64,000 nt of DNA. Source: a virus. This document shows, piece after piece, positions 1 to 64,000 of the stretch. The notes beneath the pieces were generated by a model. The model worked only from the letters and a program-made list of their open reading frames with translations, ran no database searches and was not told where the DNA came from. The translations under genes and the position numbers were made by a program. How positions within the stretch are numbered: position 1 is the first letter of the stretch; every line of letters starts with the position of its first letter. Location: the IMG/VR virus record IMGVR_UViG_3300036791_000458, positions 12,525 through 76,524 of that record, one strand, 5' to 3'.

Positions 1-5
1 TGATG

Positions 6-725
6 TTAACCCGCACTTGTTGCCTTCGCCTCAAGAAATTCAACCGGAAGTTCTTCCAAAGGAAGTGTCTGCCACCAGTTACCATCCGTAAGTCTGTACT
101 CGCTCGTATTGTTCCCATGAACACGAGCAACCATCGTCTTCTCTCCGTCCACACTGTGAATCTGATTATTAATCCGCGCCTTAACTACAAAGGCATTATC
201 CTCGCCTATATTCTTACATTCGAAGTTGTGCTGTTCCCAAAACTCACGGGTATAGCAAAGACTAGAACCACATGAGTACTCAGTGCTGGGATGAGTGTAC
301 TTGTAGAGTTGTTTTTCTCTTGAATCAAAAAATAATAGCGAATAAAAACCAACTACACTTTTCCCAGAAGAATTCATCGTTTTGACTTGCTTAGTAATAC
401 GATCACTGGCTGACCAATCATCGTCATCGAAGTGAATGAATACCGAACCTTTGCCAAGTCGGTTCGCGATATTACGCTTTGCACCTATTGACTGCCTAGT
501 AGGATAAAACTCAGACATGACAGGACGGTAATAGGTCACTCCCGGTACACCTTCACACAAGTCTTTGACTATGTCGTAGCCGTCATCGACAACTATCAAT
601 TCCTTTTCCTGCCAGTCCTGTTTTTGATAGCACTTCAGCGCGGAGACTAAAAAGTCACGTCTGTCCGCCGTCGGCATTATGCAAGTGACTAACATAAGAA
701 TTAAGAGATGCTTCCGGAGAAGCAT
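6..725 (-). CDS. glycosyltransferase family 2 (GT-A fold)
   Basis: N-terminal LVTCIMPT...ELIVVDDG motif, SIGAKRN, and DxD-type FDDDDW. The true start is probably MLVTCIMP. Confidence 0.85.
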   Translation of the reverse strand: MLLRKHLLILMLVTCIMPTADRRDFLVSALKCYQKQDWQEKELIVVDDGYDIVKDLCEGVPGVTYYRPVMSEFYPTRQSIGAKRNIANRLGKGSVFIHFDDDDWSASDRITKQVKTMNSSGKSVVGFYSLLFFDSREKQLYKYTHPSTEYSCGSSLCYTREFWEQHNFECKNIGEDNAFVVKARINNQIHSVDGEKTMVARVHGNNTSEYRLTDGNWWQTLPLEELPVEFLEAKATSAG

Positions 726-744
726 CTCTCACAGCCGGCCTTTT

Positions 745-1188
745 TCATGCAACCGTAATCAACTGAAATGGAGCAGTTGATTGTGGGTTGTCTGGATCAG
801 CAGTGGTAAGGGTGACATCATGACGTGCCATACCTTGCCCTGCGTATTTCAGTATGTTGACTTCGGGAACGGCAACTTTCACCTCAGTGTCCGTCCAAGC
901 TGGCGTGCTCTGGACAGGACTTTGCTCAGTGTCTTCATCCATCACCACGCTCGCCGCAAATCCGCCAACCGTAACCGAACCAATATCGGTGCCGAAGTTT
1001 GTTCCGGTGATAGTAATGGTATCTCCCACCTTTGCAACTTCGGGATCAATTGTTTCAATGGTAGGCGCAGTGGACGACGCTTTTTCAGTAGCGGACGAAG
1101 ACGACACTGACACCCGTTTTGCTGGCTTCAGCGGGGTTGGCGGTGGCGTCTTGTGTTCAGTTGAAGTTTTGTGCTCTTGATCAGTCAT
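745..1188 (-). CDS. IPT/TIG Ig-like domain protein (possible capsid decoration protein)
   Basis: PTIETIDP..AKVGDTITITGTNFG...GSVTVGG...WTDTEVKVAVP is a typical IPT/TIG pattern. Lies immediately downstream of the capsid gene. Confidence 0.7.
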   Translation of the reverse strand: MTDQEHKTSTEHKTPPPTPLKPAKRVSVSSSSATEKASSTAPTIETIDPEVAKVGDTITITGTNFGTDIGSVTVGGFAASVVMDEDTEQSPVQSTPAWTDTEVKVAVPEVNILKYAGQGMARHDVTLTTADPDNPQSTAPFQLITVA

Positions 1189-1228
1189 TTGAAAAATCCT
1201 TTCGAGATATGGTTATAACCATCTCTAA

Positions 1229-1259
1229 TCCTCATTGGCACTAATAGCACCAATGAGGA
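1229..1259 (-). terminator. stem-loop downstream of the major capsid gene
   Basis: Inverted repeat CCTCATTGG...CCAATGAGG just after the stop codon. There is no strong U-tract on the minus strand. Confidence 0.35.
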
Positions 1260-1274
1260 AAAGAGTTAAACGAA

Positions 1275-2864
1275 CTACGGATTCACTACGTTCGCGGCGC
1301 CTGTTATCACGGCAATCCCGAATGGGATGTAGTGTTGAAGCGTCTCGAAGCAGTAAGTTCCAAGTTCATGCTGCAATTTTCTGTAGGGCCACTTAATCGA
1401 GAAGTGATCTTCCAGTGACATGATCTGCCGTACAGTCGGAATAGTTCCGCCCGCGGCAGGATACGGGTTGTTAATCAGGTCAAAGTAGATGCAACCTTGG
1501 GGCATCCACGGGTGAGTAAGAACGGGAAGAACCTTGGGCGCGCCCGTGTTTGAATACTTGGAACGGTATTCAACCAGTTTGGTGCCACCGGACAAAGTTC
1601 CATCTGAATTGCGATCAAACACGATTCTTTGCGCAAGGGAGTGCCCAGTACTTGACTGAACAATGGCGCGGGAAATCGCGGAAATCAAATTACCACCGAC
1701 ATAGATTTTGTCGAAGGTCAACTTGTAGTTAAGCCAGAAGAAGTCCATGACATCTTCAAACTCTTTGATCGTCCCGTCGCCGTTCGCAGTGAAGCCGGCC
1801 CCGGCCAAGTCCTTCCAATAAGAAGGTTGCGACGCATTCGCGTTGCTGAATCCCCACGTCATCAAGCCATCAAAGTCAAGAGTGTTGTAGGAATTGTCGG
1901 TTGACAGTCCTTTGGTGGTGACTGCATCAGTCGCGTTTGCTTTTTGGTTTGTTCCCGGAGGCGCCCCTGAAATGACTACGGTTGAGGTTGACGAAAGTCC
2001 CCAGAACACAGCATTTGATGTCACAGGAGTCGTTGCATCAGTCGTGTCAACAAACCACGCGTAGGCAACGGCGCCAGCAATTGGATTCACCGTGAACTGA
2101 ACGGACTGTTTACTTGTGCCTGAGCTTGACGCGACAACTGCTGACGCGGCGGAAACTACTGACGTGCCACCGTTGATATCGTCAGTCGAAGAATCCGCGT
2201 TAACACGGCGGAATGGAAGCTTCACCCCGGTTGGAGTCGCGAGATACTGACCCCACGCGGTCAATGCGACACAAAACGCCGAAACATTCACCGCATTTGG
2301 AAATCCGGTGCCACCTTTTGCATCAACCACCGTGGTCACACCGAGCGCGACTGGTGCGGAAACCGTTCCCAAAACGAATCCATAGGTTCCGCCCACTCCG
2401 GGAGTACCGGAGTTGCCAAAGAGAATCATTCTCTCTTCGCCCATGAGTAACGCGTTCAACTGGGAAAGTTGCGCGAGTGATACGTTGTCATCGAACCCCA
2501 AACCAGTTGCTTGCGCTTGGAAAGATACCTCAACATCCTTGCCCAAGAACTTGTAAGGCGCGTAGTAGTCTTTCTCAGTGAAGTTGAGATAGGCGTTGCG
2601 GTTTCCTTCTGACACGGCAGGATAGCCACCAGCATCGATACCAGTGATTGCTTTCCAGTTAATTCCCAGACCGCCAACCCGTTGCCCATTGAACATCGGG
2701 TTTTTGCGAGGGATAGAAGCAAGGAGCGGATAGAACACCGGATAGATGTTCTTCGCTTGTGCTTCCAAGTTGTAGAAGTTAAGGCCTGTGCCAGTAGAGA
2801 TGCCCGTGGTTGTAGCATCCTTTCTGAGACCTTTGATTAATTCCAATATAGATGGGTTAATCAT
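1275..2864 (-). CDS. major capsid protein
   Basis: 529 aa; follows the protease and scaffold in the order portal-MuF-protease-scaffold-MCP. Motifs TGLNFYNLE..AK..YP, EERMILFGN, FDGL and HPWMPQG resemble HK97-fold capsids with an inserted domain. Confidence 0.75.
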   Translation of the reverse strand: MINPSILELIKGLRKDATTTGISTGTGLNFYNLEAQAKNIYPVFYPLLASIPRKNPMFNGQRVGGLGINWKAITGIDAGGYPAVSEGNRNAYLNFTEKDYYAPYKFLGKDVEVSFQAQATGLGFDDNVSLAQLSQLNALLMGEERMILFGNSGTPGVGGTYGFVLGTVSAPVALGVTTVVDAKGGTGFPNAVNVSAFCVALTAWGQYLATPTGVKLPFRRVNADSSTDDINGGTSVVSAASAVVASSSGTSKQSVQFTVNPIAGAVAYAWFVDTTDATTPVTSNAVFWGLSSTSTVVISGAPPGTNQKANATDAVTTKGLSTDNSYNTLDFDGLMTWGFSNANASQPSYWKDLAGAGFTANGDGTIKEFEDVMDFFWLNYKLTFDKIYVGGNLISAISRAIVQSSTGHSLAQRIVFDRNSDGTLSGGTKLVEYRSKYSNTGAPKVLPVLTHPWMPQGCIYFDLINNPYPAAGGTIPTVRQIMSLEDHFSIKWPYRKLQHELGTYCFETLQHYIPFGIAVITGAANVVNP

Positions 2865-2985
2865 TTCTCTTGCTCCTATTGTATCGGCTCGTCAGACTCA
2901 AGCTATAACTAGCTTTCTGACCCGATTTTTGTTACAGTTCAACTTGACGGGACGGTCTAGTTTCGAACCGTCCCGCGCAATTGAA

Positions 2986-3783
2986 TCAGTGCAGCTTTGA
3001 CATTGGCTCAATCAATGTAACGGGAAGCTCCTGTGATTTTGTCCCGCGCATAAGCTTGAGCGCCTCTTCCTGATCACCACCAACCGCCTTTGCGATATCG
3101 ACTGGCCCAGAGTTTACGGGCGGTTTGACATCAGTCGCGTCATTCACTTTCGTCACCGCGCCACCCCCGCCTGCACGAACAACAGGACGAACATCTGAGC
3201 GATCACCAACGCCAGTCCCGTTCCCGTTTCCGCTCATGGCTTTTTCCACTGTGCCATTGCCACCGGAGTTTCCGCCCTGATTGCCGGCGTCATCGTTTCC
3301 CGCAAGTGCTTTGACAAACTCTTCCATGAAAGAAGTCATCGAAGAATCCACTGCTTTCTGGATCATCTGCTGAACGTCTTCCGCCTTCAAAACTTTCTCG
3401 GCATCGTTCTTCTTTCCGTTCCCATTGCCACCGTTGCCACCGTTACCGCCGTTCTCGCCAGTCGTTTCACCTTTACCGCTGGTCGCAGTCGCGCCAGAAC
3501 CCTTGCTCGAACCCGCAGCTTTGTTCGCGCCGAAGTCCTGAAGGTTCTTCGTCCCTTCGGCTTCAAGATCGATGGACTTCAATTCTCCACTTTCATCACC
3601 GAGAATTTTGTGAACATTCCCGATTGCTGCGCTCATGTCATCTGCATGTGCCTTGTGAAGGGCATTAATTTTTGACATGTGCCCATTGTGAAGATCATTT
3701 GCTTTCTGGTAAAAATCCGCAACCGCCTTTGTCATACGCGCCAATTGGGTGGCTGCCGACTTCGTTTTCTCTAAGTAATTCAT
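2986..3783 (-). CDS. putative capsid scaffolding protein
   Basis: Lies between the protease and MCP. Helical segments are separated by G/N-rich linkers, with many hydrophobic-x-K-A sites. Confidence 0.55.
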   Translation of the reverse strand: MNYLEKTKSAATQLARMTKAVADFYQKANDLHNGHMSKINALHKAHADDMSAAIGNVHKILGDESGELKSIDLEAEGTKNLQDFGANKAAGSSKGSGATATSGKGETTGENGGNGGNGGNGNGKKNDAEKVLKAEDVQQMIQKAVDSSMTSFMEEFVKALAGNDDAGNQGGNSGGNGTVEKAMSGNGNGTGVGDRSDVRPVVRAGGGGAVTKVNDATDVKPPVNSGPVDIAKAVGGDQEEALKLMRGTKSQELPVTLIEPMSKLH

Positions 3784-3831
3784 TTCGGACGTTACCTTTC
3801 CCCGCCAACTGGCGGTTGGGTTTTGTTTGGG

Positions 3832-5907
3832 TTAAGGTTGATAAGAGTTCGTTGCAGCGAGATACAAACCCTCACTGGGTTGCGATGCTTTGTACAAACT
3901 TTCTACAAGCTTCTCACAGTCATCTCCGTAAGGCGCCTTCCCGTCAGTCGCTTCATCGAAAACATCGTCAGTACCGTTCTTCTGTGACGCCTTGTAAATG
4001 GTAATATCCTTTTCAAACTCTGCCTTCTCAAGCTCGTTAGCTTGAATTACTTGCTTCTCAAGATCGGTGAGTTCTGACGCACAGAACAACCCGACTGGAC
4101 TACAGCTTGAGCTACAGTTAGGGTAACAAGAAGACGTACACTCATCGGGCGCCTTGTCAGTTTTTGTTTGCGCGAGTAGTTCATCGACTTCTTCCTTCGC
4201 CATTGACAGGAAGGTTTCAGCCATGCTTTCGATGTCAGATTGAAGATCAGCAGGAAGAGTAGACGCGGTGTCTTCTTCATACGTCTGCTCATTTTGAACT
4301 GACCATTTCAACCACGCCATTTGAAGAATCAAAGACGCGAGGCGGGCGACTTCGTTCAACCCTTTCCTGAGTCCACCAGTAGTCGCGTCAACCGTCTTCC
4401 AAGTATCAGGGATAGCATCAGTCGCGCCCAAATCCTTCGCTCTACGTTTGATGTGCTGTTTGACTTTGTCCGGATTCTTCGCTCTACCTATTGCTTGAAT
4501 CGCGTTGTGTAGGTCACTGGTATTCGCGATTGGATAGGAACCGTCAGCCATTGCGTGACCTTTGTCCGCCAGTTTTTCCCGTTCCTTGTCGGACACATCC
4601 CGCTTTGTCAGTTCATCGAGCGTAGTCTTGACTTCATCTTTCGACTTGCCCAGTCTCTTTCCCAGTGAAGTACGCAAGATGTCCATCACCTGCTCGTTTA
4701 CCTTGTCCACATGGATGCCGACTGCAACCGCCCGAGTAAGAAGATTGTTCCACGCGGTTTCTTTCCCCTCATCATTTTCGAACTTGATTTTGTTGAAGGT
4801 TGCAAGTTCTTTTTTGACCATAGCGCGCTCTGCGAGTTTTGCGACCAATGGATCAACCTTCGCGACTTTCTTCGCTTTGCCTAGGCAGTGGTCATCGTCA
4901 CAACCGGGACAATCTTCACAGTCATCGTTCTGACAGGACTCACAGTCACACTCACAACCATTCTTGTTGCCGTCTTCTTTCTTGAGTTCTTCGGTTGGCA
5001 CAACTTTTTTGTTTAACGCCGCGAGCACCAACCGTCCAATTTCAAGGTGATGAGTCTTCAACATATCCCGAACTTCTGCCTTGGTGAAAACTGGTTCAAT
5101 AGTTTTCGTCGCGAGTCCTTCCATGACTTTGTGCGCTTCATACCCTTCGTCATTCATCCAATTCGCGAGTGCCCACGGGTTGTCAATCTCCGGATGATCT
5201 TTCATGGCTTCAACTGTGCCTTCCCAGCCTTCGGGTGACTTCTTTTCGACGGATGGTTTGTAGCCATCGTCAACCGCGTCTCTGTATTTCTTGATGACAG
5301 CGGGAAGTCCTGTCCACTCTTTGGATTGCTTTTCAACTTTTTGTTCAACCGACTTGAACTTACGAAGCTCAACCGTTCCATCGGTTTTGACGAATTCAAA
5401 GTGAGCATCCGGATTGCAAGGGTTGTCAACAAGAGAAACTTCTGACGGTTTCGCGGTGTAACGTTTGAATTCTCCGTCAGTGATTATCCCACCCATGTAC
5501 TCGCCACCGTGGGAAAAGCCGGTGTAAACACCTTGAAGACATTTCTGCCACGCGGGTTCATCCACAACCTTTGCAGTACAGTAGATGACTTTAGCTTGAT
5601 CATCATAGAGCAAGTTAGTCAACTTGCCTACTGCGATTAGTTTGTGCATCTCGCGAAGGTTACCGAGTGAGTTTCCACTTGTCGCCTTCGCGAATTCCTG
5701 TGACCACGCTTGATAGTATGGTTTAGACTTCGCGTAGTCGCAAATCTCGCCCGTCTTATCCGGTGTTTCAGAGGTAACGATTCCAGATACCTCACGCAAC
5801 GCGGAATCAATTTTTGTGATCGGTACGATCTTCCGAAATGATCCCATTGAAATTGGAGTTCTTGCTGCCTTTTCCATAGTATCCTCACCATTCATTGTTC
5901 CAACCAA
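3832..5907 (-). CDS. HK97-type prohead maturation protease with long C-terminal extension
   Basis: Motifs REMH, AVGK, GVYTGFSHGG and EVSLVDNPCNPDA. The C-terminal part includes a MADGSYPI..HNAIQAIGRA..HIKRRA (DUF6582-like) module. Confidence 0.85.
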   Translation of the reverse strand: MVGTMNGEDTMEKAARTPISMGSFRKIVPITKIDSALREVSGIVTSETPDKTGEICDYAKSKPYYQAWSQEFAKATSGNSLGNLREMHKLIAVGKLTNLLYDDQAKVIYCTAKVVDEPAWQKCLQGVYTGFSHGGEYMGGIITDGEFKRYTAKPSEVSLVDNPCNPDAHFEFVKTDGTVELRKFKSVEQKVEKQSKEWTGLPAVIKKYRDAVDDGYKPSVEKKSPEGWEGTVEAMKDHPEIDNPWALANWMNDEGYEAHKVMEGLATKTIEPVFTKAEVRDMLKTHHLEIGRLVLAALNKKVVPTEELKKEDGNKNGCECDCESCQNDDCEDCPGCDDDHCLGKAKKVAKVDPLVAKLAERAMVKKELATFNKIKFENDEGKETAWNNLLTRAVAVGIHVDKVNEQVMDILRTSLGKRLGKSKDEVKTTLDELTKRDVSDKEREKLADKGHAMADGSYPIANTSDLHNAIQAIGRAKNPDKVKQHIKRRAKDLGATDAIPDTWKTVDATTGGLRKGLNEVARLASLILQMAWLKWSVQNEQTYEEDTASTLPADLQSDIESMAETFLSMAKEEVDELLAQTKTDKAPDECTSSCYPNCSSSCSPVGLFCASELTDLEKQVIQANELEKAEFEKDITIYKASQKNGTDDVFDEATDGKAPYGDDCEKLVESLYKASQPSEGLYLAATNSYQP

Positions 5908-6262
5908 CCGGATAGCCGGTATTCCTGCCTATTTGAACCGCCCTATCGTCTTCCAGCGAAATCATCCACGGGTCTTTCTCGTTCGTGATAGGTAGTACTT
6001 CACCAAAAATCTCCAAACAAAAGGCGGAGATGACAGAATAGCCTATCATCACCGCCTTTAGTCTTTCCTCAGAACCATCATTCCAGACTCGGCCAGTGAA
6101 GATTTTGACTATCTGTCCATCAGCTAGTCTTTGTCTCACCCTATAAATGGTAGGCCATATAGGCTCACCAATATAGCTTGGATCATCACGAATGTCTTTA
6201 TCCGGAATCGTTACTAGAGTACCATCAAAATCGATTCCGTACCATCCTTCTTGGGCGGTCAT
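5885..6262 (-). CDS. HAD-superfamily phosphatase-like protein
   Basis: GIDFDGTL motif I, IFTGR motif II, and TNEKD..M..LEDDRAVQ. Confidence 0.7.
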   Translation of the reverse strand: MTAQEGWYGIDFDGTLVTIPDKDIRDDPSYIGEPIWPTIYRVRQRLADGQIVKIFTGRVWNDGSEERLKAVMIGYSVISAFCLEIFGEVLPITNEKDPWMISLEDDRAVQIGRNTGYPVGWNNEW

Positions 6263-6278
6263 AAAAGATTTTTTCTTT

Positions 6279-6620
6279 CTAATTATCCGTGTTCTTTCTT
6301 ACTCCTACCGTAACTAGGTCTTCCCAGTGTCCATTTGCACCACCCGGAGTAACTATGTCACTAACTCTGACATAGGTTCCCGGATTAGGAACTGAGGTGC
6401 TTTCAATTGGAGTGGAGTACCAACCTGCGCCTAAGACACTGTCAGGACTAAGCTCTAAATCGCTAAGATTATCCAGTACTTCTCCCGGTTGCGAATCAGG
6501 ATGTGCCCTGCTACGATTTTTATAGTAGCTAACCGTTACAGTAGCATCAAGAATAGGATTCCCTGTAACTAAGTCAGTAACCTTGACTGCAACTTTATTA
6601 TCGTTATCCCAGTAAAGCAC
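6279..6620 (-). CDS. hypothetical beta-rich virion protein
   Basis: 113 aa ORF in the operon with an Ig-like, beta-strand-rich composition. Confidence 0.45.
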   Translation of the reverse strand: MLYWDNDNKVAVKVTDLVTGNPILDATVTVSYYKNRSRAHPDSQPGEVLDNLSDLELSPDSVLGAGWYSTPIESTSVPNPGTYVRVSDIVTPGGANGHWEDLVTVGVRKNTDN

Positions 6621-6630
6621 TTTAGTTACC

Positions 6631-6945
6631 TCATGTCTCCACCGTGTCTTGTTCTAACAAGGCAGCTTCTTCAACATTGACACTGGCACTCAATTGTATA
6701 TCTAGCGAAACTACCTGCTGGAGTAAGATATCCATTGGCTCCATCGTCATGCTCGGTGGTTCGATAAGCAAATCCATTCTCAGTGTATTGAAATCAAGGA
6801 ATAGAGCATCAAGAAGAATCTTCGGAACAACTGGTACAGTTCCGCCCCACGGGGTTAAACCCCATTCCTCAACACCCCAGCCCGTATCAGGCTGTGTTCC
6901 ACCCCACGAAGAAGAATTCCACGGTGCTGATCCCCAAGGTGTCAT
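6631..6945 (-). CDS. hypothetical protein with N-terminal PWG/WGG repeats
   Basis: ATGA overlap with the upstream gene. Repeated TPWG/SSWGG/EEWG motifs. Confidence 0.55.
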   Translation of the reverse strand: MTPWGSAPWNSSSWGGTQPDTGWGVEEWGLTPWGGTVPVVPKILLDALFLDFNTLRMDLLIEPPSMTMEPMDILLQQVVSLDIQLSASVNVEEAALLEQDTVET

Positions 6946-9923
6946 GAAATCAACTCAAATCCAAATTGCTCAGAGCGTTGTTTCAGTAGTTCCCTGTCTC
7001 GTTTAACCGACTCTTCGTTCCACGCGACCTTGTACACTTCATCCATTTGCCCGTCACCGTTGTGAAGAGGATGATCATGATGTAGAATCGCGTCTTTGCA
7101 CCAGAAGTATTTTCCTAGTTTCTTTGCGCGCCCAGTCAGTTCGTTGTCACAACCGACATGGTTGTAACCCGTGTGGAAAAACTCCCCGCCTATCAACGGA
7201 AGTAGCTTTTTACCAGCCAGCCAGTGAGTCGCGAGTTTGTCACCCCAGACACCGTCATTCAAACCTATCAGACCATCAAGATTCGGGAAGTTCTCGAGCA
7301 TTGAATCAACCGCGTGACGAAGGAAATCTTTTTGGGGAATTACATCGTCGCCCAAGAACAATATCAGTTCCCCATTAGCTTGCTCTACACCCTGCGCAAC
7401 CATCACCGGACAACCCTTACGATCTTCAAGAGAATCCTGCATAGAGATTACTTCGTAGTTAGAATAGCCAACAGTTTCCGGTAACATGGTCAGCAGTCTA
7501 AGCCATTTCTCTTTTCTTTGTGGTTGGACGGTTGGAATTACGATTGAAACTTTTGGTTCTTGTGTATGCAGTTTAACTCGAACCGGAACCTTTGGCGCTA
7601 TACTCAACCCGTATAGTTTGTGTAGCACATCCTTGTCTGCTTGGTTTGTTCTACTTTGATACATGAAAATTGGATCAAAGCTACTACCTGCGTCGATGTA
7701 GGTTCCGGATGGATCGCCCTTCGCGAGTTCTGCAATCCATACCTTTGCCGCGAGTCCCGCACAGAAAATGAAAATCTTTCCTTCACACGAGTGTTTAAGC
7801 ACTTCTGGCAGGATTCTTCTATGATCTTCGAACGCTTCAGTCGGACTTATACCTACATAATTTTTGATCTGTAGCAAGTCCATGACACCGGAGCGTAAAT
7901 CACTGGGGCCGACAAACACTTTCTTGTCTGGCGGGTAGTCCTTTACCGCCATCCAAAACTCTTTGACCTTCTCAAGATTGGAGTCAGTCCGATGAAGAAG
8001 CGTGTTGTATTCTTTTTGATTGTCAAAGTCTACAACATAGGCACGACCTTGAAGATAACGATATGCCTCCCGTAGCTTTTCTGCGAGTTCCACTGAGTAG
8101 GACTGGCCATCACAGTTTTTTCCCACGTCACCCCTCATGCACGCCATCTCACCATCACCACGCTTGACAAACGTAAAGGGAATTCTATTCCGAATCCTGC
8201 GAGTCAAGTCTTCGATAGTTACCGGAATCGGATTGAGCTTTTTGATCCAGATGGAATCAACAACTTCCACCTCACCAAGTTCATCCTTAACCGCATTCAT
8301 TACTTCCGGCCACGTTGTAGTGTAGTCATGACCACAAAGAAGTTTCTTCGCCTTCGGTTTCCACAACTGGATATCGCGACGAACGGCGTCATAAGAGTGC
8401 TCCGCGTCAATGAATACCATGTCGAATGCACCATCAGGATAGTCGCCTGCTGCGAATTCCATGTTTCTCACATTGACTTTCAGGTTCCGAAACGGTGCCA
8501 TGTTCTTAAGGAAGTTACCGTACACATCGATATGTTTTGCTGCTTCCTTCGTCAAGTCCCGTACATCAGCAGAACCCTGAAAGTGATCGATTGCAGTCAC
8601 TAGACCGTGAGGACACCCGGAACACAAAGCGTGGGTAGACTTTCCCTGCCAACTTCCCAGTTCTACAATTGACTGCATGGTAGATGCCGTCTTGTATAGC
8701 CATAAAAGCTCAGGGTAGGTCATCCAACCTTCGATTGAAGGATCAGCGTAGGGAAAATAAAATTGTGTGTCACGATGAAAATCCGGATTGAATGGTTCGA
8801 ATTCAAGGGCTTTCATTAGATGCTCCTGCGCCTTGTCTATCTTACCCATCCAACCGTTTGCCCAGTAAAGTAAAGCGTGGGGTTCTGAGGTATAGTGACG
8901 GTGATCATTTGCGTAATATCCGTTCCAAGGTATCTCCAAAGATGCGGCAGCATAGCAGGCAGTAGCTTGATAGTTTTGGTTGTGTTTGTAGAAGTTGGCA
9001 AGTCGTAGTAAGGATTCTCTACGATTGCAATCGACATAGAACGCCTTGTTATAGACCTCAACCTGTTTTTCCGGTTGGTTAAGAATTCCATAAGCATCTC
9101 CCATAAAAATTAGACTCTGAGCACGTTCTGCGTCCCAACGGTTCATGGCTACATGACGAGTAAACTCGTGAATAGCGGACTTCGGATGACCTGTCCACAA
9201 TAGCTCACGGCCTAAATAATGACTTTGGCGATCCTCATCCGGATTCATGAAGGCATCATAGGCGAGTCCCACAAGATACCGTGAGCGATGATTACGGTTA
9301 GGTTCCTGCCAGTGTTCTAGGTAGAGAACGGTTTCCGGTAGCATAGACCGTGTCGCATACAGTGAAGCCTCACGAGGGGACAGAACCTCATGAACTACAT
9401 TTCTCCACTGCAACAATCTCCGGTCATAGAACTTGCTTTGAATGAACTTCAATGCGGGATTACCGTACTGATCATGACTGAAGCAGAAGTTATACTCGAA
9501 CTGTCCGACACCATTTTGAATCAGACTATTAATGGCATCGATATCTAATGTAGTAAACTGCTCATCACAATCCGCGAAAGACACATGATCGGATGTCGCG
9601 CATGACGCGGCATAGTTACGTGACGCGGAAAAGTTGAATAGCTTATCCCCCGGATTCACTATCGGGGACTCACCGCCCACCACAAACTTATGGTTTATTT
9701 TTTGCGCGAGACTGGTGTTGATGGTAGTAACGAATTTTTCACCTGCCTCAAACACAACACAACCGAGTGAACGCGCAACATCTGTAGTTCCATCGGTTGA
9801 CCCGGTATCAACAAGGACAATCTCACCCTGCCTAGACTGGAAATCCCTGAGTGAAGAAACCAGTCTAGGCAGAGTATTCGCTTCGTTCTTCGCGATCAGC
9901 ACTATACTAAAAAGGGGCTTCAA
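6942..9923 (-). CDS. multidomain glycosyltransferase: GT2 + TPR + class I SAM methyltransferase + GT-D-like + second GT2
   Basis: FSIVLIAKNE/VDTGSTDGT/DCDE (GT2); TPR-like helices; VELGSWQGKS...FIDAEHSY...GHDY (Methyltransf_24-like); FVKRGDGE...YIDAGSSFD (GT-D-like); VSIVIPT...FLGDD (GT2). Confidence 0.85.
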   Translation of the reverse strand: MKPLFSIVLIAKNEANTLPRLVSSLRDFQSRQGEIVLVDTGSTDGTTDVARSLGCVVFEAGEKFVTTINTSLAQKINHKFVVGGESPIVNPGDKLFNFSASRNYAASCATSDHVSFADCDEQFTTLDIDAINSLIQNGVGQFEYNFCFSHDQYGNPALKFIQSKFYDRRLLQWRNVVHEVLSPREASLYATRSMLPETVLYLEHWQEPNRNHRSRYLVGLAYDAFMNPDEDRQSHYLGRELLWTGHPKSAIHEFTRHVAMNRWDAERAQSLIFMGDAYGILNQPEKQVEVYNKAFYVDCNRRESLLRLANFYKHNQNYQATACYAAASLEIPWNGYYANDHRHYTSEPHALLYWANGWMGKIDKAQEHLMKALEFEPFNPDFHRDTQFYFPYADPSIEGWMTYPELLWLYKTASTMQSIVELGSWQGKSTHALCSGCPHGLVTAIDHFQGSADVRDLTKEAAKHIDVYGNFLKNMAPFRNLKVNVRNMEFAAGDYPDGAFDMVFIDAEHSYDAVRRDIQLWKPKAKKLLCGHDYTTTWPEVMNAVKDELGEVEVVDSIWIKKLNPIPVTIEDLTRRIRNRIPFTFVKRGDGEMACMRGDVGKNCDGQSYSVELAEKLREAYRYLQGRAYVVDFDNQKEYNTLLHRTDSNLEKVKEFWMAVKDYPPDKKVFVGPSDLRSGVMDLLQIKNYVGISPTEAFEDHRRILPEVLKHSCEGKIFIFCAGLAAKVWIAELAKGDPSGTYIDAGSSFDPIFMYQSRTNQADKDVLHKLYGLSIAPKVPVRVKLHTQEPKVSIVIPTVQPQRKEKWLRLLTMLPETVGYSNYEVISMQDSLEDRKGCPVMVAQGVEQANGELILFLGDDVIPQKDFLRHAVDSMLENFPNLDGLIGLNDGVWGDKLATHWLAGKKLLPLIGGEFFHTGYNHVGCDNELTGRAKKLGKYFWCKDAILHHDHPLHNGDGQMDEVYKVAWNEESVKRDRELLKQRSEQFGFELIS

Positions 9924-9934
9924 TTGAACCTCAC

Positions 9935-11851
9935 TTAGTTGCCAAACTTTATCATCTCTCCACCATTCACGGTGAATGAGTTATTACCAGAGGCAGTAGC
10001 GAAGGTGCCTATGAGCGTAATTGTTTGTGAAGCAGAAAAATCAACTGCCTTGGTAACAACCTGATTGACATCGATTTTTGGCGTACTGGTTGCTTGACCA
10101 AGTTTCAGATTGCCAGAGACCGAACAAACGCCTTTAGTCCCGGTTGTACGCCGAATGATAGTAAACTCAACTTCAAACGGATAGTCAGTCGATTGAGATG
10201 GCACAGTCTGACTCGCGAAGCTGAGTAACGTCACGACATTCTTCACTGCTAGTCTAATCTGAAACGATGTTGAAACCCCGATACGAACCGTTCCAAACGC
10301 ATGAATCTTCAAACCCCTGCCAATCGCGTCTAAGTATCCCGCAGACATAGCTGGCCCAGTATACAAGTACTGATCTTTAGTGGTTGACGCGGAAGCAGTC
10401 GTGGTATCAACTTTCACATCCAAGACTGCCTTGCTAGAATCGGGCGGTTCGGGAGTTGGTTCTGGGGGTTCGGGAGTTGGGTCGGGGGGCTGAGAACCAC
10501 CGCTGAGAGTAACATTCTCAAACGTTTCTGGTGCCATCTTATTCTCCAAACTAGGCATGCCCTGAACTTCAACATACAACGTATAGCTACCAGCTACTGG
10601 TGCCGAGACTTTACTCAAATCAAACTGCTTCGTATCTCCGGGCATGACTGTAGCGAGAAGGTAAGCGGTTTCACCGTCAGTAGTTCCCCACAAGTTATAC
10701 TGGCGAACTGTGTTTTCATTTCCGGTGACTGTAAAACTCAATAGGTTACCAGACAAACTTGCCTTTATTCCAAGTTTTGTTCTGACACCACCTTGGACGG
10801 CGGAACCTTCTTCAAAGTCATCAAGTATGATGGTAGCAAGAAAATCAATCCGCCCACCACCCTTGACATAGTCTGCATTCGCCTTCCAAGTATCCAGCCA
10901 CGTCTGTCCGCCATTTTGACTGATATACTTTCCTAGCGACCACCCGGTGCTACCTGTTAGTGTTCCGTTGAATCCCGGCCAACAAGACGTGACGTGAATT
11001 AGATCGGGATGAGAATTGCACGCGGGAAAGAAACTCTTCGTCAAGTAGTCAATACCGGATGGACTCGCGGAGCTATCCGCGTTTGAATCTAGCCATGAAA
11101 GACTACCGTCGCTCCTCGCTATGTTGAATCCATTTGCCTGATATTGAATCAAGAGAGGATTGGAGTGTGATTTAACCGCGTCACTCACTTTCGTCCAATT
11201 TACATTATTACCCGCAACTGAAGCTACGTTCCAAAGTAAGAGCATAGGGCGGGAGTCACCTTTAAACGTGCAGTGCTCATACTTCGGACTCGAAGCATAA
11301 CGATCCATCACATGGTTTATCGCGTTGATGATATCAGATTGCATCGTAGAAGGTGTACTACCTTGGTTGCCGAAGTACTGCTGATCAATCATGATCATGA
11401 AATTCAAACCCAGATTCTCACACTCAGTCACCCATAGATCAACTGTTGCATCGTTTGTGCACGTAGTCTTTGTCGGGTGATACCAATCTGGAATGAGAAT
11501 GTCATAACCACGGTCAATCATATCTTGCACGATGGTTTTGATTGTAGCCGGGTCGGTGTCATTCACCCCAATATCAGGATGATTCGAACGTCCCCACCAC
11601 AACATCGAATGCATCGCAATACGACCTGTCCAGTTTGCAGGCATCAGATTCCTGACAGACTCTTTACTGATAGTCATCGGAGCGGCTGCGTTCTCAGAGT
11701 CATCAAACCAGTTTGAATCAACTGATAACCAATTCCCATCGTGGTTGGTTTTGCCAGTGAATAGGTCTGGATAGTTCGCCTTGTTGTAGTCAGGAGAAGA
11801 TGTCACGTTGTGTGCTGTAAAGGACTCTACGGTTCTAGTTTTAAACGCCAT
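9935..11851 (-). CDS. glycoside hydrolase-like (GH71/GH99-like) protein with C-terminal fibre-tip-type domain
   Basis: Paralog of 18716..20104 ([25 protein letters not shown]). Has a PEP linker, and its C-terminus is homologous to the end of 15933..18710. The GH family assignment is tentative. Confidence 0.5.
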   Translation of the reverse strand: MAFKTRTVESFTAHNVTSSPDYNKANYPDLFTGKTNHDGNWLSVDSNWFDDSENAAAPMTISKESVRNLMPANWTGRIAMHSMLWWGRSNHPDIGVNDTDPATIKTIVQDMIDRGYDILIPDWYHPTKTTCTNDATVDLWVTECENLGLNFMIMIDQQYFGNQGSTPSTMQSDIINAINHVMDRYASSPKYEHCTFKGDSRPMLLLWNVASVAGNNVNWTKVSDAVKSHSNPLLIQYQANGFNIARSDGSLSWLDSNADSSASPSGIDYLTKSFFPACNSHPDLIHVTSCWPGFNGTLTGSTGWSLGKYISQNGGQTWLDTWKANADYVKGGGRIDFLATIILDDFEEGSAVQGGVRTKLGIKASLSGNLLSFTVTGNENTVRQYNLWGTTDGETAYLLATVMPGDTKQFDLSKVSAPVAGSYTLYVEVQGMPSLENKMAPETFENVTLSGGSQPPDPTPEPPEPTPEPPDSSKAVLDVKVDTTTASASTTKDQYLYTGPAMSAGYLDAIGRGLKIHAFGTVRIGVSTSFQIRLAVKNVVTLLSFASQTVPSQSTDYPFEVEFTIIRRTTGTKGVCSVSGNLKLGQATSTPKIDVNQVVTKAVDFSASQTITLIGTFATASGNNSFTVNGGEMIKFGN

Positions 11852-11880
11852 AATAAACCTACTTCCCGTTCGGAATTCTC

Positions 11881-14800
11881 CTAGTTATTCACTACCTCTA
11901 TGATTGCTTCACTAGCGGTAATTGTATTTGAAGCATTACCAGTTTTAATAGAAAATGATAAGATGCCATTCGCTATTGTCGTGTCGAAGGCACTCATCGC
12001 TGGTTGAATAATCTGAATTGGGACAACGGATATACCAGTCAAAGCTGTACCGACTGCTGCGCCGCTTGTATTGAACAATATGGCTATCGCCATTCCTGTG
12101 CCAGCAGCACCAACGCTTCTAACAGTGAACATGATTTGGATAGCCCAAGCTATGTTAGTTCCTGTTGTAGCTTGAGCGGCGAATGTAAAAGCACATATCG
12201 ATGCATCTGCTGTCGTACCAGCAGTTCCCCAACGCATTGTAAACACTGGCGCGGAAGCATTACCACCAGTAGCAACACCCAACATATGACACTGAAAAAC
12301 AGTACCTGCAACTAATCTATTTGCAGCAAGTGCAGCAGTTTTTACTGCAATTGTTTCCGTTTGACTGATTGCAGCTGTCGCAGAAAGTAGTGCAGCTCCG
12401 CCCGTACCAACACCAGCACCAGTGTAACCAGTCGCGCCTGTAGATGAGGCTGATCCTGCTACACCAGTATAACCAGTGTAACCAGTCGTACCTTGAGTTC
12501 CGGCAGGGCCAGTATATCCAGTCGGGCCAGTTACTGTACTTGGTGTTCCAGCAGACCCAGTGTAACCAGTTGGCCCGGTTACGGTAGATGAAGCTCCAGT
12601 GTATCCGGTGTAACCCGTATAACCAGTCGCACCTGCTTGAGCCATCAAAGCCCAGAACGAAGTATTGGTCGGAAGATTTCCAGTAGACGGAGCAATACAA
12701 ACGTAGCTTGAATTCTGGTAGCTAACTACATCATTGACTCCATACGTGGTGCCTGCATTGTAAGCACCTCTCCAAGTTAAAATCGGAATTGGAGTACTTG
12801 GCGCGACTACACCAGAACGAGTTGCGACAAGGTTAATACTTACATCTGCCATCGTGGCATCTTGAGTAGCAGGTGCAAGAATTGTTAATCTATCACCCGG
12901 ATTAGCAGTTACCACTAAACCACTGGAAGAAAATGTTTCTACCCCTGATGTATTGAATGTGCAAGTTCCAATTTGCACTCCATTCTTGTATATGGTGTAG
13001 ACGGCAGTTGCAGTTGGATTAGTACCTACTGATGCCTGAGAAGTTGGAGTGTTGAAGTCAGCAGGAAATTGAGCAGGAGCAGCTACCGTACTAATACAAA
13101 CTAGTTGACTGGCGGTAGGTTTTCCTGCAACAGCAGAAACAACATGCGTAAAATTATCAGTGCCTAATCCCGTATAACCAGTCGGGCCGGTATAGCCAGT
13201 GAAATTCCCTGCTCCAGTGTAACCAGTTGGCCCGGTGTAACCAGTATAACCAGTGAAGTTTCCTGCTCCAGTGTAACCTGTGTAGCCAGTCCTTCCGGTG
13301 TAACCAGTAGTACCAGTCGGGCCTATAAGTCCAGTGTAACCAGTTGGCCCGGTTACGGTAGAAGATGCTCCAGTGTAACCAGTTGGCCCAGTGACGGTAG
13401 AAGAAGCACCCGTGTAACCAGTGTATCCAGTGTATCCGGTAACGGTTGACGCAGCTCCCGCTGGCCCGGTATATCCCGTGTAACCAGTGAAGTTTCCTGC
13501 TCCAGTGTATCCAGTTGCACCTTGAGTTCCAACACTTCCGGTGTATCCGGTGTATCCAGTCGCTCCTACTACACCCTGAATTCCCTGAGCACCTGTATAT
13601 CCGGTGTATCCGGTTGGGCCTTGAGTTCCAGCAGTACCTTGACTTCCGGTGTAACCTGTAAATCCAGTTGGCCCGGTTACTGTTGAAGCTGCGCCTACAG
13701 AACCCGTGTAACCAGTGTAGCCAGTAGTACCTTGAGTTCCGGCAGTTCCTTGGCTACCTGTATATCCGGTGTACCCGGTTGGGCCTTGACTTCCAACAGT
13801 ACCTTGACTTCCGGTGTAACCTGTATAACCCGTGTAACCAGTAAAAGCACCCGTCCCAGTGTATCCGGTGTACCCAGTTGACCCCGTGGGGCCGGGATTC
13901 CCTGCGCTCCCCACAGAACCCTGAGCACCAGTGTATCCGGTGTATCCAGTGTAACCAGTCGAACCTTGAGTACCTTGAGTTCCGGTGTAACCAGTATAGC
14001 CAGTCGGCCCGGTAGAACCAATTCCAGCAATACCAGTGTATCCGGTGTAACCAGTTGAACCTTGAGTTCCGGGACTTCCGGTGTAACCTGTATAACCAGT
14101 TGAACCTTGAGTTCCCGGTGTTCCGGGAGTACCTTGTGCACCCGTGTATCCTGTATAACCTGTTACTCCTTGTGTGCCTTGAGTTCCGGTATATCCGGTG
14201 TAGCCAGTCGAACCAATAGTTCCAGCAGTGCCTTGACTACCAGTATACCCAGTGTAACCTGTAGCTCCCTGACTACCTACATTCCCAGTGTATCCGGTGT
14301 ATCCTGTCGAACCTTGAGCACCAGTGTAACCAGTTGGGCCTGTAGTTGCAGAACCGGAACCCGCAGGCCCGGTGTAACCAGTAGGCCCGGTTGGGCCACC
14401 ACCTGACGGCCCAGTAGGCCCAGTTGGGCCTGTAGATGACGCGGCACCCGCGCTTCCCGTATATCCGGTGTAACCAGTACTTCCAATCGCACCTTGAGTC
14501 CCGGTGTATCCGGTATATCCAGTTGCTCCGATAGTTCCAGCAGTACCTTGATTACCCTGAGCACCAGTATATCCAGTGTAACCTGTAGCTCCACTACCCG
14601 TATAACCAGTGTAACCTGTGGCTCCTTGTGTACCCGGAGTTCCGGTAGTTCCGGCAGTACCTTGACTTCCGGTGTAACCAGTCGGCCCAGTGTAACCTGT
14701 AGTTCCCTGTACTCCTGAAGCACCCGTGTAACCAGTCGGGCCAATGGTTCCTGCTGTTCCCGTGTAACCAGTTGGCCCTATGGTTCCTATACCAGTGTAA

Positions 14801-15270
14801 CCAGTGTAACCAGTATACCCGGTGTATCCTGTCCCACCAACCCCCGGTGTACCTTGAGCACCAGTATAACCAGTTGGGCCTGTGAAGTTTCCTGCGCCAG
14901 TATAACCAGTGTATCCAGTCGTACCAGTCCCAGAAGCACCTGTATATCCAGTTGGGCCGATAGAACCCGGAGCACCACCCGATCCCGTATAACCAGTAGG
15001 CCCGGTGTAACCAGTCCTTCCGGTGTAACCAGTAGCACCCGTAGAAGATGCACTACCTGCGCCTCCAGTATACCCAGTGTATCCGGTGTATCCTGTAGCA
15101 CCAGTGTATCCAGTCGCACCATTCCCACCACCACCAGTGCCGCCACCTTGATTATTTTCTGCAAAGGTATCGATCTTATCAAAGTTTTGGTTGACGGCCG
15201 AGTCCCAACCAACTTCACCGCGAAGAGGTTTATAGAGACTTAGAAACGGAGTTGTTGTACCAGATGCCAT
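11881..15270 (-). CDS. collagen-like (Gly-X-Thr) fibre protein 1
   Basis: Hundreds of GYT/GPT/GAT triplets and a [20 protein letters not shown]-like module. Start placed at MASGTTTP (15270), by analogy with MATGSTTP of the paralog and a nearby AGAGG RBS. Confidence 0.85.
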
Positions 15271-15277
15271 AAACCTC

Positions 15278-15943
15278 TTAGCTTGATATGTAGAATAAAA
15301 TCGGTGATGGTGTTGCGACAACAGCTTGTTTGAATGCAGCTACAAACGCCATCACTTGATAGTCTGTAGTTGTTGGTGTAAAAGTACCAGTCGCAGCAAT
15401 TCCAGTAGTGCTTGCATAAGCTAACATTTCTTCCATGTAGGCAAGTCCATCAGAAGTAGTAACGACTGAACTAAAACCGGAACCGGGCGTGAATGTTCTA
15501 CCACCTTGTCTAACCTCTGATGCGAAACCCAAAACTAAATCGCCAGACTGGGCAAGAACAGCAGTAGCACTCGAAGTCCAGTTTGGTGAACCCGGATCAA
15601 AACCATTATCTAGACCTGTTGCTTTATCCAACGGAGATGCGAGAGTACCAGAGTATTCTGCCACGATTAGTTCTGCCTGATTAAATGTAAACGTTGCTAC
15701 AATACTAGTCACACCAGCGGGTGACGCCGGAAGAAAGTAAACACCAGCCAGAAACGGCGTTGTTAAATTTTTTGCAATCGTTAAGCTGGTGCCTGAATTA
15801 GTTTTAACTGTAATTGCACCCGATGTTCCAAGAACAGTTAGATAAGCAACAATCAGACTATTTGCCTGCGAAGCAGTAATTGTTACAGTCAAGCTAGTTG
15901 CACCAGACGTAACTCCTGCCTTTTGTTGAACTCTAGTTGCCAA
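15278..15943 (-). CDS. hypothetical T/S/A-rich beta protein (virion surface?)
   Basis: 221 aa ORF between the two collagen-like genes, overlapping the upstream stop codon. Confidence 0.55.
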
Positions 15944-18710
15944 ACCGTACTACCTCTCCACCATTCACGGTGTATATATTGCTTGCTGATGCAACACTAA
16001 ATGTACCTAGAAGAATTGGCGTTTGTTGAACTGTCATGTCAACCGCATTACTTACAACTTGCTCAATATCAAACTTCGGTGTATTCGCTGTACCAGTCGC
16101 AGCCTGAGCAACCATCAATTTACCGACACAACCGAAAATACCTGTCGTACCAATTGAACGACGAATGATAGTAAATTCAACTTCCCAAGCATAACTGACT
16201 CCAGCAGTCGGAATCGTCTGAGCTGGAAACATAAGCAAGGTAGTAACACCTTGAATAGCTAACCTAATCTGGAAGGTTGTTGTAGAAGCTGCGAGATTAA
16301 CTGTCCCGAAGGCGTGAATCTTCAAAAATCTTCCTGCAACGTCTAGGTATCCTGCTGGAATCACAATACTATACAAAGTTTGGTCACCAGTTGTATTTGC
16401 AGAAAGAGTTGAAGTCGTAATCTTTGCATCACGAACGTAAAGTGCTTGCGCGGAATCCAGTAGATCAGCATTTGTATCTAAACCCGCGTAACCGCTGGGT
16501 TGATTTTTGTTAGCAGTTAATTCTGCGCCCGTTGTACCACCTGAACCCGAAGGCCCAGTATATCCGGTGTATCCAGTCGCGCCTTGACTTCCAGAACTTC
16601 CGGGAGCACCTTGGGCACCAGTGTAACCAGTAGCACCAGTTGCTGTCGCAGCTCCCGCTGATCCTGTATACCCGGTGTACCCAGTCGCGCCACCCTGTGC
16701 CATAACATTCCAGAACGATACGTTCGTCGGAACGTTACCAGTCGATGGAGCAATACAAATGTAACTACCATTTTGATAGCTAACCGCGTCATTCACTCCA
16801 TAGGTAGTACCACTAGCGTAAGCACCTCTCCAAGTTACAATTGGAATTGGACTACTCGGTGAGACAACCCCTGATCTTGTTGCAGCTAAAGTGATACTCA
16901 CGTCTGATAGTGTGGTATCTTGAGTTGCGGGCGCAGTCACCGTCAATCTGTCACCCGGATTTAGCGTTACAGTTGTACCACCCGTTGTGGTGAACGTGAA
17001 AACACCAGCAGTAGAAATTGCAATCGAACCTACTTGAGTACCATTTTTTTGAACAGTATAGGTTGCAGTAGCCGTGGGATTAGTTCCAACCGAACCTTTT
17101 GAGTTTGGAGTCGCGAAGTTCGCAGGAAACTGCATAGAAGTCGCGGCGGTATAGATCATCACCGACTGACTTGCACTCGGTTTTCCTATGACTGCGGAAA
17201 CCAAGTTACTAAAATTATCAGCCCCTAAACCAGTGAATCCGGTGTAACCTGTTGCACCAGCTATACCTTGAGGGCCAGTTGAACCCGTCGCTCCCGCTGG
17301 GCCTTGACTTCCCTGTGGGCCTTGAATACCTTGACTTCCCTGTGGGCCAGTAGAACCTTGTATACCTTGCGCGCCTTGTGGGCCTTGAATACCTTGACTT
17401 CCCTGTGGGCCAGTAGAACCTACAGAACCCGGTGCTCCCGGTGTTCCTTGAGCACCAGTGTAACCAGTATAGCCAGTGTATCCAGTCGGCCCCACAACGC
17501 CTTGTGTACCTTGAGCACCAGTGAAACCAGTGTACCCAGTGAAACCAGTTGCACCTATAGTTCCGGGAGTACCTTGAATACCAGTGTAGCCAGTGTAACC
17601 AGTGAAACCAGTGTATCCAGTCGCGCCCAAATTACCAGTTGTACCTTGAACACCCTGAGCACCAGTGTAACCAGTAGGCCCAGTTGAACCTTGAATACCA
17701 GAATTACCCGTGTATCCGGTGTAACCAGTATAGCCAGTTGAACCTATAGTTCCCGCGACTCCTGTATACCCGGTTGGCCCGGTAATTGCAGATGCGGGGC
17801 CAGTATAGCCGGTGTAACCAGTATAGCCAGTTGAACCTGTAGAAGACGCGCCACCCTGTGGCCCGGTGTATCCTGTCGCACCAGTTGCTGACGCGTTTCC
17901 TGCTGGGCCAGTTGTACCAGTATATCCGGTGTAGCCAGTCGAACCAGTCGCAGAAGCTGAACCTGCTGGCCCGGTAGTTCCGGGAGTACCTTGAATACCA
18001 GTGTAGCCAGTGTAACCAGTGAAACCAGTGTATCCAGTGAAACCCGTGTAACCAGTTACACCCGGAATACCTTGAGCACCAGTATATCCGGTGTAACCCG
18101 TGTAACCAGTTACACCCGGAATACCTTGTATTCCTTGGCTTCCGGTATACCCGGTGTAGCCAGTATATCCTGTAACTCCCTGATTACCTTGAGCACCCTG
18201 TATTCCTTGACTTCCGGTATAACCAGTGTATCCAGTGAATCCCGTGTAACCTGTTACGCCTTGTGGCCCTTGTATTCCTTGACTTCCAGTGTAGCCAGTA
18301 TATCCTGTAACTCCCTGATTACCTTGTGGCCCTTGTACTCCTTGACTACCTTGACTTCCGGTGTAACCTGTCGCGCCTTGTGGGCCTACCGGGCCTTGAT
18401 TTCCCTGTACACCTTGAACACCTTGAACACCCTGATTGCCTTGAGCACCTTGTGAGCCTACCAAACCTTGTGGCCCTTGACTACCTTGTGGCCCTTGAGT
18501 GCCTTGAGCACCTACTGGGCCTTGTGGCCCTGTAGTTCCGGTAGTTCCGGCAGGGCCGGTGTACCCGGTATAACCTGTCGCACCAGTCGCACCACCCGAG
18601 TACGCTCCATCCAGAATATCCCAGTTCGCGTTAACCTGATCACCCCAGTCAAACGAATCGTTTGCAGGTTTGAAAAGGTTTAGATTAGGAGTTGTCGAAC
18701 CTGTAGCCAT
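15933..18710 (-). CDS. collagen-like (Gly-X-Thr/Gln) fibre protein 2
   Basis: GYT/GPQ/GSQ triplets; carries the same post-collagen domain and CBM-like module as fibre 1; includes [13 protein letters not shown], a motif common in fibres. Confidence 0.85.
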
Positions 18711-18715
18711 ATCAA

Positions 18716-20104
18716 TTATGCTGGAGTGGAAAACTCCAAAAGCTGCGAAACATTCCCAAAAGCAACATTTGCAAACGTTTGCGCCGCCATATGATTTTGA
18801 AGACTAGGCATACCTTGCGCCTCAACATAAAGCGTGTATACACCAGCAGTAGGAACCGAAGTGCTACTCAAATCAAACTGTTTTGTACTACCCGGAAAGA
18901 CTGTCCCAAGTAAGTAGGCATTTACTCCGTCACTAGTTCCCCAAAGGTTATATTGCCGGACGGTGTTTTCTGTGCCTGTGATACTAAAAGTCACCAGATT
19001 ACCGGATAGACTTGCAGTAATAACAACATCCGTTCTGATACCACCTTGAATTGCAGTACCTTCCTGAAAATCATCAAGTATAATCGTCGCGAGGAAGTCG
19101 ATTCTTCCGCCACCATTAACGTAGCTAGCGTTTGCACCCCACGTATCTAACCATGTCTGTCCGCCGTTCTGACTAATGTATTTTCCCAGTGACCACGATA
19201 CACTTCCGGTCAATGTTCCGTTGAAACCCGGCCAGCAGGAACTAACATGAATCAAAGTTGGGTGAGAATTACAAGCAGGAAACCAACTATTCGTAAGGTA
19301 TAAGATGCCGGACGGACTGGAAGTATTATCTGCATTCGAATCTACCCAAGAAAGACTGCCATCGCTCTTCGCAACCGTGAATCCACTATTCTGATACTGA
19401 ATCAAGAGTGGATTGGAATGTGGAATAACCGCAGCGCTTACAGCATTCCAATCGACGTTTGCACCAGCCACGGCTGCTACATCCCACAACAGAAGCATTG
19501 GACGGGATACTCCGTTGAATGTGTAGTATTCGTACTTCGCGTTTCCCGCGTAGCGATCCATGAGATGATTGATTGCAGAAATTATGTCTGCCTGCATAGT
19601 CGCGGCTGTACTTCCCTGATTGCTGAAGTACTGTTGATCGATCATCAGCATGATGTTCATACCGACGCTATTCGCACCAGTAAACCACAAATCGACAAGC
19701 GCGTCATTAGTAACCGTAGTCTTCGTTGGGTGATACCAATCAGGAATAAGAATGTCATAACCGCGAGCTTTGATGTCCTGTAAAATCTTCGTAATAGTTG
19801 CGGGATCACTGTCGTTTATTCCGATGTCAGGATGATTAGCCCGTCCCCACCACAACATCGAATGAATAGCAATACGTCCAGTCCAGCCGGAAGGCATTAG
19901 ATTCCGAACCGTCTCTTTGCTAATGACTATCGGTGCTGCCGCATTTTCTGAATCGTCCATCAAGTTCGAATCTACCGCGAGATTAGTGCCATCATGATTC
20001 GTAGTGCCAGTAAACAACGATGGATAGTTAGTTTTGTTGTAGCCAGAGTTGTTCGACACGTTATGCGCGGTGAACGACGCTACCGTTCTGGATTGAAACG
20101 CCAT
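18716..20104 (-). CDS. glycoside hydrolase-like (GH71/GH99-like) protein
   Basis: Close paralog of the N-terminal ~450 aa of 9935..11851. TAATG overlap with the upstream gene. Confidence 0.5.
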
Positions 20105-22332
20105 TAGTGCTTTTTAGGTGGCTGAGGTTTCTTGCCTTGACTTGACAAGAACTCAAAGGCGCCAAGATCAAACTTCGTACCCTGCGGTCTGGCATTGCCA
20201 TCTTTGTCTGTTGCCAGTCCTGAAATTGTCAATCCTGTATCGATAGCTGGACTTCCCGCCGATAGATGCATGGTTGAATCCAGTAAAGGATTTCCGGTTT
20301 GATTGTTTGTTGTTTGTGATGGCGGAGCTATTGTCAAACCATACCATAGATTAGTGTCACCTGTTATCTGAGCTAGTTGCCCACCAACATACAGTTCGCC
20401 CTTATTCTGTACCACTACGTTATTCCGCAGATTCATCTTCAAGGAAGCCGGCCCACCTGCTATAACGAAGGCACCACGAGAATTCTGAGCGTTAGATGAA
20501 TTGTTAGCTCCGGCATCAAGGACAGTGTTGTTATAAATTTGAACTGTACCCGTTCCTGCGTTCCCGTTGTTGGTGATCCCGGCAACATAAACTCCGGTAA
20601 AGGACGCGCCCAATTGTAGTGGATCACGAAGGCCGACATGACTAATCGTGTTATTGAATGCTTCAACCGTGCCCTTGGATGGATCGACGGTGGCGAAGTT
20701 TATGCCGTCACAGTTATCGCCGTCAATGCGATTATCATGAACGTGCAAATCAAACTGGTTGAATCCAGTTGTATCTCCGGAGCCGCAGGATGGTTTGCAT
20801 AGCGGTGAGGAATGAAACTGAAGTGCCCGGCAAGTGAAGTTATCGTGAATGTTATTCCATCCAACATCGATATGGTTGCAATCGGTGCTAAAGTAAACCG
20901 CATGATAATACTTTGAAGACGCGGGATTGATTCCAGCATTGTGAATTTCATTACCATAGAGCTTGATCTGACTTCCACCGCTCACTTGGAAGCAACCTAC
21001 TTGGTCATCTCCACCCGGGCACTGCATCTCGTTTCCTACTATGCGCCAGCCAGTGCCACCAATATCGATAGCTTGGGTTCCACCAATCAAGTGAAGTTTG
21101 GACAGTACCCAGTAGTCAATGTTGACGCCTATGTTGGGAGTACGAATACCATAATGTAGTCCACCCGAAACCCCGATGGTGACGGTTGCTCCGGGGTAGG
21201 CAACTAGAGCTTTAGGCGCATTAGCTGTACCAGAATTACTGTTGCCATTGTTATCCATACTCATGTAGGCGGTGAAGTTGTCTTGCGTTTTCTGAGAGAC
21301 GCCATTCATGATGTAGGCAATGTCACCAGCCGCAATTGTATTCTTTGCTTTCAGAATTGTTTTCCAAGGCGTAGCCAGTGCCCCGTTTGCGGTATCACTG
21401 CCTGTAGTAGATACGAAGAAAATGCTGCCTGGCCGTACAGTAAAAGGAATTCCATTGGAAGATTTTCCACCCACAGTCACGATAATCGATCCCGTTGAAG
21501 CCTGTGATCCTAATTGAAAAACTATTTGCGTATCTGTCCAAACTGGGTAGCTGGTAGCCGCTCTGCCACCGATGGTTACACTAGATGTTGACTGAGTATT
21601 CCCGAAGCCTTTACCCCAGATGGTGACGAAGGCACCAGCATTGTTAACTCCACCAGTTGCAGGCCCACTGACAAGGTCACTGAAAAAGATTGCTGGAGCA
21701 CCAGCAGTTGGGTTCGGAGTTGGCGATGGCAATGGACTTGGCGTCACCGTAGGTGCCGGAGTTGCCGTGGGACTTGGACTCGGCGATGGAGTTGGCGATG
21801 GAGTCACCGTAGGTCTTGGAGTTGGAGTCGCCGTGGGATTCGGAGTCGCCGTAGGAGTTGGTGATGGCGACGGACTTGGTGGCGGAGTCGGAGTTACCGT
21901 AGGCGATGGAGTCGGTGATGGAGTTGGTAATGGTGGCTTCCCTGTATTCCAACTGACTCCGGTTACATTCACTGTACCTAAGATGGCTTGGTTAGACATC
22001 AGAAAAATCTTGGCCGACTCATCTACAGTTGTACTTGAAGACGATGTTGCTGTAGGTGTAAACCGTACAGCAATCGAAGCTCGCCCACCTCTTGGAAGGA
22101 TAATGGGCAATCGCGTTTCTACTCTAAAATCTCCGTTAGTAGAAGGAGCTAAGATGATTTGTTGACTAGTCGTACAGCTTGAAGTAACCTCAATGTTTTG
22201 CTTATTGGAAGTACCAATCTCCCACATCCCGAAGTTGAAAGGGTTGTGCGATGCTGTAACGCATTGTACACACTGTGCAAAACAACCCGCCGACAACAAA
22301 AGCATCATTATTGAAACTTGAAGAGTTTTCAT
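20104..22332 (-). CDS. signal-peptide protein: Ig-like + Pro/Thr linker + IPT/TIG + right-handed beta-helix (pectin lyase-like)
   Basis: Hydrophobic N-terminus, (PT)n linker, [10 protein letters not shown]...PWKTI (DUF1565-like), Asn-rich parallel beta-helix repeats, and a C-terminal SPAIDTG...D.DG..RPQG..FDLGAFE. Confidence 0.75.
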
Positions 22333-22343
22333 TTTACTGCCCT

Positions 22344-24347
22344 CTATTCTTCTTCTTCCTGACCGTCACTAAAAACCGGAACTAGAATGCACCTGCACGA
22401 TGGATGAGTATCTTCGATTGGAATCGGTGCTTCAGAAAAGTCATATGGATTGTCATCCTCAAAGTCCAAGCAAACTTCACAAACGTCAACCTCGTTGGTA
22501 GTCAAAAAATTTAGCTTAGCTATGTTTCCAGCTTCTTGCCACGCGAGAAAATTTGACTGTACCTGAGCGTTACCTATTTCGGTTCTCGCGATATTTGCTG
22601 CTCGTTCCTCTGAGAAGGTTCCCGCGTCCTGAATCGCCTGAGTCACATCCTGTATCGATGTAGGCTCAGAGAATGCGTCGGTAATAATCCGGTTGATGTC
22701 TGACCGCGTAGTGTCTGAGATAACCCACTTTGCATTAGGATTATCTACTAGCTCACCGTCTACCCATTTCTTTCCGACCATCTCTGCGGCTCTGTCTTGC
22801 GCGAACTGTTGGGACGCTTGATCCGCTGACGCTATCACGTCATTGTCTGTGATATTCAATTCAGTTATGCCTTTGTCTGCGCCAACGCTCGTAGCACTCT
22901 CTAAAGCATCTTGCGCGTCTTTTACTTCTTGGACTCCAGACTCAGAAATTATTGCGTCTTCTTCCGTCTCTCCCACTTCCGCTAAAGTCTCACGAAGCGC
23001 GTCAGCGTTATCTTCCGCTTGTGTCAATAGTTCGAGTAGTTGATCATCGGTGAGAGGTGTTTGTGAAGTCGCCTGAGATACTAAACCATCTTGAAGCGGA
23101 GAAGGTAGCGCGTTATATCTATCTCCTGCGAGATTGAGTAGTCTCTGAACTACAGATGCTTGCATAGATGGTTCGTCTGCCTTGAATATTTTGCGCGTCT
23201 TTTTCACCCTGAGAGGTTTCAGTCTATCAATATGCTTACGAATGATGGAAAGAATTCTACCTTTTTGTTTCGCAAAGGCAGAAGAAACAGTATCTTGTAG
23301 CTTAGTCTGCGCGTCCGATAGCTGAGGATGCTTGTAGTCGGGATCAATCTTGATCTTATGTGCCTTTGCAATCGCGACTTTCCTTGCGCGGTCACTGATT
23401 TTGATCTTCCTGATAGCGACTAACTTCACACGAGAAGGAACTATCTTGCGTATAGTCAAACCCTTGACAGGTACATCTGCATCCACTTGCAGTTCATGTA
23501 AGAAGTCGCGACTCACTCTATCGCGAATTAGTGCCTTGTCTGGTATGTTCAATGAAGGGATTGCAAGAATCTGTATTTTTTCAGGAGTAGTACCGCGAAA
23601 GTCTTTTAAGCTGCCAAATATGATAGTGTTTTGACCGCCACCCGCAGAATCTCTTCCCCACAAATAGGTGTTGTAGGAATCTTTGAGCACTGAGTCACGG
23701 TGTTCCGGAGTATCTTTGCCAACACTCATATTAACTTCGTAGTTTCTCCGGGCATTGTCTAACGCGCCATTTAAGGCACCAGCAGATAAACCACTACGTA
23801 GCTCATCTTCTCTCGCAAATTTCTCTATGGTAGAAAAATCTGGGTTATGAGCAAGTTCCGTCATCTGTTGGATGTCACGCTGAATGTCCCGAGCATCATT
23901 TATGTTCGTAGTGAAGCTAACTGCTTTTGCCTGTCCCGAACTACCCAACCCGCCTTTATTGTCACTTGAACCTGCCTGCAATAAACCGGACTGTTGTATA
24001 TCATCGCCATGAGAAGTCACGTGGTATAGTTCCGGGTACTTCACAACTGCTTCATCTTTGGACAAGGGGATGCCCTTAACTACAGAACCTTCCCCTTGTC
24101 CCGCTCGCCCAATCCACGTGTTATACGTTTCCCCCCACGACTTATTCTCTTTGATGTCGTCTTTGGTTGCATAGACCTTTGGTTCATCTGATTCTGAAAA
24201 GCGACCATGATCATCACGTGACTGATCTTCGGAGTATTTTTTGACTGGGCGAGTAAGCTTAGTAGGTTTAGTGCGCGAAGATAAAGTAGGCAGACTTTCA
24301 TCTGGTGGTGTCCAACTTCTAGCTATCAGTCTAGTTAAGTCTGCCAT
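22344..24347 (-). CDS. phage head morphogenesis protein (MuF/SPP1 gp7-like) with N-terminal ART-like cargo
   Basis: C-terminal RAANIARTE...C.VC...HPSCRC MuF signature. N-terminal KYSEDQSR motif is followed by an LYHVT...VSFTT domain. Start is at the TAATG overlap (24347). Confidence 0.85.
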
Positions 24348-27300
24348 TAACTTTTCTTCCAAGTTTTTGTACTGGTATCGTAGTATCCAATTGGTTTGAG
24401 CGTAACTACCGTGGTAGGAATATCAGCTACGTGGAAATATGGATTCGGAACCTGACGAGTGCCCGTTACTTCATATTCTCCCGAGACTATCGCTTCTGAC
24501 CATTTGTAGCCAAACTCTTGCGCGTCTTCCTTTGACCACGGATTGTACCCGGACATTCTGGTGCCTTTCGGAAATTCGAAAACCGTTGGAATACCTTTCT
24601 GATTCTCCGGATCGTGATACGCGTATATTTGAACTTCTCCCACATCACCGCCACTTGTCGCAGTCAAAGGAAGTTTGAATGTATCTCCAACCTTCCATTG
24701 AATCTTTGCACCGTCATCAAACGCGTGAAATAGTTTCTCGTTCGAACCACCATGATCATTCGAAATATTATCTAACATCAAACCTACATCTTTTTTCTCC
24801 GGGTCACTTGCGAGTCCATCATACTTGAATCCGGGAATACCCATTTCCTGCGCGGAATACCCGGACATCCGGAAACTAGTTCCATGAGACGAACCCCAGT
24901 ACCCGCGCCCTACACGCGTGTGTGTATCTGCATCGTAGTCTTCTGCGGTGTATCCTGAACCGGATGACGATGTGAATTGACCACCACCCGGTTCACCTGC
25001 CGCGACTCGCGCTTGATCTTCTGAGTACTTATTGATTGGCGGTTGCGGAATGAAGAGGTCACCTTTAAAAACAATTTGATCGGTGAACTTGTTCTTGCAG
25101 TATTCAAGTGTCTTTTCGTCGTTCAAGTACTTTTTGAATGCAGCTAAATGTCTTCCCTTCGGAGCATAGGCCATGAATACGATGTCCGGCTCGCCATGAT
25201 TAAATTCTTTAAAGGCAGTCTTGTTCCAATCGTGAGGCGCGTAGGTATCATCCCATTTTGAACGACTAGTCTCTACGAATCCTGCCTTCGCATACAACTT
25301 GGGAAGCACAGTGTCAAAGCAATCTAGTTTGTTGCCACCATTCTGAACTGCTAAACTAAGCGCGGAATAGGCGACGCCTTTATTCCCGGAACCGGGAGTA
25401 TTGAAAAGCGATACAATATCACCGTCATCTTTGATCGCAACTCCGCCCTTACCATTCTCGGTAACAAACAATCGCATGTGCTCGTAGTCTTCTGGTGGAT
25501 AGACGTATACAGAAGCACTAGCTGGATTCACAGCCTTAGATGCTTGAATAGCTGCGGTGAAAGCTACGGCCCGGTTATCTCCTTGTAGTTCAAGGTAATT
25601 GGTTGGCGTTATACCCTTCGAAGAAAAGTCTTCATGTGCTTGTTTATTAGTTTCCCAAGGAATCGCGGCAACGTTCTGTCCTGCTACATTTACAGTCCGA
25701 ATCCCTCTAACATTTCGTCCGTAAGCGTTGGATATTCCTTCTTCACTTCCGCTTTTATCTCTTCCAGTGTCTGCTCCGGAAGCGCGGGTGTCTTCGGTTG
25801 TGGATTGTCCGGCACTTGTTCCCCCTTCTGCTTCGAATCTTCCATGATAGTCACGTGCTTGGTCTTCTGAGTATTTCTTGACTGCGGTGCCAAGTTTAAT
25901 TACTTCGCTCGTACCATCTGCTTTAGTAATCGTAAGAGAATCGATGAATACAGTTTGACCTGATAGAATCTGGTTGCCAACTAATTTTAAACTACCGCAA
26001 TCAGGTTTCACGTAGGCGATAGTCATGTGAGGATGGAAATCAAACGTTGCAGGTTTAAAGTCTGCGTAGTCTGCGACTTCCTGATTGATCTGCTCAAGTG
26101 GAGTTAAATCTTTTTCTAAGTCATCGCGCTTCTTCTTTTTCCCGTCTGTTTCAAGATTGTATGTGTTCAATCCTGTCTCGGTTGTTATACCGGAAGTAGT
26201 TGCGTCCTTGATCATGGCAGGTTCTTCGGCTGTCGCGAACGCTTTTTCTTTGAACTCTTCCATCGGCATAACGTCCATCGACTGGAAGAAGTCAGGACTT
26301 GTGTAGTTATCCAAAAATGCTTTCTTTGCATCGGCTGCGGAGTCCCAACCGAGCATGACCTTGTCTTCGTCGTAGTCCCCAGTAGAAGGCTCCTTAGTAT
26401 GAATAACATAAGCGAAAGCCGCGTCTTTACTTGGGCCAATAAAGCAGTCAACATGGTCACCGTCTACACCTTCTGTACCCCGAATGTACCCGTAAGGGTA
26501 CGTCATCGTTATAGACCAATGCTTACCGTCTTTACCGACACCTTCTCTAGTCGAACCCTTATCGGTTTCGATGGATATTTTCATCCCTTGGAAGTCAAGA
26601 CGATCTTCTAATGGACGTTGTTTCTTAAGTTTTATTATGCTATGAGACGCGCCTGAGGCAAGCCACCTATCCGCGTTTTCTGATGCATCATCTCCCCGGA
26701 AGTTCCCGCGAATGACACCTTGCTGTAAAGACCGCTCACTGATAATAGTCGCTGTACTACTCTTAGGCCATAGCTCAATGATGATATGCTTACTTGTTAC
26801 ATGAGCTAGACCATCTCTCATGTGTTCTATGGTGCGCGGATCATCTTTCGCTCCTTGCATTCCTGCGATACCGTTCTCAGAAGTCACACGAATGTTGCCG
26901 TTATCTATCGCGTAGCCGACTATGTTTGAAGTCTCACCCGCGTTAACTGCAACTCTTCGAGATTGAGTACTGTCCAACAAACCATTCTGTAGAGCAGAAC
27001 GAGCATGGAATCCACCATTGTCCCGGTTAACGATAAACTCCCCGTCTTTGGTTATCCACCCTTCTGGCAGGATACCAATACTCGATAGTTTGACTGTGCC
27101 TTTTTCGCCGTGGCCTTCTTCTCCCGGATAGAACCCAGCAGGAGTTTCATCTTCACTCGCAAATCTTCCGTGGTCATCTCTTGCTTGGTCTTCCGAGTAC
27201 TTGAAAACTTTGTTAGTCTTTGGCGCACGAATCATGTAAGCATACTTACCATTATCACGACGATCAACTTCAAATCCAAATCCTCTGTAGAAATTTTCAA

Positions 27301-29971
27301 GCTGAGCCTTCTTAGGAGTAAAACCTTCGTTAGCACCTTGTCCGGGTAAAGGACGTGCCCATAGACTGACATATATCCCATGTTTATCTGCTAGCTCAGT
27401 TACTCTATCCATCGCGGCTCTACCCGAACCACGCTCTTGAGCAGTCAACCAATGAATCTCCACTCCGGGTTTACTGGAGCTATACAAGTTATGAATATCT
27501 AACCCCGCTTGTCCTTTCGGTGTATCAAGATACATCCACGAGGTACTAGGACTCAACTTAAGCTCTTTTACATCCAACTCTTTTTCAAAGGCATCAACGT
27601 CACCTTTAGGTGTAGATGTCTCACCACCACTTGTAAACCTGCCATGGTCATCTCTTGCTTGATCTTCTGAGTATTTTTTGATCTTCTTGATTCCGGGATT
27701 CCGCTCAAACATAGACGGAAGATAGCTTGTGACGTTAGGATGTAAAGCACCAGCGGGTGGTTCTGTGCCTTCGCGGAGTGCATTACGAATTGCAGTTGAA
27801 CTAAACCCACCCGTTGTGGGACGGGGGGCATTGAAGTAATAGTGCCCTTCATGACTCGTTCCCTTGTCACCGGAATAGATCGCTGGTGCCTTGGGTGGAT
27901 TCGCACCCGGTGCTGAATCTTCTCCCGTGATAGTGACTATGGAAGTGTCTGGGTATTTCGATTGCAGGAAGTCTGCGGTATGTGTCCGCTTCAGTTTTCC
28001 TTCTATCTTGTCTGCCGCCTCCGATGGTTCCCCAGTCACTGTGACGTTTGGATGATTGACCGTATCCGAAGTAAATGTACGACGAGCGAGTTCAACACGT
28101 TCATTCAGCGGATATGCTTTATCGCCCAGCTTCTTATCCACTAGTCTTTGTGGCGCGGGAACTACAACCACATTTTTGACATCATAGCCATTGTCTTTCA
28201 TATGATTGAGCGCGTCGGTAACCGCTTGAACGTGTCCCATGTGAGGCGGATTGAAAGTACCACTGAATACTAGCGTGACTGGTTTGTCTGTCGATGGCGC
28301 GTCTTCACTCTCAAACCTACCATGATAATCTCGTGCTTGGTCTTCTGAGTATTTAGTGAGATTAGGCGAACTAGAACCAATCTCAACTACCAATGGGCAT
28401 GCCCAGTCTGAATTCTTCGATGGAGAAAAAGCAGTGATTCTTCCAGTAGTCACTTCGAATGGTTCAATCGACGCGAGATAGTCTCGCAAATCAGATATGT
28501 CAGCACCGGGTAGAATTCCATAGCGAACTGTGATATGTGGTTCGTCTTCTTTCCCCTCACCCATTACGTCGCTATCCGGAATCAAGTCCTGAATCGTTCG
28601 CAGTCCAAGTGCTACATTTGAATCTTGAGGAATGATCACCTGAACAAGTCCATAAGAGTGTGTTACCTCTCCGGTAACAGGATCAACCGACTTGGAAACT
28701 TTGCCTTCTTTGTCGCCTTTGTCTTTTTTGTTTTTTTCTTCTTTCAGTCGCTGTCTTTCCTTTTCGATATAACGCTTTAAGTCCTCTACGTCTTCCGGTT
28801 CAGAGAATATATCGTGCTCGTCTCTGTACTTGTACTTCTTATCATCAGTCGCTTTCTTCATCCCCGATGTCTTTTTGACGAACTCATCCCATAGCTTCTG
28901 ATCATGAATAGTCTCTTTGCCATTTTCTTTGGTGTAGACTAAAGTCCGGGGACGATTGATATTGCTATATAGAGTCGCGCCACTGACTTCATTCATGTCT
29001 TTCAGTCTCATGAAGTTTTCCGCGGCACCTTGATTGCTCGATCTGACTAATTCGAGCGGAACGAGACGACCATAATCCTCATCTTTGGGATTCGCTGCTC
29101 TACTAAACATCCTTTCAATAGCAGTATCTACCGGAATATCAACGTAGGCGACATTGACTTTGTATCCTTCACCATTGAGATTCTTCACCATCGCTAGAGT
29201 AGTAGGTTTTGAACCCACTCCGTTGTAGATCAAATCTAGGTTCCGAGCAACTGAGCGTCCAAGTAAATCTTTGGACACGACTTTAGCTTCATCATACAAA
29301 CGTGGTGCTGCGTTCTGAGGATCAACCATCCTGAGCTTTTCCCACTCTGGCAGTTGCTTTATCACGTTATCAGAATCGATGTGAACTACATTCGGGTTTT
29401 TGCTCATCTCTCTAAACAAACTAGACTTGCCCGATGCAGTTCCACCACCTAAAATCGTCGCGACTGGCGGATCGCTTATAGGTACTTTTCCGGTCAAGTC
29501 GCTATTGATTATCTTTTCATGAAACTCTGCGCGAGATGGAACCCAACCCGATTCTTTCTTGTAGGTTTCCTTGGTAGTTTTATCTGATTTTGCGTCGAAT
29601 CCTTCTCCACTCTCACCACCTGCGAACTGTCCACCTTCTGGTGAACCCGCTGGAACCCTTGCTTGGTCTTCTGAGTATTTTTCAAAGAAGACTATCGCCT
29701 TACCAAACTTTTCTACCGCGTGAGTAGTTACAATACGCGCTCGTAGATATGAACCATTGAACACACTGGGTAGTGCTCGGAACCATTTCTCCGGAGTACC
29801 TTTCGCAGTTAGACTCTGGCCTTTGAACTTGATAGGATCATTCAAAAGGTTCGCCATCAAAACATGATAGTCCGGAGCGACGTTATCTGTTGAAACCTCT
29901 CCACCGTCCAGCAGAACTTTACCCGCGAGTAACTGGGCGTTGGGTTTAGTCACCAAGATTTCACAAGTCAT
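24347..29971 (-). CDS. giant polyvalent head-associated protein (zeta-like kinase, split 2H phosphoesterase, NadD-like, two GNAT-like, inorganic pyrophosphatase-like, ART-like)
   Basis: GGGTASGKS P-loop; HITV and HMTI 2H motifs; GTFNPPHMGH HIGH motif; GSGRAAM..LENFYRGFGF; YGYIRGTEGVDGDHVD..DEDKVMLG; six KYSEDQAR motifs. Start is at the TAATG overlap (29971). Confidence 0.85.
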   Translation of the reverse strand: MTCEILVTKPNAQLLAGKVLLDGGEVSTDNVAPDYHVLMANLLNDPIKFKGQSLTAKGTPEKWFRALPSVFNGSYLRARIVTTHAVEKFGKAIVFFEKYSEDQARVPAGSPEGGQFAGGESGEGFDAKSDKTTKETYKKESGWVPSRAEFHEKIINSDLTGKVPISDPPVATILGGGTASGKSSLFREMSKNPNVVHIDSDNVIKQLPEWEKLRMVDPQNAAPRLYDEAKVVSKDLLGRSVARNLDLIYNGVGSKPTTLAMVKNLNGEGYKVNVAYVDIPVDTAIERMFSRAANPKDEDYGRLVPLELVRSSNQGAAENFMRLKDMNEVSGATLYSNINRPRTLVYTKENGKETIHDQKLWDEFVKKTSGMKKATDDKKYKYRDEHDIFSEPEDVEDLKRYIEKERQRLKEEKNKKDKGDKEGKVSKSVDPVTGEVTHSYGLVQVIIPQDSNVALGLRTIQDLIPDSDVMGEGKEDEPHITVRYGILPGADISDLRDYLASIEPFEVTTGRITAFSPSKNSDWACPLVVEIGSSSPNLTKYSEDQARDYHGRFESEDAPSTDKPVTLVFSGTFNPPHMGHVQAVTDALNHMKDNGYDVKNVVVVPAPQRLVDKKLGDKAYPLNERVELARRTFTSDTVNHPNVTVTGEPSEAADKIEGKLKRTHTADFLQSKYPDTSIVTITGEDSAPGANPPKAPAIYSGDKGTSHEGHYYFNAPRPTTGGFSSTAIRNALREGTEPPAGALHPNVTSYLPSMFERNPGIKKIKKYSEDQARDDHGRFTSGGETSTPKGDVDAFEKELDVKELKLSPSTSWMYLDTPKGQAGLDIHNLYSSSKPGVEIHWLTAQERGSGRAAMDRVTELADKHGIYVSLWARPLPGQGANEGFTPKKAQLENFYRGFGFEVDRRDNGKYAYMIRAPKTNKVFKYSEDQARDDHGRFASEDETPAGFYPGEEGHGEKGTVKLSSIGILPEGWITKDGEFIVNRDNGGFHARSALQNGLLDSTQSRRVAVNAGETSNIVGYAIDNGNIRVTSENGIAGMQGAKDDPRTIEHMRDGLAHVTSKHIIIELWPKSSTATIISERSLQQGVIRGNFRGDDASENADRWLASGASHSIIKLKKQRPLEDRLDFQGMKISIETDKGSTREGVGKDGKHWSITMTYPYGYIRGTEGVDGDHVDCFIGPSKDAAFAYVIHTKEPSTGDYDEDKVMLGWDSAADAKKAFLDNYTSPDFFQSMDVMPMEEFKEKAFATAEEPAMIKDATTSGITTETGLNTYNLETDGKKKKRDDLEKDLTPLEQINQEVADYADFKPATFDFHPHMTIAYVKPDCGSLKLVGNQILSGQTVFIDSLTITKADGTSEVIKLGTAVKKYSEDQARDYHGRFEAEGGTSAGQSTTEDTRASGADTGRDKSGSEEGISNAYGRNVRGIRTVNVAGQNVAAIPWETNKQAHEDFSSKGITPTNYLELQGDNRAVAFTAAIQASKAVNPASASVYVYPPEDYEHMRLFVTENGKGGVAIKDDGDIVSLFNTPGSGNKGVAYSALSLAVQNGGNKLDCFDTVLPKLYAKAGFVETSRSKWDDTYAPHDWNKTAFKEFNHGEPDIVFMAYAPKGRHLAAFKKYLNDEKTLEYCKNKFTDQIVFKGDLFIPQPPINKYSEDQARVAAGEPGGGQFTSSSGSGYTAEDYDADTHTRVGRGYWGSSHGTSFRMSGYSAQEMGIPGFKYDGLASDPEKKDVGLMLDNISNDHGGSNEKLFHAFDDGAKIQWKVGDTFKLPLTATSGGDVGEVQIYAYHDPENQKGIPTVFEFPKGTRMSGYNPWSKEDAQEFGYKWSEAIVSGEYEVTGTRQVPNPYFHVADIPTTVVTLKPIGYYDTSTKTWKKS

Positions 29972-31959
29972 TAACGCCATGTGTGTGCTAGCTTTTCCCA
30001 CTTATCGGTGTTCGCAAGTGTAAGAATTCTGTCTTCTACTCCCGCAATAGATTTTTCCGGTAGTCCAACTGCTCTTAGTCTTTCCTGAATCTTTGGCCAT
30101 GCTTCCTGATAGGGTTCTGCGAAGTCTGCGGGAACGAATTTCTGAGCGCGGGGAGAATCGAAACGTTCGAATGCTTCATCAATGAACATTCCATTGCCAC
30201 CCGAATCATACGGCAATCTATCGGGAAACGATAAACCATGATCGATCAGCTTTAGTTTTCCATTGTCAGAAACTATCCAATTACCATTATGGCGATCTTC
30301 GTTACCGATGACGTAGTCAAAAGCCGCCGCTCTCGCTAAGTCTTCATTACCATCATATGCTTTGACATCCGGAAGACTTCTTGCAACCTCACCATTCTGC
30401 CAATCGAGCACTACACCTTTCTCGCCATCAATAGTACGAATAGTAGCGGGAGCAACCATATCTGTCATACCTGCGGCTTTCGCGACTTCCCATGCGCCCG
30501 CCTCACGTGCTGACTGCTTACCGTCTGTAATCGCGTAACGCATTCCTTTCGCTTCACCACTGTCTGGTTTGAATACGCCCTTGGTGCCATCGTCAAAGTA
30601 GACCACACGAGTATCACTGACACCGCCACCTAATTTCGACATACCTTCAATTGGAGTAGACACTAGATGCTTGTCATAGTCTTCGGGAGTCGCGCCTACA
30701 AACGGTTTTGCTGCGTGTTCTAGGTCAGCGTCAGAACGAACAACAGGCATGAATTCGAGATTAACATCACCCCAAGATTCGCCTCCCCCGCTCACAAATT
30801 GTCCACCACCCGGACTACCTGCTGGTACTCGTGCTTGATCTTCGGAATACTTGACTAGTTCAATTAACTTCGCCTTTGTCACCCGACCTACATACTTGAC
30901 TGCTTTTCCACTATAAGTTCGCCATTCACCTAAACCACCCGCTGACAGACTGACACCCATAGCACCGGGTACTTTTTTGAACTCCAAGAGTTGAATCTGA
31001 TCTTTGGGAGTCGATGCGAATGCCTTTAGGTCTGAGGAAAAGAAAAGTGGATTGAGTCTGCCACCCGCGTCTTCTCTCACTGCGGAAAACGTTTTGTAGA
31101 AGTCGAATGTGCGATTACGTAATTCATCTGCGCTCATTGGGCGTTCGAACGTATTGTAGCGCATCTTATCATCGCCGCCCATCCAACTGTAACTGTCTGA
31201 GCGCGGAGTCCAACCGGGCATGTCTTCTTCTGTCGCGCCACCAAACTTAGATGGACTCAACTCCTTACCATGAATCAAAGCGTCTAAACCCATTGGATAT
31301 GGATCACCCGGATTCCAGTTAGGACTAGGCGCGACCTCAGAACTACCCCAACGAATCACATTCGTTAGATATGGACTGGGCGCGCCTTCACCTTTTGTAG
31401 CTTGATCTAACATATCTTGAACGGAGATTTTCCCATTCGCGACATCATGTGCTTCTAACATCGCGTCCCGAATATCGCCACCAATTTTTGGATCAGCAGC
31501 AAAACTTATGCTCTTGTCATCACCACCACCTAATCCGGTTCCTTGTCCCATGTTTAGTTCGAAGCGAGACTTTAGTCCATTCGCGATTACAGCATCTGCG
31601 GCAGTAGTAACGTGATACAAAGGCACATCAGGAAGTGGTTGAAAAACTTTCCCGGATACATTGAGACCTGCACCACGCGCCTCTGCCATTGCCGGGTCTA
31701 GTTTCCCTTCTGAAACTGCGGCAAGTGTTTTTTGTTCCCAGACTTGTTCTTTATCGCGCCTTTCCTGCCTCTGATCATCCGTCTCATCGGGTTTCCATCC
31801 ACCCGTGTATTGATCACGACTCATTGAAGCCGCGTCACCTTCACCAGAAAAGCGTCCATGATAGTCACGTGCTTGATCTTCTGAATATTTCTTTAGACCA
31901 TCATGCAGAATTACTGCGAACGGTATAGCTTTACTTCCGATGTTGGGAAACGAACTCAT
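29971..31959 (-). CDS. two-cargo head-associated protein: ART-like domain + PI3/PI4-kinase/HipA-like kinase
   Basis: LYHVT..ISF domain; GVFKP..E...REAGAW..FDYVIGNEDRHNGNW..LIDHGLSF kinase motifs; two KYSEDQAR motifs. Confidence 0.8.
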   Translation of the reverse strand: MSSFPNIGSKAIPFAVILHDGLKKYSEDQARDYHGRFSGEGDAASMSRDQYTGGWKPDETDDQRQERRDKEQVWEQKTLAAVSEGKLDPAMAEARGAGLNVSGKVFQPLPDVPLYHVTTAADAVIANGLKSRFELNMGQGTGLGGGDDKSISFAADPKIGGDIRDAMLEAHDVANGKISVQDMLDQATKGEGAPSPYLTNVIRWGSSEVAPSPNWNPGDPYPMGLDALIHGKELSPSKFGGATEEDMPGWTPRSDSYSWMGGDDKMRYNTFERPMSADELRNRTFDFYKTFSAVREDAGGRLNPLFFSSDLKAFASTPKDQIQLLEFKKVPGAMGVSLSAGGLGEWRTYSGKAVKYVGRVTKAKLIELVKYSEDQARVPAGSPGGGQFVSGGGESWGDVNLEFMPVVRSDADLEHAAKPFVGATPEDYDKHLVSTPIEGMSKLGGGVSDTRVVYFDDGTKGVFKPDSGEAKGMRYAITDGKQSAREAGAWEVAKAAGMTDMVAPATIRTIDGEKGVVLDWQNGEVARSLPDVKAYDGNEDLARAAAFDYVIGNEDRHNGNWIVSDNGKLKLIDHGLSFPDRLPYDSGGNGMFIDEAFERFDSPRAQKFVPADFAEPYQEAWPKIQERLRAVGLPEKSIAGVEDRILTLANTDKWEKLAHTWR

Positions 31960-34952
31960 AGAACCTGTCTCAACTGAGGATAAGCAGTTTTCAATTGCAG
32001 GAAGGCAGCTTTCTCATCCACATCCCCGCGAATGTAAACCGTATCTGAATCCGGATCGTATGCACAGAATTTTTCGAAGCTGGAAAGGTCGCCTAGTTCC
32101 GGATGAACGAATTTGCCTTTCTCTATTTCCTTACTCATCCAAATAATTTTGGTCATTGAACGACCAAAGTTTTCAACTAGAACTGAACCATCACTCTGTA
32201 ACACGTAACGCTTCATCACGTGTCCCATAGTAACGCCCTTCGGCGCGATTCCCCATTTATTCTGGAAGTCAACTGCCTTTGTCAGAGCAGTACCTATATC
32301 AACGTTCAAACGATGAACTGGCATCGTAGTAGTTCCGTACTTTGACCTCACGTCATTCACGATAGTCGCAGCCCACCTGTGGTGACCATCAAGCACGTAA
32401 TTGTCTTTAGTCACAAATATAGGTGCTTCTGTTAACTTACCACTTTGAAGACTTGCAGCCATTCCGCTGACCTTCCAACCGTCTAACTCTCCTTGTGACG
32501 CTCGTAGATGTGACGCAAGAACGGTTTCATCTGTAGACGTGATTCCTTCGTCTTCAAGCGACCTGATAAATTGGGGGGCTAAATCAACGTATGCAGTCTT
32601 TAAATCCGCGCTCTTGGGCAGAAGTGCTGCGGCAAGTGAACCGGGCGCGGGTGAACCCGACAACTGTGGCATGTCTACTCTTGGAATACCCAAGTTATCT
32701 TGGGCGAATAGGTTGGTTCCCGGAACCGATACTGCCGCGAGATTCCAGTTGGGAACTGTCTTACCTGCGGCCTTTGCCGCATCACCTTCTGCCTTCATCT
32801 TCTCAACTAGTGTCGCGATTTCATCCGGTTGATCTAGGGTGACATGCTTACCTTCGCCTATTAGTCTCTGTGCTTTTTCTAAGTCCTTTCCACACGCAAT
32901 GGGATTCGAACGGGAACCGGGTTCGTGCGATGGCGCGTCATGAGATGCTGTGTAGTCTGGTACGCCACCTTTACCATTTGAACTTGAACTACTCTTACTT
33001 TCGCTTCCGCCTCCGCCGTTACTGGTGAACTGTCCGCCACCTGATTCTCCTGCTGGTACTCGCGCTTGATCCTCTGAGTACTTCAACAGTTCATAGCCAC
33101 CAGAGAAAGCAGAGTATAGTTCTAGTCCGCCTTCTACTTTCTCCTGCTTGTGTTTCACGTTGACGTTTACATTGACGTTTGCACCGGGTTGCTTCTGTTT
33201 ATTTCCCTGCTGTAACTGAGGTGGTTGCTTACCAGTCTTACCATTGTTCTGCTGATTTTTAGGGGAAGAGCCGCTAGCGCCGGATATCGCATCCTGATTC
33301 TTCCCCTTATCCGAGCCAGCCCCTTGTTGGTTTGGCCCAGAACTTGACTTACCGTTTCCTTTTCCGTCTTTGCCCTGTCCCGGTTCACCGGGTTTACCGA
33401 AACCACCACCACCAAACGGTGACGCGCCCGGTTGTGGAGGCGGTGTGTCCAACGGGATAAAGCCAGAAACTCCAAACACTCCGAGCTTATCTGCATTTGG
33501 GTCGGGATATGGATCATCACCACGTCTTTTTCTAGTTTCGTTTATAGTGTTGATTTTTCCGGTAAGCAATCCATCGATCTGTGCTTGCTTCAATGGATCA
33601 GTTTCTCTTTTGTCCTTGTGCGCGAATTCGTAGTCATCGCTTAACCCCATCTTCTTGATGATTTCGTTGTTGATGTCAACAACGAAGTTAAGCATTGGTT
33701 CTAGTCCTTCTTCATCAGCACTGTCTGACGCGACTTGAGCAGTCGCTCTATTCATCATTTTCTGGAACGCTTGAGACGATACACTAAACGCGTAACAAAC
33801 TATCTGAGCAAGCCATTCATCGATAGGGTCTTTGAGTAGTGCTTCTTTTGAGAAGACTACATTTGGGCGCGCATCAGTTGTACTCCCGCCATATCCGGGA
33901 AGGAAAGTTAAGCGACGACGCTTCGCGATATCGCCCACCATGATAGAATCGAACCACTCTTGAATCTCACGAATACGATTCGGTTGCAGAGACGCGGGTA
34001 GAAAACATAGTGCTTCCGGTATGTTTCCGTCCGAATAGTATTTGCTTATGAACTCCTGCCTTTTTAGTCCGATACCAATCGTGATTAGTATCTGCTCAAC
34101 TGGCGGATATCCGTAACGCCTATGTGTTCTTTCGTTCCTCATGACGTACAACATATCGTCGGTAGTCAAGTTACAAGCAGGGATTCCATAGACAACCTGT
34201 TGATACGCGACATCTGGTGAAGGCGGGGTCAAACCTTGATCGGTAATCACGCGTGAAACAGTTCCGCCATCGAGCGGATGGACTGACGCGATTTTCTTCT
34301 TTTTATCGCGCTCAAGATATAACGCTATCGCGTCAAGCACGAAGCAATCTTCCATCCATAGTCTTTGCCACTGTCTGTAGTTATGATAGCCATCTGGGCA
34401 CGCGAAAAAAGCAGTAAGTGCTTTTATGTTCTTGTCTTCTGCTGCAGCCTTTTCTCTAGTTGCGTTTGAGTCACCTGCCTTGGTCTTCAAACGAATTTCC
34501 CAAGGGACACGAGCTATTTGATCTTTGCGCGTCTCAATAACTAAGCGAAGTATGTCCCAAGAGTCTGCAAGTGTTCTGAGAATGTCGAAGTCAATCCCGC
34601 CCTTATCATCACCGGGAGTCCAAAGCATGTTCTCACCGGGTATGAACGCTCTCTGTCTTGGGCGATAGGTAGGAGGCGCAACGGGCCTCATGGGTTGAAG
34701 CGCGGAGAACCAATAGTTGTTCGCGATATCTTCAACTGTCTGACTACCGCCTGGCGCAAGTATCTCACCTAAACCAAGCATTTGAACGCTCTGAGGAACT
34801 TGAGTAGAAGGCGATGCTCCCAGTGCTCGCACCTGCGGGGTCAACCGCTGTTTGACAGCGTCTTTAAAATTACTCTTGCCTGCCATACTGTATCTCAATT
34901 CTTTTTTTGAAAGGGGTGAAAAGATCATGCCACCGAATCTTTCACCCCTCAT
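31956..34952 (-). CDS. portal protein fused to a C-terminal ParB/Srx-like domain
   Basis: N-terminal ~500 aa portal (IETRKDQI, YGYPPVEQI, YYSDGNIP, TINETR). After a low-complexity linker and KYSEDQAR come ASQGEL...PIFVTKDNYVLDGHHRWAA. The true start may be MAGKSN at 34886. Confidence 0.85.
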   Translation of the reverse strand: MRGERFGGMIFSPLSKKELRYSMAGKSNFKDAVKQRLTPQVRALGASPSTQVPQSVQMLGLGEILAPGGSQTVEDIANNYWFSALQPMRPVAPPTYRPRQRAFIPGENMLWTPGDDKGGIDFDILRTLADSWDILRLVIETRKDQIARVPWEIRLKTKAGDSNATREKAAAEDKNIKALTAFFACPDGYHNYRQWQRLWMEDCFVLDAIALYLERDKKKKIASVHPLDGGTVSRVITDQGLTPPSPDVAYQQVVYGIPACNLTTDDMLYVMRNERTHRRYGYPPVEQILITIGIGLKRQEFISKYYSDGNIPEALCFLPASLQPNRIREIQEWFDSIMVGDIAKRRRLTFLPGYGGSTTDARPNVVFSKEALLKDPIDEWLAQIVCYAFSVSSQAFQKMMNRATAQVASDSADEEGLEPMLNFVVDINNEIIKKMGLSDDYEFAHKDKRETDPLKQAQIDGLLTGKINTINETRKRRGDDPYPDPNADKLGVFGVSGFIPLDTPPPQPGASPFGGGGFGKPGEPGQGKDGKGNGKSSSGPNQQGAGSDKGKNQDAISGASGSSPKNQQNNGKTGKQPPQLQQGNKQKQPGANVNVNVNVKHKQEKVEGGLELYSAFSGGYELLKYSEDQARVPAGESGGGQFTSNGGGGSESKSSSSSNGKGGVPDYTASHDAPSHEPGSRSNPIACGKDLEKAQRLIGEGKHVTLDQPDEIATLVEKMKAEGDAAKAAGKTVPNWNLAAVSVPGTNLFAQDNLGIPRVDMPQLSGSPAPGSLAAALLPKSADLKTAYVDLAPQFIRSLEDEGITSTDETVLASHLRASQGELDGWKVSGMAASLQSGKLTEAPIFVTKDNYVLDGHHRWAATIVNDVRSKYGTTTMPVHRLNVDIGTALTKAVDFQNKWGIAPKGVTMGHVMKRYVLQSDGSVLVENFGRSMTKIIWMSKEIEKGKFVHPELGDLSSFEKFCAYDPDSDTVYIRGDVDEKAAFLQLKTAYPQLRQVL

Positions 34953-34978
34953 TCGATGCTACGTAAGGCAACCAACTC

Positions 34979-35224
34979 CTACACGGGAGAAAGACGTAGC
35001 ACGCGAAAGGTATCACCCGCGAATTTCAGTCCACTACCACCACCCACCAGTTGTAGCAGGAAGATGATAACACAAATTCCAGCGACGACCAGCAATACCA
35101 CCTTGCCAATTTTTTGGAATTCCGGTGGCAGCAGGGTGAGGATGTAAAACGCGACTGCAATCGCAATCACAAAAACCAGAAAGTAAATCAACATCGTTAC
35201 TATAGGCATCATAAGCAAAAGCAT
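34979..35224 (-). CDS. small two-TM membrane protein (holin-like?)
   Basis: Two hydrophobic helices, a GGAG RBS, and proximity to the endolysin. Confidence 0.5.
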   Translation of the reverse strand: MLLLMMPIVTMLIYFLVFVIAIAVAFYILTLLPPEFQKIGKVVLLVVAGICVIIFLLQLVGGGSGLKFAGDTFRVLRLSPV

Positions 35225-35246
35225 AATTTAGCTCCTTTTCTCCAAA

Positions 35247-35726
35247 TCAGTTAACCTTGATTTCTACCTTCGGCACTGGTTTTGTACCGTTGACAGTAGT
35301 CAAGGAAACTTGTTCTGGGGAACTTGTTGCCCAAGGTACATCTGGTACTTCAGGCCTTTGGACTGCCATAGGTTCGTGGAACACCTTCCACTTGTCAGTT
35401 GAAACAACTGGTGCTTCGGGCCAATTTGCGTGACATCTAGCACACGTGTGTAACAGTCGCTCAAAGATTGCGTCATATACTACTTCATGTTTCTTGCGAC
35501 ACCCACACGCGGGACACATCGCCTTATTCGACACTTTACGTATCGCAAAAAAGCGAATGTAGATTCGTATGTATACCGACAAGAACAAACGAGCGAACCA
35601 TAAGAACGGACTGAGCAAGAAAAGTAATACGGGCCACACGTATTCCCACACCTTCGCCCAGAATTCTTTTACGCGAAGCGTAAAAGGTATTGGCACTACG
35701 TAGTCATATCTTGAAGGGGGAATCAT
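35247..35726 (-). CDS. membrane-anchored zinc-ribbon protein
   Basis: Hydrophobic segment followed by CPACG...CARC. Confidence 0.5.
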   Translation of the reverse strand: MIPPSRYDYVVPIPFTLRVKEFWAKVWEYVWPVLLFLLSPFLWFARLFLSVYIRIYIRFFAIRKVSNKAMCPACGCRKKHEVVYDAIFERLLHTCARCHANWPEAPVVSTDKWKVFHEPMAVQRPEVPDVPWATSSPEQVSLTTVNGTKPVPKVEIKVN

Positions 35727-35735
35727 CTAGTTATT

Positions 35736-35987
35736 TTATCCTCGTCTCATGACCGGAACCATTTGTAGTACTGCGATTCCAGTCTGATCTACTACCTTCG
35801 CCCACTGATAGAAATTGGAATCAAACAAAACGATTGCAGACTTCCCTGTAACGGGAAACGCGTCATTGCTCTTTACCATCGTCTCTGCTTCAGTCCGGCT
35901 ACAATGATGGTGGTGAAGGCAATTAGGAAAGTCACCCGTCTCATTCCAACGTCGAACATCACGATGCCTTAGTTTACAGACTGACAT
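35736..35987 (-). CDS. hypothetical protein
   Basis: ORF in a tightly packed operon. Confidence 0.45.
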   Translation of the reverse strand: MSVCKLRHRDVRRWNETGDFPNCLHHHHCSRTEAETMVKSNDAFPVTGKSAIVLFDSNFYQWAKVVDQTGIAVLQMVPVMRRG

Positions 35988-36202
35988 TTTGGTTCTTCTG
36001 CGTCAACCAATTGTAGAAGTCGCCTACCTTCGTCTATAAGCTGTCGCATCTCCCCAATGGTAAGGTCATCGATTGGTTTGTGCGCGGCTTTTAGTTCTTT
36101 TGGAAACTCAAACTCAAAACCAAACTTGCGCTCTTGTTTGATGTATGCAAGAACAAGCATTAGCTCTGTTTTGACTTTCTGCCTTAGGTCAACATGCTTC
36201 AT
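35969..36202 (-). CDS. hypothetical protein
   Basis: ORF in a tightly packed operon with an ATGA-type overlap. Confidence 0.5.
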   Translation of the reverse strand: MKHVDLRQKVKTELMLVLAYIKQERKFGFEFEFPKELKAAHKPIDDLTIGEMRQLIDEGRRLLQLVDAEEPKCQSVN

Positions 36203-36387
36203 TTTATTTCAAGATAACCAGTATGCCCAATCGTTCCGGGTACGTACTCATCTTTGAACGTTTGATTGAGCAATTCTTTCAGTTCGTGTACCCACTCAAG
36301 AGGTGGAACTGTGGCACAGGTGATAGACATCTCTATCGCGTCAAATAGAACCGAAATTCTTTCTGCGCGTACTGGATCATTTGCCAT
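36199..36387 (-). CDS. hypothetical protein
   Basis: ORF in a tightly packed operon. Confidence 0.5.
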   Translation of the reverse strand: MANDPVRAERISVLFDAIEMSITCATVPPLEWVHELKELLNQTFKDEYVPGTIGHTGYLEIK

Positions 36388-36390
36388 GCT

Positions 36391-37035
36391 TCACTTCTTT
36401 AACGTGACACGTGAGGGTGTAACCGCGACTTTTGGTTTCTCTTCTTGTTCTTGTTCTTGTTCTTGTTGTTTAGTCGCGTTGACAATCTGATCGATGAAAT
36501 ACTGCTTGTCTACGTTCACACCGGGACATCTACTATCCCCGTACCCGACTCCCTGTCCTGCCTTTGGGTCATCCTTGTGGAGTCGCAAAGACTTTGGGTC
36601 AAGTTTAGAGTGACGTGTTAGAGATATTAGCGCGGAGATTGTATTGTCTCTGACAATGTCGCTTAATGGTTCAACGTTGTAGTCGCCTACCATCTCAACG
36701 CCATAGCTAATATCGTTCCCTGTCATAGTGTGTGAACCGGGACAAGTCAAAGGGGTGAACACCCAAATGCGATCAGCGATAAACAGATGTGGCCCACCAT
36801 TTAAGCGAAGCTGATCACGATAGTATTTCTCCATGTTCATCAACCGTTGCTCGACTGTCACCTCACCCGATGACCAATGGTCAATACCGGGATGAGATTC
36901 GGTGAAGCGCGGGATGAACGTATTGTGTAGCACAATAAACTCAGGTTTCCATCTGTAGTCTTCGAGACGAAGACTGCTGACGTATGCATCAAACTCTTCT
37001 GCATCAAATGAGCGATTAACTATTCCATACCACAT
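36391..37035 (-). CDS. N-acetylmuramoyl-L-alanine amidase (Amidase_2) endolysin
   Basis: IVLHNT, GPHLFI, N..SYGVEMVGDY and LHKD...CPG zinc-amidase motifs. Confidence 0.8.
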   Translation of the reverse strand: MWYGIVNRSFDAEEFDAYVSSLRLEDYRWKPEFIVLHNTFIPRFTESHPGIDHWSSGEVTVEQRLMNMEKYYRDQLRLNGGPHLFIADRIWVFTPLTCPGSHTMTGNDISYGVEMVGDYNVEPLSDIVRDNTISALISLTRHSKLDPKSLRLHKDDPKAGQGVGYGDSRCPGVNVDKQYFIDQIVNATKQQEQEQEQEEKPKVAVTPSRVTLKK

Positions 37036-37175
37036 GTTTTTATCCGGCTTTCTTAGACACGAATTCTTACATCGGCAACTTGCCAGTAGACTCTAAGAGT
37101 AGCTGGTTTACATCTGCTACATAGACGATTGCTTAAGTCACTAGTTAAGAGTCAAGAACTCGCAACTTATTGTTT

Positions 37176-39047
37176 TTAGTCTAGTGGCATTAGATCGCTT
37201 CCGACATAGACCGCGTTTCCAATACCAGTCGCGCCACACGCATTACACTTCCAACTGTTGTCTGCATACTGAGACAAGAATTTGTTCGGACATCTTGGGC
37301 AAACATCCGGCTGTTGCTTCGATGTCATGACCTTTCCCAAAGACTTGATACCAGTTTTACTTTGCAATTCTTCTTTGTTGGTTGCCATCTTCTCAATCCA
37401 TCCCCCGCTATCTTTCTGTAGATCAGATAGCTCTTTCTCACGATCTACTGAATTGATTATTTCGGTAGGGGTGAGACCGGACTTCCGCTCTTTCTCTTCT
37501 CTTGCTTTTTTGATCTTTTCCGCGTCCTGTCCCCACATCTCAATCAAGCCATGTAATCCACTTTTCGCGAAAGCGAGCATGATACCTTCTGCTCTATCTG
37601 GCGATTTAATGCCACGCGCTTTCGCGTCCGCCTTTGATTCGATCACTGTCTGGCCACGGGGATTCGGTTTCCAGCGAATAGTAGTCAACTGACCTTTTGC
37701 GACATCGTCATCTAGTCCATTGACATCTCCTGCTTCGAACCTCAAACGAAGTCCCCAGTACAATTCCGCTTTGAGTAAAAAGAAATGCTCTTTGTCTTCT
37801 GGCGACTCACCTACATTGACATCTGACACCGGATAACCTTCGTCCTCAAGATGACGCGCTAGGTAATAACCAATTCCTGCGGAATCCACATTGACGTTTT
37901 CAAGATAGTCTTTGTAGGGCATCAATCGCTGTATCAGTTCCCCTCGTGGGTCGGGATCGGGCCACGCTTCAAGTAGCATGATGTCGCTTTCCACTCGAAT
38001 ACACAAAGTGGTTTCGTCCTCACCCGGCCCTGCAACGTCTATACCTGCTGATGCTTTCGCTTTTCCATCTCGTAGTTTTGCCCAGACTTTTTCCCTGTCT
38101 ACTTCGCGATTCGATGCTTGATCTAGCCATGACAAGAATAAAAGCGAGTCTTCTGCTTGTTCCGGGAACTCGCCAAACACTCTTGACTGGACAAATGGAT
38201 TATTGATTCCAAGCGATCTAATCATCTGGTACACCCAGCGACGGGATATCAGATGAGGCACGGGTGAGATGTCCAACTCATCCGGGGTCATCTTGATTAG
38301 TTGCGTAGGAGTCAAACCTTGTAGATTGGGCGTGTCAAAGGCAGAGATGGTAATCTTCGCATCCCAGAATTCACGATCAGAGTGAAACGCGTTGTAGAAG
38401 TCACCGCCTACGATTGTAGGGTTACCTATAGCTAGCAATCGAACGTTACCGGATGCCATCAATCCTTCAATCGCTTTCCATATCTTCGGAACTACTCCGG
38501 GTGCTTCATCTAGGATGACTAAAATGTTCTTTGCGTGGAATCCTTGGAACTTAACGCCTTCGTCCTGATGTTCAATGTTAGTGGTAAATCCTAAGGCGTA
38601 GCGTTTTGGCCCTATCTTTAGCTGAGTCAGAATCGGTTTGGGAAACGGATACTTGCTTCTACCAACTGCTGCATGTATCTCTGCCCAAAGTAGTTTTTCT
38701 ACTTGGTTCTTCGTAGGCGCAGTAGTGATTACTATTGCTTCTTCCCATCTCGCGAGAAAATGTAGGGTAGCTAATGCAGCGATGAAAGTCTTCCCGGATG
38801 AATGGCATGCCTTGACTGCGGTCTTTCGCTTAGTGTCGATAGAACGAAGTATCTCTTCTTGCTTTTCCCACGGGATTGAATCTAACCAGACTTTGCTAAA
38901 CTGGACTGGATCAATAAGCGTTTCTCTGACCTTCTGAGATTGCTCTGCTGTAAGTTTGCTGGGATCAATCGTGGGCGTATTCAGGGAAGAAGGGGGCGGG
39001 TTGGTTGGGGTTAGTCTCGCTCTGACGTTCTCACTAGTGAAAGGCAA
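37176..39047 (-). CDS. terL: terminase large subunit
   Basis: Walker A ACHSSGKT, Walker B ILDEA, coupling motif IGNP, nuclease GIDVAGPGEDET and SPDRAE. Confidence 0.92.
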   Translation of the reverse strand: MPFTSENVRARLTPTNPPPSSLNTPTIDPSKLTAEQSQKVRETLIDPVQFSKVWLDSIPWEKQEEILRSIDTKRKTAVKACHSSGKTFIAALATLHFLARWEEAIVITTAPTKNQVEKLLWAEIHAAVGRSKYPFPKPILTQLKIGPKRYALGFTTNIEHQDEGVKFQGFHAKNILVILDEAPGVVPKIWKAIEGLMASGNVRLLAIGNPTIVGGDFYNAFHSDREFWDAKITISAFDTPNLQGLTPTQLIKMTPDELDISPVPHLISRRWVYQMIRSLGINNPFVQSRVFGEFPEQAEDSLLFLSWLDQASNREVDREKVWAKLRDGKAKASAGIDVAGPGEDETTLCIRVESDIMLLEAWPDPDPRGELIQRLMPYKDYLENVNVDSAGIGYYLARHLEDEGYPVSDVNVGESPEDKEHFFLLKAELYWGLRLRFEAGDVNGLDDDVAKGQLTTIRWKPNPRGQTVIESKADAKARGIKSPDRAEGIMLAFAKSGLHGLIEMWGQDAEKIKKAREEKERKSGLTPTEIINSVDREKELSDLQKDSGGWIEKMATNKEELQSKTGIKSLGKVMTSKQQPDVCPRCPNKFLSQYADNSWKCNACGATGIGNAVYVGSDLMPLD

Positions 39048-39053
39048 TTTATT

Positions 39054-39266
39054 TTAATCTCTCGCTAAGTCTTCCAATCTGACTTCACGTGAATATCCGA
39101 ACTTGTCTTTTAATATTATTGTGCCACCATCGTGAACGTGGGCGGCTAGAATTCCCCATGTGTTCATCGCCTTAAACGCCATGGCATCAAGCGCGCTCAT
39201 CTTCTCAAAGAGACGCGCATTGAAGTTGATCTTATCCGGGTCTGCTATAGTAACTACTGCTCTCAT
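39054..39266 (-). CDS. hypothetical protein
   Basis: 70 aa ORF with an AGGTGA RBS. Confidence 0.5.
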   Translation of the reverse strand: MRAVVTIADPDKINFNARLFEKMSALDAMAFKAMNTWGILAAHVHDGGTIILKDKFGYSREVRLEDLARD

Positions 39267-39274
39267 GACTTCAC

Positions 39275-40942
39275 CTATTCTTCCTGCTTGTGAGCATTCC
39301 TTGATGCTTGTTGAGCAACATATGATGCTCTTCTTTTCTCGCCCATCGATGAATCATCATTCGCGTGAATTTTTGCAGCATTCGCGTGAGCTTCTCCGGC
39401 AGATGCATGATTTTCCCAGTCTGCGCTTCTTCCAGCAGCATCATGTTCTCCACCTCTTGCATAGTGGTAGGCACTTGCTGCTTCGTGCTCCTTTTTAGTA
39501 GACGCGTTTTCTGCTTTACCACCACTTCCAGCAGGATATCTACCAGAACCCGGCCCACCTTTGAAGACTACTTCTTCCCTACCAGTCGATGCTTTGTAGA
39601 GAGTAGTCGCGTCTTGTGCTTTAAGCGAAGATTGTTCTTTGTCGCGAGCATCCCATGACGAATCATGCGCGACTCTTGACGCGACACGTGCCTTCTCACT
39701 CATCGAACCAAGTTCATCTTTTGAAGGCGTGTCCGCTCCAGTTTTCAAATGTGCCTTGTAGGCAGCGGCATGAAGATCGGCTGCATTTTGATGAGCATCA
39801 GCCGCGTCATTGTATGCTTTCATCCCAGTACGTTCTGCGATTTGCCGCGAACCACGTGCCATGATCTGATGGTGTTGCGCGGCATCAGCATGTGCTTTGG
39901 CGCTATCTGCGCCCAAGGCATTATGAATCACTCGTTCTCTCGCAGCTTCTCCCGCTGACGAACTACCACCACTTCCTGCGGGATACCTGCCGGAACCCGG
40001 CCCGCCCTTGGTCATTCCAGTCCCCAAGTTTTCAACCGGGATTCCGGCAGGAATGTTGTCTGCTCTCACGAATCGCTCAACATCGGACTTATATGGAATC
40101 GATGGATTCGTCCTCATGCCGTTGACGAAGTCTTTCACCAGACTACATTCTGACGCGTCCGGTGTTGACTGTGACATCTGTTGAATGAATGATCGCTCAG
40201 GTACTTTCCCATGCGCGAGCATACTTGCTTGACGAGCAAGAGATGAAGGCGGCTGGACTCCTTCTGAACCAAGTGATACCGCGTGCTCGTGCGCGTATGC
40301 CGCGTTAAAGTGCTTTTGCGCGTCCGAGTCTCTTCCTTCTGTTTGAAGTGTCGCGCCTACTCTTCGATGATACTTTCCTGCGCGTTTATGAGCATCAGTA
40401 GTTTGCGCGTTCTCTGATGCAATTTGATCTGCAAGGAAACTACCATTCTCCAAACGGGGCTGATCGGGCGCGTACTTGTTTACTTTGCCACCTGTTTGTT
40501 TAACGAATTGCTCAACGAAACTCATGTTACTCTCCCTTTTTCCCACCTCTCCGGGTTTAAGTTGCGTCGGTTCTTTTCTTGGCTTAACTAGAAAAGCATG
40601 AACTCCTATAGAAGAATTGTTTGCGTCAGTAGAAAGTCCCTCTCTGGTATGAGGATACTTTCCACCTTCTGTAATTACTCGCCTATGAAGTTCCGCTGCG
40701 TGCTCATGAGCGTTCTGTCTCTGTCTTTCCGCGGCGACCAAGTTAGGACGATTCGCGTACATGTTCGCTTCTCTATCATGATAGTTCGCAGCTTCCTCGT
40801 GTTCTGCATCAGTACTCGCGCTCGAACACTGCTTCATCTTCTCTTCGGTATCTTGCTCACACTCATCGAAGTGTTCATGATCAGGTCTCGCGTTACCCGT
40901 ATCGCCTCCGTACTGGTAAATGTAATTCTCAAGTAAGCTCAT
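39275..40942 (-). CDS. His/Ala-repeat protein with KGGPGSGRYPAGS and KYAPDQPR motifs (putative internal head protein)
   Basis: Four modules of H..AA..H..AA..H helical repeats; two identical KGGPGSGRYPAGSGG peptides. Confidence 0.65.
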   Translation of the reverse strand: MSLLENYIYQYGGDTGNARPDHEHFDECEQDTEEKMKQCSSASTDAEHEEAANYHDREANMYANRPNLVAAERQRQNAHEHAAELHRRVITEGGKYPHTREGLSTDANNSSIGVHAFLVKPRKEPTQLKPGEVGKRESNMSFVEQFVKQTGGKVNKYAPDQPRLENGSFLADQIASENAQTTDAHKRAGKYHRRVGATLQTEGRDSDAQKHFNAAYAHEHAVSLGSEGVQPPSSLARQASMLAHGKVPERSFIQQMSQSTPDASECSLVKDFVNGMRTNPSIPYKSDVERFVRADNIPAGIPVENLGTGMTKGGPGSGRYPAGSGGSSSAGEAARERVIHNALGADSAKAHADAAQHHQIMARGSRQIAERTGMKAYNDAADAHQNAADLHAAAYKAHLKTGADTPSKDELGSMSEKARVASRVAHDSSWDARDKEQSSLKAQDATTLYKASTGREEVVFKGGPGSGRYPAGSGGKAENASTKKEHEAASAYHYARGGEHDAAGRSADWENHASAGEAHANAAKIHANDDSSMGEKRRASYVAQQASRNAHKQEE

Positions 40943-40955
40943 CTACTTTTCTTTC

Positions 40956-41192
40956 TAAGCACGAACAAAATTTGATTTCTGAACCTAATTTTCTCCCCGG
41001 TGGAGATTTTCCAGTCGAAGACTACTTTTGACTAGTGCTTAGTGCAAAAAACAAAGTGCTTACTTACTTTTTGGACTAAGCACTAGTCTTTTTTCATTAT
41101 TCAACTACCCTGAATATGACTTTTCCCGTCCCCCGATAAACACATAAAATTTCCGAAAACTGACTAAGCACACTCGAAAATGGCATAAGCAC
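40956..41192. repeat. cluster of six TAAGCAC motifs, including a 21-bp inverted repeat
   Basis: TAAGCAC/GTGCTTA at 40956, 41035, 41056, 41077, 41165 and 41186. IR arms are 41030-41050 and 41068-41088 (one mismatch). Confidence 0.7.
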
Positions 41193-41218
41193 ATTTAAAA
41201 ATAGGAAAGCTAAGTGAT

Positions 41219-41569
41219 TTAAGTGATTTTCGACTGAGATTCATGATCGAATCCATTCGGTTTGGTGATACGAATTTCACCACTAGTTAAACGCTCATCG
41301 TTTTCTGTCACCTGCCTACTCAAACTCTTCAGAAAATCACTCGAACTCGTTTTTCCCCCCGACGAAGATTGATCGGAAGTAGAATTCGAATTGTGCTTTG
41401 GGGTTTTCAGTAGTTCGAGTGATAGCTTAAACGCGATTCGAATCGCGTCTAATATGCTATTTCCATATGTCCGGAAACAATGGTACTGCATCCAAAAGTG
41501 TCTGGGCAGGGAAAGGATACGCTTCCATAGTGGTCGCCTTTTCAGGATTACTTCTTTACCAGTATCCAT
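41219..41569 (-). CDS. hypothetical protein
   Basis: 116 aa ORF with an AGGA RBS. Confidence 0.45.
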   Translation of the reverse strand: MDTGKEVILKRRPLWKRILSLPRHFWMQYHCFRTYGNSILDAIRIAFKLSLELLKTPKHNSNSTSDQSSSGGKTSSSDFLKSLSRQVTENDERLTSGEIRITKPNGFDHESQSKIT

Positions 41570-41659
41570 TTAAGCATCCTCTGAGACAGTTTCCCACGTA
41601 TCCCAGTGTCAAAAACGTCTACGAACTCGTTAGAAGGGCAAGCAATTAGGTTTAAACTA

Positions 41660-42547
41660 CTATCCTATGGTTCCCTCTATAGTGTTCGGGTGATTCCCAT
41701 TCCTACCTGTCCCGCCATTCCTCGTGGGATAGGTCTCATGTGGCACATTTCCATCAGTCAACTGGTGCACATTCATCTGTCCGACATCACCATTGATAAT
41801 CGCGTCTAGTACGTTGATAGTTACATTAGTTGGCTCCTGCTCTTCCTTAGGCATGAGTCTCTGCCACTTAGTCAAAAGAGTAAGCGCTTGAAGTTTGTCA
41901 TGTAGTTTGAACTTAGTCCGCCTTACTTTGGTAAAAACTTTAACTCCATTGTTTACAATAGGTTCCCTCAACACTTCTTCCTCGCAGATAAGTTCTCCAA
42001 TCGCAGCTGCTTGATTACGTGTGATATTTTGTAAATCAAATGACCATGATCCATCGGGATTGATCTGAATGTAATCGTACACATTGGAATAAGCGAGATT
42101 AGCGAGCTCTGATAGAGTCTTCTCAGCAGAAATTTCGAGGTGCCTAGACGCAACTTTAAGTACTCGATCTATCTCTTCTTTCACTCTGGGATTTTTCAGT
42201 AAGATAACCGAAACCTGCATAGGGTTCGAGTATCCTGCCTTCTGTGCCGCGGCTGTACCATTTAACTTGGGGTCTTCAACAAAGAACCGTACAAAAAGTG
42301 CTTGCCTAACGGTCAACTTACTTCCGGTAGCTCCACGTTTACCAAGCTTGATGAACTGATTGGAAATTTCCTGCTTTTTCTTGGTAGCTTTCGCAGTGGA
42401 ATTCTGACGGGACTTCTTGGACTTCTCTCTTTTTTGGGGGGAGATAGGTTTTCCAGTCGAAAAGACTAAAGGTACACGCGGGGGGACAGTCCTAACTTCT
42501 TGAGGCGTATTATCCATATAAACATTGGGGTGCCCATAACTAAACAT
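41660..42547 (-). CDS. terS: terminase small subunit
   Basis: LTVRQALFVRFFV...NGTAAAQKAGYS...LLKNPRVKEEI HTH, plus the TLSELANLAYSN and KFKLHDKLQAL signatures. Confidence 0.9.
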   Translation of the reverse strand: MFSYGHPNVYMDNTPQEVRTVPPRVPLVFSTGKPISPQKREKSKKSRQNSTAKATKKKQEISNQFIKLGKRGATGSKLTVRQALFVRFFVEDPKLNGTAAAQKAGYSNPMQVSVILLKNPRVKEEIDRVLKVASRHLEISAEKTLSELANLAYSNVYDYIQINPDGSWSFDLQNITRNQAAAIGELICEEEVLREPIVNNGVKVFTKVRRTKFKLHDKLQALTLLTKWQRLMPKEEQEPTNVTINVLDAIINGDVGQMNVHQLTDGNVPHETYPTRNGGTGRNGNHPNTIEGTIG

Positions 42548-42607
42548 GTCCGAAAATGTCTATTTGAGCAAGACACACTTAGGTACAAGACACAAATCCG
42601 GATGAAG

Positions 42608-42638
42608 ATTATGGTACTCGTATTGAGGGGGTTGTCAA
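42608..42638 (-). promoter_or_regulatory. putative sigma70-type promoter upstream of terS
   Basis: Minus strand TTGACA (42633-42638) followed by TACCATAAT. Confidence 0.45.
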
Positions 42639-42708
42639 GGGCGAGGGAAGTTATTAGGTAAATAAATTACCTTAGACAGCATGAATGGATTCTAACTTTT
42701 TAAAATAT

Positions 42709-43975
42709 AGCTCAGACTCAGACTGTGACTATGACTTAAACTTTGACTGTAGCCGTCTTTGACTCCGACTTAGACCTTGTCCATGACTTCGACTGTAGCT
42801 TACGAACGTCTTTGGAACTCTATGACTTTGACCACGACCTTGCCTTCGACTGTGGCTACTGAGACTTTGGCATTGAAAAGGACTCGGCCTTTGACTGCGA
42901 CTACGATTACGACTTCTTCAACTTCGACTTAGGCATCAACCGTGACTTTAACCTTGACTCCGGCTTCTAAGACTATGCCTAAACAGGGACTCAAGCTATG
43001 ACTGAGACTCCGTCTTCTTTGACTTCAACTACGACACCGACTTCGACACCAGCTATGGCCAAGTCCTTGACTTTAACCTTGACTCCGGCCTCTGTGACTT
43101 AAACACTGCCTGGGACTACGACTTCAACTGTAGCTTCTACGACTTCGACATAGATATCGCCTTCGACTCTGCCTAGAACGTTGACTATGGCCTCTTTGAC
43201 TAGAACATTGACCTCGTCTGTAACTCTGACTTCGGCACTCTTCGTCTACGGCAATGACCGGGTCTATAGCTGCGACTCCAACTTCGGCTTCTTCGTCTTC
43301 AACCTAGACTGGGACTACGACTTCAACTGCGACTTCTTAGACTCAAACTTAAACATCGGCTATAACTCAAACTTTGACACGGACTCAAGCGATTATGACT
43401 ATGGCCGTGACTTGGACTCAGACTCCTGAGACTGCGACTTCGTCTACGGCAATGACTATAACTGTGCCTTGGACTTCGACTTCAGCTTCTGTGACTACGA
43501 CACCGACTTTGTCCATAACTTTGACCGTGATTTATAACTAGACTACAACTCCGACTTTGACATTGCCCATGACCTTGACTACGACAGAAGACTACAGCTT
43601 CTGAGACTCGGACTGGGACTTCGTCTAAAACTCAAACTCTGACAGCGGCTGTGACCATGACTTTAACTGAGACTGTAGCTTCTCGGACTTAGACACAAAC
43701 TTAGACCTCGCCCATGACAATAACCATGACTTCAACTGCGACTGTGACTCCAGCTTCTGCGACTAGGACATAAACCACGACTTCATCTTAGACCGGGACT
43801 GCGGCTAGCTTCGACACGAGCTTTGACTTAGCCCACGACTATGCTTCAACTTTTTACGCGTAGACTTTGACTTGGCTTCAACTTAGTCATTGACTATGGC
43901 TTCTGTGACTAGGACTGTGACTGAATCATTGACACCGACTACGGCTTCTGAGACTATGACGTAAACTTCACTTCG
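42709..43975 (-). ncRNA. main hexamer-periodic non-coding array (putative guide-RNA array of the solo RAMP)
   Basis: About 1.25 kb of tandem RAC-(T/C/A)-NN hexamers on the plus strand (minus: NN-DGTY), broken into more than 20 blocks by 9-nt RGCTTC-TNN linkers. Stop codons occur in all six frames. The repeat is seen directly; the RNA role and strand are inferred. Confidence 0.7.
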
Positions 43976-44120
43976 ATTCTACTTGCCTATTGTCTGCAAG
44001 AAGTAATAACGCTTCAAGTTCAAACTGCAATTTTAGTGTATCCGTGCCATCAACATCCTCACCATTCTTCTTACGAAGCAATTCCAAAAGATGTCGGGTT
44101 GCAGTAAAATCCATGATCAT
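43968..44120 (-). CDS. 50-aa hypothetical protein embedded between array segments (below the ORF-track cutoff)
   Basis: GGAG RBS, then MIMDFTATRHLLELLRKKNGEDVDGTDTLKLQFELEALLLLADNRQVESK*. Confidence 0.55.
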   Translation of the reverse strand: MIMDFTATRHLLELLRKKNGEDVDGTDTLKLQFELEALLLLADNRQVESK

Positions 44121-44133
44121 TTAGCTACTCCAA

Positions 44134-44316
44134 TACTTTGACAGTGACTTAATCATAAGCACCGACATGGACTACGACTGTGGCTTCTATGACTCAGTCA
44201 TGGACTCGAACTAGGACTGTGGCAGCAACTTCAACCTTGACTATGACTCCGGCTTCTTCGACTTTGATCAAGGCTATAACTTCAACCTAGACTGCGGCAT
44301 CGGCTTCTTTGACTTC
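44134..44316 (-). repeat. second hexamer array segment
   Basis: gacagt gactta ... gactgt GGCTTC TAT gactca gtcatg gactcg aactag ... gactcc GGCTTC TTC ... ggcatc GGCTTC TTT. Confidence 0.85.
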
Positions 44317-44553
44317 GGGTTCATCAGGTTCATCGGTGAGAGTGACCTTGAAATATTCGCCACCTATCGAAAACACACGAGCGATATGTGATTCTTCTTC
44401 TGAAAGTGGTCTCCCAACTTCAATGCTAATGACAGGAGAAAAACCCTCGCTATAATCCGTTGCTTCCTTCACAAAAACATCAAAATCGTTTTCCTCAAGA
44501 TCATTACCTTCGAGCGGTATTTCAATCAAAAGTTTTTTCAAGTTTGCCTCCAT
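44287..44553 (-). CDS. small acidic hypothetical protein between array segments
   Basis: 88 aa ORF; its last codons overlap the array grammar. Confidence 0.55.
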   Translation of the reverse strand: MEANLKKLLIEIPLEGNDLEENDFDVFVKEATDYSEGFSPVISIEVGRPLSEEESHIARVFSIGGEYFKVTLTDEPDEPEVKEADAAV

Positions 44554-44560
44554 TTTCTTT

Positions 44561-44684
44561 ATCTTTGACTAAAACTGCGACTGAAACTGTGACTTAGACT
44601 CCGGCTTCTTCGACTGAAACTCGAACTCTGACACGAACCGTGACTTTGACTCAGGCTTCTTCGACTTTGGCTATGACTTAGCTA
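44561..44684 (-). repeat. third hexamer array segment
   Basis: gactaa aactgc gactga aactgt gactta gactcc GGCTTC TTC gactga aactcg aactct gacacg aaccgt gacttt gactca GGCTTC TTC. Confidence 0.85.
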
Positions 44685-44690
44685 AGGCGG

Positions 44691-45809
44691 TTACTGAATT
44701 TCTAAAATGGTCAAGTGCACCATCTGTCCGCTCATCTCCACCACTTCACCAACGTATTGCTTCGAGGTTAGTCCGAAGATTGCGACATGTGGCTCACCAT
44801 TTGATGGTTTGTGCTCATAGATGAGATTGGTTTTAAAATCCATCGTCAGAACTTTTTTGACGGCCTCAACCGCGTGCTCGGGTTTGTACTCGAACACATT
44901 GGTTTTGTCTTCCCCTCTCAATAGTTCTGTGCCCATACGTTTGACCGCGTCTTTGTGGAGTGCTTCCCATGACAACGGCACATCGAACAATTCGATAGTC
45001 TTGCACCCGGTGTAGGTAATCAGTGACAACCCACACTGGTTTTCATGCAGGCGTGCCTTGGAAAGAATGTCATCGAAGTTCTGCGAGAAAGCATCGAAGT
45101 TATCCTTGAGATTATCCTGTCTAAAAGAAGAAAGAGGCGGCTGTTCCTCGGGAATTGATACTGACGAACCGAATATTCCGCTAGAACGAGATGTGAATGT
45201 ACGACGAACACCCGGAACACGTCCGGAGATATCCGCGCTCACTCTTTCACCACCCATCATGGCGTTCATGGTTGTAGTGGTTTTGGTTACGTTCTCCCAA
45301 ACCGTATGTTGATCTGCTGGAGTGAACCCCGCTGTGTAGCTCGCGTTCTCAACCGCAATTGGAACGGTGCCACCGTACTTGAAATTGCTTCCAGTACGAA
45401 TACCATGACTCGCGTGAACACACCGAGCATCAAGCGCAACCTCAGAGTTAGGAAACAACACCGCGCTTCTGGTAATGATTCTGGACTGGGTTCCCTTGCC
45501 TTCGAAGATGGTTCCGGAGCGAAGGAAGACGTTTTCTTTCCCAGTGTTTTTGATATTGATTTTGTTGATCATGCCACTGTCCGTAACAATGACGTTTTCT
45601 GTCTCTGGCATGGTGACATACTGACGGACAAAAGTGGTTTCCCGAAGGATTGGAAGGATACAAGCTAAGGATTTCTCGGATGGACGATCTGGTTTTCCGA
45701 ATGAGAAACCCAACTTCTCTTCTGCTACTGCAAGAAGAACTGCCTCTTTGCTAAGAGTTTTAGCCATGTGGTACTCCTTTTGTTCACGGATTCTTCCGTG
45801 TATACACAT
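44691..45809 (-). CDS. ARPP-1/DUF6569-like protein
   Basis: V.VTDSG.IN.INIKN.G..NVFL.SG.IF.G..TQSR......V.....V....RCV pattern and a later QH.VW..V motif. The likely start is MAKTL at 45767 (GGAG RBS). Confidence 0.65.
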   Translation of the reverse strand: MCIHGRIREQKEYHMAKTLSKEAVLLAVAEEKLGFSFGKPDRPSEKSLACILPILRETTFVRQYVTMPETENVIVTDSGMINKINIKNTGKENVFLRSGTIFEGKGTQSRIITRSAVLFPNSEVALDARCVHASHGIRTGSNFKYGGTVPIAVENASYTAGFTPADQHTVWENVTKTTTTMNAMMGGERVSADISGRVPGVRRTFTSRSSGIFGSSVSIPEEQPPLSSFRQDNLKDNFDAFSQNFDDILSKARLHENQCGLSLITYTGCKTIELFDVPLSWEALHKDAVKRMGTELLRGEDKTNVFEYKPEHAVEAVKKVLTMDFKTNLIYEHKPSNGEPHVAIFGLTSKQYVGEVVEMSGQMVHLTILEIQ

Positions 45810-45823
45810 GTGTACTACCTAAC

Positions 45824-46150
45824 TCAGAAAAATGTCAAATCTTCACGGACTCGCAGAACTAGCTTTTCAGCCATTCCTATAGCTGCGTCCGGTGACTCAT
45901 ACTGTGGTTTTGAGGTGACCAAATCACGTATGCGTATAGAACCGGATGGTGTCCTGTCCAGCATCCCGATATAGAGACCAAACTTCCCAGTCTCTTTATC
46001 AGGCCCGAAGTAAGAACAAAAAACTTCGTCTTCATCGGCTGCACGAATCACAATAAAGGTAAGCTGCGAGATACTTCCCAGCATTCTATCGACTTCATCG
46101 ATTGGCATGTATTCTCTTTCTCTCGCGTGCTTTAAAGTCGTACAGTCCAC
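45824..46150 (-). CDS. hypothetical protein
   Basis: ORF track; co-oriented with neighbours. Confidence 0.5.
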   Translation of the reverse strand: MDCTTLKHAREREYMPIDEVDRMLGSISQLTFIVIRAADEDEVFCSYFGPDKETGKFGLYIGMLDRTPSGSIRIRDLVTSKPQYESPDAAIGMAEKLVLRVREDLTFF

Positions 46151-46504
46151 CCCAGTGACCTAGTGAGCGAAGTTCATTACGAAGCCTTCTACTCATGGTA
46201 CTTCTACAACCGTACTTATTGTTTGCCCAAGCGAGTACATCAAGAAGACTACTGACTTTCACTTTACGACTAACTTTACGATCAATTAGCATACTACTCT
46301 CCTGTCAATCAGTCAAAACATCGTCATAGTCGGAGCGTTCTCTAAGCTCCATTTCCTCTGCTGGTACTGACGGTAAACGTCAGATGGCGAAGGTCGTCAA
46401 GCGCGGGAAGGTGTACGGGTTCCGGGACGGTATTGTCCACCCACACGAACTAGCTTAGTATAGCTCATAATTTTCCCCCTTTGGAATTACGTTCTGAATA
46501 AATA

Positions 46505-46552
46505 TACTTCGACTTAGGCGGCGTCGTAGTCTGAGCCTGTGACCGTGACTTA
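46505..46552 (-). repeat. single short hexamer block just downstream of the RAMP terminator
   Basis: tacttc gactta ggcggc gtcgta gtctga gcctgt gaccgt gactta, with C at every third position of the hexamer. Confidence 0.55.
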
Positions 46553-46623
46553 AAAAAATGGACTACTCCCCAACGACAGAGAGTAGTCCCGAGTTTATCC
46601 GTACCCGGAAGGATTTCGGATAA
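46552..46623 (-). terminator. intrinsic terminator of the RAMP gene preceded by a second hairpin
   Basis: Minus strand: TTATCCG...CGGATAA hairpin, then GGACTACTC-loop-GAGTAGTCC followed by ATTTTTTT. Confidence 0.75.
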
Positions 46624-46648
46624 GCAGCCTCAACCATGAGCAAACCTG

Positions 46649-47362
46649 TTATTCTGCTTCTGCTTTTTCTTCGCCTTCAACTTCTTCGTCGTCTTCTGGA
46701 ACGGTGACCTTTGCTTTCTTGGGCGCGGGAGTCAGATAGTCCCAACCCGCGACTTGGAACCGTCCATACCCTTGAGGACGAGCAGAACCGATACCAATCT
46801 GTTTCCCGCCCCATTCGATCAGCTTCTTCAAATCGTCGGGCAGGATGATTTCCTCATCAACAGAGAACACGCCCCGGGCAATGAAGTCATCGATGTAGAA
46901 ACTGGAGCACCAGTTCCGCTGGTTGGACGTTTCCATTTTGACGAAACGTTCAAAGAGCTTCGCGTCAGCGACAGTCTTCTCGGTGACCATCATTTTGTCC
47001 GCTATCTTGACACCGATGAACGTCAAACCCTTGTCAGACACACGCGGAATCGCTTTCGGCGCTTGCATCGACGCATTGTTGATGAAACTCTGAATGATTC
47101 GTTCCGGGATTGCGATCAGACCTTCACGCGTGCCGTCCACGGTGTAGAAGGGACGTTCTGCTTTTTTCTGCATGTCTTCGTAGTTCTCTTTGGTGAGACC
47201 ACGTTTTTCGAGCGCAGCGAGCAGAGCCTGCTCTTTTTTGCTCGCGCCCAGTTTGGGGTGAACGTCTTTGCTGATGTCGATGATTGTATTACGCTCGGGC
47301 CAGTAAGGCAATCCGATGTAACCGGAACCATTGAAGTTAAACGCGACTTGAACTTTAACCAT
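46649..47362 (-). CDS. stand-alone RAMP / Cas7-like (Csm3/Cmr-type fold) protein
   Basis: C-terminal glycine-rich loop LKKLIEWGGKQIGIGSARPQGYGRFQV, internal PFY..DG...IP...I.S.I..A segment, N-terminal beta strand, and acidic tail. Strong RBS (AAGGAG). Confidence 0.75.
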   Translation of the reverse strand: MVKVQVAFNFNGSGYIGLPYWPERNTIIDISKDVHPKLGASKKEQALLAALEKRGLTKENYEDMQKKAERPFYTVDGTREGLIAIPERIIQSFINNASMQAPKAIPRVSDKGLTFIGVKIADKMMVTEKTVADAKLFERFVKMETSNQRNWCSSFYIDDFIARGVFSVDEEIILPDDLKKLIEWGGKQIGIGSARPQGYGRFQVAGWDYLTPAPKKAKVTVPEDDEEVEGEEKAEAE

Positions 47363-47430
47363 AAGGTACTCCTTCTGTTGATTGTTTTACTAAACAACTT
47401 GACTTTGGCACAGACTGAACTAAAGCTGCA

Positions 47431-47895
47431 CTACGGGAGTCGGTCTAGTAGCTCAGGACGATTTCTCTTAAGCCACCTTTTCAATGCTTTAAGTTTGTAC
47501 AAAGTCCGTCTACCAGACCGTTCAACGGGGAATGATGAGTTCAACAGTCTCCATCCGGAAACTGTTGCTGGAGGCACATCCAACATTCTCAATAACATGT
47601 CCAACGTAACCAAGTCAACACTCCGCCGAGAAAACACGTTTTCAATTTTCTGATCGGCAACCTCATTGTGAGTTATCCAACCCGTCTTAGTTCCATACGG
47701 GCGCCGGAATTCAATCCAAATGCGGTAGCTATTTAAAACTTCGACCATCCCATAAATCGGATGCTTGATCTGGCCGAGTTCATCACAGCGAATCCAATCC
47801 TTCTTTCCATCCGGGCGTAAAAATTGAATCCAGAGATAACCTCGCTTCAAAACTTTTACCATTCCAAAATCGGGGTGCTTAATCTGATCACTCAT
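47431..47895 (-). CDS. DNA-binding protein with duplicated N-terminal module and C-terminal excisionase/MerR-like HTH
   Basis: QIKHP..GMV.VL....WI.F.RP.G....WI occurs twice, then LDVPPATVSGW...FP....GRRTLYKL..L.RWL. Confidence 0.6.
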   Translation of the reverse strand: MSDQIKHPDFGMVKVLKRGYLWIQFLRPDGKKDWIRCDELGQIKHPIYGMVEVLNSYRIWIEFRRPYGTKTGWITHNEVADQKIENVFSRRSVDLVTLDMLLRMLDVPPATVSGWRLLNSSFPVERSGRRTLYKLKALKRWLKRNRPELLDRLP

Positions 47896-48090
47896 AGTTT
47901 CCTCTCATCACTTTTCTGACTTCCTTACCACGCCCACAACCTGATGCTATCACATCAACAAGGGAGAAAATGCAAGCTGAACATAAAGCTGTAGGCGCGG
48001 AAAGTAAACCAGAACTATGACTTCTCTCCATAACATTTAGGATTTTTATTACCCCTGCCCTGCCCTGCCACGTTTAGACTAGTCTTTTGA

Positions 48091-48510
48091 CTAATGTACC
48101 TTATCCTTATCCTTAGCTTCTATGGGTACGTACTCCGGCCCACCTAAATCTGGATATCCCGGAATTTCTATCATTGTTTTCATGCCTAAATTCATCCTAG
48201 CTAATTCATCTTCACTCGGAAACTTTTGACCTGAATCAATGTAGGAATCAGCTAAGGCTGAGAATATAGTTATGTTGTTGTTCCGGATGGTTACTGCGGA
48301 GATATACCAAGTATGAGCAGCAGAACTAAGACTCTGCCATACTTGTTCATCCACATCGTTGATTGCTTCAATTAGTTTATTAATGACTTCCGCTTTGTCA
48401 TCACCAAAAACAGGTTCCACAAACTCTGGTAAAGTTTTTGCTGCGTCGATTACCTCTTGGTATACGGTAAGTTCTTTTGGCATTAGTTTTCCTCTAATCC
48501 CGTATACCAC
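48091..48510 (-). CDS. hypothetical protein
   Basis: ORF track; the likely start is MPKEL. Confidence 0.5.
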   Translation of the reverse strand: MVYGIRGKLMPKELTVYQEVIDAAKTLPEFVEPVFGDDKAEVINKLIEAINDVDEQVWQSLSSAAHTWYISAVTIRNNNITIFSALADSYIDSGQKFPSEDELARMNLGMKTMIEIPGYPDLGGPEYVPIEAKDKDKVH

Positions 48511-48578
48511 ACCCGAATTATTTTGTAAAGAAAATTTACAAAACTTTACAAAAGACGTTTAAGGAAAGCAAACCAGAA

Positions 48579-48926
48579 CTATGACTTCTCTCCCATACCA
48601 ATAACAGTAGTACGTCTCTCCCACGTTACGTCTTCAAACCATTCATTCACCAGAAACACGACAGCCGCTTCCTTGTGTTGGTGCTTAGGTTCAAAACTGC
48701 CCATGATACACCGGATGTGACGAAACGCTTTCTCCGGGTCAACACCGGGTCTCGGTTTCATCTCAAGTTTGCTCAGCCCATGATAAAAAGAATCATGGAA
48801 GAACTGCGCATACCTATGACTAGAAAGTTTGAACTCATCCGGGATATCTTTCCACTCCGGCATGAACTTAACCACACTCGCGGGAAACGCGACATCAACA
48901 TCGTTGAAGTCATGGACAGGAAACAT
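48579..48926 (-). CDS. conserved phage hypothetical protein
   Basis: MP.W.DIPDEF...F..G...SFEPKHQHKEA.V.FL pattern. Confidence 0.6.
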   Translation of the reverse strand: MFPVHDFNDVDVAFPASVVKFMPEWKDIPDEFKLSSHRYAQFFHDSFYHGLSKLEMKPRPGVDPEKAFRHIRCIMGSFEPKHQHKEAAVVFLVNEWFEDVTWERRTTVIGMGEKS

Positions 48927-49232
48927 TTAGACCTCTTTTGCGCGACGATCACGATCACGATCCCAAAGCAAATCGATCATCTGATCAACCGCACTTCCTA
49001 AGCGATCATGTTGCTGCGTCTTCTCTTCTTTAGAGCGAAGAACATAATGAACTTCTTGTTTCTGGCGGTCACTCAGTTTGTCGTAATCCCGCTTGTACAT
49101 TTTCTGCGCCTGAGTGTTCGCATCTAAGAGCTGACGAATAGCAATACCTGTTGGAGCAGGGTTCGCATCAATTGAACCACCCTTTTTGAATAGCACTTTC
49201 CCATACCGTTTAGTAGACTTAGACATATTCAC
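48927..49232 (-). CDS. hypothetical protein
   Basis: Preceded by TTGACA-N18-TAAAAT on the minus strand (49236-49265). Confidence 0.5.
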   Translation of the reverse strand: MNMSKSTKRYGKVLFKKGGSIDANPAPTGIAIRQLLDANTQAQKMYKRDYDKLSDRQKQEVHYVLRSKEEKTQQHDRLGSAVDQMIDLLWDRDRDRRAKEV

Positions 49233-49322
49233 GACATTTTAAAAACAAAATTTCAAATCTGTCAAGACTTAATTTCAACCTCTACTCTTACTCTGACAGG
49301 TTGGACTAGACCTTCTTCTTCA

Positions 49323-49697
49323 CTAGGTAGCGGGGCATTCAACGACCTCAATCTCGTTCGGATAGAGTTTGATCACCGATGTCTTCTTATACTTTGGGCG
49401 GCTGACATGATACTGATAGCCATCGAAACTCAGGACACGTCCAAAATGCTCACCGTACTGATTCCCGTTTTTGTCCGATGAATCATAGTAATGAACAAGA
49501 GAATTCACGGGGATGTCCGGATGTTCAACCACGTATTCTTTTTTCTTCTTCTTGCGTGGCTTCTTCACCGGGGGGTTCACCACAACCGGGGGCACTGGTG
49601 GAATCAATAGCTTCACTCTCTCGGGCACCGTCACCAGTTTGACACGTGGTGGAACGGGCGGGATAATCAACAACTTCACTCGTTTAGGAACTTCCAT
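49323..49697 (-). CDS. hypothetical Pro/Lys-rich protein
   Basis: Three VP.RVKL repeats followed by a small SH3-like beta domain. Confidence 0.5.
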   Translation of the reverse strand: MEVPKRVKLLIIPPVPPRVKLVTVPERVKLLIPPVPPVVVNPPVKKPRKKKKKEYVVEHPDIPVNSLVHYYDSSDKNGNQYGEHFGRVLSFDGYQYHVSRPKYKKTSVIKLYPNEIEVVECPAT

Positions 49698-49699
49698 AG

Positions 49700-50134
49700 C
49701 TACTCCGTTTCCTTAACAAAATATCCGTAGACACACCGGGTTCCTGCGCGACTGCAATCGTGGGTATCGTGAATGACTCCATCGATCACTGCGGTTAGAT
49801 GTCCTGATACTCTCACGACAAGTCGGCCCTTGGGTAATTCCTCTGCTCTCAGATGAACTTTGCAACCGGAACCAACCTGCATTGTCGGTATCCACTTCCA
49901 GCCCATCTTTGCCAGATACTTCTGATAAGTCTGTCTGTAAACACCGGAGCGAGAACTGGACACCCGGCGCTTTCGTATCCCTCGGCGTTCGGACACCGCG
50001 AGTACATTGAGCGCGTCATAAACTGTCTGGTAGGATTCACCAGTTGCGATAGCGATGGCACGGGTCACACAATCACCCGTGACACCCTTATAGCCATATG
50101 TTAACCTGCCACCATCATTCATCACAAACGTCAT
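49700..50134 (-). CDS. conserved phage protein with Cys-His dyad (papain-like?)
   Basis: NDGGR, GDCVTRAIAIA and HLTAVIDGVIHDT motifs. Confidence 0.6.
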   Translation of the reverse strand: MTFVMNDGGRLTYGYKGVTGDCVTRAIAIATGESYQTVYDALNVLAVSERRGIRKRRVSSSRSGVYRQTYQKYLAKMGWKWIPTMQVGSGCKVHLRAEELPKGRLVVRVSGHLTAVIDGVIHDTHDCSRAGTRCVYGYFVKETE

Positions 50135-50143
50135 TCACCGCTC

Positions 50144-50446
50144 CTACTTTGCAAGTTCAAATGCCCGGTCATACCACTTCGCCCAGAGCAAGTCCAACTG
50201 GGGGGTAACCGAAGTGATATCCACCATTCCCATGCCCAGTCCGAACTCACCGATTCTCGGAGCAGTACTCATGAGTTTGTTGACCTCACGGGACAGTTTT
50301 GTCAACTCTGGGTCAGTCTTATACAGTTTAACAATGGCCCTGCGTCTTTCCATCGGAAGTGTGCGGTACTTCGCTTTGGACTCATCTCTCTTCTGGGCAC
50401 ATTCTTTCGGAGTCAGTTTTACTTTCTTCAATGTGGTCAATGTCAT
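50144..50446 (-). CDS. hypothetical early protein
   Basis: AGGAG RBS; minus-strand promoter TTGACA-N17-TATGAT at 50464-50492. Confidence 0.55.
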   Translation of the reverse strand: MTLTTLKKVKLTPKECAQKRDESKAKYRTLPMERRRAIVKLYKTDPELTKLSREVNKLMSTAPRIGEFGLGMGMVDITSVTPQLDLLWAKWYDRAFELAK

Positions 50447-50463
50447 CTCCTAGTTACACCACC

Positions 50464-50602
50464 ATCATATATAAAATTTTGGGAAATGTCAATACCTATT
50501 TTTCTCTTTTATTATCAATGGTTTACCGGGACAGCATTGGACGCGAAAATCAGGATTATATATAAAAAGACTATTGACAATCTTTTCTGCTTCGCTTACT
50601 AT
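50464..50602. promoter_or_regulatory. divergent sigma70 promoter pair
   Basis: Minus: TTGACA (50487-92) N17 TATGAT. Plus: TTGACA (50574-79) N17 TACTAT (50597-602). Confidence 0.75.
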
Positions 50603-50623
50603 TGAAACATAAAGGAGATACAA

Positions 50624-50860
50624 ATGAGAACGTTGCCGGAAGTGGTCGCAGAAGTAAGGAAAGATTGGAAAAACATGAGTCCGTATGCTCGCCCGTATTT
50701 CGAAGCGATGTCGCAAATGAACTCGGTGAGCGAACCCTACTACGCCGACTCCGGTACATCTGTGGTTCTGTACTTCCTGTGCAACGCTTCACAGTGGAAG
50801 GGTGAAGTCGCGAGACGAGTGAAATTGGAACTGAAAGCGATGGTAAAGGCCTCAAACTAA
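50624..50860 (+). CDS. conserved small phage early protein
   Basis: AAGGAG RBS; YARPY..AM...YYAD....VLYFL.NA..W.GE.AR.VK.ELK. Confidence 0.7.
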   Translation: MRTLPEVVAEVRKDWKNMSPYARPYFEAMSQMNSVSEPYYADSGTSVVLYFLCNASQWKGEVARRVKLELKAMVKASN

Positions 50861-50881
50861 AGAGGTTATCGCTAAATTTTA

Positions 50882-50937
50882 AAGACTCGGGAAACCGAGC
50901 GGGGACGGAATCCGGGTTCCGTTCCTTTTCTTTTTTA
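50882..50937 (+). terminator. double hairpin + U-tract
   Basis: CTCGG-GAAA-CCGAG, then GGACGGAA..TTCCGTTCC, then a T run. Confidence 0.75.
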
Positions 50938-50948
50938 TTCTTTTTTAC

Positions 50949-50976
50949 TTGACATTAGCCACGGTTTATATATAAT
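50949..50976 (+). promoter_or_regulatory. consensus sigma70 promoter, leaderless
   Basis: TTGACA-N16-TATAAT-TGAGAC-ATG. Confidence 0.8.
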
Positions 50977-50982
50977 TGAGAC

Positions 50983-51189
50983 ATGACAAAGGGAATGAAC
51001 AAAAAAGGGAAAAACAAAACGGCGGTTAAAGCTGGGCAAAGATGGGTCACTCCCAGCGGAGCAGAATTAACAGTGACCGCGGCAGGCCCAGACTACTGTG
51101 CCGTGACGTTCGAAGACGGTTCAAAAACGCTTTTGAAGAAAGAAGAATTCTCAAATTTCAAAGTGTCGTGGGCGGAGAAAGTTGGTTGA
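50983..51189 (+). CDS. small hypothetical early protein (SH3-like)
   Basis: ATG lies 6 nt after the -10 element. Confidence 0.6.
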   Translation: MTKGMNKKGKNKTAVKAGQRWVTPSGAELTVTAAGPDYCAVTFEDGSKTLLKKEEFSNFKVSWAEKVG

Positions 51190-51524
51190 ATGTTTTGACG
51201 GGGGCGAATGGCCACTGACAGACTGGAAGTCATGACTCCAGTTTTCGATGGTTTGCTACATCGCCCGCATCAAAGGATTCAACTTAGTGACTCGGCACAA
51301 TCAATCCCTCAACCTGCAACCTTCGGGACGCGGGGAACTGAGGCGGACAGGGACTCACCGGGAAATGCCCCTGTCCTTAGACTTTTCGAGAGCTTTCAAG
51401 TCAGTGTTAGGCGTTTGCCACATGGACTGCATCCACGTAAGTCCGAGCGCGGTGGAACGTGTGGCCGGATGAAAATCTGAGGGTTAGACGTAACTCTTAG
51501 CACTTGGCACTGACTCGAAAACTC

Positions 51525-51552
51525 TTGACACCGGGATACGAATATATATAAT
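51525..51552 (+). promoter_or_regulatory. consensus sigma70 promoter, leaderless
   Basis: TTGACA-N16-TATAAT-TGAGAC-ATG. Confidence 0.8.
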
Positions 51553-51558
51553 TGAGAC

Positions 51559-51804
51559 ATGAGAAACCCAAATTTCAAACTTTCCAATTTCGTCAAACTC
51601 CACACGCTTGATATGCAACAGTGGAAGGAACAAGCGCTCCTGTCCGGGAAAGACTTCTCCGGGTTCGCGTGGGACGATGTGACTGACTGGTTTCCGCTCG
51701 AAGTGAACTTCCCGCTCGACGGGACGAAAGCGAGCGTACTGATCCCTGCTGTACTCGCAAAAATGCACGGCAAAAGATTCGAGAATCACAAAAAGCAAAA
51801 TTAG
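51559..51804 (+). CDS. small hypothetical early protein
   Basis: ATG lies 6 nt after the -10 element. Confidence 0.6.
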   Translation: MRNPNFKLSNFVKLHTLDMQQWKEQALLSGKDFSGFAWDDVTDWFPLEVNFPLDGTKASVLIPAVLAKMHGKRFENHKKQN

Positions 51805-51807
51805 CTC

Positions 51808-51835
51808 TTGACATCGGCCACGGATTTTATATAAT
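51808..51835 (+). promoter_or_regulatory. consensus sigma70 promoter
   Basis: TTGACA-N16-TATAAT. Confidence 0.8.
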
Positions 51836-51858
51836 TGGTGACATAGGGGGAACACGAA

Positions 51859-52305
51859 ATGGCCTACATGGATCAGAAGAAAAAGGCGGTAATCAAAGCT
51901 GAGTTGGACAAGGTTATGCCAAAGGGTTGGAATTACTCTCTGACCGTCCAGCATCACTCTTCGATAACACTCGCCATCATGTCCGCCCCGGTTTACCTCA
52001 TCGGACTTCACAAACAGGCGGAGCAGTGGAAGGGTGACCGCAATTATATCCAGCTCAACGAGTACTACCTCGAAAATCAGTATGAGGGCGAAGTGCTGAA
52101 AACTCTGTTGAAACTCAAAGACGCTCTGAATACCGGGAATTTTGACAAGAGTGATATCCAGACTGATTACTTCCATGTCGGTTTCTACGCCCACATGCAC
52201 ATCGGCAAATGGGACAAAGGGTTTGTCCATACCGTAGCCGAAAGAACGCCGACCTATGACGAATTGAAGGCCCGGATTGCCGAACTGGAAAAGGCGACCG
52301 CGTAA
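51859..52305 (+). CDS. LPD29-like phage early protein
   Basis: IKAEL..VMP...YSL....HSSI.L...N.D.SDIQTDYFHVGFY. Confidence 0.6.
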   Translation: MAYMDQKKKAVIKAELDKVMPKGWNYSLTVQHHSSITLAIMSAPVYLIGLHKQAEQWKGDRNYIQLNEYYLENQYEGEVLKTLLKLKDALNTGNFDKSDIQTDYFHVGFYAHMHIGKWDKGFVHTVAERTPTYDELKARIAELEKATA

Positions 52306-52311
52306 AGGTTT

Positions 52312-52367
52312 AAGACTCGGGGTAACCGAGCAAGGGACGGGACTCGGGGGGGTTCCGTCCTTTTTTT
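52312..52367 (+). terminator. double hairpin + U-tract (paralog of the 50882 element)
   Basis: AAGACTCGG..CCGAGC, then GGACGG...CCGTCC, then TTTTTTT. Confidence 0.75.
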
Positions 52368-52413
52368 ACATAATTTCCTTGACTTTAAATGAGCACTTTA
52401 GTATTATTTACTC

Positions 52414-53271
52414 ATGACGAACTTACTTAGAACCGATATCCACCGCCCATCAGCGATCACTCCTGAAGATTACGCGTTTGTGTCATTCGATTATCTGGGT
52501 TCAAGTGACCTCGGCGCCATTATGTCAGTATCCGCTGAACGTACCCGGTTTCAGGAACACATGAAAATGACGGGTGGAAAGTACAGTCAGCATGAACACG
52601 GTGGAGTCTGCCACGTTTGTGGTTGTGTCAACGTCACTTACACCTGCAAGTTCTATCACGCGAAAACAAACACCTATATCGTGACGGGTTCGGACTGCGC
52701 TGAGAAAATGGACTTGTCCATCGGGAACATGAATCTTTTCCGGACTGGGGTTCGCAACGGTATCGAATTCATGACGGGCAAGAAGAAAGCGCAGGCGACT
52801 CTTGAGGAATCCGGGTTGCTCCGTTGCTATGAAATTTATGACGCGAGTGACCGCTCTGACTTCCGGTATGAGGAATCGACAATCACCGATATCGTTTCGA
52901 AACTGGTGAAGTACGGTTCAATCTCGGAAAAAGCTACCAACTTTCTGAAAGTGCTTCTGGAAAAGTTGGACACTCGGGCAGAACGTGAAGCAGAGCAAAA
53001 GGCAAAGGCAGATGCCGCGGCTCCGGTTCCGACTGGTAAAGTTACCATCACCGGAACGGTGCTCACTGTGAAGGTTCAGGACGGGTTCTACGGGCCATGT
53101 ACTAAGATGCTCGTGGTAGATGACTCCGGTTTCAAAGTCTGGGGAACTCGCCCCTCGGGTTCAAACGTTGAAAGGGGTGCAAGACTTTCCTTCACGGCAA
53201 CCGTGGAACCTTCCCCGGATGATACAAAATTCGGATTCTTCAAACGGCCCTCAAAGGTGGTCATCCTGTAA
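52414..53271 (+). CDS. Zn-finger + C-terminal OB-fold protein
   Basis: CHVCG...GSDC; the C-terminus is OB-like (KVTITGTVL...FKVWGT...FTATV...FGFFKRP). Preceded by the leaderless promoter TTGACT-N17-TATTAT-6nt-ATG. Confidence 0.6.
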   Translation: MTNLLRTDIHRPSAITPEDYAFVSFDYLGSSDLGAIMSVSAERTRFQEHMKMTGGKYSQHEHGGVCHVCGCVNVTYTCKFYHAKTNTYIVTGSDCAEKMDLSIGNMNLFRTGVRNGIEFMTGKKKAQATLEESGLLRCYEIYDASDRSDFRYEESTITDIVSKLVKYGSISEKATNFLKVLLEKLDTRAEREAEQKAKADAAAPVPTGKVTITGTVLTVKVQDGFYGPCTKMLVVDDSGFKVWGTRPSGSNVERGARLSFTATVEPSPDDTKFGFFKRPSKVVIL

Positions 53272-53290
53272 GGGATGATCACCAGAAAGT

Positions 53291-54634
53291 CTACTCAACT
53301 TCTTTTGACGCGCCACCTTCCAACTGCTGACGGATTTCGGCAGACATCATGATCGAATCGATGCAAAACTGTCCGATAGCGTAAGACTGGGATATGAGCA
53401 CCATGAACCTGTCAATTTCGTCACGTCCTGCCGCGACGAAGAACCGGGCAAGTCCAAGTGCTCTTTCTGCTTCCGTTTGGCTGTACGTATAAACCGCGTC
53501 AGCCGTACCAATCTTGCTCCAGTCTTCCGCAACGTTTTTCTTATCGACTATCTTCGCCGTGTCCGCTTCCCGATTTCCCTGAGTGACCGCAACCAAAGCT
53601 GCATTCCTTCTCACCGCTATCCCGCGAAGATCACGAAACTGTCTACCAGTATCGATTCTCATCTGAGCACTGTCAATCTTCATTAAGTCCGGATAGTCAA
53701 GTAAAATCATGTCTGGGCGAAAGTTTTCTTGTTTGTCCAACTGATCTAGGAACATATCCAGTTGCTCAGTCGTTAACGCCCCTGTAGGGAATTCCTTGAT
53801 GAGTAGACGGGGATACCGACCTTTCATCGACGCGAGACGGTTGTAGACCATGCTACGCTGGCTGGGGATACCTTCCCGCTGGAGAGTCTGAAAGTCTATC
53901 GTGGTTCCGGTTTCCAACTTCTGGAAATAGGGAACCCGGATTTCCCGCGCCTGACTCTTGGTGAGCGCGAACATCGACTGAATATAACGTCTTGCGACCA
54001 CTTTCTCACTGACTTCGAGAGTGATGTGCAAAACAGAATGACGGTATAATAAATTGCTTTTTCCAACATGAACCAGCCACCATGTCTTGCCTTTCTTCGC
54101 CGCACCAATCAAAAAGATTAAAGTCTTTCGAGCGGGAATTACTTTCGCCCTGTCCAGAACTCCAATCCCGGATGAGAAAAATTCATCTTCTTCGTCATCC
54201 AACCACGAAAGCATTTTCTTCGCGTCATGTAGCCATGTACCGGATGACTCTACTTCCGTGACGGTAGAATTATAGATTGCCTTTCTTGCTTCTTCTAACT
54301 CACCCCTGCCTAGTGACTCTATTGCGTTTTGCAGAGAAGATGAAAGCGTTTGAATTTCAACGAACCTATTAAGCTGATTAAGTATGAAAGTAGGTTGAAC
54401 TTGATCCTTTTGCTTTTCCAGTATGTCCAACGTCTGACGGATGAGTCTACCATCGTCACCTCGAATCATCTCCATTTCAAGAAGATAATCCATCTGGCTA
54501 CCGGGTGGATCACGGTATTCTTTCAGGTAAGCTAACGCAGTTTTCGCGATTAGCTGATTTACACGGTTAGTAAATAATGAAGGTTCTACTCTCATTGCTA
54601 TCAGGGAAGCGTTCTCTTTGGAGTGAACCAACAA
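53291..54634 (-). CDS. dnaB: DnaB-like (SF4) replicative helicase
   Basis: Walker A GAAKKGKT, HITLE, ILLDYPD, VAVTQGNR and AEDWSK..TAD. Confidence 0.85.
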   Translation of the reverse strand: MLVHSKENASLIAMRVEPSLFTNRVNQLIAKTALAYLKEYRDPPGSQMDYLLEMEMIRGDDGRLIRQTLDILEKQKDQVQPTFILNQLNRFVEIQTLSSSLQNAIESLGRGELEEARKAIYNSTVTEVESSGTWLHDAKKMLSWLDDEEDEFFSSGIGVLDRAKVIPARKTLIFLIGAAKKGKTWWLVHVGKSNLLYRHSVLHITLEVSEKVVARRYIQSMFALTKSQAREIRVPYFQKLETGTTIDFQTLQREGIPSQRSMVYNRLASMKGRYPRLLIKEFPTGALTTEQLDMFLDQLDKQENFRPDMILLDYPDLMKIDSAQMRIDTGRQFRDLRGIAVRRNAALVAVTQGNREADTAKIVDKKNVAEDWSKIGTADAVYTYSQTEAERALGLARFFVAAGRDEIDRFMVLISQSYAIGQFCIDSIMMSAEIRQQLEGGASKEVE

Positions 54635-54816
54635 AGTTAGAACACCTTCTTCTAACGCCCCAACGCTTATGATAAAGCACCACTACCCTTTCTACTGCTA
54701 TAGACGTTTCCTTTTCTTTTTCCTGTTAGCGTGCTGGATCAGTTTCATCAACGCCTTCGCCTTCTGAGCAGAAGTCATAGTAGAACTCATGATAGCAAAA
54801 GTCGCGAGTCTATAAG

Positions 54817-55524
54817 TCATCTGATTCCCATCACCTTATGCAACTGGATTGACAGCTTCCAGTCGGGATATTGTTTCAAAAAATCTTGGCACACTTTTAT
54901 ATTGTGAGAATCTATACTGTGCTCGTGGTTGATCGGTTGCAGGTAGACATTCTTTTTGGACGCGAGCTTTTTCAGTAGATCGTTCTTCGCGGGAAAGTCT
55001 ATGTCCACCAAAAGTTTGATTTCATCTGCTCGCTTGATCATCGAATCTAAGCAACCGAACTTGGGACTGACGGTAACCCACACATCGTTTCTGACGTAGG
55101 AGTCTACACCCTCGAATGCGTCATCAATATCACGAGTACCGGATGTTTCGATGTGAACCTTTATGCCATTATTCACATAAAGTTCATAGACCAACGGTGT
55201 CAAGTTGTGAATGAACGGTTCTCCCCCGGTAAGGCATACATTGTAACAATCACCGGGAACAAGCTCGGTTAGTTCTTTCACAGAAGAATGTTGCTTCACG
55301 CGATAGTCAGTATCACACTCGAATGAGCGTCCGTCCCATGTCGTACACTTTTCCGTGTAGATTGGAAGTGCCTTAGAACCTTCCTGACTGACACTGTAGC
55401 GTTCCTTTGGGAATGGTTTCCCAACCGAGCAACCTGCTAACCGGATGAAGAACTGTCTTTGCCCTGCCCAGTAACCTTCACCTTGAATCGAATCAAAGCA
55501 CTCGGATATCGGATATGTCGTCAT
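54817..55524 (-). CDS. queE: 7-carboxy-7-deazaguanine synthase (radical SAM)
   Basis: ISECFDSIQGEG, FIRLAGC, CDTD, LTGGEP, IETSG, VSPK, YLQP and SIQLHK. Confidence 0.9.
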   Translation of the reverse strand: MTTYPISECFDSIQGEGYWAGQRQFFIRLAGCSVGKPFPKERYSVSQEGSKALPIYTEKCTTWDGRSFECDTDYRVKQHSSVKELTELVPGDCYNVCLTGGEPFIHNLTPLVYELYVNNGIKVHIETSGTRDIDDAFEGVDSYVRNDVWVTVSPKFGCLDSMIKRADEIKLLVDIDFPAKNDLLKKLASKKNVYLQPINHEHSIDSHNIKVCQDFLKQYPDWKLSIQLHKVMGIR

Positions 55525-55793
55525 GACTCAATTCCTATCTGGTGGTGCAAGTACGGCGCGATACTCTTTGCCTTCGCAATTTGAGATTCAGTGATTTTCC
55601 CTGTATCGATATCTGCACTAGAACTCAATAAAGAAATTGCGAAAAGAACATGCCCAAGCTCTTTCTCTAGCTGACCACGATTATCGTAACCAGCAGACTC
55701 GAACCCGTGGCGCAGGATTTTACTCGCGGCCTGTATCGACTCACCCATTTCTTCTATCAGAAGAACTAGTCGTTCCACTTGAGCTTTGGTCAT
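55521..55793 (-). CDS. MazG-like nucleotide pyrophosphohydrolase
   Basis: LIEEMGE.IQAASKILRHG...LEKELGHV. Start placed at MTKAQ. Confidence 0.7.
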   Translation of the reverse strand: MTKAQVERLVLLIEEMGESIQAASKILRHGFESAGYDNRGQLEKELGHVLFAISLLSSSADIDTGKITESQIAKAKSIAPYLHHQIGIES

Positions 55794-55921
55794 CGTCTCT
55801 TCTCTCATGAAATTTATCAGTACAAGTTGCACCATGAACTTCACCGAACCCCTGCCCCATTGACGCATAGTTTGGTATGAATCGGGGATTGTTATACTCC
55901 CCACCACACACCGGACAGTAC

Positions 55922-56113
55922 TCAGGCCACCTTGTCATAAATCTGTTGCAGCTTGAGCTGTTGCGGTACTGTCAATGTACCGTTGCGCGCAAACTGATCT
56001 GAGATGCTGGGGATGAATTCTTCCCGCTCCCACTCGGTGAGACGGTCAAGTTCTTCCTCAACCGTTTCCAGTTGAGTCTGAATTTTCCTGAAAGTCTTTT
56101 CGTCAATACTCAT
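55922..56113 (-). CDS. hypothetical protein
   Basis: LTEWEREEFI.SI..Q......LT..Q..KL..IY pattern; ATGA overlap with queD. Confidence 0.55.
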   Translation of the reverse strand: MSIDEKTFRKIQTQLETVEEELDRLTEWEREEFIPSISDQFARNGTLTVPQQLKLQQIYDKVA

Positions 56114-56541
56114 AACGTGTACCATGCTGAACATTTACGCGTCTCTTGAACTTCACACGCGACTAGTTCAACCCCAGTTCCATTTAGTTGCTCAGGTGCG
56201 ACGTTTCTTACTAAGTATGTTGCAAGATTTTCTGCGGTAGGATTAAATGAAGTCAGAACTACCGTATCGTCAAGTAACCTCAAGGCAGAGGCAATCGGGT
56301 CACCACTCCAAACCAAAAAGCGATGATCCCAGTTCTCATCCAACCACGTACAAAGCCGGTTTTTGATTTCAGAAAAATCGATTACCCGGCCAACGTCATC
56401 CAAACCAGAAAATGACGCGCATACCAGTTTCACGCGATAGTTATGTCCGTGTAGGTGAGAGCAAGCACCTTCATGACCAAACACCCGATGACCACACGAT
56501 ATATCATGCAATCTGGTAACGGTAATGTGTGGCATTCTCAT
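56110..56541 (-). CDS. queD: 6-carboxy-5,6,7,8-tetrahydropterin synthase
   Basis: GHR.....G.C..LHGHNY, VIDF..IK, WDH, PTAENLA and ET. Confidence 0.9.
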   Translation of the reverse strand: MRMPHITVTRLHDISCGHRVFGHEGACSHLHGHNYRVKLVCASFSGLDDVGRVIDFSEIKNRLCTWLDENWDHRFLVWSGDPIASALRLLDDTVVLTSFNPTAENLATYLVRNVAPEQLNGTGVELVACEVQETRKCSAWYTL

Positions 56542-56542
56542 T

Positions 56543-57244
56543 TCATGTTAGTCCTAGAAGTCGATAAGCGTCCTTTATTTTTCCTTTCAGCTCAACCATA
56601 GAGTTGCCACCATCTTCTATCGCATAGGATTCGATTATTGGAATCCCGGACTCAACGCTATCTCTGATTTCATTCTTAGTCGCAAGGCGACCTTCACGGT
56701 AGCAAACTACACGGTTAGGTTCCCCAAGTTGAAAGAGCACTCCATTTTCAACTCGGTTAATTGAAAAACTGTAAGTAGTCCATAGCAAGGTGACGCCGGG
56801 GTTCCGTTTAAGTCCAATCCCTGCGGGTTCCTTGTATCCATCGGGCAAGTCGTTTTCTCTGCGAATCATCTGGGGTTTGGTCAAAAAGGGACATGCCTTT
56901 GCGGAAAATTCCGCGCAGTCCAAGTGAGACGGTGGCTCAGAGGATACGCGATTAATCGCACACATTGGCCCTATAGCGAACGTTTTGAACTTTCCCAGTA
57001 AATCCCCACACACCCAGCATCGGGACTCATGAATCGCTCGTTTCAGCTTCCGGGAATCCATCGCTCGAAACTCTGGTTTCCCATCCAACCACGCGACAAA
57101 CCATGGCACCGGGTAACCACGCTCGTCAATCGGAAGCCGTTTAATACGGGGTGGTAGCGGTGGCAAACCATCGCGTAGTTTATACTCCGGATGGTAAACA
57201 ACTGCGTCATTCACCCGCTCTTCAATTCCTCTATCCAACTCCAT
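56543..57244 (-). CDS. conserved Cys-rich hypothetical protein
   Basis: RGYPVPWFV, CWVCG, GPMC, EPPSH.DCA and ACPFL. Confidence 0.6.
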   Translation of the reverse strand: MELDRGIEERVNDAVVYHPEYKLRDGLPPLPPRIKRLPIDERGYPVPWFVAWLDGKPEFRAMDSRKLKRAIHESRCWVCGDLLGKFKTFAIGPMCAINRVSSEPPSHLDCAEFSAKACPFLTKPQMIRRENDLPDGYKEPAGIGLKRNPGVTLLWTTYSFSINRVENGVLFQLGEPNRVVCYREGRLATKNEIRDSVESGIPIIESYAIEDGGNSMVELKGKIKDAYRLLGLT

Positions 57245-57252
57245 AGTGTCTC

Positions 57253-57825
57253 CTAAATATGACTTGTCATGTTTGCAGTTCTCATGAACAAGTCAAGTTG
57301 TGTTTCCAGTAAAAGTTTTTGCGTGAGCATGTTATCCGGTACTGGCACGTCTTCATTCGGATGAATACAATAGCTCTTGATCTTCTTGCCGTCTTTGTAC
57401 TCATGAACGTTTCCTGACCAACCTTTGGTTATGCGAAATGTACGGTCATCGACTACCGTTTCAAAGTAACCGTGCTCTTTGTATTGAGACTTCTGAGTCT
57501 CGGTGAGGCAAAGGAAAAGCAAAGCTTCCGCATTTTCCAAAGCTATTTTATTTTGCTTCTCTCGTTCTGCACCACGTTGACGAGCAAGTTCAATTTGTTC
57601 TTGAGTGTAAACCAAAGTTTGCACTGGATAATTAACGTTCCACGCCTGCCAACAAGATGACGTTACTACTTGACTACCAGTGCCTTGATCTGCGTACCAA
57701 CTCGCCCAAACAACATCGTTACAAGTAACACTGTTTGTTTGAACGTACTTGACATTCCACTGATACCACGAACCCACGTCAGTACCAGTTCTAGTACCAG
57801 TATCACCGTTATAGATTAGCTGCAT
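57253..57825 (-). CDS. hypothetical protein
   Basis: C-terminal A..LL...L...Q...GYF....CIHP...P..D.ML.QKL.LE domain. Confidence 0.6.
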   Translation of the reverse strand: MQLIYNGDTGTRTGTDVGSWYQWNVKYVQTNSVTCNDVVWASWYADQGTGSQVVTSSCWQAWNVNYPVQTLVYTQEQIELARQRGAEREKQNKIALENAEALLFLCLTETQKSQYKEHGYFETVVDDRTFRITKGWSGNVHEYKDGKKIKSYCIHPNEDVPVPDNMLTQKLLLETQLDLFMRTANMTSHI

Positions 57826-57827
57826 GA

Positions 57828-58088
57828 CTAACCCCCGACAACCGGGAGCGCCATGATGATACGTTCCGCGTTAGGGTCAAACTCATTCAAGACGGTTCCC
57901 TTCTCTCCGTCTCTCCCGGTCACCGAATAACCACGATAGCCTTTTTTCCTGAGACTGTTGTACATCTCACGAGCGGATGTTACCTCATCCAGTTTGTTGC
58001 GATCCCACATGACTTTGGTATCCCCGGTTTTATCCATTGCGTGAAGCCAGCCAGTACCACTACCAATTTCCAGTGAAGAAGTTGCCAT
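57828..58088 (-). CDS. small protein ending in Gly-Gly
   Basis: GDTKVMWD...EV..A...KKGY...FDP.AE.II..P..GG*; GGAG RBS before MATSS. Confidence 0.6.
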   Translation of the reverse strand: MATSSLEIGSGTGWLHAMDKTGDTKVMWDRNKLDEVTSAREMYNSLRKKGYRGYSVTGRDGEKGTVLNEFDPNAERIIMALPVVGG

Positions 58089-58102
58089 GACATTCTCCTT
58101 TA

Positions 58103-58609
58103 TTATTTGAGCAACCAAACTCTATCGGGTATCTGGGCAAGTACTGAACGTCTAGCCATCAATAACTTTCCCAAATAGTTATCACCAAATGGTTCATGCT
58201 TACCACGACATTTTTTGCTTCGTCCACTCCCGGTACAGATTCCCCAAAAAACATCATGCCACCAGTTACCCTCAATCAGTACCCGGTCTAAAGTCGTCAG
58301 TAACAGCTTTTGCATGACTAATGACGAGAACTTCCTATCTATGACCTTCTCCATCTCCCCGATCTTTATCGACTCCCAGTCGGGCCTGCAACGTATCTTG
58401 TTGCCGATCTTCTTTGCCTCTCGTGGATCAAATTGAGTGAGAATTCTATCCCGGTCATCGTCATTCATCGCTTTGCGAGACTGGTAGTCCATCTCAGCAC
58501 AGTAGCCATCGAACGGGTCAATGTAGAAGTTTGAAAGGAAGTCCCACTTCCCCTCGAACCGAAAGACCGCTTGCGACTTGTCATCTACCAGCTCTTGAAT
58601 GTACTTCAT
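58103..58609 (-). CDS. NADAR (YbiA-like) family protein
   Basis: FLSNFY, YQ..K, AKK.G....RPDW, KF, LIEGN.WHD.FWG and G.N.LGKLLM..R. Confidence 0.85.
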   Translation of the reverse strand: MKYIQELVDDKSQAVFRFEGKWDFLSNFYIDPFDGYCAEMDYQSRKAMNDDDRDRILTQFDPREAKKIGNKIRCRPDWESIKIGEMEKVIDRKFSSLVMQKLLLTTLDRVLIEGNWWHDVFWGICTGSGRSKKCRGKHEPFGDNYLGKLLMARRSVLAQIPDRVWLLK

Positions 58610-59052
58610 TTTTTTTGACCATAGGAATATACTCGAGGAATATACTCGAAATAATTGGTCTCGGGAAAACAATACTTACCGTCACGGTGACTAGCAGGAA
58701 AAAGACTACAATTCAAACACGGCACAGGTTTCTTCTCTTCAACCTCGGCAAGATCAAATGCAACTATCTCCATCAACTCACGCTTACGATCTGGTTTACG
58801 AACCACAACCGCGTACTCATCTGCTTCAACTTCTCCAAAGTAACTAGTACTATGACTTCTTTTAACGTTGTGTTCACCCTGTAACCATGAAGTTAAAGCA
58901 CGTTCTGCGGAGTCTCTATCCGTAAACCAGCGCGGCATTTCCTTAGTAGCACTTGTCGGTACAGTGAAACTATAACCGTGCTTTCTTCTCACGGGAAGCG
59001 CGGGAAGATAATCTTCTGTGCCCTTCAGCCTAATTGCGAATAGCTGAATCAA
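58606..59052 (-). CDS. hypothetical protein
   Basis: ORF overlapping its neighbours by 4 nt. Confidence 0.5.
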   Translation of the reverse strand: MIQLFAIRLKGTEDYLPALPVRRKHGYSFTVPTSATKEMPRWFTDRDSAERALTSWLQGEHNVKRSHSTSYFGEVEADEYAVVVRKPDRKRELMEIVAFDLAEVEEKKPVPCLNCSLFPASHRDGKYCFPETNYFEYIPRVYSYGQKK

Positions 59053-61028
59053 TTCGTCACTCCCGACACACGAAATAGCTTACTACCATTCACATCTTTC
59101 CGCACAACAAATATCTCAGAGAAACCGGAAAATGTGAGAGCTCGATGGTCTGCAATCCAAATTTGTTTGCTCAGTACTTCAGCACGATACCTCAGAGACT
59201 CCAGCAAATCTTCTATGCCCTCAGAAGATAACCAGCTAGTAGGTTCATCCAAAAACTCCTGAGTCCAAAAAACACCAGCCGCTCTTTGTATCAGACTCGC
59301 GACACCTTTTGCTAGTGCAATTCTCAATCTTTGTGATTCTCCACCAGACCAGCCCTCCCACGGGCCTTCGGATGTCGGTGACTTGACCTTGATTGCAACT
59401 CCCAGTTTTACAGTACCAGACTTAGTCTCTGATTCAGTTGCGAGAGAAATTCCCCAACCAACCAACCCGGACGCGGAAATTGCTCCCGCGATTTCAATTT
59501 CCAACGCCATCAATATCCGTTGCACGAAGAAAAGTCTGATTCGTTTGAATCCGTGCTTGTACCAGTATTCAATCGCAAGTATCTTCCCTTCTAAACCTTT
59601 GCTCGCGTCTAAAACTGACTGTAGCTTCAACTCCGTCTCTTGTCTTTCCTTGTTATTCAATTCTAGCTTAACCGTGTACGGATTCGTCTTTTCCCTTTCT
59701 TGTGTAATTTGCGAATAGAACGGGTTCACCGTCTTTTTGAGCAAAGCTATTTGGGAGTTGTACGGGTTATTGTCGTCTTCAATCTCTGCCAGAAGAGTGT
59801 CAGCTTGTTTTTCAATTTGTACCATCTGGTTTTGGAGTCTGGATAAGTCTCGTTCAATGGAACTCCTTTCTGCTCGCGCTTTAATTTGTTCCTTATCTTC
59901 TTTGTCAGCCTCATTTTTCGCTGTTCGAAACTGAGCAATCTTTTCACGAGCTTCTTTCTCCAACCCTTCTTGTTTAGTAATAGCTACGAATGCCTGTTGC
60001 TCTTTCTCTTGTTTCAATTCACGGGTAATGGGTTGACCGCACGTCGGACAAGTGTTGTTCTTTTCCCAGAACCTAAGCTGATCCCTAATCTGTTTTATCG
60101 CGGCTTCTATCTGGTAGCCCTTCACTTCCCAGTTTGACAACTCTTTCGCGACATTTCCGTTCCCGGTTCCGTTCGGTTTAATCAGACTACCGTTATGGTT
60201 ATAGGTAGTCATAATCGTAGAATGCTCAGTCTCAAGTTGTTCCAATTGCGCGGCGAGTCCTTCGCCTTTCTTCTTTTGAGTCGCCTTCCACTCCCCTGCT
60301 TTTTGTTCCAATCTAAAAACATTCTCCGAGTGCTCTACATCCCAAGAAGCGAGACTTTCTTCAAGTCTCGCAATTGACTCTTCGCGGGATACTTCCCAAC
60401 TTTCAATTTCTTTTCTAATCTGATCATCGGTAGGTAATTGCGCGAGCTTACCGGAGAGAAACGATATATCCTGCTTATACTCATTGACTTGTTCTTCCAG
60501 TGAACTAATCTGAGAGGACGCAGCATCCAAACAATCCGCCCAGACTGACAAGTCGAGCACCTGATCAAATAACTCAGCGCGCTTCGGCCCGTCAAGGTCT
60601 GGAAACAACTTTTCCCCTTGTCCAAACAAAACAGAGTGTGCAAACCTCATCCGGGTAAGTCCCAAAAGACGATCAATGAACACCTGCTCAACTAGTTCAC
60701 CGTTGAGCGTAACCTTGGTTGGTGGGCCGTACCGTTTGATATCGTAGCTCTCTTCTCCACGAAGCAGCTTGACAGTCACGTCTGCTTTCTTCTCGCCCCA
60801 CGATATCAAGTCGGCAGTTCTTGTTCCTTTGATACCTACTCCAAAAAAGCACCAGTGTATTGCGTCAAGCAAAGTAGTTTTACCCGCAGCATTCGCGCCC
60901 AGTCTCGGTTCCACCCGGTTGTCACCACCCAAAAATTTCAGTCCGTCAGTCAGTGGGAAAGTCACCACTTCGTCAATGAAGGAGCGAAAGTTATGAATGG
61001 TGACAGACTGGATAGTTATACTGAGCAT
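59049..61028 (-). CDS. sbcC: SbcC/Rad50 (T4 gp46-like) ATPase
   Basis: GANAAGKT Walker A, coiled coil with CPTCG hook, SGGE signature and LDEP. Confidence 0.92.
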   Translation of the reverse strand: MLSITIQSVTIHNFRSFIDEVVTFPLTDGLKFLGGDNRVEPRLGANAAGKTTLLDAIHWCFFGVGIKGTRTADLISWGEKKADVTVKLLRGEESYDIKRYGPPTKVTLNGELVEQVFIDRLLGLTRMRFAHSVLFGQGEKLFPDLDGPKRAELFDQVLDLSVWADCLDAASSQISSLEEQVNEYKQDISFLSGKLAQLPTDDQIRKEIESWEVSREESIARLEESLASWDVEHSENVFRLEQKAGEWKATQKKKGEGLAAQLEQLETEHSTIMTTYNHNGSLIKPNGTGNGNVAKELSNWEVKGYQIEAAIKQIRDQLRFWEKNNTCPTCGQPITRELKQEKEQQAFVAITKQEGLEKEAREKIAQFRTAKNEADKEDKEQIKARAERSSIERDLSRLQNQMVQIEKQADTLLAEIEDDNNPYNSQIALLKKTVNPFYSQITQEREKTNPYTVKLELNNKERQETELKLQSVLDASKGLEGKILAIEYWYKHGFKRIRLFFVQRILMALEIEIAGAISASGLVGWGISLATESETKSGTVKLGVAIKVKSPTSEGPWEGWSGGESQRLRIALAKGVASLIQRAAGVFWTQEFLDEPTSWLSSEGIEDLLESLRYRAEVLSKQIWIADHRALTFSGFSEIFVVRKDVNGSKLFRVSGVTN

Positions 61029-61570
61029 CAGAATTCCTTAACTACGATAAAGTAGAAACTCCAATTTTCAATGACCGTGCCGTAGTCCGAAACTCGTAGC
61101 TTCGGGAACAATGCGATCAAATCCGCAAACGATTCTCTGGTATAGGCGTGAAGATGTTCATAGTCAGGCCCAGTGTACAACGGGAGCATTGTATTGATCT
61201 TTTCATGATCAGGCAAAACAAAACAGATTCCGCCATTTGTCTTCAGCACGCGAATCCACTCCCACAAAGTCTTCACGGGATTAAGCATGTGCTCAAACGA
61301 ATGACGGGAGATGATTAAGTCCACACTGTTGTTTGGGAACTGAAGCGCGTCACCACTACAAACTAAATCAGCTAGTGGTCTGATATCCACACCGATAATC
61401 TGAGGAACGGTTTTCTTCATTCCGCATCCGATGTCTAGGACGGTCTTACCCCGGAACTTATTGTCGTTCAAAAACTTGAGAGCGATCAGTCGCTCCGGAT
61501 GAATTTCTTGAGGATAATCAATAAATTTTGTTGTCACAGATTTTGCAGATTTTGCACCTGTTGCCGACAT
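61028..61570 (-). CDS. class I SAM-dependent methyltransferase
   Basis: VLDIGCG, HSFEH and EWIRVLK..G. Confidence 0.8.
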   Translation of the reverse strand: MSATGAKSAKSVTTKFIDYPQEIHPERLIALKFLNDNKFRGKTVLDIGCGMKKTVPQIIGVDIRPLADLVCSGDALQFPNNSVDLIISRHSFEHMLNPVKTLWEWIRVLKTNGGICFVLPDHEKINTMLPLYTGPDYEHLHAYTRESFADLIALFPKLRVSDYGTVIENWSFYFIVVKEF

Positions 61571-61574
61571 TCTT

Positions 61575-62027
61575 TCATACCTTCCACGTCACAAGTTGAA
61601 TTTCGTCGTCCTGAATAGGTTTCCTGTAAATTTGAAAAACTTTATCGCCATGATGATAAGTCAAATCTAAATTTGACTCCATCATAGGGCGGGTTAGTCT
61701 CTTTACAAGCTCCCCGGTAAAAATTTTTATTGCTTTAGTACTCATGAAAATGGCGTCGGTCTCCGGGTACTGATCAATTTTATCTTCAAGCGATCTGAAC
61801 CTACCGGACGCTACAAGAGTTTTGTCAGCAAGTACTGAACTAGCAACAAGACTAACTAGTATCCTATAATTCCAGCTAATATCAACATGAATCCCACGTC
61901 GAAAACAAAGCAGAAGCTCATTAATCTGAGACGCGATTTCTGAACCCTTGAACCCCGGAGTAGGCCCAAAGTAAAATTCCGGCATATGTATCACATTGTT
62001 ATCTTCTTCGAATTTGCAGGAAGGCAT
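61575..62027 (-). CDS. hypothetical protein
   Basis: ORF between sbcD and the methyltransferase. Confidence 0.5.
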   Translation of the reverse strand: MPSCKFEEDNNVIHMPEFYFGPTPGFKGSEIASQINELLLCFRRGIHVDISWNYRILVSLVASSVLADKTLVASGRFRSLEDKIDQYPETDAIFMSTKAIKIFTGELVKRLTRPMMESNLDLTYHHGDKVFQIYRKPIQDDEIQLVTWKV

Positions 62028-62028
62028 T

Positions 62029-63060
62029 TTACTTCCTCACTGTCTTCAATATGTCCATGCCTACATCGATGATTTCCTGAGCAAGATTTTCTTCCTTACC
62101 GAACAAGGTCAAGACATCCTCGGGACTCATCAACTCAATACCGGAAGATTCAGCGGTCGTTTTGTCTTTAGAGATGCCTATGTCTTCCGTGAAGACACCT
62201 TCGAGAGAAGCAAGAAAGATGTTCCTGTCCATCGCCCACTGTTTGCAGGCTTCTTCTTCAACTGGCCACTGAGTCATCTTTTCACTATTCAGTTTGTACC
62301 GGATTCGAACCTGATCACCCGGATTGGTTCGAATGGCACGTAGATCAGTAGAACTATCAATATCCAAGATAGCTCTGTGAGTAGTCATCAACGGAACTTC
62401 TATGAACTTGCTGAAGTCCCTATCGTTTACCACAAGCACGCGATTAGGCCATGTTTCGTTGAACCTAACCGGATGTGGAACTCCGATATATTCTACTCCC
62501 ATTACTCTCTGAGGACGGTGGATATCTCCGGAATAAATCGGGATACCTTTAGGAAACACTGGCAAAGTATCAGAAGACGGAATAGGTCTACCTTCGGCAG
62601 ACAGTGAACCTTCAACCGTCTGGTGCATCAAAATCATTTTGACACTAGAGAACGGTAGACCTTTCCACTCTTCAACTGGATTCGAAGAAAACGGCAACAC
62701 AAGCACATTCCCAAACATCTCCGGTTCACTGACATATCTAATCCGCGACGAACCACCACTTAAAAATGGCCGATTCAGAAATGACCAATAGGGAACACCG
62801 CTCACGGGTTTGTCATGGTTGCCCATAACAACTATGACATCCGAGTCAGTGTTCACCTGTAGTTTTTCCAAAGAAGACGTAGCTTCATTCACCAGTTCTT
62901 TGCTATGTCTGTCTTTACGGTCAAATATGTCGCCCAGAAGATAGATATGAGTAACACGATACTGGATAGCGATCTTCTCTACTAAGTCGAACGTGTCCCA
63001 GCGATATTCCTCAACTGGATTATCCGTCAAATGCCAGTCGCCCGTGAGAAGTCCGGTCAT
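62029..63060 (-). CDS. sbcD: SbcD/Mre11 (T4 gp47-like) metallophosphoesterase nuclease
   Basis: GDWH, LGDIFD, GNHD, MHQ and SGDIH motifs. Confidence 0.9.
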   Translation of the reverse strand: MTGLLTGDWHLTDNPVEEYRWDTFDLVEKIAIQYRVTHIYLLGDIFDRKDRHSKELVNEATSSLEKLQVNTDSDVIVVMGNHDKPVSGVPYWSFLNRPFLSGGSSRIRYVSEPEMFGNVLVLPFSSNPVEEWKGLPFSSVKMILMHQTVEGSLSAEGRPIPSSDTLPVFPKGIPIYSGDIHRPQRVMGVEYIGVPHPVRFNETWPNRVLVVNDRDFSKFIEVPLMTTHRAILDIDSSTDLRAIRTNPGDQVRIRYKLNSEKMTQWPVEEEACKQWAMDRNIFLASLEGVFTEDIGISKDKTTAESSGIELMSPEDVLTLFGKEENLAQEIIDVGMDILKTVRK

Positions 63061-63254
63061 GTTTCCCTCTTTACAAGCCACCACTCAGAAGGATTCGTCA
63101 GTTCTACCGTCCGAACCAAAGTAAGGCGATCCCCATAATGAGCAGTAACAACATAGGAATCCGCGCTACTTTTATGACGAACTATATCGCCGCGGTTAAT
63201 ATCACTCAAGTCAGCAATAGGAAAATCCCCGTTCAGTGGGCCTGTAACTACCAT
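63057..63254 (-). CDS. hypothetical protein
   Basis: GGAG RBS and ATGA overlap. Confidence 0.5.
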   Translation of the reverse strand: MVVTGPLNGDFPIADLSDINRGDIVRHKSSADSYVVTAHYGDRLTLVRTVELTNPSEWWLVKRET

Positions 63255-63262
63255 GATGCTCC

Positions 63263-63478
63263 TTACTTTGCACGTCTCACAACATCGTAGTTCTCCAAAA
63301 GAGCTACGATGAAACGGGACTTGCCAATCTTCTTTGGTTTGATGATTTTGTCTATAAGCTCATCTAGCTCAGTGAACAACAACGGTTGACTTTCCACGAT
63401 AGCTTGTTTGCGTTTCTTCCTATCAGAAAATACTATTGTCCTTCCGGGTTTAATACCGTTACCGTTGCCATTTCGCAT
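63263..63478 (-). CDS. small basic protein (ribbon-helix-helix-like?)
   Basis: GGAGG RBS; LDELIDKI....GKSRFIVALLE. Confidence 0.4.
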   Translation of the reverse strand: MRNGNGNGIKPGRTIVFSDRKKRKQAIVESQPLLFTELDELIDKIIKPKKIGKSRFIVALLENYDVVRRAK

Positions 63479-63688
63479 TCTTTAATGCCTCCTGAATTTT
63501 TCATAGTTTCCCGAACCCGAACCCGTAGTCATCCTTCAATTCCATTGCCTTTGAAACCTCGCGAATCTCCCATGAGAGTAGTTCAAACTCTTCTCCCATA
63601 AGATAACGCATACACGCAACTGAATCAATCATTAAAGCTAAAAGACGACAGAACAACATTGACCTTCTATTCACAAACAGATATACGG

Positions 63689-63982
63689 TCAATCACATGT
63701 GGAAAACCCACAATCGCGACAAATTCTACACCCCTCTTGTTTATATACACTGGGATTCCCACACTGATTACAATACTCACCTAAGCATAGTGAGTCTGTA
63801 GATGCAATCTTCGAATCCGTGATTGTAGGTGGCAGGACAATAAAACCCTCTCCACTGTCCGCCATGTGCTGTTTAATAACCTTACCGATTCTCGCGACAA
63901 GTGAAGGAGTATACTCTTGATCCACCCAGCAACCTTCATTGATACTGTAGACTTGCATCAGCTCTTCCACGATGAAAGTCAC
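63689..63982 (-). CDS. protein with NrdJ-type C-terminal zinc ribbon
   Basis: C..CG......EGC..C..CG.S.C at the C-terminus. Confidence 0.5.
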   Translation of the reverse strand: MTFIVEELMQVYSINEGCWVDQEYTPSLVARIGKVIKQHMADSGEGFIVLPPTITDSKIASTDSLCLGEYCNQCGNPSVYKQEGCRICRDCGFSTCD

Positions 63983-64000
63983 ATCACCGCCACGCCGAAA

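Follow-up and report, generated by a model that had tools for sequence, protein, structure and literature searches.

Hexanucleotide arrays in a phage genome, a probable six-base variant of VIPR guide arrays with a lone Cas7-type RAMP as partner

VIPR, known since 2026, is described as a programmable RNA code that recognizes DNA in a gapped fashion and has been proposed as an ancestor of CRISPR RAMPs; it pairs a phage-borne lone RAMP protein (Vipr) with vrRNAs that consist of 9 to 16 YNNGG units and a structured tail (10.64898/2026.04.26.720920). Each unit is held by one Vipr protomer, which sequesters GGY (10.64898/2026.04.26.720920; 10.64898/2026.04.26.720927), and the NN pairs are left to read double-stranded DNA, in which each unit skips one base (10.64898/2026.04.26.720920). 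In this way the system silences competing phages and satellites (10.64898/2026.04.26.720920; 10.64898/2026.04.26.720927; 10.64898/2026.10.15.759431), and solo and decoy vrRNAs of satellites have also been described (10.64898/2026.10.15.759431). Processing cuts the expressed vrRNAs to about 100 nt, and they are recovered together with the protein. Exemplars of VIPR type II are Escherichia phage SUSP1 and a Pseudomonas fulva prophage (10.64898/2026.04.26.720920; 10.64898/2026.04.26.720927; PDB 36pp).

The described units take the form GGY/NN or NNNGG, YNNNG, and NNNNG. According to the portions of the literature available to us, all seven published VIPR types have a pentanucleotide motif; non-canonical repeats (GAC/NN, CAC/NN, WGT/NN, and TGH/NN) have been reported (10.64898/2026.04.26.720920; 10.64898/2026.10.21.760802), and both tail-less "staggered" arrays and ribozyme-separated arrays exist (10.64898/2026.04.26.720920, fig. 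S18). The Evo-PIN language-model survey, in its available part, lists 99 VIPR-like clusters, all with p = 5 (10.64898/2026.10.21.760802). These same portions of the VIPR literature and of the Evo-PIN survey make no mention of a period of 6. Six-base steps are known from Cas7 filaments, which hold crRNA in this register (10.64898/2026.04.26.720920). One further Evo-PIN entry, cluster 8,581 from Chloroflexota, is described in the available part of that survey as period-8 arrays of fixed TAGTC pentamers and variable trimers (10.64898/2026.10.21.760802).

Here we analyzed a 64,000-nucleotide stretch of DNA from a virus (the window) that contains three arrays of six-base units. We consider it probable that these arrays are a hexanucleotide variant of VIPR guide arrays and that their partner is the lone Cas7-type RAMP encoded at 46649-47362. 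All genes within 41.6-47.9 kb lie on the minus strand, and the locus is arranged as follows; L001 is a related phage contig from IMG/VR.

42703-43967, minus strand: main array of period-6 NNAGTC-type hexamers, flanked by the stop codon of the 50-aa ORF and the terS promoter region
43968-44120, minus strand: 50-aa ORF between arrays, conserved in L001 at 7638-7790
44134-44316, minus strand: second array, about 24 hexamers with 3 clear linkers, overlapping the last codons of the 88-aa ORF
44287-44553, minus strand: 88-aa acidic ORF whose 3' end extends into the array; absent from L001
44561-44690, minus strand: third array, about 18 hexamers with 2 GAAGAAGCC linkers, beginning right after the TAA of the ARPP-1-like gene
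44691-45809, minus strand: ARPP-1 domain gene (PF20208, Pfam E 6.9e-21), between the RAMP gene and the arrays
46505-46552, minus strand: isolated small block of degenerate hexamers, shortly beyond the RAMP gene terminator (weak parse)
46560-46589, minus strand: terminator-like hairpin after the RAMP gene, 13 pairs followed by a T-run
46649-47362, minus strand: stand-alone Vipr-like RAMP gene, protein P0001 of 237 aa with a Cas7/Csm3 fold and the G-rich loop GIGSARPQGYGRF
47431-47895, minus strand: 154-aa ORF directly upstream of the RAMP gene, HTH_17 at Pfam E 0.0048, below cutoff

This locus resembles VIPR in several respects: it is phage-borne, with a lone minimal RAMP and no other cas genes; its arrays are intergenic, co-oriented, and made of short units of fixed letters plus a free NN; each locus holds many guide-sized blocks (about 4-15 units here versus 9-16 in VIPR); and the NN behave as conserved information. 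It differs in that the unit has six bases (NN + AGYC) rather than five, in the lack of a conserved structured 3' tail, the separator being only a hexamer with an extra triplet, and in having a much larger bank, which comprises 20 or more clear blocks in the window. With a six-base AGYC unit and neither structured tail nor ribozyme, the arrays thus lack two defining features of vrRNAs. As far as the available text describes them, "staggered" VIPR arrays come closer, being long and tail-less, with one guide ending where the next begins and with fixed letters that may differ from GGY; for these and for the non-canonical repeats, however, a period of 5 is reported, versus 6 here. Cluster 8,581, again judging from the available part of its description, shares a similar AGTC core that alternates with free letters between co-directional genes, but it has a period of 8, a reverse-complement copy that would fold into stems, and no protein partner, whereas the present arrays have one orientation only, no fold, and a RAMP partner.

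To describe the arrays, we parsed them by dynamic programming and counted a linker as clear when at least 5 of its 6 letters matched AGAAGC. The main array resolves into 173 hexamers, 15 clear linkers, and 9 frame-breaking units, and the three arrays sum to 214 hexamers and 20 clear linkers; these numbers agree with the roughly 200 hexamers reported in the initial annotation. That annotation had also divided the main array into more than 20 blocks, a count that stands if degenerate linkers are included (a looser parse yields 34 nine-mers) and falls if only the 15 clear ones are used. Its plus-strand description of the hexamer, with an almost constant C at position 3, mostly GA or AA at positions 1-2, mostly T at position 4, and free letters at positions 5-6, is correct, being the complement of the minus-strand unit NNAGTC.

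The autocorrelation of 42709-43975 peaks at lags 6, 12, 18, and 24 (0.49, 0.43, 0.40, and 0.39; about 0.2 elsewhere) and has no peak at lag 5. At odd multiples of 3 it grows with distance (0.34 at lag 33), the signature of 9-nt punctuation that moves the hexamer phase by 3. Along the minus-strand unit N N A G T C, entropies are 1.86, 1.93, 1.26, 0.27, 1.05, and 0.96 bits, so that the period-6 peak is accompanied, as had been foreseen, by two near-maximal positions. The G is about 96% fixed. Jointly, the two free letters carry 3.71 of 4 bits, with all 16 dinucleotides in use and GA the most frequent, and the blocks are nearly all unique. A contig from a second assembler and the same soil sample is identical over 42400-44800, with zero differences. 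The window arrays together hold 16 frame-breaking units and many degenerate cores, and part of the bank may therefore be decaying.

The 9-nt linker that punctuates the hexamers reads NNAGAAGCY on the minus strand. Its recurrence, already pointed out in the initial annotation, is well beyond chance: AGTCNNAGAAGCYNNAGTC, the linker context, occurs 11 times on the minus strand and 0 times in 100 shuffles. Punctuation of 9 nt in a period-6 array gives a block length of 6n+3 nt. The observed linker spacings agree with this: 13 of 17 are 3 mod 6 in the window, as are 14 of 14 and 4 of 4 in other contigs that share this grammar. Linker position is labile between the window and L001, with a 9-mer in one phage standing, at several places, where the other has a plain hexamer (NNAG+AAG+YC versus NNAGTC). 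This swap suggests that the linker is not a fixed handle; it looks more like a hexamer with a 3-nt insertion, and the block borders themselves appear to evolve. Across the array contigs, the only block separator is a 9-nt NNAGARGCY unit, and a staggered-type junction between blocks may also occur.

We compared the window with L001, which carries the same arrays in the same place. At third codon positions, the flanking ARPP-1 genes of the two share 74% identity, a level at which neutral DNA would be expected to align. For the arrays, BLAST nevertheless returns only register-free matches of 57-62%, with no whole-array alignment. Of 23 window blocks, however, 6 can be paired with an L001 block that shares 6 or more NN, where 0.05 are expected from shuffles. 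NN identities in these six are 10/10, 9/9, 7/7, 6/7, 6/7, and 6/10, and the 7/7 match involves a block of the second array; the other window blocks have no partner in L001. The order is the same for three of the six; the other three are displaced, two having crossed the 50-aa ORF. The comparison, which the initial annotation had proposed as a check, suggests that a block is retained, lost, or relocated as a whole, in the manner of spacers.

Within the partnered blocks, the framing letters have changed more than the free ones. Among 41 NN-identical hexamer pairs, A is identical in 23, G in 40, T in 26, and C in 32, although the contrast between NN and core is inflated because the pairs were picked by NN identity. 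Partly diverged NN blocks are also detectable by this method, and the best ones found are perfect. Near-perfect NN strings alongside drifting framing letters suggest that the NN carry conserved information, and the drift itself argues against recent transfers. Of the framing letters, G alone appears truly fixed between window and L001. The third letter, A, differs between orthologous units and is therefore unlikely to pair. The block comparison thus offers evidence, from sequence alone, that selection keeps the NN and not the "constant" letters. Together with the association with a RAMP gene and the precedent of VIPR, the NN-identical partners of 6 of 23 blocks support the proposal made in the initial annotation that blocks are discrete, information-carrying units.

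We scanned the metagenome contigs in full for a single specific linker-plus-hexamer pattern and obtained 52 stretches, 6 of which contain genuine arrays; these represent five distinct sequences (L507, L485, L519/L482, L506, and L528). The contigs are distant from one another and of different G+C, yet each encodes a P0001 homologue (54-68% identity), and in each the array begins at or just past the stop of this homologue, on the same strand. The RAMP gene is the only gene that the array contigs have in common. Their unit is NN + AGYC throughout; these G+C-richer versions alternate between AGCC and AGTC, with NNAGAGGCC or GAAGAAGCC as linker. Among the seven family members for which the DNA context was read, the grammar is exclusively associated and co-oriented with the RAMP gene family. 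L519 (Ga0208827_1000087) and L482 (Ga0209415_10012419) apparently have the same gene and array over the displayed stretches and may be the same phage sampled twice, with its array unchanged.

In IMG/VR, the specific pattern located the grammar in the L001 contig only, and a profile search located the RAMP family there only. Searches of 50,697 phage records gave no match, either by DNA similarity to 39200-47100 or by tblastn of the RAMP protein, and terS, used as a probe for relatives in IMG/VR, gave none. Broad patterns (three on IMG/VR and one on genome contigs) returned, among the matches listed, mostly dipeptide-repeat genes and chance hits; two such matches were rejected, L050 as an SPS-L/I coding repeat and L478 as a Q-rich repeat. 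Array DNA has also been translated by gene callers, as in the N-terminal "MVKVVVPVVVQVVVKVKF" extension of protein P0025, and in this form it pollutes protein databases; the same extension indicates that arrays can also lie upstream of the RAMP gene. ORFs that end inside arrays in the xV frame are found in the window (44287-44316) and in L485 (640-680).

P0001 belongs to a tight family. It has 97 homologues (47-91% identity; family members of about 210 aa), neither it nor any of these matches a Pfam family, and the family comprises 255 clusters at E up to 0.001 in a 50%-clustered library. A structure model (pLDDT 84) places alpha2 (175-188), the G-loop (190-202), and beta4 (203-209) after beta1, with a beta-hairpin at 135-168. 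This model matches Csm3/Cas7 at a Foldseek E of about 2e-6 and a VIA Z of 12.3 (rmsd 3.3 A over 152 residues), and its best 50 structural rows are all Cas7-family proteins (Csm3, Cmr4, type VII Cas7, and gRAMP), a ranking that excludes Vipr because the fold library holds entries to 8 April 2026 and the Vipr structure is not among them. The model agrees with a stand-alone RAMP that has an RRM core, a G-rich loop, and a thumb, and no CRISPR array accompanies the gene. In the ORFs near the RAMP gene no cas families were found, the RAMP gene being the single one, and the tandem-repeat list of the window contains no CRISPR-like repeats of about 25-40 nt. The acidic C-terminal tail of P0001 (residues about 212-237, low pLDDT; 46649-46730) is missing from most homologues.

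The relationship of P0001 to Vipr itself is remote and confined to the G-loop region, another difference from VIPR. The family profile matches SUSP1 Vipr (PDB 36pp, chain 36pp_D) with an E of 3.8e-5 over about 60 residues only (alpha2, G-loop, and beta4), and the single P0001 sequence reaches an E of 1.4. In the short and weak HMMER alignment, D177 and W178 of Vipr stand opposite S/T193 and A194 of the P0001 family, and R179-P180 opposite the invariant R195-P196. D177 and W178 are the residues reported to read two guanines of GGY (10.64898/2026.04.26.720927), so their replacement in the P0001 family fits a changed fixed motif. Csm3, Cmr4, and type VII Cas7, which score highest by structure (Z of 10-12.3 across about 150 residues), belong to filaments whose six-base step length equals the array step here. 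The locus differs from class 1 CRISPR in having no repeat-spacer array and no other cas genes, and from Cas7 in that 5 of 6 letters pair there, versus 2 of 6 that are free here.

On the model that we favor, the minus strand of the arrays would be transcribed and bound by one RAMP protomer per six-base unit. Each protomer would grip the framing letters, of which G would be essential and A, T/C, and C would be tolerated within a small set, and the resulting filament would expose the two free letters. The NN string of one block (about 4-15 units) would then form a gapped address in foreign DNA, most likely in the genes of competing phages, which the filament would silence. The 9-nt unit, a hexamer plus an AAG triplet, would break the register and so mark the boundary between successive guides.

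Composition offers a hint of such targets. In 4 of 4 independent array groups, the NN are fitted best by codon positions 1-2 of the sense strand, 23-38 bits better than by genome dinucleotides; this is expected if the wobble bases of target genes are skipped, and we take it only as a hint. We searched G001, G002, and the genome of the present phage for targets of 75 blocks, allowing skips of 0-4 nt, and found none above shuffles; one exact 1-nt-skip pattern of a conserved block had 0 matches in IMG/VR. Folding of the array RNA shows no excess of structure over shuffles (z +0.98); 41500-48000 contains no Rfam match at E up to 1, and the arrays have neither a conserved structured 3' tail nor a hammerhead ribozyme.

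If this model is true, a natural six-base version would mean that the register of the code, pentanucleotide in the available portions of the published work, is not fixed. The features that go with six bases would then be a Cas7-like protein, AGYC framing, changed guanine-reading residues, and tail-less guides. Such a system would supply a second geometry for comparison with Cas7 filaments and could widen the design space of gapped-guide tools. It is possible, though we think it doubtful, that the arrays represent instead a distinct and undescribed branch of RNA-guided RAMPs, with the six-base register of Cas7 and two bases exposed per step, standing between VIPR and class 1 CRISPR. Such a branch might obey another gap rule, or its target might be RNA instead of DNA; the latter might apply because the closest structural matches, Csm3 and Cmr4, target RNA.

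The large window arrays are separated from the RAMP gene by 2-3 kb that include a terminator and three or four genes, and other promoters may drive them. A G+C-rich hairpin is found between the RAMP stop and the first array units in L519 (7373-7420), L528 (about 120-200), and the window (46560-46640); it may act in termination, in attenuation, or as a processing signal. The distance between arrays and RAMP gene in the window is one of several observations consistent with a role other than guiding, in which the RAMP binds array RNA but the arrays act as a scaffold, a sponge, a decoy for a rival Vipr-type protein, or a regulator of genes of the phage itself. Many units are degenerate, no target was matched in the searches of three phage genomes and with one IMG/VR pattern, and solo and decoy vrRNAs are known (10.64898/2026.10.15.759431). 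A sponge, however, needs framing letters only, whereas here the NN are conserved in shared blocks while the framing letters drift; near-maximal NN entropy and nearly all-unique blocks are likewise at odds with it. We therefore regard this explanation as unlikely.

Arrays of short boxes are also known as DNA sites, for example those of ribbon-helix-helix partition proteins, and the main array lies directly upstream of terS (Terminase_2, E 1e-16). It could thus be a packaging, partition, or operator-type array of 4-bp boxes. This seems to us quite improbable: the arrays of the other contigs follow the RAMP gene and are not beside a terminase gene, arrays are always on the RAMP coding strand, and nothing in a box array would explain why the two spacer letters are kept as the box itself drifts. 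A good sigma-70-like promoter match (TTGACA, 16 nt, TACCAT) at 42611-42638 on the minus strand separates the main array from terS, which may accordingly have its own promoter.

A degenerate or recoded low-complexity coding sequence, whether (xV)n-xEA, (S-K/E/Q)n with TAG read through, or an S-R-rich frame, would account for the triplet phase that is maintained across linkers. In L507 and L506, the NAG/TCN frame continues the RAMP frame (after a TAG and a TGA stop, respectively) and has TAG stops only; in L485, the AGY/CNN frame is open for about 330 codons; and gene callers have translated array stretches, as in the P0025 extension. The AGY/CNN frame is open by construction, however, since AGY|CNN cannot be a stop, and the frame relation to the upstream gene varies among contigs. 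In agreement with the initial annotation, which had listed stops in all six frames and 5-mers that break the frame, we found TAA, TGA, and TAG in all three minus frames of 42700-44700 (39-45 stops each) and 33-53 stops per plus frame, and nine 5-mers or single-base slips interrupt every frame of the main array. The dinucleotides that form stops, TA and TG, are not depleted but as common as others (16 of 92 units); TAG ends 9 of 34 long ORFs of this phage; and between relatives the third letter is free, including TAA/TAG/TAT and TGT/TGA at the same unit. The conclusion of the initial annotation that this is no low-complexity coding sequence therefore holds, and we consider the coding alternative very improbable.

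A neutral hexamer microsatellite (e.g., GAAGTC), expanded by slippage and decaying, was rejected as extremely improbable, in line with the initial annotation: GA is the commonest NN and unit-sized indels would keep the triplet phase, but decay should hit six positions alike rather than leave 0.27 bits at G versus 1.9 at each N, neighboring units share the same NN no more often than chance (13 of 177; 0.089 expected), and distant contigs that differ in G+C show this grammar next to the same gene. Two further candidates were set aside, a type III toxin-antitoxin-like repeat RNA, since the blocks are not identical repeats, and the target of a diversity-generating retroelement, since an invariant third A is at odds with adenine mutagenesis.

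The genes that accompany the probable guide arrays and their RAMP differ in how well they are conserved. Between window and L001, the 50-aa ORF has identities of 0.84, 0.90, and 0.68 at the three codon positions and a tblastn E of 4e-7; family searches with it gave no match. The 88-aa ORF at 44287-44553 may not be a real gene. The ARPP-1 protein is 87% identical in L001 and has a homologue at 61% identity in a provirus of 91.8 kb (L002/G002), which has no RAMP gene and no hexamer array; in the array contigs other than L001, ARPP-1 is absent. We therefore rejected ARPP-1 as an obligate partner of the module, and its occurrence without RAMP gene or array in the provirus indicates an independent cargo gene. 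The 154-aa ORF at 47431-47895 might, with low confidence, be a DNA-binding accessory (vap-like) gene; an HTH_17-like (excisionase/MerR-like) ORF also lies beside the module in the unrelated contig L519 (8188-8481; E 5.8e-4, sub-threshold).

Elsewhere in the window, 11881-18710 contains long minus-strand ORFs with period-9 repeats (e.g., ACCAGTGTA), which correspond to Gly-X-Y collagen-like triplets on the coding strand; these ORFs probably encode tail-fibre proteins.

What the first reader, a model, noticed from the sequence alone, without database searches (positions are those of the whole stretch)
43968..44691. Array segments start right at gene 3' ends, interleaved with small ORFs
Seen: the same grammar recurs at 44561-44684 (directly after the ARPP-1-like stop codon) and at 44134-44316 (overlapping the last codons, EVKEADAAV*, of 44287..44553). 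The main array begins at the stop of an unannotated 50-aa ORF (43968..44120). Inference: the arrays are transcribed on the minus strand as 3'-UTR-embedded RNAs of a polycistron and excised. The two small ORFs may be accessory partners or cargo.
Basis: partly seen in the sequence, partly recalled or inferred. Interest (0 to 1): 0.7.

Follow-up and report, generated by a model that had tools for sequence, protein, structure and literature searches.

The report
Six-base VIPR-like guide array with inserted genes
The repeat blocks that begin at the ends of three phage genes are pieces of one long array of six-letter repeats, which belongs to a lone CRISPR-like (Cas7/Vipr-type) protein gene nearby; this is most likely a six-base version of the VIPR RNA-guided silencers described in 2026, and the small genes between the blocks are passengers, not partners.

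Summary
Minus-strand blocks at 44561-44684, 44134-44316 and 42709-43965, plus a mini block at 46505-46552, share one grammar: hexamers NN-A-G-Y-C, with an extra GAR triplet every 7-9 hexamers. They score z 7-37 above shuffles and carry stops in all six frames.

The owner is not the ARPP-1 gene. It is the 237-aa ORF 46649..47362, which has a Cas7/Csm3-like fold; its only sequence match among solved structures is the SUSP1 Vipr protein. In about 20 other metagenome or genome loci the same kind of array lies directly downstream of this gene family, always on the gene's strand. No other gene is conserved.

The variable NN letters turn over quickly and have the composition of codon positions 1-2. 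A G-loop residue changes in step with the fixed repeat letter. Best reading: a hexanucleotide variant of VIPR, which is published only with five-base repeats.

The 88-aa ORF, the 50-aa ORF and ARPP-1 are non-conserved cargo inside the array. The array has stops in every frame, so abutting stop codons are expected.

No RNA data and no natural target were found. This scan noted six-base VIPR-like arrays before on other DNA.

The parts
46649..47362 (-). Vipr/Cas7-like RAMP gene (237 aa), the conserved protein partner of the arrays
   Evidence: No Pfam hit. The AF2 model has pLDDT 84. The Foldseek top hits are all Csm3, Cmr4 or type VII Cas7 (E 3e-6). VIA-align gives Z 11.3 and 10.2 to Csm/Csm3. 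The family profile hits only 'SUSP1 Vipr protein' 36pp_D among PDB sequences (E 5.2e-5). About 100 clusters share 50-90% identity. There are 253 representatives at E<=1e-3.
46560..46589 (-). Intrinsic-terminator-like hairpin (13-bp stem plus T7) right after the RAMP gene
   Evidence: Similar hairpins lie between gene and array in L129, L136 and L139.
46505..46552 (-). Mini block of 8 hexamers (one guide-like unit)
   Evidence: z 6.8 against shuffles. Its NN string recurs at 14 of 14 letters, at six-base spacing, in the sister phage G403.
45824..46292 (-). Two small ORFs (65 aa 46095..46292; 108 aa 45824..46150) between the RAMP gene and ARPP-1; variable cargo
   Evidence: The 65-aa ORF occurs only in the sister phage. 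The 108-aa ORF is unique to the window. Neither has a Pfam or PHROG hit.
44691..45809 (-). ARPP-1 domain protein (372 aa); cargo, not coupled to the array
   Evidence: PF20208, E 6.9e-21. 87% identical in the sister phage. 61% identical in L002, which has no array and no RAMP gene.
44561..44684 (-). Array segment A (about 20 hexamers; linkers at 44660 and 44609)
   Evidence: z 12.5. Linker positions.
44287..44553 (-). 88-aa ORF: a real small gene inserted in the array; residues 75-88 are array-encoded tail
   Evidence: Homolog P0099 is 54% identical over residues 1-74 only. The ORF is absent from the sister phage, whose array is continuous here.
44134..44316 (-). Array segment B (about 30 hexamers); overlaps the last 10 codons of the 88-aa ORF
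   Evidence: z 16.6. Translation.
43968..44120 (-). 50-aa ORF: probable real small gene embedded in the array, shared only with the sister phage
   Evidence: A GGAG ribosome-binding site is kept in both phages. There are 11 synonymous against 12 non-synonymous codon differences. The only homolog is P0101 from the sister phage.
42709..43965 (-). Main array: about 200 hexamers NN-A-G-Y-C in about 20 units separated by W-GAR-GYC linkers
   Evidence: z 37. Stops in all six frames. Hexamer consensus G 94% at position 4, C 74% at position 6. Linker coordinates. No Rfam hit. No stable fold, z -0.3.
42611..42638 (-). Promoter-like site (TTGACA-16-TACCAT) between the array end and terS (41660..42547)
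   Evidence: terS matches PF03592 at E 1e-16. This is a consensus match only.

Best explanation
The three blocks, plus a mini block at 46505-46552, are fragments of one VIPR-like guide-RNA array. The array belongs to the lone Vipr/Cas7-like gene at 46649..47362.

Proposed mechanism, by analogy with published VIPR:
- The array is transcribed from the minus strand.
- One protein protomer binds each six-base repeat and sequesters the constant A-G-Y-C.
- The two free bases (NN) are presented for gapped pairing with DNA of competing mobile elements. One target base is probably skipped per repeat, at the codon wobble position.
- An extra GAR triplet every 7-9 repeats (modal spacing 45, 51 and 57 nt) delimits about 25-30 guide-sized units.

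The ancestral layout is the gene followed immediately by its array. In this phage lineage a cassette (two small ORFs plus ARPP-1), the 88-aa gene and the 50-aa gene sit inside the array as passengers. The array carries stops in every frame, so each inserted ORF ends at or just inside the next block.

Shown here: the array grammar, the fold and Vipr homology of the protein, the gene-array coupling and co-orientation across loci, hypervariable NN with codon-like composition, G-loop/repeat covariation, and non-conservation of the ORFs.

Inferred: transcription, processing, filament formation, DNA targeting and the skip rule.
For: (1) Fold and homology. The fold is Cas7/Csm3-like. The only PDB sequence hit is SUSP1 Vipr, over the thumb and G-loop: GIGSARPQGYGRF against GVGDWRPR-FGRF.

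(2) Coupling. In about 20 loci with 41-91% protein identity, a hexamer array lies 0-60 nt after the gene's stop, on the same strand. No array lies on the opposite strand. The gene is the only ORF conserved across 24 loci.

(3) Nucleotide-level constraint. G at position 4 is 86-100% and C at position 6 is 74-100% across loci, while NN is free. Stops occur in all frames.

(4) Fast NN turnover. The arrays of the window and its sister phage are not colinear, although the flanking proteins are 87-91% identical.

(5) Codon-like NN. NN frequencies over 1459 hexamers match sense codon positions 1-2 (r 0.78, p 3e-4). No other phase or orientation matches (r -0.28 to 0.19). Each locus gives 0.57-0.81. 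This is what the published one-base-skip rule predicts (bioRxiv 10.64898/2026.04.26.720920).

(6) Covariation. All 19 NN-A-GYC loci have Ala at the G-loop place that aligns with SUSP1 W178. The one NN-T-GYC clade has Cys or Ser there.

(7) Unit size. Unit spacing of 6n+3, with modes at 45-57 nt, is similar to the 9-16 x 5 nt of vrRNAs.

(8) No stable RNA structure (z -0.3 to +1.5), as expected for a protein-coated single strand.

(9) The small ORFs and ARPP-1 are not conserved with the module.
Against: - There is no RNA evidence. No RNA run holds the sequence.
- A strong terminator lies between the gene and the first block.
- No natural target was found under any skip rule in local data, in the sister phage, in IMG/VR exact scans or in Acidobacteria genomes.
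- The period is 6, not the 5 that defines published VIPR.
- No structured 3' tail or handle was seen.
- Sequence similarity to Vipr is weak (E 5e-5, about 60 residues).
- The window's array is more degenerate than those of relatives: position 3 A 71% and position 6 C 74%, against 88-100% in L138 and L141. It could therefore be partly decaying.
- The G-loop covariation rests on one phylogenetic event.
Confidence: 0.7

Rival explanations
1. Scaffold or decoy RNA without guide function. The Cas7-like protein coats the hexamer RNA, for example to sequester host type III CRISPR parts or RNases, or to build an RNP structure. The NN letters would simply drift.
For: No target was found. The arrays are very long (about 245 hexamers) and degenerate in the window. 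The 6-nt period equals the footprint of CRISPR Cas7 subunits. RNA anti-CRISPRs that nucleate aberrant Cas7 filaments are known (own knowledge, not checked here).
Against: NN composition mirrors codon positions 1-2 in one orientation only, which neutral drift does not predict. The regular 6n+3 punctuation into guide-sized units and the homology to Vipr favour guides.
Confidence: 0.12
2. One reading: the 50-aa and 88-aa ORFs (and ARPP-1) are accessory partners of the RAMP, analogous to VIPR vap genes, and the arrays are their 3' UTRs.
For: The genes are tightly nested in the array and co-oriented with it. The 50-aa ORF is kept with its ribosome-binding site inside the sister phage's array. Published VIPR loci often carry one accessory gene.
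Against: About 20 loci with RAMP and array hold neither ORF nor ARPP-1. ARPP-1 occurs without the system in L002. The 88-aa ORF is missing from the sister phage's array.
Confidence: 0.08
3. A DNA-level element: an array of protein-binding hexamers on double-stranded DNA, such as a packaging or partition site next to terS, or a nucleoid-like binding field.
For: In the window and in the sister phage the main array lies just upstream of terS. Terminator-like hairpins separate gene and array in some loci. There is no RNA evidence.
Against: In other loci the array is not near terS. It lies next to integrases, a primase-like gene or unrelated genes. Strict co-orientation with an RNA-binding RAMP gene holds in all loci. 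The strand-specific codon-like NN composition is hard to explain for a symmetric dsDNA site.
Confidence: 0.06
4. Remnant of, or a still translated, (Val/Ala-x)n repeat protein gene.
For: Spacing keeps to multiples of 3. In one frame the array reads V-x-V-x...E-E-A. Array-like codons form the tails of real ORFs.
Against: Each frame has 20-32 stops in the main array. The constraint is on nucleotides, including the third 'codon' positions (GT-C, NN-A), while the first two positions of the x codon are free. TA and TG, which give TAA and TGA, are enriched and not avoided. The same non-coding grammar is kept in about 20 loci.
Confidence: 0.02

Closest known systems
VIPR systems (Vipr protein plus vrRNA), e.g. 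type II of Escherichia phage SUSP1; bioRxiv 10.64898/2026.04.26.720920 and 10.64898/2026.04.26.720927
   Same: Both have a single small RAMP protein in a phage with no other cas genes. The family profile's only PDB sequence hit is SUSP1 Vipr. Both have a tandem-repeat array next to the gene with fixed letters alternating with two hypervariable letters. Guide-sized units are about 45-57 nt. The NN letters look like codon positions 1-2, as the published one-base (wobble) skip rule predicts.
   Different: The repeat is six bases (NN-A/U-G-Y-C, four fixed) and not five (GGY/NN or the 5-nt variants NNNGG, YNNNG, NNNNG). G-loop residues at the base-reading places differ (D177/W178 become Ser/Ala, with one extra residue). 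No structured 3' tail was seen; units are separated by a GAR triplet instead. No conserved vap gene is present. The array is much longer (about 245 repeats) and is interrupted by genes. Expression, targets and skip rule are unproven.
VIPR arrays with non-canonical repeats and 'staggered' arrays (same preprint, fig. S17-S18 legends; Evo-PIN survey, bioRxiv 10.64898/2026.10.21.760802)
   Same: Both show long continuous arrays in which one guide follows another without an obvious handle, with alternative fixed motifs (for example GAC/NN, WGT/NN) next to Vipr-like folds.
   Different: All reported variants have period 5. The survey's other periods were 7, 8 and 10, and I found no mention of period 6 in it. 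Here the period is 6, with 3-nt punctuation.
Cas7 backbone of class 1 CRISPR effectors (Csm3/Cmr4, type VII Cas7)
   Same: These are the best structural matches. In them one subunit covers 6 nt of crRNA (established knowledge), the same step as this array.
   Different: No Cas10, Cas5, Cas6 or Cas11 was seen in the genes looked at, and there is no CRISPR repeat-spacer array. Four of six bases are fixed here, whereas five of six are free in crRNA. No conserved Asp was seen in the loop after strand 1, where Csm3 carries its catalytic Asp (alignment; position from own knowledge).
ARPP-1 domain proteins (Pfam PF20208)
   Same: The 372-aa ORF matches over the full domain.
   Different: It is not part of the array system. 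It occurs without the system in L002 and is absent from about 20 array loci.

Membership tests
VIPR | Vipr-family RAMP protein: single RRM core, G-loop, thumb, about 20-25 kDa | tested here: met
   AF2 model with pLDDT 84. Csm3/Cmr4-like fold at Z 10-11. HMM profile against PDB sequences returns only SUSP1 Vipr (E 5.2e-5), across the G-loop.
VIPR | Minimal locus: no other cas genes, no CRISPR array; mostly viral or proviral | tested here: met
   The window is an IMG/VR virus record. Neighbours have no Cas hits in Pfam, PHROGs or PADLOC. Only the RAMP gene is conserved across 24 loci. Relatives sit next to integrases. The whole 76-kb genome was not scanned gene by gene.
VIPR | Tandem-repeat array beside vipr with fixed letters alternating with a hypervariable NN | tested here: met
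VIPR | Pentanucleotide repeat (YNNGG or related 5-nt consensus) | tested here: not met
   The period is 6 in all loci. The published definition and variants are all 5-nt.
VIPR | Array transcribed into vrRNAs (about 100 nt or less) that co-purify with the protein | not testable with these tools
   No RNA run holds the sequence.
VIPR | Conserved structured 3' tail capping each vrRNA (type II) | tested here: inconclusive
   No Rfam hit and no folding signal. Units are delimited by a W-GAR-GYC linker instead. Published 'staggered' arrays are drawn with one vrRNA ending where the next begins.
VIPR | Gapped recognition of dsDNA with a one-base skip; natural targets in competing mobile elements | tested here: inconclusive
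   NN composition equals codon positions 1-2 (r 0.78), which fits. No natural target was found. Near-matches are not convincing.
VIPR | Associated vap accessory gene | tested here: not met
   There is no conserved neighbour. An HTH_17 gene lies upstream only in the window and its sister phage. The paper says loci 'typically' have a vap, so this is not a strict criterion.
Class 1 CRISPR-Cas (type III/IV/VII) | Cas7 together with Cas5/Cas10 or other effector subunits and a repeat-spacer array | tested here: not met
   No such genes or arrays in the region, and none conserved in relatives.

The most novel reading that the evidence does not exclude
This is a hexanucleotide class of VIPR. Each protomer would sequester four bases (A/U-G-Y-C) and present two. 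Long arrays would be cut, or read, at GAR triplets into tail-less guides of 45-57 nt. The step length (6 nt) is that of CRISPR Cas7 backbones, so the family could be a structural intermediate between five-base VIPR and class 1 CRISPR. In addition, the arrays would act as landing sites for passenger genes, whose transcripts carry guide units in their 3' ends.
Probability: 0.35. Interest if true: 0.8.

Novelty: new variant of a known kind. Interest (0 to 1): 0.62.

Why it matters
VIPR was described only in 2026, as a minimal RNA-guided DNA-recognition system written in five-base repeats. A natural six-base version with a different fixed motif and different G-loop residues would show that the protein-RNA code is evolvable. 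It would give a second geometry for engineering gapped guides.

Its step equals that of CRISPR Cas7 filaments, so it bears directly on the proposal that VIPR-like systems preceded CRISPR.

For annotation, it explains a 2-kb 'non-coding' stretch of this soil phage. It also warns that ORFs abutting such arrays, and array-encoded C-terminal tails, are by-products and not partners.

Tried and rejected
Tools and data that gave nothing:
- No RNA holder was listed for the region. Read laying was not used, because the one DNA run is probably the source sample.
- Rfam gave no hit at E<=1.
- blastn against GenBank phages gave no match.
- A scan of IMG/VR for (AGTCNN)x5 returned mostly coding Ser/Pro or Arg/Ser repeats in unrelated viruses.

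Target hunting:
- Seeds of 7 dinucleotides at skips of 0-4 against 1.3 Mb of fetched loci gave chance-level counts. The single longer hits were within chance.
- All window and sister-phage units against both whole phage records equalled the shuffled controls.
- Exact skip-1 patterns of two long units had 0 hits in IMG/VR.
- One unit against 121 Acidobacteriaceae genomes with up to 3 mismatches had 0 hits.
- One unit against 401 genomes gave 44 near-hits against 6 for the reversed control. The one looked at lies in a TonB-receptor-like protein. I attribute this to the guide's codon-like composition and a conserved, probably multi-copy motif, not to targeting.

Readings rejected:
- A coding reading of the array, because of stops and nucleotide-level constraint.
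- ARPP-1 as the array's partner.

Other:
- The first papers search on ARPP-1 returned only the eukaryotic phosphoprotein.
- The VIPR paper's supplementary tables are not held. I could not check whether this protein family is among its 2,664 Vipr hits.
Full report
**What is in the sequence**

The window is a virus record (76.5 kb), and nearly all of its long ORFs lie on the minus strand.

Between terS (41660..42547; PF03592) and a 237-aa ORF (46649..47362) lie four blocks of one repeat grammar. Read on the minus strand, they are degenerate hexamers NN-A-G-Y-C. Every few hexamers an extra triplet is inserted (W-GAR-GYC).
- GACT on the plus strand occurs 99 times in 42.7-44.7 kb, against about 3 per 500 nt elsewhere. 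Spacings are multiples of three.
- A dynamic-programming parse finds about 245 hexamers, with G at position 4 in 94%.
- The four blocks score z = 12.5 (44561-44684), 16.6 (44134-44316), 37 (42709-43965) and 6.8 (46505-46552) above shuffles. Coding controls do not.
- All six frames are closed, with 5-8% stops per codon in each minus-strand frame.

- The ARPP-1 ORF (PF20208, E 6.9e-21) stops 6 nt before block A.
- The 88-aa ORF reads 10 codons into block B.
- The 50-aa ORF stops 2 nt before the main array.

**The array is not coding**

The constraint sits on nucleotides that would be third codon positions (GT-C, NN-A). The first two positions of the 'x' codon are free. TA and TG, which would give TAA and TGA, are more frequent than in real codons.

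There is no Rfam family and no stable fold. The z-scores are -0.3 and +0.4 for the two strands of the window, and +1.5 for the clean array of L138.

**Who owns the array**

The 237-aa protein has no Pfam hit but belongs to a well-conserved family of about 100 clusters at 50-90% identity (alignment A1).
- Its AlphaFold model (pLDDT 84) matches Csm3, Cmr4 and type VII Cas7 chains throughout the top of the Foldseek list (E 3e-6).
- An independent aligner gives Z 11.3 and 10.2.

Thirty-three related loci were fetched from metagenomes and genomes.
- Wherever the gene is complete and downstream DNA is present, a hexamer array starts 0-60 nt after its stop, on the same strand. None lies on the opposite strand.
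- Array lengths range from about 7 hexamers (L132) to about 190 (L138).
- All-against-all clustering of ORFs shows that this gene is the only one conserved across 24 loci.
- Neighbours include integrases and a primase-like gene. The module is therefore a two-part accessory unit of Acidobacteria phages and prophages; two hits lie in Terracidiphilus and Acidobacteriota MAGs.

**Link to the literature**

A note from earlier agents of this scan pointed to VIPR systems, and I checked this.
- The preprints (10.64898/2026.04.26.720920; 10.64898/2026.04.26.720927) describe phage-borne Vipr proteins, which are Cas7-like RAMPs.
- These proteins polymerise one protomer per repeat on vrRNAs made of 9-16 YNNGG pentamers. 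They sequester GGY and present NN.
- They recognise dsDNA with one skipped base per repeat, usually the codon wobble base, and so silence competing phages and satellites.
- A profile of my family against all PDB sequences returns one hit, 'SUSP1 Vipr protein' (36pp_D, E 5.2e-5). It covers the end of the thumb and the G-loop: GIGSARPQGYGRF against GVGDWRPR-FGRF.
- All published repeats, including the variants NNNGG, YNNNG and NNNNG and the non-canonical motifs of the Evo-PIN survey, have period 5. I found no mention of period 6.

**Three further tests support a VIPR-like mechanism**

1. NN is hypervariable. The arrays of the window and of its sister phage are not colinear, and identity stays at the 63-70% set by the fixed letters. 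The flanking ARPP-1 and RAMP proteins are 87% and 91% identical. Only two units are shared: the mini block and one unit in the main array.

2. NN looks like codon positions 1-2. Over 1459 hexamers from 20 loci, with the linker hexamer of each unit dropped, the 16 NN frequencies correlate with sense codon positions 1-2 of the phage's genes (r 0.78, p 3e-4). They do not correlate with any other codon phase or with the antisense (r -0.28 to 0.19). Each locus on its own gives 0.57-0.81. This is what copies of coding DNA read with a wobble skip would look like.

3. A G-loop residue tracks the fixed letter. All 19 loci with A at hexamer position 3 have Ala at the G-loop place that aligns with SUSP1 W178, the residue that stacks on a fixed guanine. 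The three loci with T at that position have Cys or Ser. These three form one clade (support 99/96), so this is one evolutionary event: suggestive, not proof.

The linker motif recurs at 6n+3, with modes at 45, 51 and 57 nt. These units are of vrRNA size.

**The genes between the blocks**

Ancestrally the array abuts the RAMP gene. In the window and its sister phage only one 8-hexamer unit remains there, behind a strong terminator. A cassette of small ORFs plus ARPP-1 follows, and then the rest of the array.

- ARPP-1 also occurs, at 61% identity, in a high-GC phage with neither RAMP nor array (L002).
- The 88-aa ORF is a real gene. One homolog is 54% identical over residues 1-74, and the last 14 residues are array-encoded. 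It is absent from the sister phage, where the array runs on uninterrupted.
- The 50-aa ORF is probably real. The ribosome-binding site is kept, and there are 11 synonymous against 12 non-synonymous changes. It is found only in the sister phage.
- None of these genes occurs in the other array loci.

They are therefore passengers and not accessory partners. Because the array closes every frame within about 13-20 codons, their stops fall at or just inside the next block without any special design.

**What remains open**

- There is no RNA evidence.
- No natural target was found in 1.3 Mb of fetched loci, in the two sister phages, in IMG/VR (exact) or in Acidobacteria genomes.
- One unit gives 44 near-matches against 6 for the reversed control in 401 genomes. 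The one looked at falls on a RNNNFMVEGVD motif in a TonB-receptor-like protein. I regard this as an effect of codon-like composition and a conserved, probably multi-copy motif, and keep it only as a lead.
- Transcription, processing at the GAR linkers, filament formation and DNA targeting are therefore inferred by homology and analogy.

**Verdict**

It is partly wrong: the ORFs are not partners, and the junctions are not designed.
- The element is best filed as a new, hexanucleotide variant of the VIPR kind. It is not a member of VIPR as currently defined by pentanucleotide repeats.
- Earlier agents of this scan reached the same reading for six-base arrays on other DNA.

Noticed in passing
window 43027-43092 (minus-strand unit, 12 hexamers): Read with a one-base skip, this unit spells G-[KN]-[KN]-[KN]-[FL]-[IM]-G-[DE]-G-V-[DE]. 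With up to 3 mismatches it has 44 near-matches against 6 for the reversed control in 401 Acidobacteria genomes. The hit I looked at lies in a protein whose sequence (RNNNFMVEGVD) looks to me like a TonB-dependent-receptor plug motif; I did not run a family search on it. This is probably a composition effect, but a receptor-silencing guide is not excluded.
   Followed up: partly
window 46505-46552 and G403:C1 about 42689 (sister phage): The single unit left directly behind the RAMP gene matches the sister phage at all 14 scored letters (7 dinucleotides), at six-base spacing. The main arrays are scrambled. One further unit (window about 43291, L123 about 14106) is also shared.
   Followed up: partly
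L139, L140, L142 (metagenome loci): One clade of the family uses NN-T-G-Y-C repeats with a T-GAA-GTC linker. Its G-loop has Cys or Ser in place of Ala. With T at the third position, one frame of the array has no stop codons.
   Followed up: yes
L138 1620-1790: A clean 1.2-kb array is interrupted by about 170 nt holding a long hairpin with a T-run. It resumes for 240 nt and ends at another hairpin. This may be an internal terminator or promoter that divides the array into two transcription units.
   Followed up: no
L134 312-507 and 1288-1576; protein P0024 N-terminus: Some loci have arrays on both sides of the RAMP gene. One database protein starts MVKVVVPVVVQVVVKVKF, which looks like an upstream array miscalled as coding.
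   Followed up: no
window 47431-47895 (-): The 154-aa ORF just upstream of the RAMP gene has two SH3/CSD-like repeats plus a weak HTH_17 match (E 0.005) and a weak PADLOC mad1 match (E 0.0013). A 41%-identical HTH stretch is upstream in the sister phage only. It may be a lineage-specific DNA-binding accessory.
   Followed up: partly
window 46649-46720 (-): The RAMP protein of this phage carries a 25-residue acidic C-terminal extension (…VPEDDEEVEGEEKAEAE) that most homologs lack. The DNA looks like degenerate array sequence, so the gene may have extended into the array.
   Followed up: no
L001 7119-7130 (sister phage): The ARPP-1 stop codon TAG is itself part of the first array hexamer (ATAGTC). 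The gene is fused flush to the array.
   Followed up: no
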